From: an uncultured Gemmatimonadales bacterium
Lineage (GTDB): Bacteria; Gemmatimonadota; Gemmatimonadetes; Gemmatimonadales; GWC2-71-9
Direction: 5' to 3'
Assembly: GCA_963828735.1 (NCBI GenBank)
Contig: CAWHFW010000002.1
Location: forward strand, 928,001 to 992,000
Length of the DNA: 64,000 nt
Shown here one piece after another: positions 1-64,000 of the stretch. The position numbers and the translations under genes are program-made. Each line of letters starts with the position of its first letter. Positions within the stretch are counted from its first letter, which is position 1. The notes under the pieces were generated by a model. It was not told where the DNA came from and made no database searches. It was given only the letters and a program-made list of their open reading frames with translations.

Positions 1-51
1 CACGCCGAATGGCCGACTGGTTTCGTGATCGAGCCATCCGATCGCCCATCC

Positions 52-618
52 TCAGAAACTCACCTTCGGGGCCTGTGCGGCGCCCGCCTGCGCCTCGAAA
101 TACTCGCGCGGCTTGCCCAGGCCGAACACCTTCGCGGTGATGTTGTAGGGGAAGCGGCGGATGTAGGCGTTGTACTCGCCCACGGCGCCGTTGTAGTCCT
201 GGCGCGCCACGGAGATGCGGTTCTCGGTGCCCTCGAGCTGGTCCTGCAGCTGCTTGAAGTTCTCGCTCGAGCGGAGCTGCGGGTAGTTCTCCGAGATCGC
301 GATCAGACGGCCGAGACCCTGGGTGAGCTGGGCATCGGCAGCGGCCATCTCGGGCACGTTGCCGCTCTGGATGGCGCCGCCGAGCCGGGCTCGCGCGTTG
401 GCGATCGAGATGAAGACCGTATCCTCCTGCTTGGTGACGCCCTTCACGGTGTTGACCAGGTTCGGAATCAGATCGGCCCGTCGCTGGAGCTGCGCCTGGA
501 TCTGGCCCTGCGCCTGGTTCACCCGCTCGTCCAACGTCTGGATCGTATTGTATCCGCACCCCGCGGTCAGCGCCGTGATCATGGCGAGCGCGAAGGCGAT
601 CCTGGCAGAGCGCTTCAT
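52..618 (-). CDS. lemA: LemA family protein
   Basis: Motifs QLQRRADLIPNLV, ENYPQLRSSENF and QLEGTENRISVARQDYN. The ATG at 618 overlaps the upstream stop (TGATG). Confidence 0.95.
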   Translation of the reverse strand: MKRSARIAFALAMITALTAGCGYNTIQTLDERVNQAQGQIQAQLQRRADLIPNLVNTVKGVTKQEDTVFISIANARARLGGAIQSGNVPEMAAADAQLTQGLGRLIAISENYPQLRSSENFKQLQDQLEGTENRISVARQDYNGAVGEYNAYIRRFPYNITAKVFGLGKPREYFEAQAGAAQAPKVSF

Positions 619-1337
619 CACAGGTCTCCGAGCTGAAAGTGGTCGACGTACTCCGCCGCGTGCGAGACGGCGTTCAGGTACTGCTCGAATACGTGAGGCT
701 CGCAGCGCCATCCGCGCTCCGCTCGCCGCTCCACGGGAACCGTGAGCGCTTCGGCGGGCACGCCCAGCAGTGCGGCCGCCTCCGCCGCCAGCGCTGCGGG
801 TGCGACAGGCACCGGTCTCCCCGCGAGCGTCAGGAGCGCACGCAGCAGCACCAGGATCGTCGCGGCGGTTCCGGCCGCGAGCTGCCCCAGAAGCTTGGTG
901 TCTCCCGCCGCGACTGCGTAGCCCTGGCGCAGCCGGAGCAGCTTACCGCGAAGCTCGCGCTCGAGCGCCTGGCGCAGATCGCGGCGCTGCACCCGCGCGG
1001 CGCCGAGAGGGTCGGCCCCGCGAAGCACGCGGTAGCCCGCCCGCATGTCGGTGATCTCGATGGGGAAGACGTCGCTCGCGCGGTCCCACTCCGCCCGGCT
1101 GATCAGGAGCGGCGGCTCGGCCGTCGCCTTGCGCCACGTGGCGAATGCCGGAGCCAGCGCTCGCAGGCGCCCGGGCGATGGATCGTCGAGCACGAGCATC
1201 AGGTTGATGTTCGAGCGCCCGGCGATATAGTCGCCGCGCGCCGCCGAGCCGTAGAGCAGCGCGCTATACCCCGCGCCCAGGGCCGCATCCGCCGCCGCCA
1301 GGAACGGGGTAACCACGCGATCGACCGAGTCGTGCAT
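618..1337 (-). CDS. Nucleotidyltransferase-fold (Pol beta-like) protein, catalytic aspartates degenerate
   Basis: C-terminal part of ORF 618..1895, from MHDSVDRVV. Contains LYGSAARGDY..GRSNINL. TGATG coupling at both ends. Confidence 0.75.
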   Translation of the reverse strand: MHDSVDRVVTPFLAAADAALGAGYSALLYGSAARGDYIAGRSNINLMLVLDDPSPGRLRALAPAFATWRKATAEPPLLISRAEWDRASDVFPIEITDMRAGYRVLRGADPLGAARVQRRDLRQALERELRGKLLRLRQGYAVAAGDTKLLGQLAAGTAATILVLLRALLTLAGRPVPVAPAALAAEAAALLGVPAEALTVPVERRAERGWRCEPHVFEQYLNAVSHAAEYVDHFQLGDL

Positions 1338-2185
1338 CAGAAGCGTCCCCCCGAGCCGCCACCGCTGAACCCGCCCCCACCGCCGAAGCCACCGAACCCG
1401 CCGCCGCCCCCGCCGAACCCACCGCCGCCCCAACCCCCACCGCCCCACCCTCCCCCACCGATCCAGGGTCCGCCACCCCAATATACCCGGCGCCGGCGAC
1501 CGCCCCGGTTGGCCAGGATCACAAACAGGATGAAGAGCAGGATGGGCAGGAACGACATGAACCGTGCGCCGGGCGCCGGAGCGCCCCCCACCGGCAGCGG
1601 CGCGGCTGCGAGCGTCGAATCCGTGACGCCGTACCCGCGGGCGATGATGCCCGTGAGGGCGCGGACACCGGCCGCGATCGCGGGGCCGTACTGCTCCTGG
1701 CTGAGGAGCGGCCCCATGACCTCGCGCCGGATCTGACCGCTGGCCGCGTCGGTGACGATGCCCTCCAGCCCGTTCCCCGCCTCGATCCGCACGTGGCCGG
1801 TGCCGGGCTGGTGGTTCTGCCGTGGCACCACGAGCAGCACCAGTCCCGCGTTTCGTCGCGGATCGCCGACGTCGGCGCGCCCACCGACGCCCCACCTCCG
1901 CCCGATGGTGAGCGCGACCTCCCCCTCGTCGCGGTCGTCGATCGTCGGCAGGGTGACGACCGCGACCTCGACGCCGGTGGCGCCGCGGAGGCGGGTCAAC
2001 AGGTCATCGAGGGAGTCCCGCGTGGCGGGGTCGACGAGCGAGGCGAAATCGTTGACCATGCCGACCGGTTGGGCCGGGAACAGCCGCTCGACATCCGGAC
2101 TCTGGGCAAGTCCCCGGGCGACCGTCGTCAGTTGTAGCACCGCCAGGAGGGCGATAGCTTTGCGACGTGTTTCCCTCACCGGCAC
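1337..2185 (-). CDS. TPM domain (YgcG/DUF477-like) membrane protein with Gly-rich tail
   Basis: VNDFA..., EVAVVTL, WGVG and GNGLEG motifs, one TM helix and a GGFGGGGGFSGGGSGGRF tail. Start codon uncertain. Confidence 0.9.
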   Translation of the reverse strand: MPVRETRRKAIALLAVLQLTTVARGLAQSPDVERLFPAQPVGMVNDFASLVDPATRDSLDDLLTRLRGATGVEVAVVTLPTIDDRDEGEVALTIGRRWGVGGRADVGDPRRNAGLVLLVVPRQNHQPGTGHVRIEAGNGLEGIVTDAASGQIRREVMGPLLSQEQYGPAIAAGVRALTGIIARGYGVTDSTLAAAPLPVGGAPAPGARFMSFLPILLFILFVILANRGGRRRRVYWGGGPWIGGGGWGGGGWGGGGFGGGGGGFGGFGGGGGFSGGGSGGRF

Positions 2186-2949
2186 TCCTTCGGCTGACCC
2201 GCGCGCTCATCCCGCACGCGCTGTTGCTGACCGGCCTCGCCGCCTGCGAGAAACCGCGCCCGCTTGCGGTACGCGTCTCCATCCCGGGGCCCGACTCGGT
2301 CGAAACACCCGTCACGGGCGTCGGGCTGGTGGCCCTGCCGTACGACCGGGACAGCGTGCTTCGGACGCTCGAGCAACGCGCTCGCACCCCTCGCCCGCCG
2401 ATCGCGCCGCTCGAGAGCCTGTTCGCGGCGTTTCGCGGTCCCTTTACGGCCTACTCGGCGGCCACCATCCGGCTCGGCCGACTCCGTGACTCCGTCGCGG
2501 CCACGAAAGCCGACCTGGATTCCCTCCGCCGGGATGCGCCCGCCTATGCGGAGCGTTACGCGGCGTTCGGCCGCCTGAGCGACTCGCTCCGCGTGGCGCA
2601 GGACCGCGCGGATCGCACCCGTGCCGCGCTCGATCGGGCAAGACGGGACTTCGCGACGCGGGGGGACAGCTTACGGGTCGGCATGCGCCAGTGGGAAGAT
2701 AGCACCTACGAGGGATACGACAGCATCGTTCAGGGACTCGCGCGGCAGGCCGGCCGTGAGCCCGTGACGGACACGACCGGGGCGGACGGGTGGGCGCGGT
2801 TGACGCTCCCGCCAGGCCGCTGGTGGATCTATGCGCGCAGCTGGGACGCGACCGACCCGAACTCCGAATGGTATTGGAACGTGCCGGCTCCGGCCGGTGA
2901 CACCCTGCTCCTGTCGAGCCGGTCCGCCCGGCGGCAGGCGAGATACTAG
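2167..2949 (+). CDS. Hypothetical lipoprotein with a coiled-coil insertion
   Basis: Lipobox-like GLAAC, long helical middle region, Trp-rich beta C-terminus. Start uncertain. Confidence 0.7.
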   Translation: MFPSPALLRLTRALIPHALLLTGLAACEKPRPLAVRVSIPGPDSVETPVTGVGLVALPYDRDSVLRTLEQRARTPRPPIAPLESLFAAFRGPFTAYSAATIRLGRLRDSVAATKADLDSLRRDAPAYAERYAAFGRLSDSLRVAQDRADRTRAALDRARRDFATRGDSLRVGMRQWEDSTYEGYDSIVQGLARQAGREPVTDTTGADGWARLTLPPGRWWIYARSWDATDPNSEWYWNVPAPAGDTLLLSSRSARRQARY

Positions 2950-2957
2950 GAGGTGGG

Positions 2958-3632
2958 ATGCCGCGAAGTGTGATGCTGGCGCTCATGGTCCTCGGCTTCG
3001 GCGCGGGCGCTGCCAGTGGCCAGGCGACCGCCGATTCGGCCAAGAACCCGCTCGCGGGCCGGCTGCTCGGCTCGGCCGGGGCGACGGTGACGGTCTACGA
3101 GATGTCCGATTTCCAGTGCCCCTACTGCCGTGACTTCGCGACCAACACCTGGCCCGCGGTGTACTCCGCCTACGTGGCGACCGGCAAGGTGCGCTGGGCC
3201 TTCGTGAATTTTCCGATCACGACCATCCATCCCAACGCCGCGGCCGCCGCCGAAGTCGGCCTGTGCGCTGCGCAGCAGAACGCGTTCTGGAAGGTGCACG
3301 ACCTGCTCTACCGCCATCAGGATGTCTGGGCGCCGCTCAAGGAGCCGGCGGCCTTCTTCGTAACGCTGGCCGATTCGGCGAAGCTGTCGAAGCCGGCGCT
3401 GCTCGCGTGTCTGCAGTCGCCAGCCACACAGGCGGCACTCGAAGCGGATGCCAAAGGCGCCGAGCGCTCGGGCGCCAACAGCACGCCGACGTTCTACATC
3501 GAGGGCGGCCTGCTGGTGGGCGCGCAGCCGTTGCCCATCTTCCGGCAGGTACTGGACTCGATTCTGAAAGTGAAGGGGCCGGAGAAGGGACCTTCGCCTG
3601 CAAAGGCACCGTCCCCGACGAAGCCGAAATAG
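2958..3632 (+). CDS. DsbA/thioredoxin_4 family protein
   Basis: Signal peptide, SDFQCPYC, HPNA..AAE and STPTFYI motifs. GGAGG RBS. Confidence 0.9.
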   Translation: MPRSVMLALMVLGFGAGAASGQATADSAKNPLAGRLLGSAGATVTVYEMSDFQCPYCRDFATNTWPAVYSAYVATGKVRWAFVNFPITTIHPNAAAAAEVGLCAAQQNAFWKVHDLLYRHQDVWAPLKEPAAFFVTLADSAKLSKPALLACLQSPATQAALEADAKGAERSGANSTPTFYIEGGLLVGAQPLPIFRQVLDSILKVKGPEKGPSPAKAPSPTKPK

Positions 3633-3675
3633 AGTTGGCGGGACGAGGCCATGACCGCCAGGCTGTCGCGACCCG

Positions 3676-4452
3676 TTAGATACCCGCGACCGCCAGGAAC
3701 ACGTCGTACAACGCGTGGGTCCAAGCCGTGATGCCGAAGCCGCGAAGCAGATACAGCCCGCTGAACAGGACGCCGGCGATGGCCCGGAACGCGAACGACG
3801 CCAGCTCCAGGTGATCCCCGTAGGGTCCCACGTAGTGAAACGCCGAGAAGATGAGCGCCCCGACGAGCGTCGCGAACACGCCCGCCGCGCCGGCGCTCCA
3901 GCCGAACAGGCGGCCGGCGAGCCACGCGAGCGCGCCCACGATCAGCACCCGAAAGAGCAGCTCCTCGTAGATGCCGGCGCCGAGCGAGATCATGAGCTGG
4001 GTCGCGAGGCCAAGGCCGTCGGATCCGATCCGGAGGGCACGCGACGGCAAGGCGGAGGCCGCCACCGAGGGGTGGAACGGTCGGAGCAGCAGCCCCGTCA
4101 GCGTGCCCACCACCAGGCCGAAGACCAGCGCGTAGAGCACGGACTCCAGCGCCATCAGGACGAACACGCGGGCCTCGAGCGGGCCCGACCGACGCCGGTC
4201 GCGCCACGCGAGAGCCAGGCCGGTTCCGACCAGCAGCACGCCGAACGCGATCAGCCCGTTCCGTCCGCCGAGCAGGATGAAGGCGCTCTTGAGGAGGACG
4301 TCCGCCCCGTTCCGGACGCCGGTCATCGCCTCGTGCGACAGCGTGAACGCCAGCGCCTCGTACGCCACGAGAAGCGGAAAGGCGAAGGTCACGCTGTAGC
4401 GCGGGGCGCGACTCGCGTGCCAGTAGCGGCTGGACGATGAGGCGAGGGTCAT
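3676..4452 (-). CDS. CPBP (Abi/Rce1-like) intramembrane metalloprotease
   Basis: EELLFR, FSAFH and WTHALYD motifs with multiple TM segments. Confidence 0.9.
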   Translation of the reverse strand: MTLASSSSRYWHASRAPRYSVTFAFPLLVAYEALAFTLSHEAMTGVRNGADVLLKSAFILLGGRNGLIAFGVLLVGTGLALAWRDRRRSGPLEARVFVLMALESVLYALVFGLVVGTLTGLLLRPFHPSVAASALPSRALRIGSDGLGLATQLMISLGAGIYEELLFRVLIVGALAWLAGRLFGWSAGAAGVFATLVGALIFSAFHYVGPYGDHLELASFAFRAIAGVLFSGLYLLRGFGITAWTHALYDVFLAVAGI

Positions 4453-4468
4453 GTGAGGGGGAAAGCGG

Positions 4469-4499
4469 AAAAGAAAAAGGGGCCGCGCTCGGCGGCCCC
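4469..4499 (-). terminator. Rho-independent terminator
   Basis: 8-bp stem GGGGCCGC/GCGGCCCC (4479-4499) followed on the minus strand by TTTTTCTTTT. Confidence 0.8.
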
Positions 4500-4618
4500 C
4501 CCAGGTTCCAAGTGTCGCCCGGGTCTCAGCATGCAGTGCCGTTCAGCAGCCGCAGGCGACCCTTGACTCTGTAGACAATGGATCACCTCCTCGGTAGCGG
4601 GTAGAACATATGGTGCGT
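4469..4618 (-). ncRNA. Candidate small RNA / small-ORF transcript
   Basis: Bounded by a sigma70-like promoter and an intrinsic terminator. Contains a 13-nt complement of the 16S 3' end and an 8-bp internal stem (4514-4521 with 4553-4560). Confidence 0.5.
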
Positions 4619-4624
4619 GAGTGA

Positions 4625-4654
4625 ATAGTAGGAGCCTCACCCGCGGCGCGGCAA
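4625..4654 (-). promoter_or_regulatory. Sigma70-type promoter for the candidate sRNA
   Basis: TTGCCG-18 nt-TACTAT on the minus strand. Confidence 0.55.
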
Positions 4655-4733
4655 GTCCTGGCTTCGACACGAGCACGCAACGAACCCGCATCGCGCATTG
4701 ACGCCCACCGCCGCTGCCACAACATTTGCCCGG

Positions 4734-6041
4734 ATGCCCTCCACCTCGATCAGCTATCGCGCCGTGGTCCGGGTGGGCGTCGCGCTGGCTCCCGCCATCG
4801 GCCTCGTCAATCAGAAAGTGGGCGACGGTCATCGCCGACGACGGGGTGCCGCGGATCGTCTGGCCTGGTGGGCCACATCGAGCCGAGACCGAACGCGCCC
4901 GCTCGTGTGGTTCCACGCGGCGTCCGTGGGCGAGGGTCGCCAGGCGGAGAGTGTGCTGCTCGAGCTCCAGCGGCTCCAGCCGGCCTGCCAGGTCGTCTAC
5001 ACCCACTTCAGCCCATCCGCCGAGCCGCTCGCGCGGCGCCTCGCCGTCGACGCCGCGGATTACCTGCCCTACGACCGCCCAGCCCAAGTCGAGCGCCTGC
5101 TCGACGCGCTGGCCCCCGACCTGCTGGTCTTCGCCAAGCTCGACCTCTGGCCCGAGCTCGCCACACGCGCGGCCGCGCGCGGCGCCGGCGTGGCCCTGGT
5201 CGCCGCGACGGTGAGCCCGGGAAGCGGTCGCTTGCGGTGGCCCGCCCGACGCCTGCTCCGCGCGGGCTACGAGGTGGTCCAGGCCGCCGGGGCGATCGCC
5301 GAGGCCGACGCGGCGCGTCTCGCGATCCTCGGCGTCGATCCTGCGCGGACCCGTGTCCTGGGCGATCCGCGCTTCGACAGCGTGGCAGCCCGCGTGGCGG
5401 CCGTGGCGTCGGACGACCCGTTGCTCCGGCTTGGCGACGGCGCGCCGACGCTGGTGGCCGGGTCGACCTGGGGGACGGATGAAGCGGTCCTCCTCGGCGC
5501 CTTCGCCGCGATACGCTCGCGGCGCGCGGACGCGCGCCTGATCGTGGTCCCGCACGAGCCGACGCCCGACCACCTGGGCGTCCTCGATCGGCGCGCCGCG
5601 GCACTCGGCCTCCCCGTGCCGGTTCGACTGAGCGCCGGCGGTGGCCCGGCACCGCTGCTCGTGGTGGATCGCGTGGGCATGCTCGCGACACTCTACGGCG
5701 CGGCAACGATGGCCTATGTCGGCGGCGGATTCGGCCGCGCGGGCCTTCACTCGGTACTGGAGCCCGCGGCGTGGGGCCTGCCTGTCGCCTTCGGGCCGCG
5801 ATGGCGCGAGAGCCGCGACGCCGGACTGCTGATCGAGGGCGGGGCGGCCGCGGCACTGGATGACCGGGACGCGGCGGTCACGTCGCTCCGGCGGATCTGG
5901 GAAGGTTGGCTGACGAACGAGGAAGGGCGTCGAACGGAGGGGGCGCGCGCGCGGGACATCGTCACCGCTGGACTCGGCGCAGCCGGGCGGTCCGCCGAGA
6001 TGCTGGCCGAGCTTATTTCGTCACGACCCCCTCGAAGGTGA
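4734..6041 (+). CDS. waaA: 3-deoxy-D-manno-octulosonic acid (Kdo) transferase
   Basis: WFHAASVGE, YLPYD, VAGSTW, IVVPH and YVGGGF...HSVLEPAAWG motifs. Confidence 0.9.
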   Translation: MPSTSISYRAVVRVGVALAPAIGLVNQKVGDGHRRRRGAADRLAWWATSSRDRTRPLVWFHAASVGEGRQAESVLLELQRLQPACQVVYTHFSPSAEPLARRLAVDAADYLPYDRPAQVERLLDALAPDLLVFAKLDLWPELATRAAARGAGVALVAATVSPGSGRLRWPARRLLRAGYEVVQAAGAIAEADAARLAILGVDPARTRVLGDPRFDSVAARVAAVASDDPLLRLGDGAPTLVAGSTWGTDEAVLLGAFAAIRSRRADARLIVVPHEPTPDHLGVLDRRAAALGLPVPVRLSAGGGPAPLLVVDRVGMLATLYGAATMAYVGGGFGRAGLHSVLEPAAWGLPVAFGPRWRESRDAGLLIEGGAAAALDDRDAAVTSLRRIWEGWLTNEEGRRTEGARARDIVTAGLGAAGRSAEMLAELISSRPPRR

Positions 6042-6372
6042 CCGTGCGGGGCACGAGGATGCCCAGCGTCAGCACGGTCAACAGCACATCGCTAAACCGG
6101 CTTCGCGTCCGGATCTTCACGTTCGTGACGGCCGTGCCACCCCCGACCTGCGACGCGAGCGCCTTCCGAAGCGACGGCTCCTTGATCGTGATCACGCCCC
6201 AGAACCCGAAGACGGCCTTGCTGGAGACCTGGAACTTGTCGCCCGCGGGCGGCTGACCGGCCGGTGCGGCGAGCGTGGCCGGGACTCCGAGCGTGGCGGC
6301 ATCGAACGTCTGCGCGCACCCGGTGACGAGGCAAGCCAGCACGAGCGCGAGGACGGCGCCCAGTGATCTCAC
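6013..6372 (-). CDS. Small hypothetical lipoprotein
   Basis: Lipobox LVTGC. GTGA overlap with the upstream gene. Confidence 0.7.
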   Translation of the reverse strand: MRSLGAVLALVLACLVTGCAQTFDAATLGVPATLAAPAGQPPAGDKFQVSSKAVFGFWGVITIKEPSLRKALASQVGGGTAVTNVKIRTRSRFSDVLLTVLTLGILVPRTVTFEGVVTK

Positions 6373-7037
6373 AGACCGGGGACCCGAAAGGCGTAGTGCG
6401 CACCCACGCCGAACGTGCCTGGATCGGTAGCGTCACCGACGAACACGCGATCGTAGGCCGCCTGGATGCCGAAGCCATTCAGCAGATTGAGCTCGAGTCC
6501 CCCGCTCAGCCCGAATTTCGTTTCCGTGTCCGACTCGCCGCTGGCCTTCTGGTAGGCGACATCGACGCGAGGGGCCAGCCATGGATGGATGGCCAGCGTC
6601 GGATTCGGAATGACGAGGGCGAAGCCCACGCCGATCGGGAAGTGGTACGCGGTGATTTCCTCACCGGGCAGGAATCCCTCCCCCGGCTTGGCGTAGCTCA
6701 CTCCGGCCTGCAGCGTCACCGACAGGGGCACCAGGGGTCCGCCGACGACGCGATAGTTGAGGGTGCCGCCGACGGACATGTCGCTTCCCGCCGGCCCCTC
6801 GGGATCGAGCGCCGACCAGGTGGCCGTCGCGCCGAGGTCTCCGAACCCCACGCGCACCGTCGCGCCGTATGCGGTTCCATTGCCCGCGGCGTCGTTGGGA
6901 AAGCCGACGTCCCCGTAGATCCCGATGCCACGCGGCACCCCGAGATTGTAGACCGGAAGTCCCGGGTTCTGGGCCGCGAGGGGAGCTGCGCCCAGCGCCA
7001 GGACGAGAACGGCGACGGCGCGCACGGTGTGCCTCAT
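6369..7037 (-). CDS. Outer-membrane beta-barrel-like protein
   Basis: Signal peptide (..APLAAQ) and alternating aromatic/Gly beta strands. GGAGG RBS before ATG 7037. Confidence 0.75.
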   Translation of the reverse strand: MRHTVRAVAVLVLALGAAPLAAQNPGLPVYNLGVPRGIGIYGDVGFPNDAAGNGTAYGATVRVGFGDLGATATWSALDPEGPAGSDMSVGGTLNYRVVGGPLVPLSVTLQAGVSYAKPGEGFLPGEEITAYHFPIGVGFALVIPNPTLAIHPWLAPRVDVAYQKASGESDTETKFGLSGGLELNLLNGFGIQAAYDRVFVGDATDPGTFGVGAHYAFRVPGL

Positions 7038-7092
7038 GCTACCTCCGCGTGAGCGGAACCATCGGGTTCGGAGGGTGGTTTCGGAGCGCCGC

Positions 7093-7122
7093 AAGCTACT
7101 CGGGCACTTCGAAGGAAGTCAA
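7093..7122 (-). promoter_or_regulatory. Sigma70-type promoter for the 6369..7037 gene
   Basis: TTGACT-18 nt-TAGCTT on the minus strand. Confidence 0.5.
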
Positions 7123-7192
7123 TCGCGCCGGACCGGAACGCGAACGCCCGACCGCGTGCATCGCGGCCGGGCGTCTCGTCGGGGAACGGGTG

Positions 7193-7810
7193 TCAGTGAA
7201 TGTAGGCCACGCTGACGCCGACGCCCTCGATGTCGCCGAGACCGCCACTCGCGCGGATCGCCCACTGCTCGCTGAAGCGGATGTCCACTCCCAGACCCAG
7301 GGCGAAGTTTACATCGCTGTCCCCGCCGCCGAACGTGGGCACGATGACCGGGTGCGCGTAGGGGACGAAGGTGGTGTTCGATCCCTCGAGATCGAAGCGA
7401 CGGCCCAGCGAGATGCCGACCGGGATGTAGTATGCGTCGTCGCCGTCGCCGACGTTCGCCCCGAGCCCGAGGGTGAGCGAGCCGTCCAGCGGGAAGCTCT
7501 CGCTGTAGCTCAGGACCTGCGTCCGGAAATCGCCGCCGATGAGGACCCGCGTGCCCCCGGACCCGTTCAAGTCGGCGAACCCGCCGCGGAGGCTGAAGTC
7601 ATTGGCCCCACGGCCGTACCGGTAGAACCCCTCCAGGGCCAAACTCACGCCCTCGCCCGGATCGGAGATCGACGCCCCGAACTCGTGGTTGGTGAAGGCA
7701 CGGTACGGGGCCTTGAAGATGGGCGTGCCGGTCTCTTGTGCCCACAAGGTTTCAGCCGCGCCGGCGAGCAACGCGAGCACCAGGATACCACCGCAGAGGC
7801 TACGACGCAT
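7193..7810 (-). CDS. Outer-membrane beta-barrel-like protein
   Basis: Signal peptide MRRSLCGG..WAQ, amphipathic strands, terminal VSVAYIH. Start overlaps the atpC stop. Confidence 0.75.
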   Translation of the reverse strand: MRRSLCGGILVLALLAGAAETLWAQETGTPIFKAPYRAFTNHEFGASISDPGEGVSLALEGFYRYGRGANDFSLRGGFADLNGSGGTRVLIGGDFRTQVLSYSESFPLDGSLTLGLGANVGDGDDAYYIPVGISLGRRFDLEGSNTTFVPYAHPVIVPTFGGGDSDVNFALGLGVDIRFSEQWAIRASGGLGDIEGVGVSVAYIH

Positions 7811-8059
7811 GCGACTCTCCTTGTACGTGTTCGGCCACCACGCGCACCCGATTGTCAACGACCTGGAGGAAGCCACCGCGAACGACAAATCGCTTCACTG
7901 TGTCGGCCCGCCGAACCGTCAGCGTGCCCTCTCCGAGGAGCGTCATGAACGGCGCGTGATTCGGCAGGATGCCGACTTCACCGTCGAACGCAGGTGCGAC
8001 GACGGCGTCCGCTTCACCGTCGAACATAGACGCCTCGGGAGAGATGACCGTGACTTGCA

Positions 8060-8060
<1 letters not shown>
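7800..8060 (-). CDS. atpC: F1 ATP synthase epsilon subunit (N-terminal domain only)
   Basis: VISPE..., GEVGILPNHAP and GGFLQV motifs, directly after atpD. Confidence 0.93.
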
Positions 8061-10432
<2,372 letters not shown>

Positions 10433-10433
<1 letters not shown>

Positions 10434-12010
10434 CAGTCGGCCACGAAGAGCGGCTTGAAGGCGGCGATCGCGGCCTTGAGCCGGTTCGTCAGGTCGTCGT
10501 CGAGCGCCTTCTTGGTGCGGAGGTCGTTCAGGATGGCCGGGTGCTGCGCCTCGAGGTAGTCGAGGAAGTCGCGCTGCCACTGCCGGATGTGCGGCACCTG
10601 CACGTCGTCGAGGTAGCCGTTGGTCACGGCGTAGATGATCGCCACCTGCTTCTCGACCGGCACCGGCTGGTACTGCGGCTGCTTGAGCACCTCGACCAGC
10701 CGCGCCCCGCGGGCCAACTGCCGCTGGGTCGCGGCGTCCAAATCGGACCCGAACTGTGCGAAGGCCTCGAGCTCCCGATATTGCGCCAGCGAGAGCCGGA
10801 GCGGACCGGCGACCTGCTTCATGGCCTTGATCTGCGCGTTGCCACCCACGCGGCTCACGCTGATGCCTGCATCCACGGCCGGCCGGACGTTCGAGTAGAA
10901 CAGGTCGGTCGTGAGGAAGATCTGGCCGTCGGTGATCGAGATGACGTTGGTCGGGATGTAGGCCGACACGTCGCCCGCCTGGGTCTCGATGATCGGGAGC
11001 GCGGTGAGCGACCCGCCCGGCTTCTTGATCCGGGAATCGAATTTGATCGTTTCCGGGTTCTCGTTGATCTTCGCGGCGCGCTCGAGCAGGCGGCTGTGGA
11101 GGTAGAACACGTCGCCCGGATACGCCTCTCGCCCCGGCGGGCGGCGGAGAATCAGCGAGAGCTGTCGGTAGGCGGCGGCCTGCTTGGAGAGGTCGTCGTA
11201 CACGCAGAGGGTCGCCTTCCCCTCCTCGTACATGAAGTACTCGGCGAGAGCGCAGCCGGTATACGGGGCGATGAACTGGAGCGGCGCCGGCTCCGAGGCG
11301 GAGGCCACCACGACGATCGAGTACTCCAGCGCGCCGGCATCGCGGAGCTTCTCGACCACGGTGGCCACCGTTGACCGCTTCTGGCCGATGGCGACGTACA
11401 CGCAGATGACGCCGGTGCCCTTCTGGTTGATGATCGTGTCGACCGCGATGGCGGTCTTGCCGGTGCCGCGGTCGCCGATGATCAACTCGCGCTGGCCGCG
11501 GCCGATCGGGATCATGGCATCGATGGCCTTGATCCCCGTCTGGAGCGGCTCCTTCACCGGCTGGCGGACGATGATGCCTGGAGCCACCATCTCGACCTGG
11601 CGGGACGTCGTCGTCTGAATCGCCCCACGGCCGTCCACCGGCCGGCCGAGCGCGTCGACCACGCGACCGAGCATGGCGGGACCGGCGGGCACCTCGAGCA
11701 GCCGGCCGGTCCGACGGACTTCGTCGCCTTCCTTGAGCTTGAGGTAGTCGCCCAGGATGGCGGCACCCACGTTGTCCTCTTCCAGGTTGAGCACCAGGCC
11801 CGCCACCGTCTCCCCCGTCTCCGCGGCGGTGAACTCGAGCATCTCGCTCGAAACGGCCGACTTGAGGCCGTAAATGCGGGCGATGCCGTCCCGGACCTCC
11901 AGCACCGTCCCGACTTCGGAGACGTCGGCCGTGGACAGGTCGGCGGCGGCGATCTCGCGGAGGAGGATGTCCTTCAGTTCGCCGGGACGAAGAATGGAAT
12001 CGGTCGCCAT
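10433..12010 (-). CDS. atpA: F1 ATP synthase alpha subunit
   Basis: GDRGTGKT and [24 protein letters not shown] motifs. Confidence 0.99.
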
Positions 12011-12228
12011 GTCGTGAGCAGCCTGACTAAGAAGGAATAGGGGTGCCTGAACAGCTTGTGAAAATAATCACAATGCTGGAGTGGGCAAGGGTCCCTGCCT
12101 GGTGAAGCCTTCTAAACTACATCGATGGGTCAGGGTCGGCGAAGGCAGCGCACGAGTCCTGTGGCGGAAGTGGCCGACGGTAGGAGCCGAGGGAGGGGTC
12201 GGGACGGTGGGCCCAGCAGTCGCTCGCC

Positions 12229-12999
12229 CTACATCCGACTCCTCGTATTTCCCCGCGCGAACGCCTGGAGCACGCCGCGGGGGCCGAGCGCGCCCAGCCC
12301 GCGGGTCGAGACATCGGCGATCCGGCGCGAGGTGTTGCTGAGGTGGCTGGACGAGGCGAAGTGGAGCACCCGAACGACGGTGGGAATCGTGACCCCAGGG
12401 TTGGCGAGCAGCTGCGCCGCACAGGCCACCCGGGTCAGGTCGATGACCCGCTTCAGATTCGGGGCACCCCCGGCGCCGAACTGTCGGGAGAGGTGCTCGC
12501 GGCTCACGTCCAGCTGCCTGGCAAGCGTGGTCGTGCGGATCGGCCGTTCGACCTCGCCCACGAGCACACCCCAGGCCGCCTGCTGGAGCGGCTCGGTGAG
12601 CCGGAGCATCCGCGGTGCATCGGCCAGGGCGCGGCGGCGCTCGGCGGTGATCGAGCTGCGCATGACGACGTCGCCGATGATCGGGTCGTCGACGCCTTCG
12701 ACCGCCACCGACACCACCGCGTGGCGGCGGCAGGCCAGCAGCAGCTCGCCATCGTCGGGGCGGAACGGCGCGTAGGCCACGACCGGGATGCCCGGCCAGT
12801 CGCGCCGGATCCCTTCGAGCTCCGGCAGGAGCGCCGTGCTCGGGCACAGCACGATGGCGTCCACCAGTCGCCGCTCGAGCGCCCGACGGAGCGCGGCCGG
12901 CGAACGGCACGCCACGACGCCGGGGCCCTCCTTGGGCAGGGTGCGACGCAGCGCGAGGAGCGCGGCGCGACTCTCGAGCAGCGCGACGACGGTGGGCAC
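12229..12999 (-). CDS. AraC-type helix-turn-helix regulator with a receiver-like N-terminus
   Basis: C-terminal LARQLDVSREHLSRQF...LHFASSSHLS resembles the AraC double HTH. Confidence 0.7.
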   Translation of the reverse strand: MPTVVALLESRAALLALRRTLPKEGPGVVACRSPAALRRALERRLVDAIVLCPSTALLPELEGIRRDWPGIPVVAYAPFRPDDGELLLACRRHAVVSVAVEGVDDPIIGDVVMRSSITAERRRALADAPRMLRLTEPLQQAAWGVLVGEVERPIRTTTLARQLDVSREHLSRQFGAGGAPNLKRVIDLTRVACAAQLLANPGVTIPTVVRVLHFASSSHLSNTSRRIADVSTRGLGALGPRGVLQAFARGNTRSRM

Positions 13000-13002
13000 G
13001 GA

Positions 13003-13494
13003 TCAGCTCCCCGTCCGGTGCTCCGCGGTGGGGCGCGACCTGCCGGCCCCGACCGCCACCAGCGTGCGCACCATCTCGCCGGCGCGCTTGAGCACGCCGC
13101 GGGCGTTGTCGTAGCTCAGGGTCTCGAGCGCCTCGTCGAGCGAGCGCCACTGGCAGTCGGTGATGCCTTCGTCACGCTGTGGCGACGGCTCGCCGTCCGG
13201 GCTCTCGAAGAGGAAGAAGTGGCAGTACTTGTGGATGTGGCGTCCGCGGAACCGGAAGTGCCAGTCGATGACGCGGATCGGGCCCTGCAGGACGAGCCGG
13301 TCGAGCCCGGTCTCCTCCGCGGTCTCCCGCGTGGCCGCCTCCGCCGGCGACTCGCCGTCCTCGAGGTGGCCCTTCGGGAAGCCCCAGTTGTCGTAGGAGT
13401 CCTTGATCAGCAGGAACCGCGGATCCGCGTCCGGCCGGCGCCGGAACACAATGCCTCCGGCGCTCACTTCCAGCTCCGCCCGGCGCTTGCTCAT
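13003..13494 (-). CDS. NUDIX hydrolase (Ap4A hydrolase-like)
   Basis: WGFPKGHLEDGESPAEAATRETAEETG Nudix box. ATG 13494 overlaps the mlaD stop. Confidence 0.92.
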   Translation of the reverse strand: MSKRRAELEVSAGGIVFRRRPDADPRFLLIKDSYDNWGFPKGHLEDGESPAEAATRETAEETGLDRLVLQGPIRVIDWHFRFRGRHIHKYCHFFLFESPDGEPSPQRDEGITDCQWRSLDEALETLSYDNARGVLKRAGEMVRTLVAVGAGRSRPTAEHRTGS

Positions 13495-14501
13495 CAGAAC
13501 ACCGAGATCTTCAGGTACTTCTTGGGGTGGGCCTGGATGTCGGTGAGCAGCTCGCGGAACTGGATGACGGTCGCCGTGGTCTCGCGATAGAGCGTCGAGT
13601 CGGTGGCGAGCATGCCCAGCGTGCCGTTGCCGTGCTGGATCCGGGTCATCAGGGAATCGGCCTGCTGGAGCACGCGCACCAGGCTCGTCTCGTTGGCCTT
13701 GGCCGCGGCCATCACCGAGCGGAGATCGGCGGCGGCCTGCCGCAGGTCCTGGCTCGACGTGCGTCCGTTGGCCAGGATGTCCTTGAGCTGATTGTCGCTC
13801 GTCGCGGTGTCCAGCCGCGCCACCGCGTTCTGGAATGTCTTGGCGACGCCGGCGAAGGCGTCCGCCGTCGTCGCGACGTTCTGGCTCACGCGGTCGATGC
13901 GGGTCGTCTGCGCGCCGGCGAACACCACCAGACGCCCCGAGATCTCCGCCAGGTCCTTCACGCTCTTCTGCAGGTTCTTGAGCGCGGTGCTGTCGAACGC
14001 CTGGCTGATCCGCTGCGTCACGACGCCGACGTCGCCGGCGATGCGGCTGGCCTGCGCGGTCAACTGCCCGATGTCGGGAAGCGTCGCCCCGGGCCACGCC
14101 TCGCCGCCGGCGCTGTCCGACTCGACCAGCGCGTCGCGCAGATTGGGATCCGTGGGGAGGGGCTGGTAGGAGATGATCGCCGCGCCCCACTCGCCGAACA
14201 GGCTGGCGGACGCGGAGATCACCGCCGGCTTGGTCGGCAGGTCCACGCCCTTGTCGATGCTGAACTCCGTCTCGACCCAGTCGTTTTCCACCAGCCGGAT
14301 GGCCTCGACCCGGCCGACCTTCACGCCCCGGAGCGTGACCGGCGCGCCCACGCCGAGCCCGCCCACGGTCCGGAACCGCGCGACGGCGTTCACCCGCGTC
14401 TTGTGGACGTCGGTCTCGCTCAGCCAGAGCGCCCCGACGACGACCAGCGCGAGCGCCAGGAGCACCGCCAGCCCGACCGCGAACTCGTTCGTGCGTTTCA
14501 T
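13494..14501 (-). CDS. mlaD: MlaD/MCE family protein
   Basis: N-terminal TM helix, GLGVGAPVTLRGVKVGRV MCE motif, long helical tail. Confidence 0.9.
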   Translation of the reverse strand: MKRTNEFAVGLAVLLALALVVVGALWLSETDVHKTRVNAVARFRTVGGLGVGAPVTLRGVKVGRVEAIRLVENDWVETEFSIDKGVDLPTKPAVISASASLFGEWGAAIISYQPLPTDPNLRDALVESDSAGGEAWPGATLPDIGQLTAQASRIAGDVGVVTQRISQAFDSTALKNLQKSVKDLAEISGRLVVFAGAQTTRIDRVSQNVATTADAFAGVAKTFQNAVARLDTATSDNQLKDILANGRTSSQDLRQAAADLRSVMAAAKANETSLVRVLQQADSLMTRIQHGNGTLGMLATDSTLYRETTATVIQFRELLTDIQAHPKKYLKISVF

Positions 14502-15217
14502 GGGCGTCCCTCGATGAACTGCCGGACTATCGGGTCCGTGGTGGCCTGGATCTCGGCTCTAGTCCCGACCTGCCGGATGCGACCGTCATCCAGCATGGCG
14601 ATACGGTCGCCGACGCAGAACGCGCTCCGCATGTCGTGGGTGACGATGAGCCCCGTGACGCCCAGGTCGCGCGTGCGTACCATGAGCTGGTCCAGGACCG
14701 CCGAGGTGATCGGATCGAGGCCGGAGGTCGGCTCGTCGTAGAGAATGTAGCGCGGCTTGAGCGCGACGGCCCGCGCGATCCCGACCCGCTTCCGCATGCC
14801 GCCGCTCAGCTCGGCCGGGTACTTGTCCTCGGTCCCCGAGAGATCCACCACCGCGAGGCTCTCCTCGATCCGCTCGGCGATGACGGCCGGCCCGTGCCCG
14901 CGGCGGACAAGGCCGAGGGCGATGTTCTCCGCGACCGTCATGGAGTCGAACAGCGCCGCGAACTGAAAGACGTAGCCGATGTGCCCGCGGAGTTCGGTCA
15001 GCTCGTCGCGGCTCAGATCGCCCACCACCGCCCCATCGACGATCACCCGGCCCGCGTCCGGCTCCAGCAGGCCGACGACGCACTTGAGCGTGACGCTCTT
15101 CCCCGCCCCGGACGACCCGATGATGACCGTGTTCTGCCCCTGCGGCACCTCGAGCGTGACGCCGTCGAGCACGCGCCGGTCGCCGAACGACTTCGTCAGG
15201 TCCTCGAGCTGGATCAT
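14498..15217 (-). CDS. mlaF: MlaF-type ABC transporter ATPase
   Basis: GSSGAGKS, VFQFAALFDSM, LSGGMRKRV and YDEPTSGLDP motifs. Confidence 0.92.
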   Translation of the reverse strand: MIQLEDLTKSFGDRRVLDGVTLEVPQGQNTVIIGSSGAGKSVTLKCVVGLLEPDAGRVIVDGAVVGDLSRDELTELRGHIGYVFQFAALFDSMTVAENIALGLVRRGHGPAVIAERIEESLAVVDLSGTEDKYPAELSGGMRKRVGIARAVALKPRYILYDEPTSGLDPITSAVLDQLMVRTRDLGVTGLIVTHDMRSAFCVGDRIAMLDDGRIRQVGTRAEIQATTDPIVRQFIEGRP

Positions 15218-15299
15218 GCGGCGACCGGGGAAGCGGGCACAACCGACCGACGCAGGCCGGGTCCATCCTTCGTCTCCCCCGTCGCCGGCCGCACCCCCA

Positions 15300-16061
15300 T
15301 CACAACAGGATCAGCGCCCAGAACGCATCCAGCACGAGGATCGCCTCGCAGCCGAGCACCACGGCGCGCGTGGTCGACTCGCCGACACCCTGCGCGCCGC
15401 TCTTCGCGTCGAGGCCGCGCAGGCAGCCCATCAGGGCCACGGCGGCGCCGAAGCTCGCGCTCTTCACCAGGCCGAACCAGATGTCCTTGAACCGATAGAA
15501 CAGCTTGAGTCCCTTGAGGAACTCCGGCGTCGACAGGTCCAGCAGGTTGACCGCGGTGATCCACCCGGAGGTGACGCCCACGGCCATCGCGAAGGCGGTC
15601 ACGACGGGGAACATGAGCGCGGCGGCGAGCACTCGCGGCACCACGAGGTACGAGTTCCGATCGTAGGCCAGCGTCTCGAGCGCGTCGACCTGCTCGGTGA
15701 CCTTCATGGTGCCCAGCTCGGCGGCGATGCTCGCGCCGACGCGGCCCGCGAGCGCCATGCCCGTGAGGACGGGGCCGAGCTCCATCATCACCGTCTTCCC
15801 GACGAGCGCACCGACGAAGTAGAGCGGCACGGCGCCGGTGAAGATATAGGAGGAGAGCAGCGAGAGGACGATGCCGGTGAAGACCGCGATGAAGAGCGCG
15901 ATGGGCACCGAATCCACGCCGAGGCGCCGCATCTGCCCGATGAGCAGAGGCGACCAGGTGCGGACATCGGCGAGGGCACGGACGGTTTCGAGGCTGCGGC
16001 GTCCGACGTGTGCGACGAAACCGTCCCGGGCTGAGACGCGAGCTGCCACGGGGGGCGACAC
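15300..16061 (-). CDS. mlaE: MlaE-type ABC transporter permease
   Basis: ELGPVLT, GRVGASIAAELGTMKVTEQVDAL and GVGESTTRAVV motifs. Confidence 0.93.
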   Translation of the reverse strand: MSPPVAARVSARDGFVAHVGRRSLETVRALADVRTWSPLLIGQMRRLGVDSVPIALFIAVFTGIVLSLLSSYIFTGAVPLYFVGALVGKTVMMELGPVLTGMALAGRVGASIAAELGTMKVTEQVDALETLAYDRNSYLVVPRVLAAALMFPVVTAFAMAVGVTSGWITAVNLLDLSTPEFLKGLKLFYRFKDIWFGLVKSASFGAAVALMGCLRGLDAKSGAQGVGESTTRAVVLGCEAILVLDAFWALILL

Positions 16062-16118
16062 GATGGGAAACGTACGGTGGCGGTCGGGAGGTGTAAAGAA
16101 GAGCGCGGCGGCCCTGCC

Positions 16119-17129
16119 CTAGGCGGCGAAGCTGGCCAGCGCGCGTCCCACGTCGCCCTCGCGCAGCCGCTTGAGCGCTCGGTCGCGCAGCTGCCGGATG
16201 CGTTCCCGGGTGACGCCGAGCATCCCGCCGATCTCTTCCAGGGTGTGCTCGCGGCCGCCATCGAGTCCGAAGTAGAGTCGCAGCACCTTCGCGTCGCGCG
16301 GAGGCAGGGTCCGGAGCGCGCTCTCGATCTCCTCGCTCAGGAACTTGTCCATCGCCTGCTGTTCCGGATCGCCGTGCTCGTCGGCGATGAAGCGCTCGAT
16401 GAGCGAGCGGTCGCCGTCGGGATCAAGCGGCGCGTCGAGCCGCACTTCACTGGTGTTGAGCGCGGCCAGCGATTGCACCACGTCCACCGTCAGTCCCGTG
16501 GCGTTGGCGATCTCCTCGGGCGTCGGCTCGCGCCGGAGGTCCTGGCGGAGCGTCTCGGCCGTTCGCACGATGCGCGACAGGTCCGCCGTGCGGTTGAGCG
16601 GGACGCGCACGGTGCGCCCGTGGCGCGCGAGCGCGGCGAGGATGGCCTGTCGGATCCACCAGACGGCGTAGGAGATAAACTTCACGCCCTGGTCGGGATC
16701 GAACTTCCGGGCGGCGGTGAGCAGGCCGACGTTGCCCTCGCCGATCAGGTCGGTGAGCGCGAGGCCGCGGTTCTGATATTTCTTGGCTACCGAGATGACG
16801 AATCGCAGGTTGCGCTTGACCAGCTCCTGCATGGCCTCCTCGTCGCCGGCGCGGACCCGCTTGGCGATGGCGATCTCCTGCTGCGCCGTGAGGAGCGGCG
16901 TCTTGCTGACCTCGTAGAGGTACTGGTCGAGAATGTCCCCATCGGCATCGTACACGCCGAGGCTCTTCGCCGTCTCGCTTTTGCGCCGGCGGCGCGGCTT
17001 GGTCGGCGGCGACTGGGCGAGGATCTCGGCGATGCTGAGATCGTCGGAGTACGCCTCGGTCGAGAGGTCGGGGGGACGCTTGGAGGGTTGGGGCGCGCCG
17101 TTCCCGTCGTGGGGCTTCTTCTTCGGCAT
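16119..17129 (-). CDS. RNA polymerase sigma-70 factor, RpoD/SigA-like (no region 1.1)
   Basis: NLRFVISVAKKY, DLIGEGNVGL, FISYAVWWIRQ and TLEEIG..GVTRERIRQ motifs. Confidence 0.93.
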   Translation of the reverse strand: MPKKKPHDGNGAPQPSKRPPDLSTEAYSDDLSIAEILAQSPPTKPRRRRKSETAKSLGVYDADGDILDQYLYEVSKTPLLTAQQEIAIAKRVRAGDEEAMQELVKRNLRFVISVAKKYQNRGLALTDLIGEGNVGLLTAARKFDPDQGVKFISYAVWWIRQAILAALARHGRTVRVPLNRTADLSRIVRTAETLRQDLRREPTPEEIANATGLTVDVVQSLAALNTSEVRLDAPLDPDGDRSLIERFIADEHGDPEQQAMDKFLSEEIESALRTLPPRDAKVLRLYFGLDGGREHTLEEIGGMLGVTRERIRQLRDRALKRLREGDVGRALASFAA

Positions 17130-17236
17130 GTCGTTCAAGATAGGTAATCCGCTTGACGCTCGCTTACGCGATGGCTAGGTTTCCGTGCTGTCACGGCGTC
17201 AGGGGCGGGTAACTCCGAAGGGTGCGACAATATAGC

Positions 17237-17309
17237 GGGGGCGTAGCTCAGTTGGGAGAGCGCGTGAATGGCATTCACGAGGTCAGGGGTTCGATCCCCC
17301 TCGCCTCCA
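17237..17309 (+). tRNA. tRNA-Ala(GGC)
   Basis: Cloverleaf with G3:U70, anticodon loop AT-GGC-AT and GTTCGAT T-loop. No encoded CCA. Confidence 0.96.
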
Positions 17310-17374
17310 CTCCTCGGCGCCGCACGAGCGTGGTCGGACCAGCGCGACAGCATGGCGGGCGGTGCACGACGGCG

Positions 17375-17403
17375 TTGCGCGGCCGCTGAGCGGACGCTAA
17401 ACT
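17375..17403 (+). promoter_or_regulatory. Sigma70-type promoter for the tRNA-Gly/fMet/Val/Arg run
   Basis: TTGCGC-17 nt-TAAACT just upstream of tRNA-Gly. Confidence 0.5.
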
Positions 17404-17414
17404 CCAGGCCGCTT

Positions 17415-17487
17415 GCGGGAATAGCTCAGTTGGTAGAGCACAACCTTGCCAAGGTTGGGGTCGCGGGTTCGAGTCCCGTTTCCCGCT
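17415..17487 (+). tRNA. tRNA-Gly(GCC)
   Basis: GCGGGAA/TTCCCGC acceptor stem, anticodon GCC, discriminator U. Confidence 0.97.
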
Positions 17488-17505
17488 CTCTGAAAAGGCA
17501 TACGT

Positions 17506-17579
17506 CGCGGGGTGGAGCAGTCTGGTAGCTCGCCGGGCTCATAACCCGGAGGTCGTGGGTTCAAATCCCACCCCCGCTA
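17506..17579 (+). tRNA. tRNA-fMet(CAT), initiator
   Basis: C1:U72 mismatch, GGG/CCC anticodon stem, anticodon CAT. Confidence 0.96.
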
Positions 17580-17589
17580 TTGCAGGACC

Positions 17590-17662
17590 GAGAGGACGGA
17601 GACGCCGGAGAGGACGGAGCAGCCGATCCGCCTCGACGCCATCTCCGTCCTCTCCGTCCTCT
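17590..17662. repeat. Short direct and inverted repeats in a tRNA spacer
   Basis: GAGAGGACGGAG at 17590 and 17608, with inverted copies CTCCGTCCTCT(C) at 17643 and 17652. Confidence 0.7.
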
Positions 17663-17665
17663 GAC

Positions 17666-17739
17666 GGGCGGTTAGCTCAGTTGGTTAGAGCGCCACGTTG
17701 ACATCGTGGAGGTCACAAGTTCGAGTCTTGTACCGCCCA
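17666..17739 (+). tRNA. tRNA-Val(GAC)
   Basis: Cloverleaf with CCACG-TTGACAT-CGTGG anticodon arm. Confidence 0.96.
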
Positions 17740-17747
17740 TCACAGTC

Positions 17748-17821
17748 GCGCCCTTAGCTCAATTGGATAGAGCATTTGACTACGGATCAAAAGGTTGGGG
17801 GTTCGAGTCCCTCAGGGCGCA
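17748..17821 (+). tRNA. tRNA-Arg(ACG)
   Basis: Cloverleaf with TTTGA-CTACGGA-TCAAA anticodon arm. Confidence 0.96.
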
Positions 17822-17980
17822 TCCCCACGTCATTGTCGCAACGCCCCGGCCCTGCGCCGGGGCGTCGTCGTTTCCGGACCTGGTCCACCACCTCGAGAGG
17901 CGCTTGGGAGAGCGGCGCCGACAAGCCCCGAGGGCTACCAATCGTGAGGGAGGGCATTACATTCACCGCTCTCCGGGACA

Positions 17981-18055
17981 CGGGGCGTAGCGCAGCCCGG
18001 TTAGCGCGCCTGCTTCGGGAGCAGGAGGTCCGGGGTTCAAATCCCCGCGCCCCGA
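17981..18055 (+). tRNA. tRNA-Pro(CGG)
   Basis: Cloverleaf with CCTGC-TTCGGGA-GCAGG anticodon arm. Confidence 0.96.
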
Positions 18056-18070
18056 TTTCGTCAAAACTAG

Positions 18071-18105
18071 AATCCCGTCAGCGGTTAAAGGCTGACGGGA
18101 TTTTT
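18071..18105 (+). terminator. Rho-independent terminator after tRNA-Pro
   Basis: AATCCCGTCAGC/GCTGACGGGATT stem plus T run. Confidence 0.8.
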
Positions 18106-18189
18106 GCGTCTTCGTAGGGCGTTCATGAGTTGTCACCAAAGGTGAGACCCTGCTTGACCCCCCGAGTCAACGCCATCGACCCTGCCCGC

Positions 18190-18567
18190 CTACTGGCCTA
18201 CCTCGGATTGCTGCAGGAGACTCTGAATTCGATCCACCAAGGTGTCCGACGCGAATGGCTTCGGAAGATATTCCCACCGGAGCGGCGTCAGCGTGTCCGG
18301 ATTCACCTGCCCGTCTCCCCGGGCCGAGACGAACAACACGGGGATGCCGGGGCGGCGTTCGTGGATCTGGAGGGCCAGCTCCGGTCCCGACGTGCCCGGC
18401 AGCCAGACATCAATCAGCAGTAGATCGGGCACCTCTTCGGAGCCAAGGAGTTCGAGGGCGTGGGCCGCGTCCTTGGTAGGTAGGCAGCGGTAGCCTTCGA
18501 ACTCCAGAATCCGGCAGATGGCGCGCAGGATGCTGGTATTGTCCTCGACGACCAGAATAAGCGGCAT
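18190..18567 (-). CDS. Single-domain response regulator (receiver)
   Basis: ILVVEDN, LLLIDVWLP, FVSA and LPKPF motifs. Confidence 0.88.
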   Translation of the reverse strand: MPLILVVEDNTSILRAICRILEFEGYRCLPTKDAAHALELLGSEEVPDLLLIDVWLPGTSGPELALQIHERRPGIPVLFVSARGDGQVNPDTLTPLRWEYLPKPFASDTLVDRIQSLLQQSEVGQ

Positions 18568-18731
18568 TGGAGTCACAAGCTTGGAACCTCCGGACCCCAG
18601 AGGGAATCCCCTACCAAGGTGTAAGGTTGACAGTTGGTCACTACTCACGAGTGCTGGCGAGGTTAGCAATGCTCTCCGCGCTATCGTGAAGGCACTTGTG
18701 GGAATGCGCTACTGCATCGCCTGCCGGCAAC

Positions 18732-19328
18732 TCAGCTCGGAGGCGTGATGACGCGGGGGCGCGGGGGGGGGCGCGGGACCGCCATGCGACGGCGAAGCTC
18801 CATCAAGGCGACCATGAGATCGCCGCTCCACGCCATCTGGTCTCTTGCGATCATGCGTTGCCGTTCGGCCATTGAACGAGATTCGGCGGCATCCGCGCGC
18901 GACTGCTGTGCCAGCCGACGCATCGCTCGCGACTTGAGGATCAGCGGCGCGACCGTTCGCGCCAATTCTTCCTGATCGAACGGCTTCTGCAGGAGGGGTA
19001 CCGGAGGGAGGTCGGGTGGCAGCTGGGCCAATGCCGACATGGCCACCACCGGCAATGTAGCGCGGCACTCCAGGAGCACCGCGATCAATTCGGGGCCGGA
19101 TACGACCGGCATCGCCAAGTCGGTGAGGACTGCGTCGAGCAGGTGGGCCTCGTCCCGCGCGATCACATGAAGGGCCTGCTCGCCGTCGGCGGCCTCGACC
19201 ACGGCGGTTCCCTCTACCTGCAGCATCCGCCGCAGTGCTCGGCGCACGAACGGATCATCGTCCACGACGAGCAAGGTTGCTCCGTCGGGGATCTGGAAGC
19301 GCGGGGTCTGGAGATCCACTTTGCCCAT
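18732..19328 (-). CDS. Response regulator receiver with a C-terminal helical extension
   Basis: LVVDDD, VLTDLAMP and LQKPF motifs. Confidence 0.85.
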   Translation of the reverse strand: MGKVDLQTPRFQIPDGATLLVVDDDPFVRRALRRMLQVEGTAVVEAADGEQALHVIARDEAHLLDAVLTDLAMPVVSGPELIAVLLECRATLPVVAMSALAQLPPDLPPVPLLQKPFDQEELARTVAPLILKSRAMRRLAQQSRADAAESRSMAERQRMIARDQMAWSGDLMVALMELRRRMAVPRPPPRPRVITPPS

Positions 19329-19545
19329 GTAACTTCCCCGTACTCATAACTACTTGACAACGTTGAACACTGTGAGCGCGTTCACGTTCGAAATCGATGT
19401 CTTAAGCGGCCGAACAGGGTCGTGCATGAGAATCTCTGAGCCACGTTGCCGTTCGGGTCCGCTGTTCTCGCGAATTCACTTTATCAGGCCTCCTGGTCCC
19501 ACCTCGAACGCCTGGAAAGGCCTCCAGACATGAATTGGAAGGACA

Positions 19546-21432
19546 CTAGGCTAACCGGCCGTCCCTGGCGACGGCCCGCTGGTCGGCGGCGGACGGCAGT
19601 GTGACGACGAACGTCGCTCCACCTTCCGGATTGTTCGCCGCCGACAGGGAACCTCCATGGGTGGTAAGGATCGAGCGGCAGATGGCGAGTCCCAGCCCTA
19701 GCCCGTCGCGCTTCGTCGTTACGAACGGCTCGAAGACCCGCGCCAGCGCGTCCGGCGCGATCCCGCTACCCCGGTCGCTGACCTCGATGCGCGCCTCCCC
19801 GTGCTTCGCGGTGGCGATGACCAGCCTGCGCTCACCGGGAGGCGTATCACTCATCGCGTCGCACGCGTTCATCACCAGGTTCAGGAGCACCTGCTGCAGC
19901 TGCACGCGGTCCCCGCGGACCAGCGGCGCGGGCTCACACAAGCGGGTGGCGACGACTACGCCACGATGCCGCAGGTCGGTGCGCACCAACTCGAGCACCT
20001 CGCTGACGACCGCGTTCGTCGACAGCACCTGCGGTTTGGCCCCATCCTTCTTGACGAGGCTGCGCACGTGGTCGATCACCTCCCCGGCGCGCCGGTTGTC
20101 CGCCACAATGTCCTCGAGAATCGCGCCCAGCTCGGCCGACCCGGCACCGTTGGCTTTCAGCAGACGCTGACCGGCGGTCGCGTTCGCCAGGCTCGCGGTG
20201 AGCGGCTGCATCAGCTCATGCGCCAGCGTGGCCGACAGCTCGCCCACCAGCGCAACACGTCCCAGGTGGGCCAGCTCGCGGCGCTGCTCGTCGGCGCGCC
20301 CCTCGCTCTTCCGAAGCGCGGCCTGGGTCCGAAGCAGCCAGAGGATCAATGCCGATTGGAGCAGGAGCACGCCGAGGATCGCGAGGATGGTCGTCCGGTA
20401 GTGCTCCCAGGGCGATGGCGTGCGGAAGAGCACCTCGGTGTCCGGAGGAAGGCGGTCCTCCGACAGGCCCCAGCGCTGCAACTCCCGCCAATCCACGACC
20501 AGCGGGGTGGCGGCCACCTCCGCGGGGGGCATCGGCTCGCCCGGCGCGCGTCGAAGGACCCGCACAAGGAGGCGACCGGTGCGCATGCCGTCGTCCGCGA
20601 AATCCATCACGCCGCCGCCGACGACCCCGTTGCCGACCCAGTGGCGGACGATCCCGAACACGGGTACCGACGCCACGCGCGTAAGGCTGGCGATCAGGTC
20701 CCCGGCATTGAACTTCCCTCCGCGCCGGTCCCGCGAGAAGGACGAGAAGATCACGATCGTTCGAGGAGGGATGCGACGGAGACTGTTGATGAGCGATTCG
20801 TAGGTCCAATCCTGCAGCACCTCCAGCTCCATCCCGTTCAGGAGTGGGGTGATCTGGCGCAGCGCCACGGAAAGCAGGAGGGAGTCTAGCGGCGCGGCCC
20901 CGCTGACCACGACGACGCGCTTCGCATCCGGCTGCAGCGCCCGCGCCACCAAGTAGGTCGCGCCGAATGCCAACGGCTGCCGCCGTCCGGTCACATTCGC
21001 GGGAAGGGCGGAGAAATCAACGATCGCCTCGAAGGCGCCCCCGTACACGACCGGTACACCCGGAAAGAGGTGACTCAGCCGCTCCGTGGCGAATCGCAGC
21101 GCCGGCGTCCCTTCGGCCACGATGGCGTCGGGTCTGAACCCCGGATACTTCGCGGCGAAGTAGCGGGCGAATGCTGGCGAGCGGTCGCGGTCCGGGAAGC
21201 GGCTGGCGTCCAGGTACTCGTCGTAGATCTCGGCGCGGTGATGAAACTCCTCATCCACCACCGTCTTCAACTGCTGCGTGAACGCGATGGTCCCGGGGGC
21301 ATTGGGGTCATACGCGTAGAGCATCAGGATCTTCTTCGTCTCCTGCACCGACTGCGCGTTAAGGGGGACAGTGGCCGCCCAGATCATGACGGCCACGAGG
21401 ACGGTACCGCGCTCGATCAGACGCACGCACAT
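19546..21432 (-). CDS. Sensor histidine kinase with a periplasmic ABC substrate-binding-like domain
   Basis: Large N-terminal sensor, TM helix, LAHELMQPL H-box, LNLVMNA, DRGSG and GLGLGL. Start uncertain. Confidence 0.9.
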   Translation of the reverse strand: MCVRLIERGTVLVAVMIWAATVPLNAQSVQETKKILMLYAYDPNAPGTIAFTQQLKTVVDEEFHHRAEIYDEYLDASRFPDRDRSPAFARYFAAKYPGFRPDAIVAEGTPALRFATERLSHLFPGVPVVYGGAFEAIVDFSALPANVTGRRQPLAFGATYLVARALQPDAKRVVVVSGAAPLDSLLLSVALRQITPLLNGMELEVLQDWTYESLINSLRRIPPRTIVIFSSFSRDRRGGKFNAGDLIASLTRVASVPVFGIVRHWVGNGVVGGGVMDFADDGMRTGRLLVRVLRRAPGEPMPPAEVAATPLVVDWRELQRWGLSEDRLPPDTEVLFRTPSPWEHYRTTILAILGVLLLQSALILWLLRTQAALRKSEGRADEQRRELAHLGRVALVGELSATLAHELMQPLTASLANATAGQRLLKANGAGSAELGAILEDIVADNRRAGEVIDHVRSLVKKDGAKPQVLSTNAVVSEVLELVRTDLRHRGVVVATRLCEPAPLVRGDRVQLQQVLLNLVMNACDAMSDTPPGERRLVIATAKHGEARIEVSDRGSGIAPDALARVFEPFVTTKRDGLGLGLAICRSILTTHGGSLSAANNPEGGATFVVTLPSAADQRAVARDGRLA

Positions 21433-21703
21433 CGTCCGAGCCGTTCGTTGACCAGGCGGGTACGCGGCCGTGCACGCCCGCTGCCACTGGTGATATGCGC
21501 TGTCTCGTCCCAGGTGAGCCAGACCACCGCGACGCCGCGCACACGCGGCTCACGCTGAAGCACGTCGCGGTCACGGAGAGCGTCCGCCAAGGCGGAGCCC
21601 GTCAGATCGGTCACGGTCGGGCCTTTGGGGAGAAGCACTTCAAATGTGTCGTAGGGGGGGCAGGACCGCCAGCATCGATGGAGCGGCGGTCCGCCCGGTC
21701 ACG

Positions 21704-22267
21704 TCACTCCGGCGTGTCCTGCAAGTGGGCCTCGACGAACCACAGCCACTTGTCGGTGCCGCGTGAGATCTCCGTCAGGATGTCCGCGCTATCCGCATCC
21801 TCCAGCTCGTTCATCTCCTCGATGCCGATCCGCGCGGTCCTGCCAAACCCCGCCAGCGCGTCCGACAGCGCCGCCACGTGCTCGGCGCCGGTCGTGAGCG
21901 TCAGGGGATAGTCGATCAACGCCGTACGCTTCGCCACCGCCCCGACCGTTCCCTCGGCGATGCCGCCGAGTTGCACGATGCGCTCCGCGATGAGATCGAT
22001 GTAGTCCTCGACCTCTTCGTTGACCTCGTCGAACAGCTTGTGCAGGGCGATGAACTGGGGACCCTTCACGTTCCAGTGGGCCTGTTTGCACTGGGTCTGC
22101 AGGTCGATGCAATCGGCCAGGCGCTGATTCAGCAGCGTGATGGCCTCGACCCGGGTCTCCTCGGGGAGGTCGTTCTTGGTCCGGTAGAGACGGGGTCGAT
22201 CGGTGCCTGAGCCGTTACGGCTATGCCGGGCCTGCGCCGAGCGCCGTCCGGTCGCGATGCGTGCCAT
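21704..22267 (-). CDS. dps: DNA protection during starvation protein Dps
   Basis: KQAHWNVKGPQFIALHKLFDE, DLIAERIVQLGG and DKWLWFVEAH. GGAGG RBS before ATG 22267. Confidence 0.95.
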   Translation of the reverse strand: MARIATGRRSAQARHSRNGSGTDRPRLYRTKNDLPEETRVEAITLLNQRLADCIDLQTQCKQAHWNVKGPQFIALHKLFDEVNEEVEDYIDLIAERIVQLGGIAEGTVGAVAKRTALIDYPLTLTTGAEHVAALSDALAGFGRTARIGIEEMNELEDADSADILTEISRGTDKWLWFVEAHLQDTPE

Positions 22268-22377
22268 TACGGACACCTCCTATGGATGGTGATGCGGTTC
22301 GCCATCCTCTGAAGGAGGTCCTCCGAACCCGCGGGCGCAAGAGGGCGGCCGCCGGTCCGACTGGTTATTTTGTACCC

Positions 22378-23830
22378 ATGCCAACTGCGCCATTCCGGTG
22401 TTTTCTCCTTCTCGTGGACGGGCTTCGCCCGGACGTGGCCGAGGCCTGCCTCGGGGCCGGAGATCTCCCCAACCTCGCGGCGATGCTGAACCTCGGCGGA
22501 CACACGCGCGCCATCACCGTGTTCCCCTCCACCACCAGCGTCGCCTATCTGCCGTTCCTGACGGGCTGCACGCCCGGACATTGCAACGTCCCGTCGATCC
22601 GCTGGCTCGACCGCCGTCGCTATGGAGGCCGCTGGTGGCGCGAGCGGGACAGCGTCCGGAGCTACTGCGGCTACCAGGCGTCGCGTCTGGACGACGACAT
22701 CTCGCCCGACGTCCGGACCATCTTCGAGCTGGTGCCCGAAAGCGTCGGGATTTTCACGCCAGTGGCGCGGGGACTCACGCCGGCGCGGGATCCCTCCCGC
22801 CGGGAGCGCCAGTTCTGGGGCGCGCTCGCCCACTACGCCCAGTGGCACCAGCCGTCGGACGACGCGGTCGCGCGCCACCTCCTGCGGGCGGCGGACGGTC
22901 CGGCGCGTTTCGTCTTCGCCCAGTTCCCCGCGGTCGACGGGTACGCGCATCAGACCCATCCCGAGGCCGCGTCGGTGCTGTCGGCGCTGCGAAAGGTGGA
23001 TGGCGACGTGGGTCGGTTGCGCGAGCGGCTCCGCGCGCGCGGTGAGCTCGAGCGCTCGACTGCTGATCCTGGTGAGCGATCACGGGCCACGCGACGGTCC
23101 ACACCCACCTCGACCTGCCCGAGTGGTTCCGCGCGCAGGGCGTGCCGACGCTCACGCATCCGGTGTTGTGGGAGCGCGATCCCGCGGGCGGCGGTGATGG
23201 TGGCCGGCAACGGCTCCGCGATGGTCTACGCGCGGCCGGGCGAGCCGCGGGCCGAGCGCTGGCCGATCGAGCGCCTGCGAAGCCCCGAGGCGTTCGGCGT
23301 GGCCGCCGACCTCGTGGAGCGGCTGCTCCGCGAGCCGGCGGTCGGGTTGGTGGCCGCCGAATCGGGCGATGGCGCCGTGTGGGTGAGCGACGCGGAGGGG
23401 ACGGCGCTGGTCCGGCGCAGACCCGGCGGGATGGCATACGAGCCGCTCACGGGTGATCCGCTCGGGGTCGGCGGCGCACGCGCCGGCTCGATGCGCGATT
23501 GGCTGGAGGCGACCTGGGACGCCGCCTATCCCGACGCGGCCTACCATCTGTTCGACCAGTTCCGCGGCCCATCGCACGGGTGACCTCTGGTCGTCGCGCG
23601 GGAGGGCTACGACTTCCGCAAGCGGTTCGAGGTGCCCGGAGCATCGGTCGGGGCACGGGAGCCTCACGCGAGCGCACATGCAGACGCCGGTCTGGTCGAG
23701 CGAGCCGCTCGCCGCCGAGCCGATTCGGACCATGGATCTGTTTCCGGCGATGCTGGATTGGCTCGGGGAGCGGGTGCCGGCGGGACTCGACGGGGAGGCG
23801 ATCTGGCTGCCCGGCGGAACGGTTGCGTAA
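22378..23830 (+). pseudogene. Alkaline phosphatase / nucleotide pyrophosphatase family protein, multiply frameshifted (probably sequencing error)
   Basis: LLLVDGLRPD, FPSTT, DGYAH, LVSDHG and HGSL motifs spread over three frames, with about six 1-nt indels at 23059-23640. Confidence 0.8.
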
Positions 23831-23879
23831 GAGCGCGCGGATCACACGCAGTTTTCCCTCTCCCGCACAGGCCGGGACC

Positions 23880-23953
23880 GGGTCCGTAGCTCAGTTGGAT
23901 AGAGCGCTTGCCTCCGGAGCAAGAGGTCGCGCGTTCGAGTCGCGCCGGGCCCA
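23880..23953 (+). tRNA. tRNA-Arg(CCG)
   Basis: Cloverleaf with CTTGC-CTCCGGA-GCAAG anticodon arm. Confidence 0.96.
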
Positions 23954-23968
23954 CTCTGGAAGGTTTTC

Positions 23969-24000
23969 CCCCGCTTCGACTTCGGTTGAGGCGGGGTTTT
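23969..24000 (+). terminator. Rho-independent terminator after tRNA-Arg
   Basis: CCCCGCTTCGAC-TTCG-GTTGAGGCGGGG-TTTT. Confidence 0.8.
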
Positions 24001-24297
24001 CCGTTTCCACTCCCCGCCTCCTCCACGGTAGCGTTCCGGGCGACAAACCCGACGTTTCCGAGGCGATCTTTCATCGCCTCGAGGTGCCGCTCGATTCAGG
24101 CCGACCTCTCGGACTGTAAGCCGCAGCATGGGTGCGGTTAGTCCTGAATCCGCCGAAAACTCGTGTGGTGCCTGTCACGGCGTGCGCGCCGCACCGTCTG
24201 GTACCGTAAAGGTATCGGGTGTCTTCTCTTCCTCGGACGTTCCCCGTACGATGGAACCCCAGCACATATCGCTCACCCTCCACCTGACCACCGCCCC

Positions 24298-25356
24298 ATG
24301 CGCTTGCCCAGCCGCGTCACACCGCTCCTGATGCTTGCCAGCCTGGGCTGTGGCGGCGGAGATCTCGCTCTCCCGTCCTCCGATGTCGGTCCGGAAGAGC
24401 TCGTGCTGGTGCAGGGAGATCATCAGGTGGGTGTGGCCGGCGCGCGGCTGCCTGACTCCCTCCTCGTGCGCGTCGTGGATACGCTCGGCGTCGGCGTTCC
24501 CGGCAGGCAGGTAACTTGGGTGGTCGCCATCGGGGACGGCAGTGTCGTTCCAAAGGTGGATACCAGCGACTCGGCTGGCCTCGCTTCGACCCGGTGGACC
24601 TTGGGGCCTGAGACCGGCGCCAACGCCGTCAGGGCGATGCTGCCGACCCAGGGCTTCGTGACGTTCACCGCGGTAGCCGACAGTGGCGACGGTGGAACGA
24701 CAGTGCCGAGCTCGGGTCGTTCCACTGTCTCCGCCGACCCGGGCACCATCGTCATGGGGTCCGAGAGCTCGACGATTACCGTCACCGTCCGCGACGAACA
24801 GGGCAACCCCGTGGAGGGCGCGACCGTAACCCTTCAGGCGAGTGGTGCGGGCAATGGCTTGACCCAGCCGTCCGGCACGTCGAGCTCGGATGGCACGGCT
24901 CGCGGAACGCTCACCGCGACCGAACCGGGGACGGTCGCGGTGGTCGCAACGGTCAACGGGTCGGTGCAGGTGAGTCAGACCGCCGAAGTCACCGTCACCG
25001 GCGCTCCCGCCGGACACGTGGATCACTTCGTCTTCCGACTTCAGCCGCACGACGTGCACACGGGTGAGCCATTTCGAGTGGAGGCGGCCTTGGTGGACGC
25101 GGACGGCAACGTGGTGCCGCTGTCGGGAGTACTGATGTATCTCGGGCTCTTCCCGGACGGGAGTGACGTGCCCACCAACAAGCGGCTGTCAGGTGACCGC
25201 TTCAGAGCGACCGAAGACGGGGTGGCGGTGTTCGACGATCTGGCGGTCACCAAGAAAGGGCGATACCGCTTGCGCGTGCTGTCCGATCAGTTACCCGAGC
25301 TGGGGCCTCACGGGCCTGAACCATTTCTGTTCAGTCTGCCCTTCGAGGTGAACTGA
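24298..25356 (+). CDS. Ig-like (Big_1/invasin-type) domain lipoprotein
   Basis: Lipobox SLGC, repeated V.VRD..GNPV.GA.V Ig motifs. Confidence 0.8.
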   Translation: MRLPSRVTPLLMLASLGCGGGDLALPSSDVGPEELVLVQGDHQVGVAGARLPDSLLVRVVDTLGVGVPGRQVTWVVAIGDGSVVPKVDTSDSAGLASTRWTLGPETGANAVRAMLPTQGFVTFTAVADSGDGGTTVPSSGRSTVSADPGTIVMGSESSTITVTVRDEQGNPVEGATVTLQASGAGNGLTQPSGTSSSDGTARGTLTATEPGTVAVVATVNGSVQVSQTAEVTVTGAPAGHVDHFVFRLQPHDVHTGEPFRVEAALVDADGNVVPLSGVLMYLGLFPDGSDVPTNKRLSGDRFRATEDGVAVFDDLAVTKKGRYRLRVLSDQLPELGPHGPEPFLFSLPFEVN

Positions 25357-25612
25357 TGCCGGAGCCCCGCCAGCCTTGCGGGGTCGGTCCCGCTGGGTAG
25401 GTCCAAGGCGACGCGGTACTCCACGGCTTCAGTACGGTGCCGTACGTTCCCACGGCGGCCGCATATCTCCTCGAGCACGTCGCCTCGCCTATTGTATCAG
25501 CCTGCTTGGCGTCCGTCTAAATGCCGTGAGTCGTCTCACAGATAGCGGTGGTACCTGCCGCTAGTGTGCGCGTCCGCGTAGTAGCAGTCCCAGAAACAGG
25601 GAAGGAAGTCCA

Positions 25613-26128
25613 ATGGCACGAGTTACAGCTGTATTTGACGACCGGGCAAAAGCTGAGCAAGCGGTCTATGAGCTTCGCCGCCGGGGCGTGAAGGATACCG
25701 ATCTCTCATTCGTTGCTCGGACCGAAGATGACGCTGTTGCCGCAGGGGCCGGCCGAGAGGCCACACGCGAGACTGCAGGTGAACGAGCGGCCAAGGGGGC
25801 GGCCGTGGGCGCAGGTGCCGGACTGCTCTTCGGCTTGGTGGCCCTCGCAATCCCGGGGCTGGGACCTTTCATTACCGCAGGGGGTCTAGCTTCCGCTTTA
25901 GGGACCACTGGTGGCGCGTTGGCATCGGGCGCGATTGTGGGTGGCACATCCGGCGCTATCGCTGGCGCGCTTACCCGTGCAGGCTTCGACAAGGAAGAGG
26001 CTGAGTTCTACGGCCCCGCGGTCGAGCAGGGCGGAGTTCTAGTGGCCATGGATACCACTGCAGGAATTCCGGCCGCCGAGGCACGTGAGATCCTGGAGCG
26101 AGAGGGCGGGCGCACTTACGGTCGCTGA
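25613..26128 (+). CDS. General stress protein (YflT/17M-like) with a glycine-zipper TM region
   Basis: VTAVFDDRAKAEQAV..L, AIPGLGPFITAG and GGVLV. AAGGA RBS. Confidence 0.8.
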   Translation: MARVTAVFDDRAKAEQAVYELRRRGVKDTDLSFVARTEDDAVAAGAGREATRETAGERAAKGAAVGAGAGLLFGLVALAIPGLGPFITAGGLASALGTTGGALASGAIVGGTSGAIAGALTRAGFDKEEAEFYGPAVEQGGVLVAMDTTAGIPAAEAREILEREGGRTYGR

Positions 26129-26685
26129 GCAGGGCGGTACGTGAAAGCGAACAACGGCGTGCGAAGAGACCAACTTCTCTCGCACGTCGCTGTTCTTGCC
26201 GCAGTGAGGGAAATTGGCCGTAACGCTCGGGAACAATTCCTCGTCAAGCGGCGGTCGGGATGGCGCGAGATTTTAGCACAGATGCCTTCGGCTGAGAGTA
26301 ACCCACGCTTCCCCCTTCCAGTCCAAGTGTTCCCGGAGGCGGCCAACGTCCCTCCATCCCGCTCCGATTGAGCGACTCCCTCCAATACACCAGACCCCCA
26401 AACCTAAGTCACGGCTACGGCCCTGACTGCGTCGGCCGGCGCTTCCCAGGGTACAACTCCCGGTCGCTGCGCGGTGGCGAGGCGTTTCGCGCCTGTTTGC
26501 GACGAGTGATTGCGAGGCGCCGGTTCTGTCCGCCACCGTACCGTTGCTCCCTGATGCGCAACCTCTAGGTTCTCCTCGCGTGACTTGGCACACGGCGTTC
26601 ATCGGCCAGCTGGGCGATCCTGTGGCCCGCTTTAGTGCGACACGACTCCGCGGAGGCCATGGCCGGCCGCGACAGGAGCGACACC

Positions 26686-27171
26686 ATGACTATGCCAGAT
26701 AATGCCACTGCACTCTCCACCCGGCAGTCGGCTGAAGCCGAGAATATCGAGGTACCCAGGACGTCCGGGGCGCGCGCGCAGATTCGCGAGGTGAAGGACC
26801 AGGTAGTTGGGGAAGCGAAAAACTCCTTCCGCCAGGCGCGTGACAGCGCCACCTCCAGTTTGACCCAGAGCCGCCAGAAGGCCGCCGAAAGAATCGACGG
26901 GATCGCCACCGCTATCCGAAAGACGAGCGATCATCTGCGGTCGGAAAATGAGCCTCGGGTCGCCGATTTGACCCGCTCTCTCGCCGAGCAGGCTGAGCGG
27001 CTCGCCTCCTACCTACGTGACCGCGATTTCCGAGCAGTTCAGGCCGACCTTCAGGATTTCGCCCGCCAGCGGCCCGCGATCGCCCTCGGCGCGGCATTGG
27101 CAGCCGGCATGCTCGCGGCACGCTTCTTCAAGAGCTCGCAGCGCTCCGGAGGCCAGTATGGCGGAGCCTAG
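26686..27171 (+). CDS. Hypothetical helical stress protein (ElaB/YqjD-like C-terminus)
   Basis: C-terminal FARQRPAIALGAALAAGMLAARFFKSS. First gene of a coupled trio. Confidence 0.75.
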   Translation: MTMPDNATALSTRQSAEAENIEVPRTSGARAQIREVKDQVVGEAKNSFRQARDSATSSLTQSRQKAAERIDGIATAIRKTSDHLRSENEPRVADLTRSLAEQAERLASYLRDRDFRAVQADLQDFARQRPAIALGAALAAGMLAARFFKSSQRSGGQYGGA

Positions 27172-27568
27172 AGGCAGGACCGTCGAGGGACGGACGTTGG
27201 GCGAGCTGTTCGGCGAACTGTCCGAGGACATGGGCCTGCTGGTTCGTCAGGAAGCCCAGCTCGCGAAAACCGAGATGCAACAGAAGCTGTCCAAGGTCAC
27301 GTCGGATCTGGTGGCCCTCGCGACTAGCAGCGTGATCAGCCTCACCGGCGGGTTGGCATTGACCGCCGCGGTGATCCTGCTGTTGATCGATCCCGTGGGG
27401 CTCAAGCCCTGGCTCGCAGCGCTGCTGGTGGGCTTGGCGCTGGGTCTCACCGGGTGGGTCATGTTCCAGGGAGGAGTGAAGGACTTGAAGCGGACCGACC
27501 CGACGCCTCGGCGGACGGTGCATACCCTCAAGGAAGACATTCAATGGGCGAAGGAGCAGCGGCCATGA
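27158..27568 (+). CDS. Phage_holin_3_6 (YqjE-like) membrane protein
   Basis: LGELFGEL..LVRQEAQLAKTEM, two TM helices, P.RTV.TLKED. Confidence 0.85.
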   Translation: MAEPRGRTVEGRTLGELFGELSEDMGLLVRQEAQLAKTEMQQKLSKVTSDLVALATSSVISLTGGLALTAAVILLLIDPVGLKPWLAALLVGLALGLTGWVMFQGGVKDLKRTDPTPRRTVHTLKEDIQWAKEQRP

Positions 27569-28491
27569 CCGGAATTGAACGAGACGCATCGGAGGAGCGG
27601 TCCCCCGAGGACATGGAGCACGAGATCCAGCGCACTCGGGAGCGCATGACCACCAACATCGACGAGTTAAGCGAGCGGCTGAGTCCGGACAATCTCAAGC
27701 AACAGGCCAAGGACGCGATCGCGGACAAGGCCCAGGAGGTCGTCGCCGGCGTGGGGGATCAGGCTCGTGAGACCGGCGCCCGGATGGTTGACTTCATCAC
27801 TCAGAACCCGCTGCCGGTCGCCGCCGTCGGACTCGGCGCGATCTGGCTCTTTGCGCTTGGCAAGGGAAGCCGGAGCGAGGTATCCGGAGACCGCATGGCC
27901 CGCTTCGCCTACACGGGGCCCGAGCGACGCGAGCCGAACGGGCGCGCGGTCCTGGGCCGGCGGGTCGCGGACGGCGCACAGTCGGTCCGCGAGAGCGTGA
28001 GCGAGACCGTATCCGAGGTGGGTGCGAAGGCAGGCATCATGAAGGATCGCTTGCAGGACCGGGTCGGTGACCTCGGACACGCCGCTCGCCAGGGGACCCG
28101 CGAAGCGCGCGGCGGGCTGGAGAAGGCGATGAAAGACAATCCGCTCGCCGTCGCAGCAGGGACTGTGGTGCTGGGCCTCGCTCTGGGGATGCTGATCCCG
28201 GATACCGAGCCGGAGCGTCGGGTGATGGGCGCCACCCGTGACGAGTTGGTCGATCGGGTGCAAGAGGCGGCCGCTCGAGTCAAGGGCGCCGCGGTGGAGG
28301 CGGGCCGAGAGCTGCAGCAGACGGTGCGGGAAGAGATGTCGGCTCGCGGCCCGCAAGTGAAGGAGACGCTAGCAGACGCGGCGGCGACGGTCAAGGATCA
28401 GCTCAAGGATTCCGCCGGGCGGGTGACGCAGGAGGCCAAGCGTGCCATCCCGAAAGCGTCGTCGAAGGAGGATCGCGGGCCCGTCGGGTGA
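27565..28491 (+). CDS. DUF3618 domain protein
   Basis: SPEDMEHEIQRTRERMTTNIDELSERLSP and two NPL..G motifs. ATGA coupling. Confidence 0.85.
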   Translation: MTGIERDASEERSPEDMEHEIQRTRERMTTNIDELSERLSPDNLKQQAKDAIADKAQEVVAGVGDQARETGARMVDFITQNPLPVAAVGLGAIWLFALGKGSRSEVSGDRMARFAYTGPERREPNGRAVLGRRVADGAQSVRESVSETVSEVGAKAGIMKDRLQDRVGDLGHAARQGTREARGGLEKAMKDNPLAVAAGTVVLGLALGMLIPDTEPERRVMGATRDELVDRVQEAAARVKGAAVEAGRELQQTVREEMSARGPQVKETLADAAATVKDQLKDSAGRVTQEAKRAIPKASSKEDRGPVG

Positions 28492-28639
28492 TGCGCCGAG
28501 TCGAATGCCGCCGGTGGTCTCTCGCCGACCGCCGGCGCTACTCGGGGTTTGGATGGTCATCGGGCCGCGCGGACGCAGCAACCGTCAGGGAACGTAGTTC
28601 ACTCGCAGGGGGAGACGTCATCACACTAAGTAATGGACT

Positions 28640-28890
28640 CACCACTACAGCCCGTGAAGAAAACCAACACCGCTAATGCTGCGAGGTAACGCGGCACCTC
28701 ATCGTCGCTGTACTTGGCTGCAATCTCGGCATGGTGAATATAGGCCCACGCGGCCTAGATTCGCCCCGGCGTATCGATGGGATGCTTGTTGTCCACCGAA
28801 TCGGCGAAGGTAGCCTCGCGTACTTCTCGACCCCTTCCTGAGGATTCGCGTCGCGGCGGTGGATCCCTTTGGGCACCTGATCCTCCACAG
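28640..28890 (-). pseudogene. DUF6582-like pseudogene fragment
   Basis: RRDANPQEGVEKY, then after a frameshift EATFADSVDNKHPIDTPGRI*AAWAYIHH..KYSDDEV with an in-frame TAG. Confidence 0.6.
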
Positions 28891-29017
28891 GAGCGGCGTC
28901 GCTGCAGTGCGTTCAATCTCGGGCCAAGATCCGGTGGCCCAGTGCGGCTCTATCAGCCAGGCGGCGCTCCTCAGAGTGCGCGACAGGAAACACCCGTGCC
29001 GCTAGTTCAAGCCGTCA

Positions 29018-29473
29018 TCAATCCAGCAATGACTTGGGCGGGGATGCCTGTTCGGTGGCTGTGCCACACGAGGAATGGATTGGGAGTCCCTCCGCGCTCA
29101 TCGCGAGCACGTTCGCGAGGATGGAGCGGAGCGCTTTGAAGCTGAAGGGTTTCTCCAACAGCAGGCCCGGCAGGAGCACGTCCTGATCGTGTCCTCCGGC
29201 CGACAGGAAGATCAACGGAAGACCCGGTTGACGGCGGCGCAACTCGGCGGTCACCTCGTCTCCTAATGCGTCGGGGAAGTGCAGGTCGATCACCGCGGCG
29301 TTGAGCTGGAGCTTGAGCCGATCGAGGAGCCCGACAGCCTCCCCCTGTGTCGACACCGTGAGGACATGATACCCGGCCCGGAGGAGCGCCAGCGTGATCA
29401 CGTTCCGGACGCTCTCGAGGTCGTCCACCACGAGAATCAGCGGCCGGTCTGCAAGCCAATCAGCGAGATGCAT
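29018..29473 (-). CDS. Single-domain response regulator (receiver)
   Basis: ILVVDD, AVIDLHFPD, FLSA and LEKPF motifs. Confidence 0.82.
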   Translation of the reverse strand: MHLADWLADRPLILVVDDLESVRNVITLALLRAGYHVLTVSTQGEAVGLLDRLKLQLNAAVIDLHFPDALGDEVTAELRRRQPGLPLIFLSAGGHDQDVLLPGLLLEKPFSFKALRSILANVLAMSAEGLPIHSSCGTATEQASPPKSLLD

Positions 29474-29607
29474 CCTTCACCCTAGGTGCGGTGGCTGGGG
29501 GGGCAACCGCTGGATTGGCAAATTTGGCTCGAAGGAGTGTCGGACGCAAACCGCGGTCGCGGTCGAGCGTCTACAGCCGCGCGGCGGGTGCTTGAAGTGG
29601 CCTGCCC

Positions 29608-29988
29608 CTACGCTTCACGCACTGCCTGCAAGAGGAGGCTGCGGACTTCAGCGACTAGCTCGCTGGGTCGAAAGGGTTTGCGAAGTAAACGACCGGGCAC
29701 CAGCGACGGCTGGAGATCGTAGGCTGACATGAACAGGAGAATGGGAGGGTGCCGGATAAACTTAGCGACGCCCGCGAGCTTGAGGCCTCCCATGTTGGGC
29801 ATGACAATGTCTGTCACCAGCAGGTCGATGCGGAGGCCACTGGCCAAGATGCTGAGTGCCAGCTCCCCATCTCCCGCTTCGACGACGCGATAGCCGTCCT
29901 CTCGGAGTGCTCGCACGAGCACTTGGCGCTCGACGTCGTTATCCTCGACGACCAGGATGGTTCTTGGCTGAGGCGGCTGGTATGGCAT
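29608..29988 (-). CDS. Single-domain response regulator (receiver)
   Basis: ILVVEDN, LVTDIVMPNMGG, FMSAY and LRKPF motifs. Confidence 0.88.
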   Translation of the reverse strand: MPYQPPQPRTILVVEDNDVERQVLVRALREDGYRVVEAGDGELALSILASGLRIDLLVTDIVMPNMGGLKLAGVAKFIRHPPILLFMSAYDLQPSLVPGRLLRKPFRPSELVAEVRSLLLQAVREA

Positions 29989-30799
29989 GGTTGCAGCCCG
30001 GAGCCGTTGGGTGGCTCTACAGTGAGGGGCGGCAAGTCAATGGCAGCTTCCCGCCACTCTACGCACGGAGCGGGTCGCAATACGTCGATTGTCGGACCTG
30101 CTCGATAGCCCACCGGCGGTGGACTACCACCTAGACTGTCGTTGGAGAAGCCCACCCCGCTAGGTCACCAATCACAAACTGCCGATGCCACACCGCTCGA
30201 TCACTCTCTATGCGACCGGGTCCGGTGAAAGAGTAGTTGCCGATGGGGACCGATTCAGATAACCGAAAGCGTCCTCGTGGTCCGGCGCACGCGTGAGCTC
30301 CCGTGCTCCCTTCTCGGTGTACGCTACCGCACCAATCTTAGGGTCCGGTTGTGGCCCCTTTGCTCCGATGGTGGACAATCGGACGCCGAGATCTCCAAGG
30401 GCGTGATTAGCGTTGGGTTCCTGAGCTGTCCCCCCCCTTGTTAATGGTACCGCCCTTTGAGGTCACCGGCTGTCCCTAATCGGGGCGCGTCTGTTCGGCA
30501 CCCTTGCCGAGCGTGGATTGCCCGGTGGAGTCCGTCATTTCCGACTCGGTCTGATTCGGGGCCGAATCGGATCGCACGGGTGCGGTGGAGTCCTGCGCCG
30601 CCCCGACTTCGTCGTTAGACTTGTTCCGCAGGCACGTCCCGCCCTGTCTTGCATTCCGGTGTCCCGAGTCGAGTATTTGGTGCCTGCGGCGCGCACGAGT
30701 TCCGGGCGTTCTGTCCTCCGCGACCACTCGCCCACTATCCCAATACGGCTCCCACAGTCCGCGCGTCGCTCTGGTCGCGACCTGAACAGGAGCTTTTCC

Positions 30800-31258
30800 A
30801 TGTCACCTGCTACCAGCACACCCACCACTGTGAAGATCTCCGGTGAAGCGGAGCTGCAATACGCCAAGCGGGAGGCCGTCGATGTGCCCGGCCAGGAGGG
30901 GCACATGCTCGCCCTCGGGGAGGTGCGCGGGACCAATAAGAACACCTCGGCCACGGACTATTTTGCCAACGCCCCGGTCGTGAACGCGGAGACCGCGGAC
31001 CTCACGCAGGGCACCGGGACCCATCAGGGCCACTACACGATGCGCAAGGGCGGTGACGAAGTGATCGCGGCGTGGCGCGGGAAGGTGACGACCGTGCTCG
31101 GGCCCAACAAGGAGCCGCGGACCTCGTTCAAAGGCACGTGGGAATACACCCTGGGCACAGGCGCCTATCGCGGCATCGAGGGCAGTGGGACCTACGAGGG
31201 CGAGTTCTTGGCGGAGGACCGCTACCTCGTTCGCTGGCAGGGGGAGTACCACAAGTAG
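30800..31258 (+). CDS. Hypothetical all-beta protein
   Basis: AGGAG RBS, high GC3 codon use, GTWEYTLGTGAYRGIEGSGTY motif. Confidence 0.75.
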   Translation: MSPATSTPTTVKISGEAELQYAKREAVDVPGQEGHMLALGEVRGTNKNTSATDYFANAPVVNAETADLTQGTGTHQGHYTMRKGGDEVIAAWRGKVTTVLGPNKEPRTSFKGTWEYTLGTGAYRGIEGSGTYEGEFLAEDRYLVRWQGEYHK

Positions 31259-31454
31259 GCGGCTGTTCGGGGGCGGACCCAGCTGGCTCGAGTGGCAGCC
31301 TCTCGCTATCGCGAAGGCACTCTGCCGCTGAGTACCGTCTCCTCATAAAGTTCCGCCTCGAAAGCATCCGCGCCGTAGATGGGCGGGGGGCAGGACTGCA
31401 CCAGGGCGGTGGGGCGTAGACGCTCTGTTGAGCCCCACGCCCTTAGTGTAGCCG

Positions 31455-31483
31455 GGTCGAGCGTTCGAGTCGCACCGGGCTCA
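31455..31483 (+). repeat. attR-like copy of the tRNA-Arg(CCG) 3' end
   Basis: GGTCGAGCGTTCGAGTCGCACCGGGCTCA versus tRNA GGTCGCGCGTTCGAGTCGCGCCGGGCCCA, 3 mismatches. Confidence 0.75.
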
Positions 31484-31801
31484 TACACTTAGCAGTTTCA
31501 GTCATCGTTCCGCTCGTCACTGCGTGCACACGATCACGAGCGATCGTCGCGCGATCCACGTGCGATCCACGACGAGCCACGCCCTCTTTCCGCTAGTCCA
31601 TCTTTCTCACGCCTCACCCCCGTTCGCACAGTCCCGGTTTTGCCCTGGCGGAGGATCGGGTCACTGACGTTCCGCCCGCGAGGCCCCCCTCGCCTCCGCC
31701 GGGAGATCAGAGCGCCCGGGAGCGTTTGCTCTTCCGCCAGTATCCGGGTAGCGTGCGGCGTCGCACCGATGCTGTCTCGCTCAACCGAAGGCGCTGTCCG
31801 C

Positions 31802-34102
31802 ATGCCGAAGCCGAGCCGTCCCCTCGCGTGGCTGGTCCTGTCCGTCTGGACAGGGCTCGGCATCGGCGCCGGGCTCGCGACGGGGCGGGCCATCGGCCGC
31901 CTGACTGGGCACGGTGGCGTCTCGGTCCACGCCGAGGCCCACCGGGCGGGCGCGGTGCTCCAGAGTGCGCTGGCGCGGCCGCTGAGCGACGTCTTCGCGG
32001 TGACGCTCGAGAGCCCTGAGCCGGTGACCGCGCCGGGTCCCGCCGCGGCGCTCGACAGCTTGGCCGCGACACTCCGCCGGATGCCCGCAGCGCGCGGCAT
32101 GGTGACGCCACGGGCCGGCTCGGGGCCGATTCGCGTCCCCCTGGTGAGCCGCGACGGCCGCGCAGCGGCGCTGCTGGTTGCCTTCGATCCGGCCAACACG
32201 CGGCTCGACACGCTGGTCGCCCCCATCCGGAGCGCGCTCCGGGCCACGCTGGCCCGGCTGCCCGACGGCGAGCGCTACCGGGTCCTGGTCACCGGTCGGG
32301 CCCCGCTCGATCGCGACGAGCGGCTGCTGGTCGCGAGTGACACCCGGCGCGGCGAGCTCCACGTCCTTCCGATCACCTTCCTCATCCTGGTCCTGGCCTT
32401 CGGTGCGCTCGGCGCGGCGCTGCTGCCGGTCGGCATCGGCGCGCTCGGCGTGCCGGTCGCGCTGGTCGTGTTGGGCCTGCTCGCACGGGTGACGCCCGTT
32501 TCAGTCGTCGCACTCACGATCGTGACGATGATCGGGCTCGGCGTCGGCATCGACTACTCGCTTCTGATGGTCACGCGCTTTCGAGAGGAGCTGGCGCGCT
32601 CGGGCGACGCGGGCAAGGCCACGGAGCGGATGCTGGCGACCGCGGGGCGGGCGGTGGTCACCTCGGGCGCCACCGTCGTCATCGGGTTCGCCGCCCTGCT
32701 GCTGACGCCGATGGTGGAGACCCGGAGCGTGGGCCTCGCGGGGATCGTGGTTGTGGCGGTGATGGTCCTGCTCGCCGTCACGCTGCTGCCGGCCGTGCTG
32801 ATGCTTCTCGGACGGAATGTGGACTGGCCCCGCTGGCTGGCCGCCAGGCTCGCCTGGTATCGGCAGCCGACGCTGTGGACGCGGTGGGCCAGCGCCATCG
32901 CACGGCGGCCGCTCACCGCCCTGCTCGCGGGCGCACTGGTCCTCGGTGCCGCCATCGCTCCCGTGTTCCATATGCGCGTGGGCCTTCCCGCGAACGACTG
33001 GTGGCCCAGGGCGACCGAGAGCGGCCAGGCCCTCTCGGTGCTCGAGCGCATCGGGGTCCGTGGCGTCGTGCAGCCGGTCCGCATCGTGGTGCAGGTCCCG
33101 CCCGGGGACCGCGTCACCTCCACGCTCCGCCTGCGCGGCCTGAAGGCGCTCAGCGACTCGCTCCGGCACGATCCGCGGATCGGCGGCGTGACCAGCCTGG
33201 TCGACCTCCGGCCGGGCACCGGCATCCTGCAATACTCCGTGCTCTACAGCGACCTGCCGGCGGCTCGCGCCGAGCACCGCGAGTTCCTCGACGCCTATCT
33301 CAGCCCCGACGCCCGCACCACCGTGGTCGACGCCATCGTGGCCGACACCACCTCGCTCACGACCACCATGGAGCTCGTGAGGCGGATCCGCGCGCTGCGC
33401 GACCGCATCGAGGTCGCGGACGGCATCCGCGGGCTCCGCGGGGCGCGGCTGCTCGTCGGCGGGTACGCGGCCGAGAACGTGGACTTCCAGCACGACCTGC
33501 TGCGGCGATTTCCGCTGCTGATCGCTCTCGTGCTGGGCACCACGGCGCTGATGCTGGGGGTGATCTTCCGGTCGCTGCTGATTCCGCTCAAGGCCATCCT
33601 GCTCAACTCGGCCTCGGTCGCGGCCACGTTCGGGATTCTGGTGCTCGCGTTCCAGGACGGCCACGGCGCGGGGCTGCTCGGCCTCGACGGGCCGGCGGCC
33701 GCGATCTACGTGGTGGTGCCGATCAGCGTCTTCGCGTCGGTGTTCGGGCTGAGCATGGACTACGAGGTCTTCCTGCTGGCGCGGATCAAGGAGGAGTACG
33801 ACAACCGGGGCGACAACACCGCGGCCACCGTCCACGGCCTCGCCGCCGTCGCCTCGACGATCACCTCGGCGGCGCTGATCATGGCCGTGGTGTTCGGCTA
33901 CTGGGCCTTCGGGCGCGTGCTGCTCACGCAGTTCATCGGCCTCGGCCTGGCGGTGGCCGTGGTACTCGACGCGACCCTGGTTCGCGTCCTGCTGGTGCCG
34001 GCGATCATGGGGCTGGCCGGACGCTGGAACTGGTGGCCGGGCGGCAGGCGAGCGGATGGCGCGGCCGTCGGCTACGCGGTGTCGCCGGACAGTGGATTTT
34101 GA
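31802..34102 (+). CDS. MMPL (RND superfamily) transporter
   Basis: GLGVGIDYSLLMVTRFREE, GLSMDYEVFLLARIKEEY and LDATLVR..WNWWP motifs. Confidence 0.92.
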   Translation: MPKPSRPLAWLVLSVWTGLGIGAGLATGRAIGRLTGHGGVSVHAEAHRAGAVLQSALARPLSDVFAVTLESPEPVTAPGPAAALDSLAATLRRMPAARGMVTPRAGSGPIRVPLVSRDGRAAALLVAFDPANTRLDTLVAPIRSALRATLARLPDGERYRVLVTGRAPLDRDERLLVASDTRRGELHVLPITFLILVLAFGALGAALLPVGIGALGVPVALVVLGLLARVTPVSVVALTIVTMIGLGVGIDYSLLMVTRFREELARSGDAGKATERMLATAGRAVVTSGATVVIGFAALLLTPMVETRSVGLAGIVVVAVMVLLAVTLLPAVLMLLGRNVDWPRWLAARLAWYRQPTLWTRWASAIARRPLTALLAGALVLGAAIAPVFHMRVGLPANDWWPRATESGQALSVLERIGVRGVVQPVRIVVQVPPGDRVTSTLRLRGLKALSDSLRHDPRIGGVTSLVDLRPGTGILQYSVLYSDLPAARAEHREFLDAYLSPDARTTVVDAIVADTTSLTTTMELVRRIRALRDRIEVADGIRGLRGARLLVGGYAAENVDFQHDLLRRFPLLIALVLGTTALMLGVIFRSLLIPLKAILLNSASVAATFGILVLAFQDGHGAGLLGLDGPAAAIYVVVPISVFASVFGLSMDYEVFLLARIKEEYDNRGDNTAATVHGLAAVASTITSAALIMAVVFGYWAFGRVLLTQFIGLGLAVAVVLDATLVRVLLVPAIMGLAGRWNWWPGGRRADGAAVGYAVSPDSGF

Positions 34103-34224
34103 AGAGGTTCGGCATCGGGGCGGCACTCGCGCTGCGCGCGAGGCGATTCATTGGTGACGGGTGGGCTGCCCCTGGGAAGGAGCGCGGCCCTAGGACGGGA
34201 TAACCAGGAGAGCTAGCTTGCGAC

Positions 34225-34461
34225 ATGCCGAATAATGCGAGTGATCCAAAGGCACTGACATACGGCGAGGTGCGGGCAGCTTTGAGCCGCCAAGCTGCGT
34301 TCGAGAGCCATCAGGAAGGGGTCGGGAAGTCTCCGTCTTACGTCCTCCACGTCAGGCCGCACAGTAGCCGCTATGAACCATTCACCCTGACTGGACCTGA
34401 TCCCACCGAACTGCTCCGCGAGGCACTAACGCACCTGGCGCACACTCAGGCGCCGCGGTAA
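34225..34461 (+). CDS. Small hypothetical protein
   Basis: 78-aa ORF with upstream AGGAGAG. No recognised motif. Confidence 0.35.
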   Translation: MPNNASDPKALTYGEVRAALSRQAAFESHQEGVGKSPSYVLHVRPHSSRYEPFTLTGPDPTELLREALTHLAHTQAPR

Positions 34462-34499
34462 CGCTCCGGGTAACAGACCCCACCAGCGCCAGCCAACAC

Positions 34500-34610
34500 C
34501 ATCCAGCGACCTGACTCGGTGGCGCGATGCGCTTAGGTGCGCGTAGATCCGCTTCACCATCTCGTCCGACTGATGGCCGAGCTCGCGCGGCAGAAAGACA
34601 ACTCGCAAGA
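34500..34610 (-). pseudogene. Tyrosine integrase C-terminal remnant
   Basis: RELGHQSDEMVKRIYAHL matches the box-II LGH..Y signature. No upstream integrase sequence. Confidence 0.6.
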
Positions 34611-34869
34611 ATGTCAGTGGCCCATTTCGGCTGACCGCCTCTTCTGCAGCGCACAATTCCGTGCCGTTGCTGGCGATCGCGCGCTCGCGAAGCCACTTTC
34701 AAGGCATTCTTCCCAAGGCCCGACGGTGACCAGCGTGACGGGCTCACCTTGGCCGCCCAGCGCGATCGCTAGAGGTTCGACTGCAAGCGTGGGCGTCGTT
34801 TGCGAGTCCCGGCTCGCAGTTTGGGAGGACTCTTCTCTTACGCTGGGTCAAATCGCCTTGGAGGCTCCG

Positions 34870-36873
34870 ATGCCGCTCCGCACCCGTCTCGGCGCTCTCG
34901 TGCTCGCCGCCGCCTCCCTGCTCTCGCTGATGTCCTGCAGCCGCGCCGTCAGTTCGAGTACAGTCGCCACAAGCTCGGCCCCGGAGCACCTCATCACAGA
35001 CACTCCGAAGAAGACCGTGGGGGGAGCCACTTTCGTCGCTCCCGCTGAGTGGATCTTTTCGGTACGCGGTCCTGCCACGATCCTCGCGGCGCCCGAGGGC
35101 GACTCGCACATCGCGCTCGTTGATGTGCGTGCCCCCAGCGCCGATTCGGCCGTGGCGCTCGCCTGGGCTTCATACAAGCCCGACCATAAGTGGCCGCTCA
35201 AGGTCGTCACACCTGCGCCCGACAAGGATGGCTGGGCCGAACGATACAGCTACACGTACCAGACCTCGCCCGACGAGAAGCGCAGCGTCGGCGCGTATCC
35301 GCAGCGTGGCCAGGACGGCTGGACGGTCGCCGTCTATGACGTGAGCGACGCGACGGGCGAAAAACGCCTCGCCGCGGTGGAGCTCATCTTCGACCGGCTC
35401 CTGCCCAAGGGCTTCGTCAGGGAGTCGTTTGCTGGAAGGAAGGCCGCAGTCCTCGACGCCGCGCGACTCGCGAAGCTCGCAAAGTTCACCGAGGACGCCA
35501 TGAAGGAGCTCCGCGTCCCGGGCGTGGCCGTTGGTATCGTCCAGGACGGCAAGGTGGTCTTCGCCGACGGATTCGGTGTTCGCGAGGTCGGCAAGCCGGA
35601 GAAGCCCGACGCGAACACGGTGTTCATGGTGGCATCCAACACCAAGGCGCTCACCACGCTGATGCTTGGCAAGCTCGTTGACGCGAACAAGTTCGGGTGG
35701 GAGACGCCCGTCACCTCGCTCCTCCCCTCGTTCAAGCTTGGCGACACCACCACCACCCGGCAGGTGCTCGTGAAGCACCTCATCTGTGCCTGCACCGGAC
35801 TCCCGCGGCAGGACCTCGAATGGCTGTTTGAATTCAAGGATGCCACCCCCGAATCCGCGCTCAGGACGCTCGGGACGATGCAGCCCACCAGCAAGTTCGG
35901 GGAGATGTTCCAGTACTCGAATCCGCTGGCCGCCGCGGCCGGCTACACTGGCGGCCACGTGGCCTTCCCCGACCTCGAGCTGGGCGCCGCCTATGACGAA
36001 GCCATGCGCACGCTCGTCTTTCAGCCGCTGGGCATGACCTCGACGACGTTCGACTACGCCAAGGCGCTCTCGGGCAATCACGCGTCACCGCACTCGCCCG
36101 ACATCGACGGCAAGACCAATGTCGCGGCAATGGACATCAACTACTCCATCATACCCCTGCGCCCCGCCGGCGCCGCGTGGAGCAACGTGCACGACATGCT
36201 CGAGTACGTCACCATGGAGCTCGCCGAGGGCAGGCTGCCTGACGGCACGCAGTACATCCGCAGAGAGCCCCTCCTCGCGCGCCGAGCACCGCAAGTGCCC
36301 ATCGGGAAGGAGGCAACGTATGGGATGGGTCTCATGGTGGACACCAAGTACGAAACACCCGTGGTGCACCACGGTGGCGACCTGGTCGGGTTCCACAGCG
36401 ACATGATGTGGCTGCCGGAGCACGGCGTGGGTGCCGTGGTGCTCACGAACGGTGACCCGGGCTGGATGCTTCGCACTGTCTTCCGGCGCAAGCTCCTGGA
36501 GGTCCTTTTCGACGGTCGGGACGAGGCGGACGCCGACGTGGCGTCGCAGGCGAAGAGCTTCTACGCTCAGCTCGCCGCTGACCGGAAGCTCCTCACCGTT
36601 CCGGCCGATACTGCCGAGGCATCGAAGCTCGCCGGGCACTTCCACAACGACGCCCTGGGCGACATCGACGTGCGCCGCGATGGCGGCCGAACCGTGTTCG
36701 ACTTCGGCGAGTTTCGGAGTGAGGTCGGGTCGCGGAAGAACCCGGACGGTTCGATCTCCTTCCTCACCCTCGACCCTGGTGTCCAGGGCTTTGAGTTCGT
36801 GGTGAGCGGGGGTTCTGGGCAGCGGCTAACGATTCGGGATGCGCAACACGAGTACATCTTCACCGGGTCGTGA
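34870..36873 (+). CDS. Serine hydrolase (class C beta-lactamase-related) lipoprotein
   Basis: F.VASNTK (SxxK), FQYSN, PLGM..T and HHGG motifs. Confidence 0.9.
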   Translation: MPLRTRLGALVLAAASLLSLMSCSRAVSSSTVATSSAPEHLITDTPKKTVGGATFVAPAEWIFSVRGPATILAAPEGDSHIALVDVRAPSADSAVALAWASYKPDHKWPLKVVTPAPDKDGWAERYSYTYQTSPDEKRSVGAYPQRGQDGWTVAVYDVSDATGEKRLAAVELIFDRLLPKGFVRESFAGRKAAVLDAARLAKLAKFTEDAMKELRVPGVAVGIVQDGKVVFADGFGVREVGKPEKPDANTVFMVASNTKALTTLMLGKLVDANKFGWETPVTSLLPSFKLGDTTTTRQVLVKHLICACTGLPRQDLEWLFEFKDATPESALRTLGTMQPTSKFGEMFQYSNPLAAAAGYTGGHVAFPDLELGAAYDEAMRTLVFQPLGMTSTTFDYAKALSGNHASPHSPDIDGKTNVAAMDINYSIIPLRPAGAAWSNVHDMLEYVTMELAEGRLPDGTQYIRREPLLARRAPQVPIGKEATYGMGLMVDTKYETPVVHHGGDLVGFHSDMMWLPEHGVGAVVLTNGDPGWMLRTVFRRKLLEVLFDGRDEADADVASQAKSFYAQLAADRKLLTVPADTAEASKLAGHFHNDALGDIDVRRDGGRTVFDFGEFRSEVGSRKNPDGSISFLTLDPGVQGFEFVVSGGSGQRLTIRDAQHEYIFTGS

Positions 36874-36888
36874 TGCGTGGAGAAAACC

Positions 36889-37272
36889 TCAGCGTCTTTG
36901 CATGAGGACCAACAGCGACACCGCCTCGAGCAGGGCGTCGGGACTGAATGGCTTCGGCAGGAAGGGACCCGGGTAGTCGGGGGCTGGCCCGCCCTGACCT
37001 GAGACGAGCAGGAGTGGCACTGCGGGCCACCGGTCCGCCAGGAGGGCCGCCAACTCAATGCCCGTCATCTCTGGCATGGCGATGTCGCTCACCACGAGCT
37101 GCACCGCGCCATCGAGCGCCGAGAGCAGGCTCACCGCCTCCGCCGCGCTGTGAGCCTCCAACACACGAAAACCCGCCTCCGCCAGGACACGGGCTGTGTA
37201 ACGACACACCATATCCTCGTCATCCACCACCAACACAACTCGCTCGGGAAGAGAACGAGCAGCGGTGCCCAT
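36889..37272 (-). CDS. Single-domain response regulator (receiver)
   Basis: VLVVDDED, VVSDIAMPEMTG and LPKPF motifs. Confidence 0.9.
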   Translation of the reverse strand: MGTAARSLPERVVLVVDDEDMVCRYTARVLAEAGFRVLEAHSAAEAVSLLSALDGAVQLVVSDIAMPEMTGIELAALLADRWPAVPLLLVSGQGGPAPDYPGPFLPKPFSPDALLEAVSLLVLMQRR

Positions 37273-37450
37273 CGGCGACGCCTCGGGATTGCGGGGATGT
37301 TCCCCAATTTACCGTTCCCGCCTCGACCCGCTAGACCGCCTGAACTGCCTTTGAACTCCTCCTTCCCGCGCCTACGCCTGGGGCCCGAGGGGTCCTTTCA
37401 TACTGAGCAATCCGGTCAGCTAGCCGCAGGGGGTGCGGGCCACCGTAGCT

Positions 37451-37882
37451 CTATCGCACCACGACCGGGAGCGGCAGCGGGTGCGGGGCCGGCCCGTTGA
37501 TTGTCCGCCACATATTGAGAATGAAAAGGTAGGCGCCCAAGGCGGAGAGTACGCCGCCGGCCGCGAGGGTGGGAATCGCTCCCATGCCGAGATGCGGCCG
37601 CAGACCGAAGCCGACGACCATCGTGGCCAGCCCCAGGTTCGCGAGGGCCCAGTGCAGGGCCGGGAGCTGGCGGTAGAACAGTGGATGGCCACTGAAGCGC
37701 GGCAGCACGTGGTAGGCGACGCCATAGATCATCATGGTCACGAACCCGAGCAGATTCATGTGGACGTGTGCGGGACGGTAGACGATCCAGGCCGGCTCGG
37801 CGGCCATCGCGACGCCGAGCGTCACTCCCAAGCCCAGCCACGCCAGGCTCGCCTTGATGAACGCGCGAACGAACCACTCCAC
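37451..37882 (-). CDS. Four-TM membrane protein resembling haem-copper oxidase subunit I / NnrS helices
   Basis: AHVHMNLLGF..G..YH..PRF motif. Confidence 0.75.
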   Translation of the reverse strand: MEWFVRAFIKASLAWLGLGVTLGVAMAAEPAWIVYRPAHVHMNLLGFVTMMIYGVAYHVLPRFSGHPLFYRQLPALHWALANLGLATMVVGFGLRPHLGMGAIPTLAAGGVLSALGAYLFILNMWRTINGPAPHPLPLPVVVR

Positions 37883-37892
37883 TCGGACCTCC

Positions 37893-38225
37893 TCAGCGGC
37901 TCGACGGCCGCGGGGCGATGACGGCCAGCACTCTCAGCTCCTCGACGGGTGCCCGCATCCCGTGGGGTTCCCGGGGTTCGTAAGCGATGACCGCGCCGGC
38001 GCTCACCTCACGCTCACCTTCGCTGCCGCTCACCACCCCGGACCCCGATAAGACGTAGAGGACGACCGTAGACGCCGAGGTGTGCGCCGGCACGGCCTGG
38101 CCCACGGCAATGCGGAAGACGACGAGCCTCGCGTCCGGCCCGTCGTGCATGAGCGCCATCGCCGGCCGGTCCGGATGCGCCGCGACCGCCGTTCCCGCGA
38201 CGGCCCCAGGATCGTAGACTCTCAC
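37893..38225 (-). CDS. Cupin domain protein
   Basis: GQAVPAHT..VLSGSG..PREPHGM. GTG at 38225 overlaps the upstream stop (GTGA). Confidence 0.85.
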   Translation of the reverse strand: MRVYDPGAVAGTAVAAHPDRPAMALMHDGPDARLVVFRIAVGQAVPAHTSASTVVLYVLSGSGVVSGSEGEREVSAGAVIAYEPREPHGMRAPVEELRVLAVIAPRPSSR

Positions 38226-38416
38226 CCGTCGTTCGTCCCCAACACCGGCTCGAGCACGGCACGCAGCTTCTCGGGCTTCAGGCCGACGGTGTCCGCGGCC
38301 TCGCGGAGCGTCACGGTCCCACCACAACAGGTGTCGATGCCCAGGCGATTGAAGGCTTCCCCGAGGTGCGGCGCGGCACGCAGAGCCTCATTCACCGTCC
38401 ACTGTAGCACGTCCAT
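38222..38416 (-). CDS. Stand-alone DUF542 (ScdA/YtfE N-terminal) domain protein
   Basis: F..LGIDTCCGG..TL.EAA motif. Confidence 0.85.
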   Translation of the reverse strand: MDVLQWTVNEALRAAPHLGEAFNRLGIDTCCGGTVTLREAADTVGLKPEKLRAVLEPVLGTNDG

Positions 38417-38494
38417 GTATCTCCGCCGGTAAGGCTGTTCGCGGAGATTAGCGTGCGGCCATGAAGCAGCCCCAAAGGATCAATGAGGATTTCT

Positions 38495-39547
38495 TCACCG
38501 GTTGGCGGGAGGTGCGAGGGCTCGGAGCACCCCCACCGCCCCTTTGGTGGCGTCCGCGAAAGCGTGGCTGACGAAGGGGTAGTCGCCGGGCTCGCGCAGG
38601 CGCACCTCGAAGATGGTACCTCCACCCACTGGGACGTCCACCGTTTGGACCCCGCGGAGAGGACTGGCACGCGACCCATCCTGAAGGACGCGCTCGAAGA
38701 TTCCGCCCACGACGTGAAACGACGAGATGCGGTTAGGGCCGGCGTTCACCACATAGAGGCGAACCAGCTCGCCGGGAGCGACCTCGAGCGGGTGCTCGGC
38801 GTACTGGGAAGCCCTGCCGTTGAAGACGACGTGGTCGGGGGCGAGCCCGAGCAGCTTACCCCAGTCCAGCGTATGCGCGCCGTCGGCACCGGGTTTCGGA
38901 GCGAAGTAGAACTCGCTCTGGACCAGGAAGAACTCCTTCGCCTTGGGCTCCGGCGTGGCCGGATCGACGATGAGGGCACCGTACATCCCGTTCGCGATGT
39001 GCATCGCCACCGGTGCCGTGCCGCAGTGATACAGGAAGGCGCCCGGGACGCGGGCCACGAAGCGATAGTGGAGCGAGTCGCCCGGCATCACGTTCACGTA
39101 GTACTTGCTGGGGGCGAGTTCGGCGGCGTGGAAGTCCATGCTGTGCGGAATATTCGCGTGGTTCACCACCGTGAAGTCGACCGTGTCGCCCTGTCCCACG
39201 TGAAGCGCGGGTCCCGGGACGCGGCCGCCGAACGTCCATGCAGCGTACGTCGCGCCCGGAGCGACGTTCAGGGTGACGTGTCGCATCTCGAGCCGGATAC
39301 GATGGAGACGGCTGCGCTCCCGAGGCGGCAGGCGGGCCTCGATAGGCGCCGGCGTCGCGCCGGGCCCGCCGACGGGCGCCTCGCCGTGGGAGACGTTCGC
39401 CGGCGGGATGCTTTCCGGCGCTTGGGACCCGGCAGCAGCATTCCCTTGGCGAGCGGTCGGAGCTGCGGCACCGGCGCGATCGTTCGACGACGGGCGGCAG
39501 GCCAGGACGAGCAGTCCCCACCCCACCAATCGCAGGTAACGTGGCAT
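38495..39547 (-). CDS. nirK: Copper-containing nitrite reductase (AniA/class II-like) lipoprotein
   Basis: HSMDFH, YHC..HIANGM, SSFHVVG and YPFVSH give type-1 and type-2 Cu ligands plus catalytic Asp/His. Lipobox VLAC. Confidence 0.85.
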   Translation of the reverse strand: MPRYLRLVGWGLLVLACRPSSNDRAGAAAPTARQGNAAAGSQAPESIPPANVSHGEAPVGGPGATPAPIEARLPPRERSRLHRIRLEMRHVTLNVAPGATYAAWTFGGRVPGPALHVGQGDTVDFTVVNHANIPHSMDFHAAELAPSKYYVNVMPGDSLHYRFVARVPGAFLYHCGTAPVAMHIANGMYGALIVDPATPEPKAKEFFLVQSEFYFAPKPGADGAHTLDWGKLLGLAPDHVVFNGRASQYAEHPLEVAPGELVRLYVVNAGPNRISSFHVVGGIFERVLQDGSRASPLRGVQTVDVPVGGGTIFEVRLREPGDYPFVSHAFADATKGAVGVLRALAPPANR

Positions 39548-39746
39548 TGGGTTCTCCGAATCGAGGCGTGGCGGCCAGAACATGGTACGGTATATGGCGC
39601 TGGATCGGATCGGGCACGCGCTTCCACGATGTCGGCCGGATCGTCGGGTCGACTAGGGGGCGCTCCGCTGTCTTGAGAGCCGGCTGAACCTCGTCGAGCA
39701 GGCCAAGCAGTGGGCTGGCTGGCAGCGGATGACGACGTGTCGATGC

Positions 39747-40784
39747 CTAGCCCGCGGTGGTATCGCTCGCGCCGGTGGTATCGCCTGGTGTGGTCGTATC
39801 GGGCGGCGTGGGATGGCGAAGGCATGACGTGCCGCCTCGCGCCGCGGCGGCGACGGCGATCGTGTCCAGCGCGGCGCGTATGTCGGGGCGCCGCTCGTAC
39901 TCGGGATCGTGACGCCAAATGAAGAAGGCGCAGGCGTACGGCGTGTCCGCTAGAGTGACGCCGGCGTGCTGCAACTCCGCTCCGGTCATTCGCCAGTGCC
40001 CCTGTCTCGTGCCCGGGATTCCACTCGACCCATCGCCACCATTGACCACGTTCAGTCCAAAGATGAGCCCCAGCCCGAGCTCCTTGGCATACGCCACGTT
40101 TTCGTCCCGGAACTCCTCGGGGGTGCGTCCCGCGCCGCCGCCCTGCAGCGGCCCGGCCCACTGAGGCCATGCGATATCCAGATAGTGCCAGTCAAAGCCT
40201 CGTAGAAGACGAGGGCGAACGCCGCCCACTGTGGTCGGCAAGGATGGCCATATCGACTTGGAGTAGTGCGCCATCTCCTCGATCTCTTCCATCGATATCG
40301 CACGGCCTCCCCAGGTGCCAGGCGACAGTGGCTCGTCCACGAGATAATGGGCCAGCACGAGCCCTTCCGTGACGTAAGGGGCGAAATCGACATCTCGGTA
40401 CTGGTCGATCTCGCGCTTCCACAGCTCGAGATTGAATGTGCCGTCCGGGTTTACATAACGCCGTTGGCCACCGGCCAGATTGAGCACGAGGCGAATCTTG
40501 GTGCTCTGCGCACTCCGAAGAAGAGCCGGAAGGCTGCTCCGCCTTGTCGCCGTGACAGCGCCCGTATACGGACGGCCGAACTCGGACTCCTGTGGATCGA
40601 ACTGCCCCAGCGGGATCCCCTGCCCCACACCGGCGAAGGACGAGTCGGGACCTCCCGGACCGGCGTCCGGGAACTCATTCGATTGTCGCTGCTCGAGGAT
40701 GTCACATGCGGTGACGAGCAGAGCGAACGAGATGCACGCGCATACCCAGCCACTACGGGAAGGGCAGACCCTGATCTGCTTCAT
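39747..40784 (-). CDS. Hypothetical lipoprotein, possible glycoside-hydrolase-like TIM barrel
   Basis: Lipobox VTAC, HYLVDEP motif, C-terminal DTT repeats. Confidence 0.65.
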   Translation of the reverse strand: MKQIRVCPSRSGWVCACISFALLVTACDILEQRQSNEFPDAGPGGPDSSFAGVGQGIPLGQFDPQESEFGRPYTGAVTATRRSSLPALLRSAQSTKIRLVLNLAGGQRRYVNPDGTFNLELWKREIDQYRDVDFAPYVTEGLVLAHYLVDEPLSPGTWGGRAISMEEIEEMAHYSKSIWPSLPTTVGGVRPRLLRGFDWHYLDIAWPQWAGPLQGGGAGRTPEEFRDENVAYAKELGLGLIFGLNVVNGGDGSSGIPGTRQGHWRMTGAELQHAGVTLADTPYACAFFIWRHDPEYERRPDIRAALDTIAVAAAARGGTSCLRHPTPPDTTTPGDTTGASDTTAG

Positions 40785-41327
40785 GAGCGCTACGGCCTGA
40801 TCGGTCTTTCCGTCCACCTTGAAGCCCCGGACTCCGGCACCTACGGTGTAGGTCGGCGACTTGATGACGATGCCCCTTCGCCGTCTCGATGGCGGCGGGC
40901 CTACCCCAGGCGGACTTGAACTCAGGTGATGAGCGGCGTGTCAGAGGGGGAGTCGCTCAACCATGCGCCGTCCGACGGAGTCGTGCCATTGAACCTTGGT
41001 CGAGGTTGGATCCGTTCAATACGACGTAGTCGGGAAATCGACATCGCCAGGTCAGTGGTCAGAACTGGAACACGATCCTGAGCTTGGGGTTGGTGTCGGG
41101 AACGTTCGCAATTGTAACGGCGTGAGCCTCGGGAGTTTCGGCTGGCCTAGTTTGGAGTGTCAGACGGCATGGTGCGCTCCTCGCCTAGGCTTGTCGGTCC
41201 CGATGTGTTGCCCTCGAATCGATGGCCTCGACGCGTCGGTGGGGTGGTCGCTCGCGTACGCTCCTTTCTTAAGGAGAGCCGTCTGGTTGCGGCTGAAACA
41301 GTTGGACCTTGGGCCACAGGAGGGCGT

Positions 41328-42464
41328 CTGGCCGGTTACGATGTGATCGTGCTAGGTCTCGGGGGGATGGGCAGCGCGACGCTGTTCCATCTCGCCCGCC
41401 GGGGCGTGCGGGTGCTCGGGCTCGAGCGCTTCGACCTCGTGCATGAGTACGGCTCCTCCCACGGGCTCACCCGCATCATCCGGCTCGCCTATTGGGAACA
41501 TCCCACGTACGTCTCGCTCTTGCGGCGCGCGTACGAGTTGTGGCGCGAGCTCGAAGGCCTCGCGGGCGAGCGTCTCCTTCACATCACCGGCAGCGTGGAT
41601 GCCGGCCCCCGGGACGGTGCGATCTTCCAGGGCGCGCTCAAATCGAGCGAATTGCACGGCCTCCCCCACGAGGTGATGGACGGTGCCGAGCTGCATCGGC
41701 GCTTTCCAGGGTACCGGCTGCCGGCGTCGATCCTGGGCCTGTACCAGCCCGAAGGCGGCTTCCTCCTGCCCGAGCGATGCGACGTCGCGCACATCGATCA
41801 GGCCTTGGCACACGGCGCCGAGGTTCATTGCCGCGAGCCGGTCCTGGATTGGGGCGCGGAGAGCGGACGCGTGTGGGTGCGCACGACCCGCGGGCGCTAC
41901 GAGGCCGGCCGCCTCGTTGTGTGTGCCGGCCCCTGGGCATCGAAGCTCGTCCCCGAGCTGCGCGGCCTCGCCGTCCCGGAACGCCAGGTGCTGGCATGGC
42001 TCAACCCGGCCCGGCCCGAGTATTTCCTGCCGAGCGCGTTCCCGGTTTTCAATCTGGAAGTCGAGGAGGGCCGCTACTACGGCTTCCCGAGCTTCCTGAT
42101 TCCCGGCTTCAAGTTCGGGAAATACCACCACCGGCAGGAACAGGTGGACGCCGACGAGGTGAACCGCGAGCCCGAGGCGGAGGACGAGGAGCTGCTCCGC
42201 GCCTTCGCGAGGCGCTACTTCCCCGACGGGGACGGACCCACCCTCATGCTGAAGGCGTGTCTCTTCACCAACAGCCCCGACCGGCACTTCATCCTGGACC
42301 GCCATCCGGCGCACCCGGAGGTCGCCGTCGCCGCAGGATTCTCCGGCCACGGCTACAAGTTCTGCAGCGTGATCGGCGAGGTGATGGCCGACCTGGTCCA
42401 CGCGGACCGGCCTCGCCACGACATCGAATTCTTCCGACTCGACCGATTCGCCCCCACCGCCTGA
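41328..42464 (+). CDS. solA: N-methyl-L-tryptophan / monomeric sarcosine oxidase
   Basis: YDVIVLGLGGMGSA, GSSHGLTRIIR, CLFTNSPD and GFSGHGYKF motifs. Start uncertain (CTG 41328). Confidence 0.9.
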   Translation: MAGYDVIVLGLGGMGSATLFHLARRGVRVLGLERFDLVHEYGSSHGLTRIIRLAYWEHPTYVSLLRRAYELWRELEGLAGERLLHITGSVDAGPRDGAIFQGALKSSELHGLPHEVMDGAELHRRFPGYRLPASILGLYQPEGGFLLPERCDVAHIDQALAHGAEVHCREPVLDWGAESGRVWVRTTRGRYEAGRLVVCAGPWASKLVPELRGLAVPERQVLAWLNPARPEYFLPSAFPVFNLEVEEGRYYGFPSFLIPGFKFGKYHHRQEQVDADEVNREPEAEDEELLRAFARRYFPDGDGPTLMLKACLFTNSPDRHFILDRHPAHPEVAVAAGFSGHGYKFCSVIGEVMADLVHADRPRHDIEFFRLDRFAPTA

Positions 42465-42524
42465 GGCCGGGAGCGCGCTCCGGTCTCCGGATGCTCACCC
42501 GCCAATGGAGCCGCGAAGGCCAGC

Positions 42525-43943
42525 TCAGCACTCCGGCAGGTTGACCGCGATCTGGAGCGCCAGGCCACCCTCCGCCGTCTCCTTGTACTTGGCGTTCATG
42601 TCCTGGGCCGTCTGCCACATCGTCGCGATGGCGGTATCGAGCGGGATCTTGGCGTCGGCGGGGTCGCTGGCCAGCGCCAGGGTGGAGGCCGTGATCGCCT
42701 TGACCGCCCCCATCGTATTGCGCTCGATGCAGGGGATCTGAACCAGCCCGGCCACCGGATCGCAGGTGAGGCCGAGGTGGTGCTCCAGGGCAATTTCCGC
42801 GGCCATGGCCACCTGCGCGGGGGTGCCGCCCAGGCACTGGGCGAGTCCCGCCGCCGCCATCGCGCTCGACACGCCGATCTCCGCCTGACATCCGCCCATC
42901 GCCGCCGAGATCGTCGCCATCTTCTTGATGATGCTGCCCATCTCGCCGGCGGTGAGGAGGAAACGCTCGATACCTCTCGCGTCGCCCTGGCAGAAGCAGA
43001 GGTAGTACAACAGCACCGCGGGGACCACGCCGGCCGCTCCGTTGGTCGGCGCCGTCACCACCCGGCCGAAGCCCGCGTTCTCCTCGTTCACCGCCAACGC
43101 GAAGCAGCTCACCCAGGTGAGCATCTCCTGGAACGCCGGGCAACGGTTCCGGATCGCCTCGATCCAGGACTCGACGTCCGGCGAGGTCTCGGAGCCGAGC
43201 ATCCCGGTGCTCAGTCCGGCGGCGCGCCGGACCACGCCGAGCCCTCCGGGGAGGAGCCCTCGCGTGTGGCATCCGCGGAAGATGCAGTCCTTCATCGCCG
43301 TCCAGATTGAATCCAGGCCCCGATGGATCTCCTCCGGCGTGCGCCAGACGAGCTCATTTCGCCAGACGATGTCCGGCACCGTCATGCCGTGAGCGGTGCA
43401 GTAATCGAGGAGGTCGTTGGCCGTATCGATCGGGAATGGGAGCGTCACCGATGGCCCGCCGTGATCGGGCTCGCCTTCCTGAACCGTGAAGCCGCCCCCG
43501 ACGGAGTAGTACGTCTCCGCGCGGCTCGAACCGTCCGCGAGGATGGCGGTGAACGTCATGCCGTTGGGATGCTGGGGGAGACTGGTCAGGGAGTTGAAAC
43601 GGCATTCGGCGGCGGGATCGAAGCGAACGGGGCGTTGCCCGCCGAGGGCGATGGTCCGCGATCGGCGGATCGCTTCGATCTTCGAGGGGATGGCTGCGGT
43701 ATCGCAGGTCACCGGGTCTTCGTTGGCGAGTCCCATCATGACCGCCATGTCGGCCATGTGCCCTCTGCCAGTCTTGGCGAGGGAGCCGTAGAGGTCCACC
43801 TGGACCCCTACGATGGAGTCGAAGACCCCGAGCTCCCGCCACCGCCGCACGGCGCGCTGGGCCGCCCGCCACGGGCCCAGGGTATGGGAGCTCGAGGGAC
43901 CCACCCCGATCTTGAAGATGTCGAAGACACTGATGGCGGCCAT
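42525..43943 (-). CDS. sdaA: L-serine ammonia-lyase (Fe-S dependent)
   Basis: IGVGPSSSHT, VTAPTNGAAG, GGCQAEIG and GLTCDP..QIPCIERN motifs. Confidence 0.95.
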   Translation of the reverse strand: MAAISVFDIFKIGVGPSSSHTLGPWRAAQRAVRRWRELGVFDSIVGVQVDLYGSLAKTGRGHMADMAVMMGLANEDPVTCDTAAIPSKIEAIRRSRTIALGGQRPVRFDPAAECRFNSLTSLPQHPNGMTFTAILADGSSRAETYYSVGGGFTVQEGEPDHGGPSVTLPFPIDTANDLLDYCTAHGMTVPDIVWRNELVWRTPEEIHRGLDSIWTAMKDCIFRGCHTRGLLPGGLGVVRRAAGLSTGMLGSETSPDVESWIEAIRNRCPAFQEMLTWVSCFALAVNEENAGFGRVVTAPTNGAAGVVPAVLLYYLCFCQGDARGIERFLLTAGEMGSIIKKMATISAAMGGCQAEIGVSSAMAAAGLAQCLGGTPAQVAMAAEIALEHHLGLTCDPVAGLVQIPCIERNTMGAVKAITASTLALASDPADAKIPLDTAIATMWQTAQDMNAKYKETAEGGLALQIAVNLPEC

Positions 43944-43954
43944 CAACGGGAGCG

Positions 43955-44470
43955 CTAGAACGACAGCTTCACGCCTTTCCCCTGCGCCTCACCTCCGCCC
44001 TCGGCCGGCTTGCCCGCGGCATCGAACTGATCGTACTTGATCTTCGAGACGAACGACTTGCCGTCGTCGGCGATGGTGATCCGCTCCACGAATACGCCCC
44101 GGCCTGCCGGGCCCCAGCCGCCACCCTTCACGATCTCGTCGAAGGCCGCCGGAGCCTTGGTCACATAGAACTCGTACTTGGCCTCGAACGCCCTGTCGCC
44201 GACCTTCCGCCAAATCCCGTAGGCTGGCGGCACGGGCGGGGACGCGTCGTAGTTCGATGACTCCGTCATCGTCCCGCCCTGGTTGAACGCGTACATGAAC
44301 TCGAGGTCCTTGATCGTGGCGAAGGCGCCGCTGCTGAATTGGAGCTGGGCGCGCCACTCGCCGGCCAGGTCAAGCGCGGCCGGGTTACTCGCGGAGGGCG
44401 CCGGTCGCAGCCAGGCGGCGACGCCGACGAGGGCAAGCACTAACAGCGACAGTCGAGATATGGTGCGCAT
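43955..44470 (-). CDS. Secreted or membrane-anchored hypothetical beta-barrel (lipocalin-like)
   Basis: N-terminal hydrophobic segment, LAGEW and YGIWRK motifs. Confidence 0.7.
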   Translation of the reverse strand: MRTISRLSLLVLALVGVAAWLRPAPSASNPAALDLAGEWRAQLQFSSGAFATIKDLEFMYAFNQGGTMTESSNYDASPPVPPAYGIWRKVGDRAFEAKYEFYVTKAPAAFDEIVKGGGWGPAGRGVFVERITIADDGKSFVSKIKYDQFDAAGKPAEGGGEAQGKGVKLSF

Positions 44471-44551
44471 CGGATTCGTCTCCCGGTGTAACCGAATCGT
44501 GGTGTTTTCTCCATGGTCGTTAGCTAGCGACATGATACGCGCGGCCGGTGC

Positions 44552-45335
44552 CTACTTCAGCGTCAGGATCCACCGGACGATGGCATGGACGTCCGCGTCA
44601 GGCACCTGCGGGTTTGGAATCATCGGAACCTGGCCCCAGACCCCCGATCCGCCGTTCTTCACCTTGTCGATGAGCTTGGACTCCACATCCTTGCCCCGAT
44701 ACTTGGCGGCGACGTCCTTGAAGGCCGGACCGATCACCTTGTGATCGACCGCGTGGCACGCCGTGCAACCGTACTTCGCTGGCATCTGCTCGGGGGATAC
44801 CGCCGCCTCGGCTTCCGGTGCCGCGGGAGCGGCCGCGGCCGGTGCGGCGGCCGCCGGCGGCGTGGGCGCCGCGTTGCCTCCGGGCAGCCACGACGTGGTC
44901 GGGACGAAGGCCGGCACCGCTTGCGCCTTGATGTAGGCCACCAGCATCCACACGCCGTCGGTGCCCACGACTCCGCCGTACGCGGGCATTCCCTTCGGCC
45001 GCCCGTAGAAGATCGACGTGAATATTTCGTCGTCCGACTCCGCCGTAGCGCCAGCGGCCGTCGACCAGGCTCGGGCCGACCCATCCGACGGCGCCGCCGC
45101 CGTGGCAGCCGTCGCAGTTCATCGAGCTGAACAGAGTAGCTCCGGCGTCCGGGTTGAGCTTGGCTGGCCGCGGAGCATTGAGGGCGTTGGCGACCGGGAA
45201 CGCGCCGCCAGCCGGGATGCGGTCCTCCCTTTTGACCTCGGATCCGGTGGCCGGAGCCTTGGACTCGCCGCCCGATTTGCAAGCCGCCGCGGCAACGACC
45301 GCGAGCAGCGTGATGACGTGTCTGGTGGTTGGCAT
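44552..45335 (-). CDS. Di-haem cytochrome c lipoprotein, with one frameshift near 45039
   Basis: Lipobox AAAC. CDGCH..WRYGG/SDDEIF..GRPKGMPAY domain, Ala/Pro linker, then CTACH..GVWGQVPM c551/c552 domain. Confidence 0.8.
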
Positions 45336-45352
45336 GGTGTTCTTCCTCTCCG

Positions 45353-47155
45353 TTAGAGCCCGAAGATCCAGACGATGCCACCCTGGCTGGTATGCCGCCC
45401 GATGTCCTTGTACGGATCGGATGGCGGGCGCACGTCCGCGGGATCATCGGAGCGGACGTCCCCCGCCAACAGGAACCAGTCGCCGCCGATGCCGGCATAC
45501 ACCGCCACGTACTGCTTCCCGTCGGGACCCCGGAAGCTCATCGGGTTGCCCACGACTCCAGAGCCGACCTTGAACTTGGAGAGGAGCTTGCCGGTCTTCG
45601 CGTCCACGGCCTTGAACCACCCGTCCAGCGTGCCGTAGAACGCCACGTCACCGGCGGTGACCAGGGCCCCGCTCCAGTTGGGGAAGTGCTCCTTGTCCTC
45701 CCATACCTTCTTCCCGGTGCTCGCGTCCCATGCCATGAATGCGCCGAGGTTGCCCCCGGGGCCCGCGAAGTAGGGGGTGCCCGCGCCGATGTAGGGAGTC
45801 CCGCGGAAGTGCTGAGCCGGCACGGCCGCGTAGTCCATGCACATGTTGTTCGTCGACGTGTAGAACAGTCCCGTTCGCGGCGAGTACGCCGCCGGCGACG
45901 ACGGGCTCACTCCCCCTTCGAGACTGGGGCAGACGCCCTTCACGTTGCCCTTGGATGCGCCGGTCTGCTTGGTGGAATCCAGCACCGGGCGGCCGGTCTT
46001 GAGATCGATGCTCTTGGCCCAGGTCACCTGGACGTAGGAGGGTGCCGCGAGCACCTCACCGGTGGCACGGTCGAGCGTGTACTGGAAGCCGTTCTTGTTG
46101 AACGTCACCAGGGCCTTCCGCACCTTTCCGCCGATCTTGATGTCGGCCAGGATCATGGTGGAGACGGCGTCGTAGTCCCAGTTGTCGTGCGGGGTGAACT
46201 GATACGCCCAGACCAGCGAGCCGTCGGAGGGATGGCGCGCGAGGACGCTCGCGGTCCATTTGTTGTCGCCGACACGCTGCTCGGCGTTGTAGGGCGATGG
46301 ATTGCCCACGCCGTAGTACACCAGGTCCAGCTCCGGATCGTAGGACATCCACCCCCACACCGGAGCGCCTCCGATCTTGTACGCGGTATCCGGCCAGGTC
46401 GTCTTCCCCAGGTCGGTGCCCTTGTCGTAGAACGGCTTGAAGCTGCCGGGCTTGATCAGCATGTCGGCATCGGGACCGATGTTGCGCCCTGTCCAGACGA
46501 TCTTGCCGGTCTTGAGATCGAGCCCCTTCGTAAAGCCGTAGATGCCGAACTCGCCGCCGGAGGCGCCGACGATGACGCGATCCTTGACGACGAAGGGCGC
46601 CATCGGCGTCGTCTCGCCCTCGCCGAGATCGGCGATCTGTGTCTTCCACAGCTCCTTGCCCGACTCGGCGTCCACGGCGACCGTATGCCCGTCGAGCAGG
46701 TTGTAGATGATCTTTCCGTCGGCGTAGAATGCGCCCCGGTTGATCACGTCGCAGCAGGACTCGCCGATCGCATTGGGGCTCACGTCCGGACGGTACTTCC
46801 ACTTGAGCGGATAGCCATCCTGGGTGAGGTCGAAGGCGTAGAGCACGTTCGGCCAGGGGGTGACCACGTACATGGTGTTCTTCACGACCAGCGGCTGGCC
46901 CTGGTGGCCCGCCAGGACCCCCGTGGAGAAGGTCCAGACCGGACGCAGCCGCGTCGCATTAGCCGCGGTGATCTGGGCCAGCGGGCTGTAGCGGGTCGAA
47001 GCGAGGTCCCTGGCGGGCATCGTCCACTCGCCGTCGGCCGCGCTCTGCGCCGAAGCCTGGCCGCCCAGCAGCCCTGAGAAACACCCCAGCGCGGCGAGCA
47101 TGCCCGCCACCCTGAGTCCTCGAGACCGGTGGTTGTTCGTAGCGAGGATCTGCAT
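45353..47155 (-). CDS. PQQ-dependent methanol/ethanol-family dehydrogenase, XoxF-like (probably lanthanide-dependent)
   Basis: CCDVINRG, GGEFG, GNPSPYN and TPHDNWDYD motifs, signal peptide, GGAGG RBS. Confidence 0.9.
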   Translation of the reverse strand: MQILATNNHRSRGLRVAGMLAALGCFSGLLGGQASAQSAADGEWTMPARDLASTRYSPLAQITAANATRLRPVWTFSTGVLAGHQGQPLVVKNTMYVVTPWPNVLYAFDLTQDGYPLKWKYRPDVSPNAIGESCCDVINRGAFYADGKIIYNLLDGHTVAVDAESGKELWKTQIADLGEGETTPMAPFVVKDRVIVGASGGEFGIYGFTKGLDLKTGKIVWTGRNIGPDADMLIKPGSFKPFYDKGTDLGKTTWPDTAYKIGGAPVWGWMSYDPELDLVYYGVGNPSPYNAEQRVGDNKWTASVLARHPSDGSLVWAYQFTPHDNWDYDAVSTMILADIKIGGKVRKALVTFNKNGFQYTLDRATGEVLAAPSYVQVTWAKSIDLKTGRPVLDSTKQTGASKGNVKGVCPSLEGGVSPSSPAAYSPRTGLFYTSTNNMCMDYAAVPAQHFRGTPYIGAGTPYFAGPGGNLGAFMAWDASTGKKVWEDKEHFPNWSGALVTAGDVAFYGTLDGWFKAVDAKTGKLLSKFKVGSGVVGNPMSFRGPDGKQYVAVYAGIGGDWFLLAGDVRSDDPADVRPPSDPYKDIGRHTSQGGIVWIFGL

Positions 47156-47514
47156 TCGGCCTCCTTCCGGCCTGACATCCGGCGTGAGACAACGGTGATA
47201 CGTGCAGCGGTTGGGTCCCGGGGCCCGGGCACGTGCGACCGCGCGCTGCCGCCAGGGCCCGAAGGCCACGCGCGCGCGCACGCGACTCCCTGGCGAATGT
47301 GTCGACGGTGACCCGGGTGGACTACTAGACCTAGTGTGGTAGGCGCCGGGAGGCGGCGGGACCGTCGAATCCCACCAGAGGCTGGACCAAGGTCCATCTT
47401 GGATCGAGTGTCGCCGCGGCGTATCTCCTCTCCCCACAGCCAGTTCACCGTCGCGTCCAGGAAGGCTCCCGAGACAGCATCATCGTTGCCTCGGGCTCAA
47501 TCGCCGGGAGGTCC

Positions 47515-48704
47515 ATACGGGCTCGCCCACGAACGACCCGGTTGATTTCTCGCTGGTGCTCGGCGGGCCCTTGTACCAGGTCCTGCGGCGGACTCATCTG
47601 GCTGGAGATGGGCTGCAGCTGCTGCGCCGCCGCATCCTCGTGCTGACGGGTTTCGCATGGGTGCCGCTGCTCGTCCTGTCGGTGGTGGAAGGTCATGCCT
47701 GGGGACCGAGCGTGGCACTCCCGTTCCTCTACGACGTCGACACCCACGTCCGCTTTCTGGTGGCGATGCCGCTGCTGATCCTGGCGGAGATGGTCGTGCA
47801 CCAGCGCATACGGCCCACGGCGCTTCAATTCCTCGATCGCCACCTGATCCCCGATTCGGCGCGCGCGGCCTTCGACGAAGCCATCGCCTCGGCGATGCGA
47901 TGGCGTAATTCGGTCGCGGCGGAGATCGCCCTCGTGGCGGTGGTCTACATCGTCGGTGTGGGATTCCTCTGGCGGACGCAGATTGCCCTCATCGCGACCA
48001 GCTGGCACGGCGTGCCGGTCCATGGGGCATGGCATCCGTCGATCGCCGGGTGGTGGCTCGGCCTGGTGAGCCTTCCGCTGTTCCAGTTCCTGCTGCTCCG
48101 GTGGTATTTCCGGCTGATCATCTGGACGCGGTTTCTGTGGCACGTGTCGCGCATCCAGCTGAGCCTCATGCCGACCCATCCGGACCGCTGCGGCGGCCTG
48201 GGCTTCCTCGCCTCGGTCGGCTACACCTTCGCGCCGCTGCTCGTGGCCCAAGGGGCCTTGCTGGCCGGGCTGATGGCCAACCGGATCTTCTACGCCGGCG
48301 CCAGGCTGCCCGAATTCAAGGTGGAGCTGATCGGAATCGTGGCCGTGATGGTCTTCGCCCTCCTCGGGCCGCTGCTCGTCTTCAGTCCACAGCTCGAAGC
48401 CGCCAAGCGCGTCGGCCTGCGCGAGTACGGCGTGCTGGCGCAGCGCTACGTCCGCGAGTACGACCGCAAATGGCTTCGGGGGGGTGCGCCGCCGGACGAG
48501 CCGTTCCTCGGCAGTGGCGACATCCAGTCATTGGCAGACCTGGCGAACAGCTTCGAGGTGGTGAAGGACATGCGGTGGGCGCCGTTCGGCTTGACCACCG
48601 TGCTGCAGCTGGCCGTGTTGACCTTGATGCCGGTGCTGCCTCTGACGCTGACGATGGTATCGCTGGAGGAATTGCTCGACCGCCTGCTCAAGATCGTGTT
48701 CTGA
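47515..48704 (+). CDS. Conserved hypothetical multi-pass membrane protein
   Basis: DFSLVLGGPLY, HPDRCGGLGFL and GDIQSLADLANSF motifs. Start codon apparently damaged at 47515. Confidence 0.8.
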
Positions 48705-48832
48705 CGCCCGCCCTGTCCGGCGTCGGGGTCCATCCCCCCCAAAAGAAATGGTCCAGGCCAGCGATGGTCCGACCCGGCGCCGACCCCGCGCCGGATAGTC
48801 CATGGTTGCTGCCGCTCCCATATTCTCGCCCG

Positions 48833-48862
48833 TTGACATGACGCTCGTGACGGCAGCACCAT
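48833..48862 (+). promoter_or_regulatory. Possible sigma70 promoter for asnB
   Basis: TTGACA-18 nt-CACCAT. Confidence 0.35.
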
Positions 48863-48886
48863 GAAACACTCCAGCAAGGACGGCGT

Positions 48887-50815
48887 ATGTGCGGCATCGT
48901 AGCGATCTATCACCCCCACGGATGCGTCTCCGCCGAGGCGCTGGTCCGCGGGACCGCGCAACTCCACCATCGCGGACCCGATGGCCGGCGGCATTGGATC
49001 GCGCCGCACGGACGGGTGGGGTTGGGCCATGCCCGCCTCAGCATCATCGACCTGGTGACGGGCGATCAGCCCATCGCGAACGAGGACGGGCGGCGGCAGA
49101 TCGTTGTGAACGGTGAGTTCTACGACTTCGAGCGGATTCAGCGCGAGCTGGAACGCGCGGGACACCGGCTTCGGACCCGCTCGGACAGCGAGATCGCGCT
49201 CCACCTGTACGAGGACGTCGGTCCACACTGCCTTCACCAGCTCCGCGGCGAATACGCGTTCGTCCTGTGGGATGAGGCGCAGCAGCGGATCTTCGCGGCA
49301 CGCGACCGATTCGGGATCAAGCCGCTGTTCTTCGCGTGGCACGACGGCGCGCTCTACCTCGCGTCCGAGGTGAAGGCCCTGTTCGCGGCCGGCGTCCCGG
49401 CCAGATGGAATCGCGAGGGGTTATTCAATGCCACGGTCCTGGGTGGCCAGCCGACCGAGACGCTGTACGCCGGCGTATCGCAGCTGCCGCCGGGCCACTA
49501 CATGCTCGCCGGCCCGAATGGCATGCAGATTCACCGCTACTGGGACTTCGACTACCCGCTGGCGGCGGGTCCGGCCGTGTCGCGCTCGGACGACGAGTGG
49601 GCCGAGGAGTTTCGAGCGGCGCTCGAGAACGCGGTCCGGCTTCGGCTGCGCGCGGACGTGCCGGTGGGGTGCTATCTGAGCGGAGGGCTCGACTCCTGCG
49701 CCGTCCTCGGCTTCGCCGCTCGCCACGCGGCCGAGCCGATTCGTGCCTTCACGCTCGCGTTCGACCAGGTTGCCTATGACGAGGAGGCGATCGCGCGGGA
49801 AATGGCCGCCAGGGCCAACGCCGAGTTCTGTCCCATTCCCATACGGCAGGCCGACCTGGCGGACGACTTCGCCGACTCCACCTGGCACGCGGAGACGTTC
49901 TGCCTCAACGCCCACGGCGTCGCGAAGTACGCGCTGAGCCGAGCCGTACGGGACGCGGGCTACAAGGTGGTGCTCACCGGCGAAGGCTCCGACGAGATTC
50001 TGGCCGGCTACCCCCATTTCCGCCTGGACATGCTGCTGTACGACAGCGAAGGCCAGGAGCCGGCGGTCACCCGCTCGCTGATGGACCAGCTGGAGCAGAG
50101 CAATACCGTGTCACGTGGGCTGCTGCTCCCCGATGGCGAGGCTGCCTCGCTCGCCGGACTCCGGCGCGTCCTGGGATTCGTGCCGACCTGGATGGAGGCG
50201 GCCGCCGGCCGCATGCTCAAGATGCAGGGCCTGTGGGCGGACGACTTCCAGGCCGAGTTCGCGGAGCACGAGCCTTACCACGTGCTCCTTGGAAGCCTCG
50301 ATGTGCGCGCGCAACTGCACGGACGCGCGCCGGTGAACCAGGCGCTGTACCTGTGGGCCAAGACCGTCCTTCCGGGCTACATCCTGACCGTGCTTGGCGA
50401 TCGAATGGAGATGGCCCATTCGGTGGAGGGGCGGGTGCCGTTTCTGGACCACGAGGTGGTGGAGCTCCTTCGCTCCATGCCCGTGGGCCAGAAGATCCGT
50501 GGCATGACCGAGAAGTTCGTCCTGCGAGAGGCGGCCCGCCCGGTGCTGACAGACACGGTCTATCGCCGGCAGAAGCACCCGTTCCTGAGCCCGCCGGCGA
50601 CGCTCAACCCCAACGATCGTCTGCACGAGATGGTGCAGGACGCGCTCCGCGGCTCGAGCGTGCGACGGGTCCCGTTCCTCGATCAGACCAAGGTCGTCCG
50701 GATGCTCGACCGAGTCCCCGCGCTGCAGCCAGGGGAGCAGGTGGCCATCGACCAGATCCTGATGATACTGCTCAGCGCCTGCGTGCTGGGGGAGCGGTTC
50801 GCGCTGGCGGCGTGA
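48887..50815 (+). CDS. asnB: Asparagine synthase (glutamine-hydrolysing) family amidotransferase
   Basis: MCGI, HRGPD, ARDRFGIKPL, LSGGLDS, TGEGSDE and EGRVPFLD motifs. Confidence 0.95.
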   Translation: MCGIVAIYHPHGCVSAEALVRGTAQLHHRGPDGRRHWIAPHGRVGLGHARLSIIDLVTGDQPIANEDGRRQIVVNGEFYDFERIQRELERAGHRLRTRSDSEIALHLYEDVGPHCLHQLRGEYAFVLWDEAQQRIFAARDRFGIKPLFFAWHDGALYLASEVKALFAAGVPARWNREGLFNATVLGGQPTETLYAGVSQLPPGHYMLAGPNGMQIHRYWDFDYPLAAGPAVSRSDDEWAEEFRAALENAVRLRLRADVPVGCYLSGGLDSCAVLGFAARHAAEPIRAFTLAFDQVAYDEEAIAREMAARANAEFCPIPIRQADLADDFADSTWHAETFCLNAHGVAKYALSRAVRDAGYKVVLTGEGSDEILAGYPHFRLDMLLYDSEGQEPAVTRSLMDQLEQSNTVSRGLLLPDGEAASLAGLRRVLGFVPTWMEAAAGRMLKMQGLWADDFQAEFAEHEPYHVLLGSLDVRAQLHGRAPVNQALYLWAKTVLPGYILTVLGDRMEMAHSVEGRVPFLDHEVVELLRSMPVGQKIRGMTEKFVLREAARPVLTDTVYRRQKHPFLSPPATLNPNDRLHEMVQDALRGSSVRRVPFLDQTKVVRMLDRVPALQPGEQVAIDQILMILLSACVLGERFALAA

Positions 50816-50825
50816 ACGCCGGTTG

Positions 50826-52106
50826 CTACTCCTTCGCCCCCGACACCGCGATCCGGGCCAGGCGCAGCTCTCGACGCGCGTCGCCACCCAGCGTGTATGC
50901 CACCACGGCAATGCTGTCGGACACACGGACGATCTGGGGATAACTGCCTCCCTCGCTGCCGGGGACGGCGACCGCGGATGACCGTCGCCCCCCTCGCAGC
51001 TCCCTCACGCTGATCGCCCGCCTACCATCGGCGCTCGCGTCGAAGGCCGCGAGCACGGTATCTCCGGCGAGCACCGCGACGCTCCCGTGGACGGCGGGAA
51101 GCTTCGAGCCCTCCACGAGCGCCAGCGGTGCCACGGCGCTCCGGCCCGCGCCGTCGACCACCCCGTAGTAGAGGCCGGCCGTCTTCGATGCCCCCGTATA
51201 CCACACCACGTGGCGCCGGCCGTCCGCACTCACGCTCACGCTCGGGCCGTTGTGCGGGCAGCCGGCGTACACCCAGCCATCCCTGTGCACCCGCGATGGC
51301 GCGCCCGGCTCGGGCGCGACGGTCGCGGTGACCACGTCGCGCACGTTGCCGGGAAAGTGGTGCCGCCATGCCGCCACGACGCCGCCGTCGCCCGCGCGGG
51401 CCAGCGTGATACGGCAGCACGGGCACGCGCCTCCCCATGCGGCCTGATTCGGCTGCCAGGTGCGACCGAAGTCGGGCGAGCGCGCCAGGTAGACCGTCGC
51501 GTCCGCCTCGCTGGTCGAGTCCTTCGCCGTCGCGGCGCGGTCGTGGTGGTGGGCCATCGGCGTGCCGGCTCGCTCGTCGAGCCAGGCCGCGACGAGACCC
51601 GAGTCACCCGCCCACGCCGCACCCTGGAAGTTGTGGCCGACTGGCGCCGCGGTCGTGTCATCGTTGATCGTCACCGGGGCCAGCCAGGTCCGGCCGCCGT
51701 CGAGCGATCGCGCCACGCGGATGGTGCTCGCGGGCCACCGGCGACCGGCCACAGGCACGTCTCTCGGCCACACGACCGCGAGTCGCCCGCCGGGGCCGGC
51801 CACGAGCCGCGGAGAAGCCTCTCCGTGCGGCTTCACCTCCCCCGTGTCCGACGTCACGCGCACCGGGCGCGACCAGGCGTCGCCTCCATCCCGCGAACGT
51901 GAGAAGTAAAGCCGCCAACCGCTACCTTCGTCCCCAACCCAGGTGAGCAGCAGGTCGCCGCGCTCCGGATCGTTGGCGAGCGACGGGTCGGCCGAGGCCA
52001 CGTGATCCCGCGCGGGCGTGCCGGGAAGCGCGTGCACGCCTGGGCGCTCACCGCCGCACCCGAGGATGAGCAGGAGCGGGACGGCGTTCAGCTTCAGCGA
52101 GCCCAT
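50826..52106 (-). CDS. BNR/Asp-box (sialidase-like) lipoprotein
   Basis: Three SxDxGxxW Asp-boxes plus CPCCR and CPHNGP motifs. Confidence 0.85.
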   Translation of the reverse strand: MGSLKLNAVPLLLILGCGGERPGVHALPGTPARDHVASADPSLANDPERGDLLLTWVGDEGSGWRLYFSRSRDGGDAWSRPVRVTSDTGEVKPHGEASPRLVAGPGGRLAVVWPRDVPVAGRRWPASTIRVARSLDGGRTWLAPVTINDDTTAAPVGHNFQGAAWAGDSGLVAAWLDERAGTPMAHHHDRAATAKDSTSEADATVYLARSPDFGRTWQPNQAAWGGACPCCRITLARAGDGGVVAAWRHHFPGNVRDVVTATVAPEPGAPSRVHRDGWVYAGCPHNGPSVSVSADGRRHVVWYTGASKTAGLYYGVVDGAGRSAVAPLALVEGSKLPAVHGSVAVLAGDTVLAAFDASADGRRAISVRELRGGRRSSAVAVPGSEGGSYPQIVRVSDSIAVVAYTLGGDARRELRLARIAVSGAKE

Positions 52107-54379
52107 TGGAACCCTACGTAGAACGAACGCGCGTCGGCCGGCTCGAACGAGCGTCCGGTCGCGTTGTCCACCTGAACCGACGCCGCATATCGCGTGTCGG
52201 TCAGGTTCTGGCCCGCGGCGAAGGCCGTGACTCCGGCTCGGGCAATCGTGTACTCGGCCCGGAGCCCGACCGTGGCCCACCCGTCGTTTCTCGCGCTGTT
52301 CTCGCTGTTGAGCGCATACGAGCTCGGCACCCACTCGAGGGACGGCGTGACCGCGAGCCCCGACCGATGCTGCAGGCGGACCTGCGCCTGGAGGTGATGC
52401 CGCGGGGCGCCCGGAATGTCGTTGCCCTCGAAGGAGGGGTCCCCCACGAATCGGTAGCGCGCGAAGGTGTACGCCAGGCGCGCGACGCCAATGGGCAGAT
52501 CCACCTCTACGCCGCTCTCGATCCCGTAGTGCCGAGTGCGGGGGGCGTTCCGGTAGGTCGGCACGGTGAACGGTGCGCCCGCAAAGGGTGGGACGTTCAG
52601 GTTGAGGATCTCGTCCTCCAGCTCCACATCGTAGGCAGCAACGTCCCAGCGGACGCCCCGCGCGCCGCCGCGCACGCCGAGCTCCATCTGCCACGCACTC
52701 TGCGCGCGCAGGTCGATGAATCCCGGGACGCTCAGGCTGTTGAGCTCGAGAAGCAGAGGCGGCTCGGAGGAACGGCTCACGTTGCCGTAGACCTGCCCGC
52801 CGACCGTGGGTAGCGCATACAGCAGTCCGAGCTTCGGGAGCACGGCGTCGAAGACCCGGTGATCGGTCTGGTCGCCGTCGGCGAGATAGAAATCGTGGCT
52901 CTTCCGGATGGCGTGATCGATGCGCACGCCGAGCACGGCCGTCAGACGCGGCGTCACCGCGAGCGCGTTCTCGCCGTAGAAGGCGAGCCCGACGGCCTTG
53001 TCCTTCTGATCCTTCCGGAGCTCGCCGTGGGATCCGGCCAGGTTCTGGTACTGCCGGTTGTCCATGTCCAGCCAGGCGGGCTGGAACCCGAGCGTGAGCC
53101 GATTGGTGCGTCCGGAGAGCGCCGCCGAATTCTCGTAGCGGACCTCGGCGCCCCAGTCCCGGCTGTCCTGGCTGATCACCTGGAAGATGGGATGGTCGAT
53201 CGTGCGGAACTGGGCGTACGGGCTGATCTCGAGGCGCTGGTGGTCGCCCAGCTGCGAGCGAACCTGCACGCCCAGGTGGTGCAGGTCGTAATTGCGGCCC
53301 CAGTGGTCGGCGACGTTTCCCGGGTCGGCGGCGGTGGGGTTGGTGGCGAGTCCCTCGGCCGTGAGGGCGCCGGGCAGCTGCTCGGTCACGCGGGCGAAGA
53401 AGTAGAACGCGCGCAGGTCCGTCGCGGGAGAAAGGACGTATCCGACGTGCCCGTTGAACCGCGTCCGCCCCTGCTGGGCCCAGTCGCGGTATCCGTCGAG
53501 CGTGGTGCGGGCGACGCTACCGTACCAGTCGAGCTTTCCCGTGGTGCCGCCGGAGGCGACCTGCGTCTTGAAGAATCCGAAGCTGCCGCCCTCGGTCGTC
53601 ACCCCCACCGTCGGCGCGCTGTAGCCGGTGCGCGTCTCGAGGTTGATCGCGCCACCCATCGTGGAGCCGCCGTAGCGCAGGGCGTTTCCGCCCTTGTAGA
53701 CCTCGATGCTCTCGGTCGTGAGCAGCTCGAGCGACTCGAAATCGGTGAACCCGTCCGCGTTGCGGTAGGGCATCCCGTTGACCAGCAGGTTGACGCCGCG
53801 CGCGTGGAAGTTGTTGCGGAGCCCGGAGCCGCGGATGGAGATCTGGCTCTCATCGGCGGCGCCGAATCGCGGCTGGAGATACACGCCTGGCACAAAGCCG
53901 AGCACGTCCTTGAGGTTCGCCTGACGGGTTTCGCGAATTTGAGCCGATTCGACGAGCGCGACGCTCCCGGGGATGCGGTCCAGCCGGCTCCGACGCTCGT
54001 CCATGTCCTCCGGGGTCCCGATGACCGTAAGCTCCGCGAGCTCAGTGGTGGTCGGCCGCAGCGGGACGTTGACGACCGTCTCCTCGCCTGCGCGGACATC
54101 CACGGTCACGCGCGCGGGTGAGTACCCGAGGAGCTTGGCCGTGAGCTGCCAGCGGCCGGGCGCCGCGGAAATGCGAAATCGGCCGTCGGCGCCGGCCTGG
54201 AGGTTGAGCGCGCTTCCGTCCAGCGACACGAGCGCGCCGGGAAGCACGGAGTCGATCAACGCGGACCGAACGACTCCGGTAATCGTTCCTGAATCCTGCG
54301 CGTACAGCGCGCCGGCCCCGAGGAGGCCGGCAGCTATCAAGAGCACGGCGCGCACGGCGCGCCGAAGCGATTCGAGCAT
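52094..54379 (-). CDS. TonB-dependent receptor with an N-terminal carboxypeptidase-regulatory-like domain
   Basis: Signal peptide, plug motifs ISIRG and IEVYKG..YG..GGAIN, barrel end NLTD.RY..RSFYVGFQW. Confidence 0.95.
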   Translation of the reverse strand: MLESLRRAVRAVLLIAAGLLGAGALYAQDSGTITGVVRSALIDSVLPGALVSLDGSALNLQAGADGRFRISAAPGRWQLTAKLLGYSPARVTVDVRAGEETVVNVPLRPTTTELAELTVIGTPEDMDERRSRLDRIPGSVALVESAQIRETRQANLKDVLGFVPGVYLQPRFGAADESQISIRGSGLRNNFHARGVNLLVNGMPYRNADGFTDFESLELLTTESIEVYKGGNALRYGGSTMGGAINLETRTGYSAPTVGVTTEGGSFGFFKTQVASGGTTGKLDWYGSVARTTLDGYRDWAQQGRTRFNGHVGYVLSPATDLRAFYFFARVTEQLPGALTAEGLATNPTAADPGNVADHWGRNYDLHHLGVQVRSQLGDHQRLEISPYAQFRTIDHPIFQVISQDSRDWGAEVRYENSAALSGRTNRLTLGFQPAWLDMDNRQYQNLAGSHGELRKDQKDKAVGLAFYGENALAVTPRLTAVLGVRIDHAIRKSHDFYLADGDQTDHRVFDAVLPKLGLLYALPTVGGQVYGNVSRSSEPPLLLELNSLSVPGFIDLRAQSAWQMELGVRGGARGVRWDVAAYDVELEDEILNLNVPPFAGAPFTVPTYRNAPRTRHYGIESGVEVDLPIGVARLAYTFARYRFVGDPSFEGNDIPGAPRHHLQAQVRLQHRSGLAVTPSLEWVPSSYALNSENSARNDGWATVGLRAEYTIARAGVTAFAAGQNLTDTRYAASVQVDNATGRSFEPADARSFYVGFQWAR

Positions 54380-54463
54380 GGGATGTCCCGTCCATGGAGG
54401 TTCACGATCCGACAGCGGCGGACAGGCGCAACCGGCGCCGGTCCCGCTGGGAGTGTCGAAACG

Positions 54464-54844
54464 TCAGGACTGGACGGGAGGTGCGGTGGCTGGCGGGTGG
54501 AGGTCAGGCACACGTCCGGCCGTGAAGAGCGGCGACTCGGCGGGACGCGGCGTGGTGAGGCGGTAGGACGGGATAGGAGCGGCGACGGTGGGGACGGTCG
54601 GGTGCTGGATCGCCGTGGTGACCTGGCAGGAGCCGATGCAGCGGCACTCGCCCTGGTGCCCGGGATGCGCCGGAGCGCCATGTTCCTCGTGCTGCTCCCC
54701 ACCCTGCTCCGGTGCCATGGCGTGCTGGACGGCGGAGGCGCACGGGTGCAGCATCTTGATCGGCCAGCCCCCGAGACCGGGGGTGACGAGCAGGAGCAGC
54801 AGCGCCAGCAGACGGGAACGGCGGAATCGGCCCGGCATGGCCAT
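54464..54844 (-). CDS. DUF2946-like His/Cys-rich leader protein
   Basis: Signal/TM helix, HPC, His cluster, CRCIGSC and Pro-rich tail ending HPPATAPP. Directly upstream of the TonB receptor. Confidence 0.7.
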   Translation of the reverse strand: MAMPGRFRRSRLLALLLLLVTPGLGGWPIKMLHPCASAVQHAMAPEQGGEQHEEHGAPAHPGHQGECRCIGSCQVTTAIQHPTVPTVAAPIPSYRLTTPRPAESPLFTAGRVPDLHPPATAPPVQS

Positions 54845-54949
54845 AAAGTACCCTGACGAGGCCCCGGACGCATCTGGATCGCCTGACGCCCGGTACTGAG
54901 TCGCTCGCCGCCCGGCGGTCCTCACGATCCCGGCGGACCGTGCGCGGAG

Positions 54950-57900
54950 CTACGCATTCCCCTCGCGGGGCAGACTGAAGGCGACCGTCGCTCCGCCGCC
55001 GGCGTTGTTCGCCGCCCAAAGTCGGCCGCCATGCGCGTCCAGGATGGTGCGCGCGATCGACAGTCCCATGCCCAGCCCGTTCGGTTTCGTGGTATAGAAG
55101 GCGTCGAAGATCCGGTCGAGCCGATCGGACGGAATCCCGGCGCCTTCGTCGCTGACCGCGATCCCCACGTCGACGCCGTTGCCCATGGTTCGAATGGTGA
55201 GCCGGGGCTCCTTCCCGTTCCCGTCCTCCATGGCGTCGAGGGCGTTGAGGATGAGGTTGAGGACCACCTGCTGCAGATGAACGCGGTCACCGTGGACCGC
55301 TGGGAGCGCCGTGTCGAGCTCGAGCACGGTGCTCGCCCGGCGAAGCATGAGGTCGCCGTTCACCAGTCGGAGGACGTCGCGGACCAGGTCGTTCAGGTCG
55401 AGCGGCCGCAACTCGAGCTCGCCCTTCTTGAGCAGCGCCCGCATGCGCTGCACGATGTCGGCGGCTCGCCGGTCGTCCCTCCCGATGTCCGCCAGAATGT
55501 CGCCCAGATCGCCGAGGTCGGACGCGCCGGCCGCGAGCATCCGGCGCGCGGCGTACACATTTGCCAGGATCGCCGTCAGCGGCTGATTGAGCTCGTGCGC
55601 GATGGAGGCGGTGAGCTCGCCCATCGTGGCGACTCGCACCATGTGCGCGAGGTCGTTCCGGTTGCGCGTGGCCTCGAGCTCGGCTCGCTTCGATGCCGTG
55701 ACGTCGAGCGCCCTGATGACCGCACCACCCTCGCGCCTGGCCAGCCGCAGCACCCAGACTTCGACCCACTGAGGCTCGCCGTCCCCGAATTTGGGGTACG
55801 CGGCGGAGAACTGGTCCCGGCTCCCGTTCAGGACCGACGCCACTCCCTGATGCATCTCCGTCGCGTTGTCGCCCGTGTCGCAGAGCTGCCGGCACAGCTC
55901 CACGTAGTCGGTGCCGAGCTCCAGCCGGCGGAAGGGAGCCGACGGTTCCGGCGGGCCGTGCAGCCATCCGCCGCTCACCTTCACGACGCTTCCGTGGCGG
56001 TCGAGAATGGCGGTCGCCCCCGGGAGAGAGGCGAGCACGGCCGCGTTGAGCACTTCGGCTTGCCGCATCTCGCCCTCGGCCGTCTTTCGCGCCACCACGT
56101 TGGCGAACATCTCCCCCACCCAGCGGAGCCGAGGGATCGCGTCGTCCGGCCAGGAGCGCGGCGCGCCATACGCGAGGATCAGGGCGCCGAAGAGCTGGCC
56201 GCTCAGCGCGAGCGGGATCGCGAGGACCGCGGCAATGCCCTGGCGTTCAAAGTGTTCTCTGTCGGTGGCGGCCTCGGCCGGCAAGGCGTCCAGCAGCTCG
56301 ATCAGCACCGACTCTCCCCGCTGCAGGCGAGCCCAGGCGTACGGGAACTCGGTGTCCTGGAGAATGAGCGGCCGGGGGTCGGCCCCGCCGGCAGCCCAGG
56401 AGTACGACGGGCGTAACCTCATCTGTTGGGTCGCGAACACCTGCAGCGTGACCCGATCCGCTTCGAGAAACCTCCCCAGGTGACCGAGCCAACGTGGTAC
56501 GAGGGCCTCGGCCCGATCCTCGGGGGCGGTTGCGAAGGCCGCGACCAGCTCCGAGACCAGGCGCTCGAAGCGGAGGCGCTCCTCGACCTCCAGCTCGGCG
56601 CGGCGGCGCTCGGTGAGATCGATCACGATCGCGAGGCCGGTGTCCTCGCTCATCCGGCTCGCGCTCAGGAGGACAGGCACCCGCGTCCCGTCGCTCCGGA
56701 GATATTCCTTCTCGAACGGCACGCAGCTGCCGGAGCCGAACACTTCCTCCACCCCCCGCTGGTCGAGATGGGCCTGTTCCGCCGGCGTCAGGTCGTGGCA
56801 ATGCAGCGTCCCCGCCTCCAGCTCGCTCCGCGTGCGACCGATGAGCCGGAGATACGTCTCATTCGCCTCGATGACCTCTCCCCTGGTGTTCCAGAAGACC
56901 ATGGGCACGATGCCGGACTCGAACACGCCGCGGAAACGGATTTCGCTCTGTCGCAGCGCATCTTCCGCCTGCTTCGCCTTGGAGATGTCCCGGATGTACG
57001 CAACGAAATGGAGTGGTACACCCGCCTCGTCCGTCACCACTGAGCAATTCAGGTATCCCCACACGATGCCGCCGTCCTTGCGGACGTAGCGGCTCTCCCT
57101 GTCGAAGGACTTGAGCTCACCGCGGATGACGCGGAGGCATTGCCTCCAGGTGCTGTCCTGGTCGTCCGGGTGGGTCACGTCCTGGAAACGAAGCCCGAGC
57201 AACTCCTCCTCGGCATACCCCAGGAGACGGCACAGCGTCGGGGGCACCTTGAGCCATCGCCCGTCCAGGCCCACCTCCGTCACCATGACCAGTGAGAACC
57301 GCTCGGTGCGCGCCCGGCGGGCCTCGCTCGCCAGCAGCGCCTGGAACACTTTGCGCCGCTCGGTCACGACGGCGGCGAACACTTGGACCATGACCGCGAG
57401 GATGCCGGCAAACCACGCGACGACCCGCAGATCGGACGTCGGGCCGTGCAGGCTGAACGGACCTAGGCCGTGGGTCGTGCCCCACACGGCGGTCACCGTG
57501 ATGATCAGCACCAGGACGCTCACGGCCGTCTGGCCGAACCGGCTGGCCGCCCACACCGCGAGCGGCAGCAGAACGAACGGGTAATTCCACGGGTGGCCGT
57601 CGAATGGTCGTCCGAACACGATCCCGGAGCCGACGATGGTGATCGCCAACAACGCGCCGAGCTCGAGGACGCGGCCGGCCCCGGCCAATCGCCTGGGTCC
57701 CGACGCGAGCGAGAGGAGCGCCGGAGCCACGGCCACGACGCCAAGCGCGTCACCGACCCACCACATGCTCCAGAGGGACCCGTAGGTCTGGCTTCCCGCG
57801 GCACCTTGCGGCAGGAAGACCGCCGCGCCGATCGACGCCGCTACGGCGGGTCCCGCGCCGGCCCCCAGGATGAGCAGCAGCCAGACATCCCGCAGCCGGG

Positions 57901-58264
57901 CGAGTCTGTTGTCGAATCCCGCGCGCTCGAGGAGCAAGGCCGCGAGCAACGGCTCGAGGGTATTGGGCACGCAGGTCAGGGCACCGATGCCGACGCCGTG
58001 AGTCGTGAGACTCAGGACCGACGCCCCCAGCGCAATCGCGGGCCACAGATCGGTTCCGTACAGCAGGAGCACCGCGAGGGCGACGCCGCTGGCAGGCCAG
58101 AGCGGGCTCACGTTCCCCGCGACCGTCGCGAACAGGAGACCGAGTTGTCCGGCGAAGTAGTAGGCGAGCGCCACCATCAGCCAGCGGGCCAGGAGCGGGA
58201 GGCTCCCGGCACGCGTCTGCTCAGGGCGGGCGAGGAAGGATTCCTCGCGAAGATCAGTGGCCAC
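54950..58264 (-). CDS. MASE1-PAS-PAS-GAF-PAS sensor histidine kinase
   Basis: SPLWPASG and WWVGDALG (MASE1), THPDD PAS, IAHELNQPL and GLGMGL. Confidence 0.93.
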   Translation of the reverse strand: MATDLREESFLARPEQTRAGSLPLLARWLMVALAYYFAGQLGLLFATVAGNVSPLWPASGVALAVLLLYGTDLWPAIALGASVLSLTTHGVGIGALTCVPNTLEPLLAALLLERAGFDNRLARLRDVWLLLILGAGAGPAVAASIGAAVFLPQGAAGSQTYGSLWSMWWVGDALGVVAVAPALLSLASGPRRLAGAGRVLELGALLAITIVGSGIVFGRPFDGHPWNYPFVLLPLAVWAASRFGQTAVSVLVLIITVTAVWGTTHGLGPFSLHGPTSDLRVVAWFAGILAVMVQVFAAVVTERRKVFQALLASEARRARTERFSLVMVTEVGLDGRWLKVPPTLCRLLGYAEEELLGLRFQDVTHPDDQDSTWRQCLRVIRGELKSFDRESRYVRKDGGIVWGYLNCSVVTDEAGVPLHFVAYIRDISKAKQAEDALRQSEIRFRGVFESGIVPMVFWNTRGEVIEANETYLRLIGRTRSELEAGTLHCHDLTPAEQAHLDQRGVEEVFGSGSCVPFEKEYLRSDGTRVPVLLSASRMSEDTGLAIVIDLTERRRAELEVEERLRFERLVSELVAAFATAPEDRAEALVPRWLGHLGRFLEADRVTLQVFATQQMRLRPSYSWAAGGADPRPLILQDTEFPYAWARLQRGESVLIELLDALPAEAATDREHFERQGIAAVLAIPLALSGQLFGALILAYGAPRSWPDDAIPRLRWVGEMFANVVARKTAEGEMRQAEVLNAAVLASLPGATAILDRHGSVVKVSGGWLHGPPEPSAPFRRLELGTDYVELCRQLCDTGDNATEMHQGVASVLNGSRDQFSAAYPKFGDGEPQWVEVWVLRLARREGGAVIRALDVTASKRAELEATRNRNDLAHMVRVATMGELTASIAHELNQPLTAILANVYAARRMLAAGASDLGDLGDILADIGRDDRRAADIVQRMRALLKKGELELRPLDLNDLVRDVLRLVNGDLMLRRASTVLELDTALPAVHGDRVHLQQVVLNLILNALDAMEDGNGKEPRLTIRTMGNGVDVGIAVSDEGAGIPSDRLDRIFDAFYTTKPNGLGMGLSIARTILDAHGGRLWAANNAGGGATVAFSLPREGNA

Positions 58265-58552
58265 TGTTGGAGCTCTTAGCCATCACAGAGAGGATGGACG
58301 CAGTCCAGCACACCGGGATCGGGCGACATCGGTCGGCCTCGACATCCCGCGCATGCAGCGAAACGAACGGTCCGTGGAAGGAGCGGTCCAGGAAGTCTCC
58401 CCTAGATGTGCCGATTGTCAAGCGGGCAGGGATGGGCGGGAGGGGGCCACGGATTGGCATCTAGCGGCGCCCCTCCCTGACAGTAGTTTCTCGCCGGTGA
58501 CATCGTCCGTCGTGGCGGAAGCGCTGGCTGCCACCCTGTCCCGGAGGCGCTC

Positions 58553-58969
58553 ATGCCAGATCATCCGCGGGTCGGCATCATTCTGGTGGTCGACGACCAG
58601 GAGGGCGTCCGGGCCATTCTGCGGCGCGAGCTGAGCGATCGGGGTCATACGGTGCTGGAAGCAGCGGACGGGGCGGAAGCGCTTCACCTCGTGCGCCGCC
58701 GCAACGGTGCCGTCGATCTGATCCTGAGCGACGTGGTGATGCCGCAGATGAACGGCACCGAGCTCGCCACGCACATCGGCGTCGAGTTTCCCGACGTGCC
58801 CGTGGTTCTCATGTCCGCGTTCACGCCGGCCGGTGTGGCGCGCGTGGGGATCGGCGAGAGCCTGGTTCCCGTCCTGCAGAAGCCGTTCGAGCCCACCCAG
58901 CTCGCCGAGCTGGTCCAGCTCGCGCTGGAGCATCCGGTGCCTCACCACGGCGGGACACGCGCCCGCTGA
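58553..58969 (+). CDS. Single-domain response regulator (receiver)
   Basis: ILVVDDQ, ILSDVVMPQMNG, LMSA and LQKPF motifs. Confidence 0.92.
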   Translation: MPDHPRVGIILVVDDQEGVRAILRRELSDRGHTVLEAADGAEALHLVRRRNGAVDLILSDVVMPQMNGTELATHIGVEFPDVPVVLMSAFTPAGVARVGIGESLVPVLQKPFEPTQLAELVQLALEHPVPHHGGTRAR

Positions 58970-59045
58970 TTGACGTCGGGCGCGCCCTTGGCGAGGCGTA
59001 AGGGTCCCGGTATATCTCACACGCATATTCCGCCTGGAGGCACTC

Positions 59046-59360
59046 GTGAACGGAGCGCGAGGACGCGAGGCCCGGCTGCGTCCAGAGTTCGACTATCTCT
59101 ATCCCGACGTCGAGGCCGGCGCGTGGCTGCCGGTGGAGGTGCTGATCAACCGTGTCGTCACCATGCTCTACGGCGACCGTTCGCGTGCCGGGATCATCAC
59201 CGGCGAGCGGCTCCTCCGGGATGACCACTTCGAGTTCCGCGGCACCTCGGCGCGCCCCGCCGGCCTTCCGCCCGACCTGAGCCGCCTCAGCGACGCCAGC
59301 ACGGAGCCCGAGCGCGCCCGGCAAGACGTCGAGTCCCGCACCAAGCCCGACGCTTCGTGA
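59046..59360 (+). CDS. Small hypothetical protein
   Basis: GGAGG RBS before GTG, REARLRPEF..LYP...HFEFRG. Confidence 0.75.
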   Translation: MNGARGREARLRPEFDYLYPDVEAGAWLPVEVLINRVVTMLYGDRSRAGIITGERLLRDDHFEFRGTSARPAGLPPDLSRLSDASTEPERARQDVESRTKPDAS

Positions 59361-59473
59361 TCCTGTTGCCGTGCCCGGACCTTCGCTCCTCCTCCTTCTC
59401 GCGACGGACGACAAGGGATCGGACGACAAGGGGATGAACGTCGCCGGGCGAGCCCTTGACCCGGCGAGTCCGG

Positions 59474-60823
59474 TCACGCGCGAACGCGGCCCAGGGTGAA
59501 GTGGAAGGTGGCGCCCTGCCCCAACATCCCCTCGGCCCACACGCGGCCGCCGTGCCGGTGCACGATGCGCTGCACCGTCGCGAGACCGATGCCGGTCCCG
59601 GGAAACTCGCTCTGAAGGTGGAGTCGCTGGAACGGGCCGAAGAGGCGATCGGCGTACGCCATGTCGAAGCCGGCGCCGTTGTCGCGCACGAAGTAGGTCG
59701 GCTCGCCGGCCACGTGGGTGAGGCCGAATTCGATGCGCGGGGCCGTCGTCCGCGCGGTGAACTTCCAGGCGTTCTCCAGGAGGTTCTCCAGCGCGATCCG
59801 GAGGAGCTGCCCATCCGCCTGGACCACGACGCCGGGGCGGATCTTGACCTCCACCGACCGGTCGGGCTCGGCCTCGCGCATTCGCTCGACGAGGAGGGCC
59901 GTGAGGCCGCTCAAATCCACTTCATGCTCCCGCATCTCCGCCCGGGTGACGCGGGCCAGGTACAGCACGTCGTCGATGAGTTGCGACATCTGCTGGCTCG
60001 CCTCGCGAACCCGGTCCAGGTAGTGCCGGCCGGTCTCGTCCAACCCACCCGCGTGTCCCTCCTGCACGGCCCGGCTGAAGCTCTCGATCCGGCGGAGCGG
60101 CGCGCGCAGGTCGTGTGAGACGGCGTAGCTGAAGCTCTCGAGCTCCCGATTCTTGTGTTCCAGGTCGCTCACCAGCTCTGCTCGCGTGTCCGCCAGCTCG
60201 CGCGCTTCCTGCTCGCTCGCCTGCAGCAGCTGGGTCTGCCGACGCAGCAGCTCGTTCTTCTTGGCGAGCTCGACGAACACGGCCACCTTGGACCGGACGA
60301 ACTCCGGCACGATCGGCTTGACCAGGTAGTCCACGGCGCCAACCGAGTATCCGCGGACGGCCTGCGTCTGGCTCTTGTCCGCCGCCGTGAGGAAGATGAT
60401 CGGGGTGTGGCGTGACTTGTCCCGTTGCCGGATCAGGGTGGCCGTCTCGAACCCATCCATCTCCGGCATCTTCACGTCCAGCAGCACCACGGCGCATTCG
60501 TGCGTGAGGAGCCATTTGAGGGCCTCGCGCCCGGAGTGCGCCATGATCAGGTGCTGCCCCAGTCCTTGCAGCATCGCCTCAAGGGCCACCAGATTGGCCG
60601 GCTTGTCGTCCACGAGGAGGATGTTGACTCGATCGTCGGTGTCGTCGGCCGGGGGCGCGATCGGCCGATCGGGCGAGTCCGCCGGGGGGGACCCGGTGAC
60701 GTCGGCGCCCGCCTCCCGCGCGCCAGCCTGTGACTCGAGGGTCGCTTCGATCGCGGCCGCCTCGCCCCCTCCACCGATCGCCTGACCGTCGGAGCCCCCC
60801 GCCGTCCGACCGTCGCCCTTCAC
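59474..60823 (-). CDS. Receiver-histidine kinase hybrid
   Basis: [17 protein letters not shown] receiver, [13 protein letters not shown] and GTGIGL. GTG at 60823 after GGAGG. Confidence 0.92.
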
Positions 60824-60849
60824 CGCGTGTCCTCCAGAGCGGCGCGGGC

Positions 60850-63999
<3,150 letters not shown>

Positions 64000-64000
64000 C

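Follow-up and report, generated by a model that had tools for sequence, protein, structure and literature searches.

A conserved free-standing mini-gene with an extended Shine-Dalgarno sequence in Gemmatimonadota

Introduction

Between divergent waaA and a gene for a CPBP-family membrane protease, an uncultured Gemmatimonadales bacterium carries a short minus-strand unit in which a complement of the 16S rRNA 3' end runs directly into a UUG codon. The question it raises is what is being maintained here: an RNA that acts on the ribosome, a micropeptide, or a leader that governs the protease gene. The initial annotation of the window (the whole stretch of DNA analyzed, 64,000 nucleotides) left these three choices side by side and rated the unit as its best candidate for an undescribed system. 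That last characterization has to be given up: elements of the same kind were published in 2016/17 for Alphaproteobacteria, namely rreB of the Bradyrhizobiaceae and rreR of the Rhodobacterales, which are small mRNAs with an extended Shine-Dalgarno (SD) sequence (Hahn et al., RNA Biol, PMC5711450).

As described in the sections of that paper drawn on here, rreB has a 17-nt complement of 16S rRNA, co-sediments with 30S subunits, is very weakly translated and has its SD in a predicted hairpin; a 5' AAA extension is crucial for its ribosome association; and its decay is start-codon-dependent, with a half-life that rises from 10 to 37 min on loss of the start codon (PMC5711450). In the same sections analogues are given only for Alphaproteobacteria, and the supplement text mentions neither Gemmatimonadota nor CC2171, an Rfam family discussed below. 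The rre mini-mRNAs have stayed unexplained since that one paper. Our literature searches, which covered open texts, found no report of such RNAs outside Alphaproteobacteria and none on Gemmatimonadota small RNAs of this kind: 'rreB' with 'Shine-Dalgarno' matched PMC5711450 only, 'CC2171' with 'Caulobacter' matched one preprint, the matches listed for the 13-nt complement were unrelated by title and likely concern 16S primers, and no discussion of rre was found in the portions of PMC10117765 drawn on.

Anatomy and conservation of the element

All sequence features named in the initial annotation, i.e. promoter, 13-mer, UUG-started 11-codon ORF, hairpin and terminator, are present on the minus strand at the coordinates collected in Table 1, and together they define a predicted RNA of ~150 nt. 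The two promoter hexamers are separated by 18 bp, and the UUG lies 7 nt 3' of GGAGG. The leader is C/A-rich. An Rfam scan of positions 3500-5800 returned no family at gathering score, the best match being CC2171 (22.8 bits against a cut-off of 75, E 0.036), and ARAGORN found no tRNA or tmRNA in the same interval; the view that the RNA is not 6S, tmRNA, SRP or RNase P RNA thus agrees with the lack of any covariance-model or ARAGORN match.

Table 1. Features of the element and its flanking genes, in window coordinates
Feature	Position	Strand	Remarks
waaA (Kdo transferase), divergent, outside element	4734-6041	+	PF04413; also flanks 14- and 19-21-codon versions
-35 hexamer TTGCCG	4649-4654	-	predicted sigma-70-type promoter; TTG-led, exactly 18 bp from TAnnnT in 29/37 genus loci
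-10 hexamer TACTAT	4625-4630	-	TAnnnT 38-43 nt 5' of SD core in 32/37 loci
5' leader	4592-4618	-	predicted start ~4618, from the -10 position
8-codon upstream frame	4583-4609	-	intact in 22/37 loci; no SD 5' of frame
Extended SD, 13-nt 16S 3'-tail complement	4579-4591	-	abuts start codon; core invariant in 28/28 aligned loci
11-codon ORF, UUG start	4543-4578	-	11 codons in 30/30 loci; stop TGA/TAG/TAA
Anti-SD within ORF	4554-4560	-	predicted partner: SD (closed state) or 4514-4521 (open state)
Small hairpin, stop codon in loop	about 4533-4553	-	predicted, 4+4 bp interrupted; outer 4 pairs invariant, no covariation
6-bp hairpin holding SD look-alike in closed state	4500-4523	-	predicted, consensus fold
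SD look-alike, 3' UTR	4514-4521	-	alternative anti-SD partner in SD-open minimum-energy fold
Intrinsic terminator	4469-4499	-	8-bp G+C stem 4479-4499 and U-run 4469-4478; terminator scan and consensus fold
CPBP/Rce1-like membrane protease gene, outside element	3676-4452	-	PF02517; starts ~17 nt after U-run

Matches to the region were recovered in 30 of 36 same-genus genomes. In all of the 30 fetched genus loci, that of the window included, the ORF has 11 codons, with a stop that alternates between TGA, TAG and TAA. An alignment of 28 loci (all but the truncated L006 and the unpublished L021) has no indel in the ORF and several in the leader, which tolerates 1-nt indels, and in the 3' UTR; nucleotide invariance across it is near-total and exceeds coding needs, and the SD core is invariant throughout. 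The promoter keeps its position among 37 distinct genus loci while its spacer varies in sequence (29/37 at the same distance), and a generic promoter consensus scan found none at the element. Five loci (L017, L018, L025, L028, L041) show no such promoter at this distance, and their leader is of a different, A-rich kind, which suggests a longer 5' region or another promoter. The element is a real, conserved, free-standing gene. Its description as a self-contained unit that binds 30S subunits stands as to its own promoter and terminator, and 30S binding via the extended SD is a likely prediction. Only one of the two tiny ORFs originally proposed fares equally well: the 11-codon ORF is kept in all of the fetched loci, whereas the 8-codon upstream frame lacks an ATG in 8 of the 37 loci and differs in length or end in 7, and is probably incidental.

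The 16S complement and the start codon

The 13-mer is perfectly complementary to the tail of the host's own 16S rRNA, as had been proposed from the conserved 16S 3' end, with exactly 13 Watson-Crick pairs (the 16S gene used, L224, is 96-99% identical to full-length 16S genes of the genus). Under an order-3 Markov model, chance alone would give 0.006 exact copies per window and 0.4 per genome; the genome has two, not counting those of the two 16S genes. The second lies on the minus strand at G000:C5:2538756-2538768 (L221:1989-2001), in an intergenic region just upstream of an oppositely oriented gene; it has TAG in place of the start codon, followed by a hairpin, and no Rfam match was found at the site. 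An ordinary gene for a 177-aa lipoprotein-like protein (G000:C5:2114169, plus strand; L222:1501-2045) has a 12-nt 16S complement running into its ATG, one base closer to the start than in the rre spacing.

The first base of the start codon was left free in the search pattern, and a hand count of the 67 exact matches of the phylum scan gave TTG in 60, GTG in 7 and ATG or CTG in none. Complementarity of at least 16 nt, measured against the tail of this genome, is seen in 7 of the 99 elements from Gemmatimonadota and in 92 of the 104 from elsewhere. As the three bases 5' of the start codon, the class has CCA, CAA, CCC, CTA, CAC or CTC; hence the full duplex is not under selection. This bears on the proposal that the RNA stores or sequesters 30S subunits, with the ORF serving only as the release step. 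The 13-bp match, the weak start codon in 67/67 exact matches, the co-sedimentation of rreB with 30S subunits (PMC5711450) and the single copy in most matching genomes would all suit such a role, but besides the variable pre-start bases it has to contend with an SD that is predicted to be hidden, and with a 20-fold overproduction without growth effect and RNA copies far fewer than ribosomes, as described by Hahn et al. (PMC5711450). We regard subunit storage as improbable.

Relationship to rreB, rreR and CC2171

The likeness to rreB and rreR extends over several features: a stand-alone unit with promoter and terminator whose context is not conserved between clades, a weak start codon that lies 7 nt behind the SD core and is immediately preceded by the 16S complement, and a short ORF with a clade-specific peptide. 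As in rreB, the SD and start codon are predicted to be hidden in a hairpin, which here comes from a consensus fold (probability 0.70, no covariation). The element differs from them in its 13-nt complement, as against 16-17 nt, which falls below the 16-nt minimum of that class and lacks the 5' AAA extension, and in its UUG rather than GUG start, its 11 codons and its phylum. Apart from its ribosome-binding site and internal anti-SD, it has no sequence similarity to them.

CC2171 (RF01867), filed in Rfam as a Caulobacter sRNA, has a consensus that opens with the same extended SD followed by NUG-UCU. Its members above the gathering score (L181, L187, L197) contain frames of 22-25 codons, and rreB- and rreR-type loci score 34-52 bits on its model, with 20.8-31.3 bits for the other Gemmatimonadota elements. 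The family hence looks, from these sequence matches, like an rre-type RNA that was entered as non-coding. The element of the window differs from it in that only its ribosome-binding site and terminator are matched, with the RNA body unaligned. Since it lies below both the 16-nt minimum and the CC2171 cut-off, we file it as a variant working like rre, and not as a member. The alphaproteobacterial groups recovered here fit the rreB and rreR small mRNAs; the rreB-type loci (L180, L201) were recognized by lineage, GTG start, 14 codons and an adjacent tRNA, and not by comparison with the published figure. Ordinary mRNAs of Staphylococcus aureus likewise combine extended SD-anti-SD pairing with weak start codons in the sections of PMC13009471 drawn on; unlike the present element, which is a terminated micro-ORF predicted to pair back on its own site, these are normal genes.

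Distribution across the class and other phyla

When one mismatch was tolerated, the SD-spacer-start motif matched 133 of 301 genomes of the phylum, against 3 control hits; when the 3-base spacer was left free, it matched 159 of 301 genomes of the class, against 1 control hit. Most of these genomes have one copy. The class, Gemmatimonadetes, was assigned by named relatives, and absence of a match (142/301 genomes) does not equal absence of the element. The same 11-codon version occurs in two named Gemmatimonadales records (L117, L193), by which the window is assigned to that order. A scan of GTDB contigs gave an estimated ~4,900 stretches, with Alphaproteobacteria widely represented: among the 120 matches listed, 13 bore a Gemmatimonadota title and most of the rest an Alphaproteobacteria title. 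Single hits were titled Gammaproteobacteria, Planctomycetaceae, Cytophagales, Prochlorococcus and Streptomyces, and several of these seem to be due to chance or to misbinning of contigs.

We analyzed 203 distinct elements from 217 loci; the tallies include unpublished genomes (G003, G104, G449; L021, L048), on which no claim depends, and four one-mismatch matches that look spurious (L031, L032, L033, L036) were left out of the frame counts. The elements fall into the following groups: the 11-, 14- and 17-24-codon Gemmatimonadota subfamilies, a 14-codon Bradyrhizobium-type, an 18-codon Rhodobacterales-type and a CC2171-like group. The short ORF is kept within a clade and is unrelated between clades. 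Serine at codon 2 is partly imposed by the search patterns; proline or alanine occurs there in G091, G139, G150, G225 and G310 (among pattern matches only, the last letter of the pattern having excluded many members, 34/201). In L058 and L059 the gene for a PLP-dependent (PALP) enzyme is preceded by a divergent version of 25 codons that lacks the anti-SD hexamer described below.

Frame versus peptide

A stop codon is reached within 27 codons in all 98 Gemmatimonadota elements (one spurious match dropped; kin are not independent), against 50% expected from shuffles, and in 100 of 104 other elements against 54%. Viral contigs furnished a second control: after the same 18-mer, a short frame follows in 9 of 34 and a frame of more than 27 codons in 25 of 34. 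The other two frames are unsuitable as a control, because in one of them the conserved post-start bases bring about an early stop. Eleven viral contigs (L228, L232, L233, L235, L236, L242, L244, L246, L250, L251, L254) use the same extended SD and TTG start for the gene of a conserved 65-aa protein, and in three others (L225, L241, L248) the extended SD is followed by a 10-codon ATG frame that is identical among them, possibly a phage-borne rre-like element.

The residues behave differently in the several groups. In pairwise, non-independent counts, the synonymous share of single-base codon differences is 0.32 in the 11-codon subfamily (0.29 neutral) and 0.26 in the 20-codon subfamily (0.25 neutral), against 0.57 versus 0.27 in the 14-codon subfamily and 0.44 versus 0.28 in the rreR-type. 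Four of the first five post-start codons are rare in this genome, with shares of 2-4% by a rough estimate, and are invariant at free third positions. Loci beside waaA carry 11-, 14- and 19-21-codon versions. It thus seems, from these comparisons, that translation of the short frame is selected and its residues mostly are not.

A reading in which the 11-residue peptide itself is what the gene provides, with the odd ribosome-binding site serving just to limit its amount, would account for the conserved start, frame and stop with synonymous stop exchange, for the synonymous excess in the 14-codon subfamily and rreR, and for the weak translation of rreB (PMC5711450). It sits poorly with the lack of such an excess in the 11- and 20-codon subfamilies, the invariant rare codons and the change of length and sequence among versions at the same locus, and the synthetic RreB and RreR peptides are described as unstructured, with overproduction having no growth effect (PMC5711450). 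We give this explanation little credence. A highly translated Cys-x-Cys micropeptide, as first suggested, is not supported, on several counts: the last three residues are CGR in 21, CGC in 10, CGH in 6 and CGL in 1 of 38 loci, the frame opens with UUG behind an SD that is predicted to be hidden, and the similar site of rreB is very weakly translated (PMC5711450). A Cys-x-Cys metal motif was rejected on the same tally (CGC in 10/38 peptides). In the window, the UUG and the CPBP start share a reading frame; selenocysteine insertion or read-through fusion to CPBP was rejected because the stop alternates between TGA, TAG and TAA and several relatives no longer have the two in one frame.

Predicted folds and the internal anti-SD

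In the consensus fold the SD is predicted to pair with codons 7-9, followed by the stop-codon hairpin, the 6-bp hairpin and the terminator. If the SD is held open, the anti-SD is predicted to pair instead with the look-alike in the 3' UTR (-49.6 versus -60.7 kcal/mol, ensemble cost 9.8). No compensatory change was seen among 31 pairs in the genus alignment, because the RNA barely varies, and therefore the closed and the open fold are both predicted ones; the folding energy of the whole RNA is unremarkable (z -1.07). At one column, A/G variation leaves either of the alternative pairings intact, the variable pair of the 4500-4523 hairpin being A-U in 16 and G-U in 12 sequences. The median SD:ORF pairing probability is 0.70 (n 36) here versus 0.84 (n 9) in the rreB-type, and the cost of opening the closed fold 9.2 versus 10.4 kcal/mol.

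A hexamer able to pair with GGUGAU is present in 15/15, 14/14 and 39/42 distinct ORFs of three Gemmatimonadota subfamilies (expected 1.4, 1.4 and 8.7) and in 8/8 rreB-type ORFs (expected 1.6). It is found at different codons and in two reading frames across subfamilies, as would befit a motif acting at the RNA level. The anti-SD is weak or absent in rreR (7/24, expected 3.3) and in two Gemmatimonadota ORFs (0/2). Full-length 14- and 20-codon RNAs, folded where a terminator was detected (7/15 and 20/43), do not favor SD:ORF pairing (0.01 and 0.23). In the 14-codon subfamily (14 of 15 sequences aligned) the ORF:3' UTR helix covaries in 4 of 11 pairs, a level reached by 0 of 500 shuffles; its SD:anti-SD helix keeps 100% pairing, the sole changes being from G-C to G-U, and is too invariant for the shuffle control (500/500).

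Neighboring genes and transcription

The CPBP gene has no SD and no evident promoter, and since it starts so close behind the U-run it likely relies on read-through. It is present in 28 of the 37 genus loci, mostly within about 10-40 nt of the U-run. These observations, together with RNA-library contigs that span the terminator in 4 of 8 runs, are what speaks for a leader or attenuator in which translation controls read-through into the CPBP gene. The gene is however missing from the other 9 genus loci, in the 14- and 20-codon subfamilies 40 of 48 loci lack both neighbors, and many downstream genes are convergent. In the modeled RNA, opening the terminator costs 12.2, 13.2 and 14.6 kcal/mol with a free, an initiating and a terminating ribosome, respectively, and no modeled ribosome position favors an antiterminator. 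Attenuation of CPBP, one of the readings put forward at the outset, is accordingly very unlikely.

Transcription was looked for in public soil and rhizosphere RNA libraries, as assembled contigs from 8 of 24 listed runs, all 8 of them RNA runs. Contigs of close relatives cover the element in 7 of the 8 runs (word shares 0.06-0.23), the remaining one, X6, covering CPBP only. They stop at 4609-4610 without loose ends in X1 and X7, a weak signal, and 13 letters further in X13; they span the promoter in X3, X5 and X8 and the terminator in X1, X7, X11 and X13. The contigs are ambiguous as to a discrete RNA and give a weak hint at most.

A unit with its own promoter and terminator, variable neighbors and near-total nucleotide invariance beyond coding needs could also be a trans-acting sRNA or sponge, whose SD or exposed loops pair with other RNAs, e.g. 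sRNAs bearing an anti-SD, while translation controls its stability only. CC2171 is filed as an sRNA and was detected by Northern blot in Methylorubrum (10.1101/2022.01.24.477521, in the portions drawn on). The only seed common to the subfamilies is nevertheless the ribosome-binding site, and we consider a trans-acting RNA of this kind quite unlikely.

A proposed mechanism

We lean, with slightly better than even confidence, to a stand-alone rre-type mini-mRNA whose own 11-codon frame hides the extended SD, such that ribosome loading would open the fold and rare initiation would set the lifetime of the RNA, the peptide probably being a by-product. The conserved promoter and intrinsic terminator would yield the ~150-nt transcript. 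Its anti-SD in codons 7-9, itself conserved, would pair with the SD, at a predicted opening cost of ~9-10 kcal/mol. A 30S subunit is then predicted to displace the anti-SD via the 13-bp 16S duplex, with the SD look-alike of the 3' UTR capturing the freed strand. The long duplex, the UUG and the rare codons may make initiation slow, as shown for rreB with its GUG, and the ribosome that does initiate would run 11 codons and thereby lead to decay, the start-codon-dependent decay, like the ribosome binding, being carried over from rreB by analogy. The level or the fold of the RNA would in this manner report spare initiation capacity. For a ribosome-operated switch of this type counts the anti-SD hexamer, as a probable RNA-level motif. 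Against it would count, by analogy, the 13-nt duplex without the 5' AAA extension that is crucial in rreB, and also the synonymous excess in the 14-codon subfamily and rreR, which fits some selection on the peptide.

That a distant phylum shares the site, its spacing and the internal anti-SD, and keeps the frame but not the peptide, shifts the question from the role of the peptide to the role of ribosome loading, and links CC2171, an Rfam 'non-coding' family, to the rre class. The two alternative helices are sharply defined in the 11-codon version and are testable in vitro by a few point mutations. A bolder proposal, which we rate as rather unlikely, is that rreB, rreR, CC2171 and the Gemmatimonadota elements constitute one old, cross-phylum class of two-state RNAs with the ribosome as ligand: on 30S docking the internal anti-SD would leave the SD and pair with the 3' UTR instead, and the RNA in this flipped state, or a ribosome-cut fragment of it, would signal initiation capacity in trans. 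If this is true, the 11-codon version, the shortest and simplest seen here, would be its minimal model.

Other features of the genome

The contig that holds the window has two 16S genes, 33 kb apart and 82.8% identical to each other: G000:C2:13635-15182 (L223) and G000:C2:46434-47965 (L224). The former is only 81-82% identical to full-length 16S genes of the genus, as against 96-99% for the latter, and is hence probably foreign, by chimeric assembly or transfer. Six clustered tRNA genes (Ala, Gly, Met, Val, Arg, Pro) occupy positions 17237-18055 on the plus strand of the window, and a lone tRNA-Arg gene lies at 23880-23954 on the same strand.
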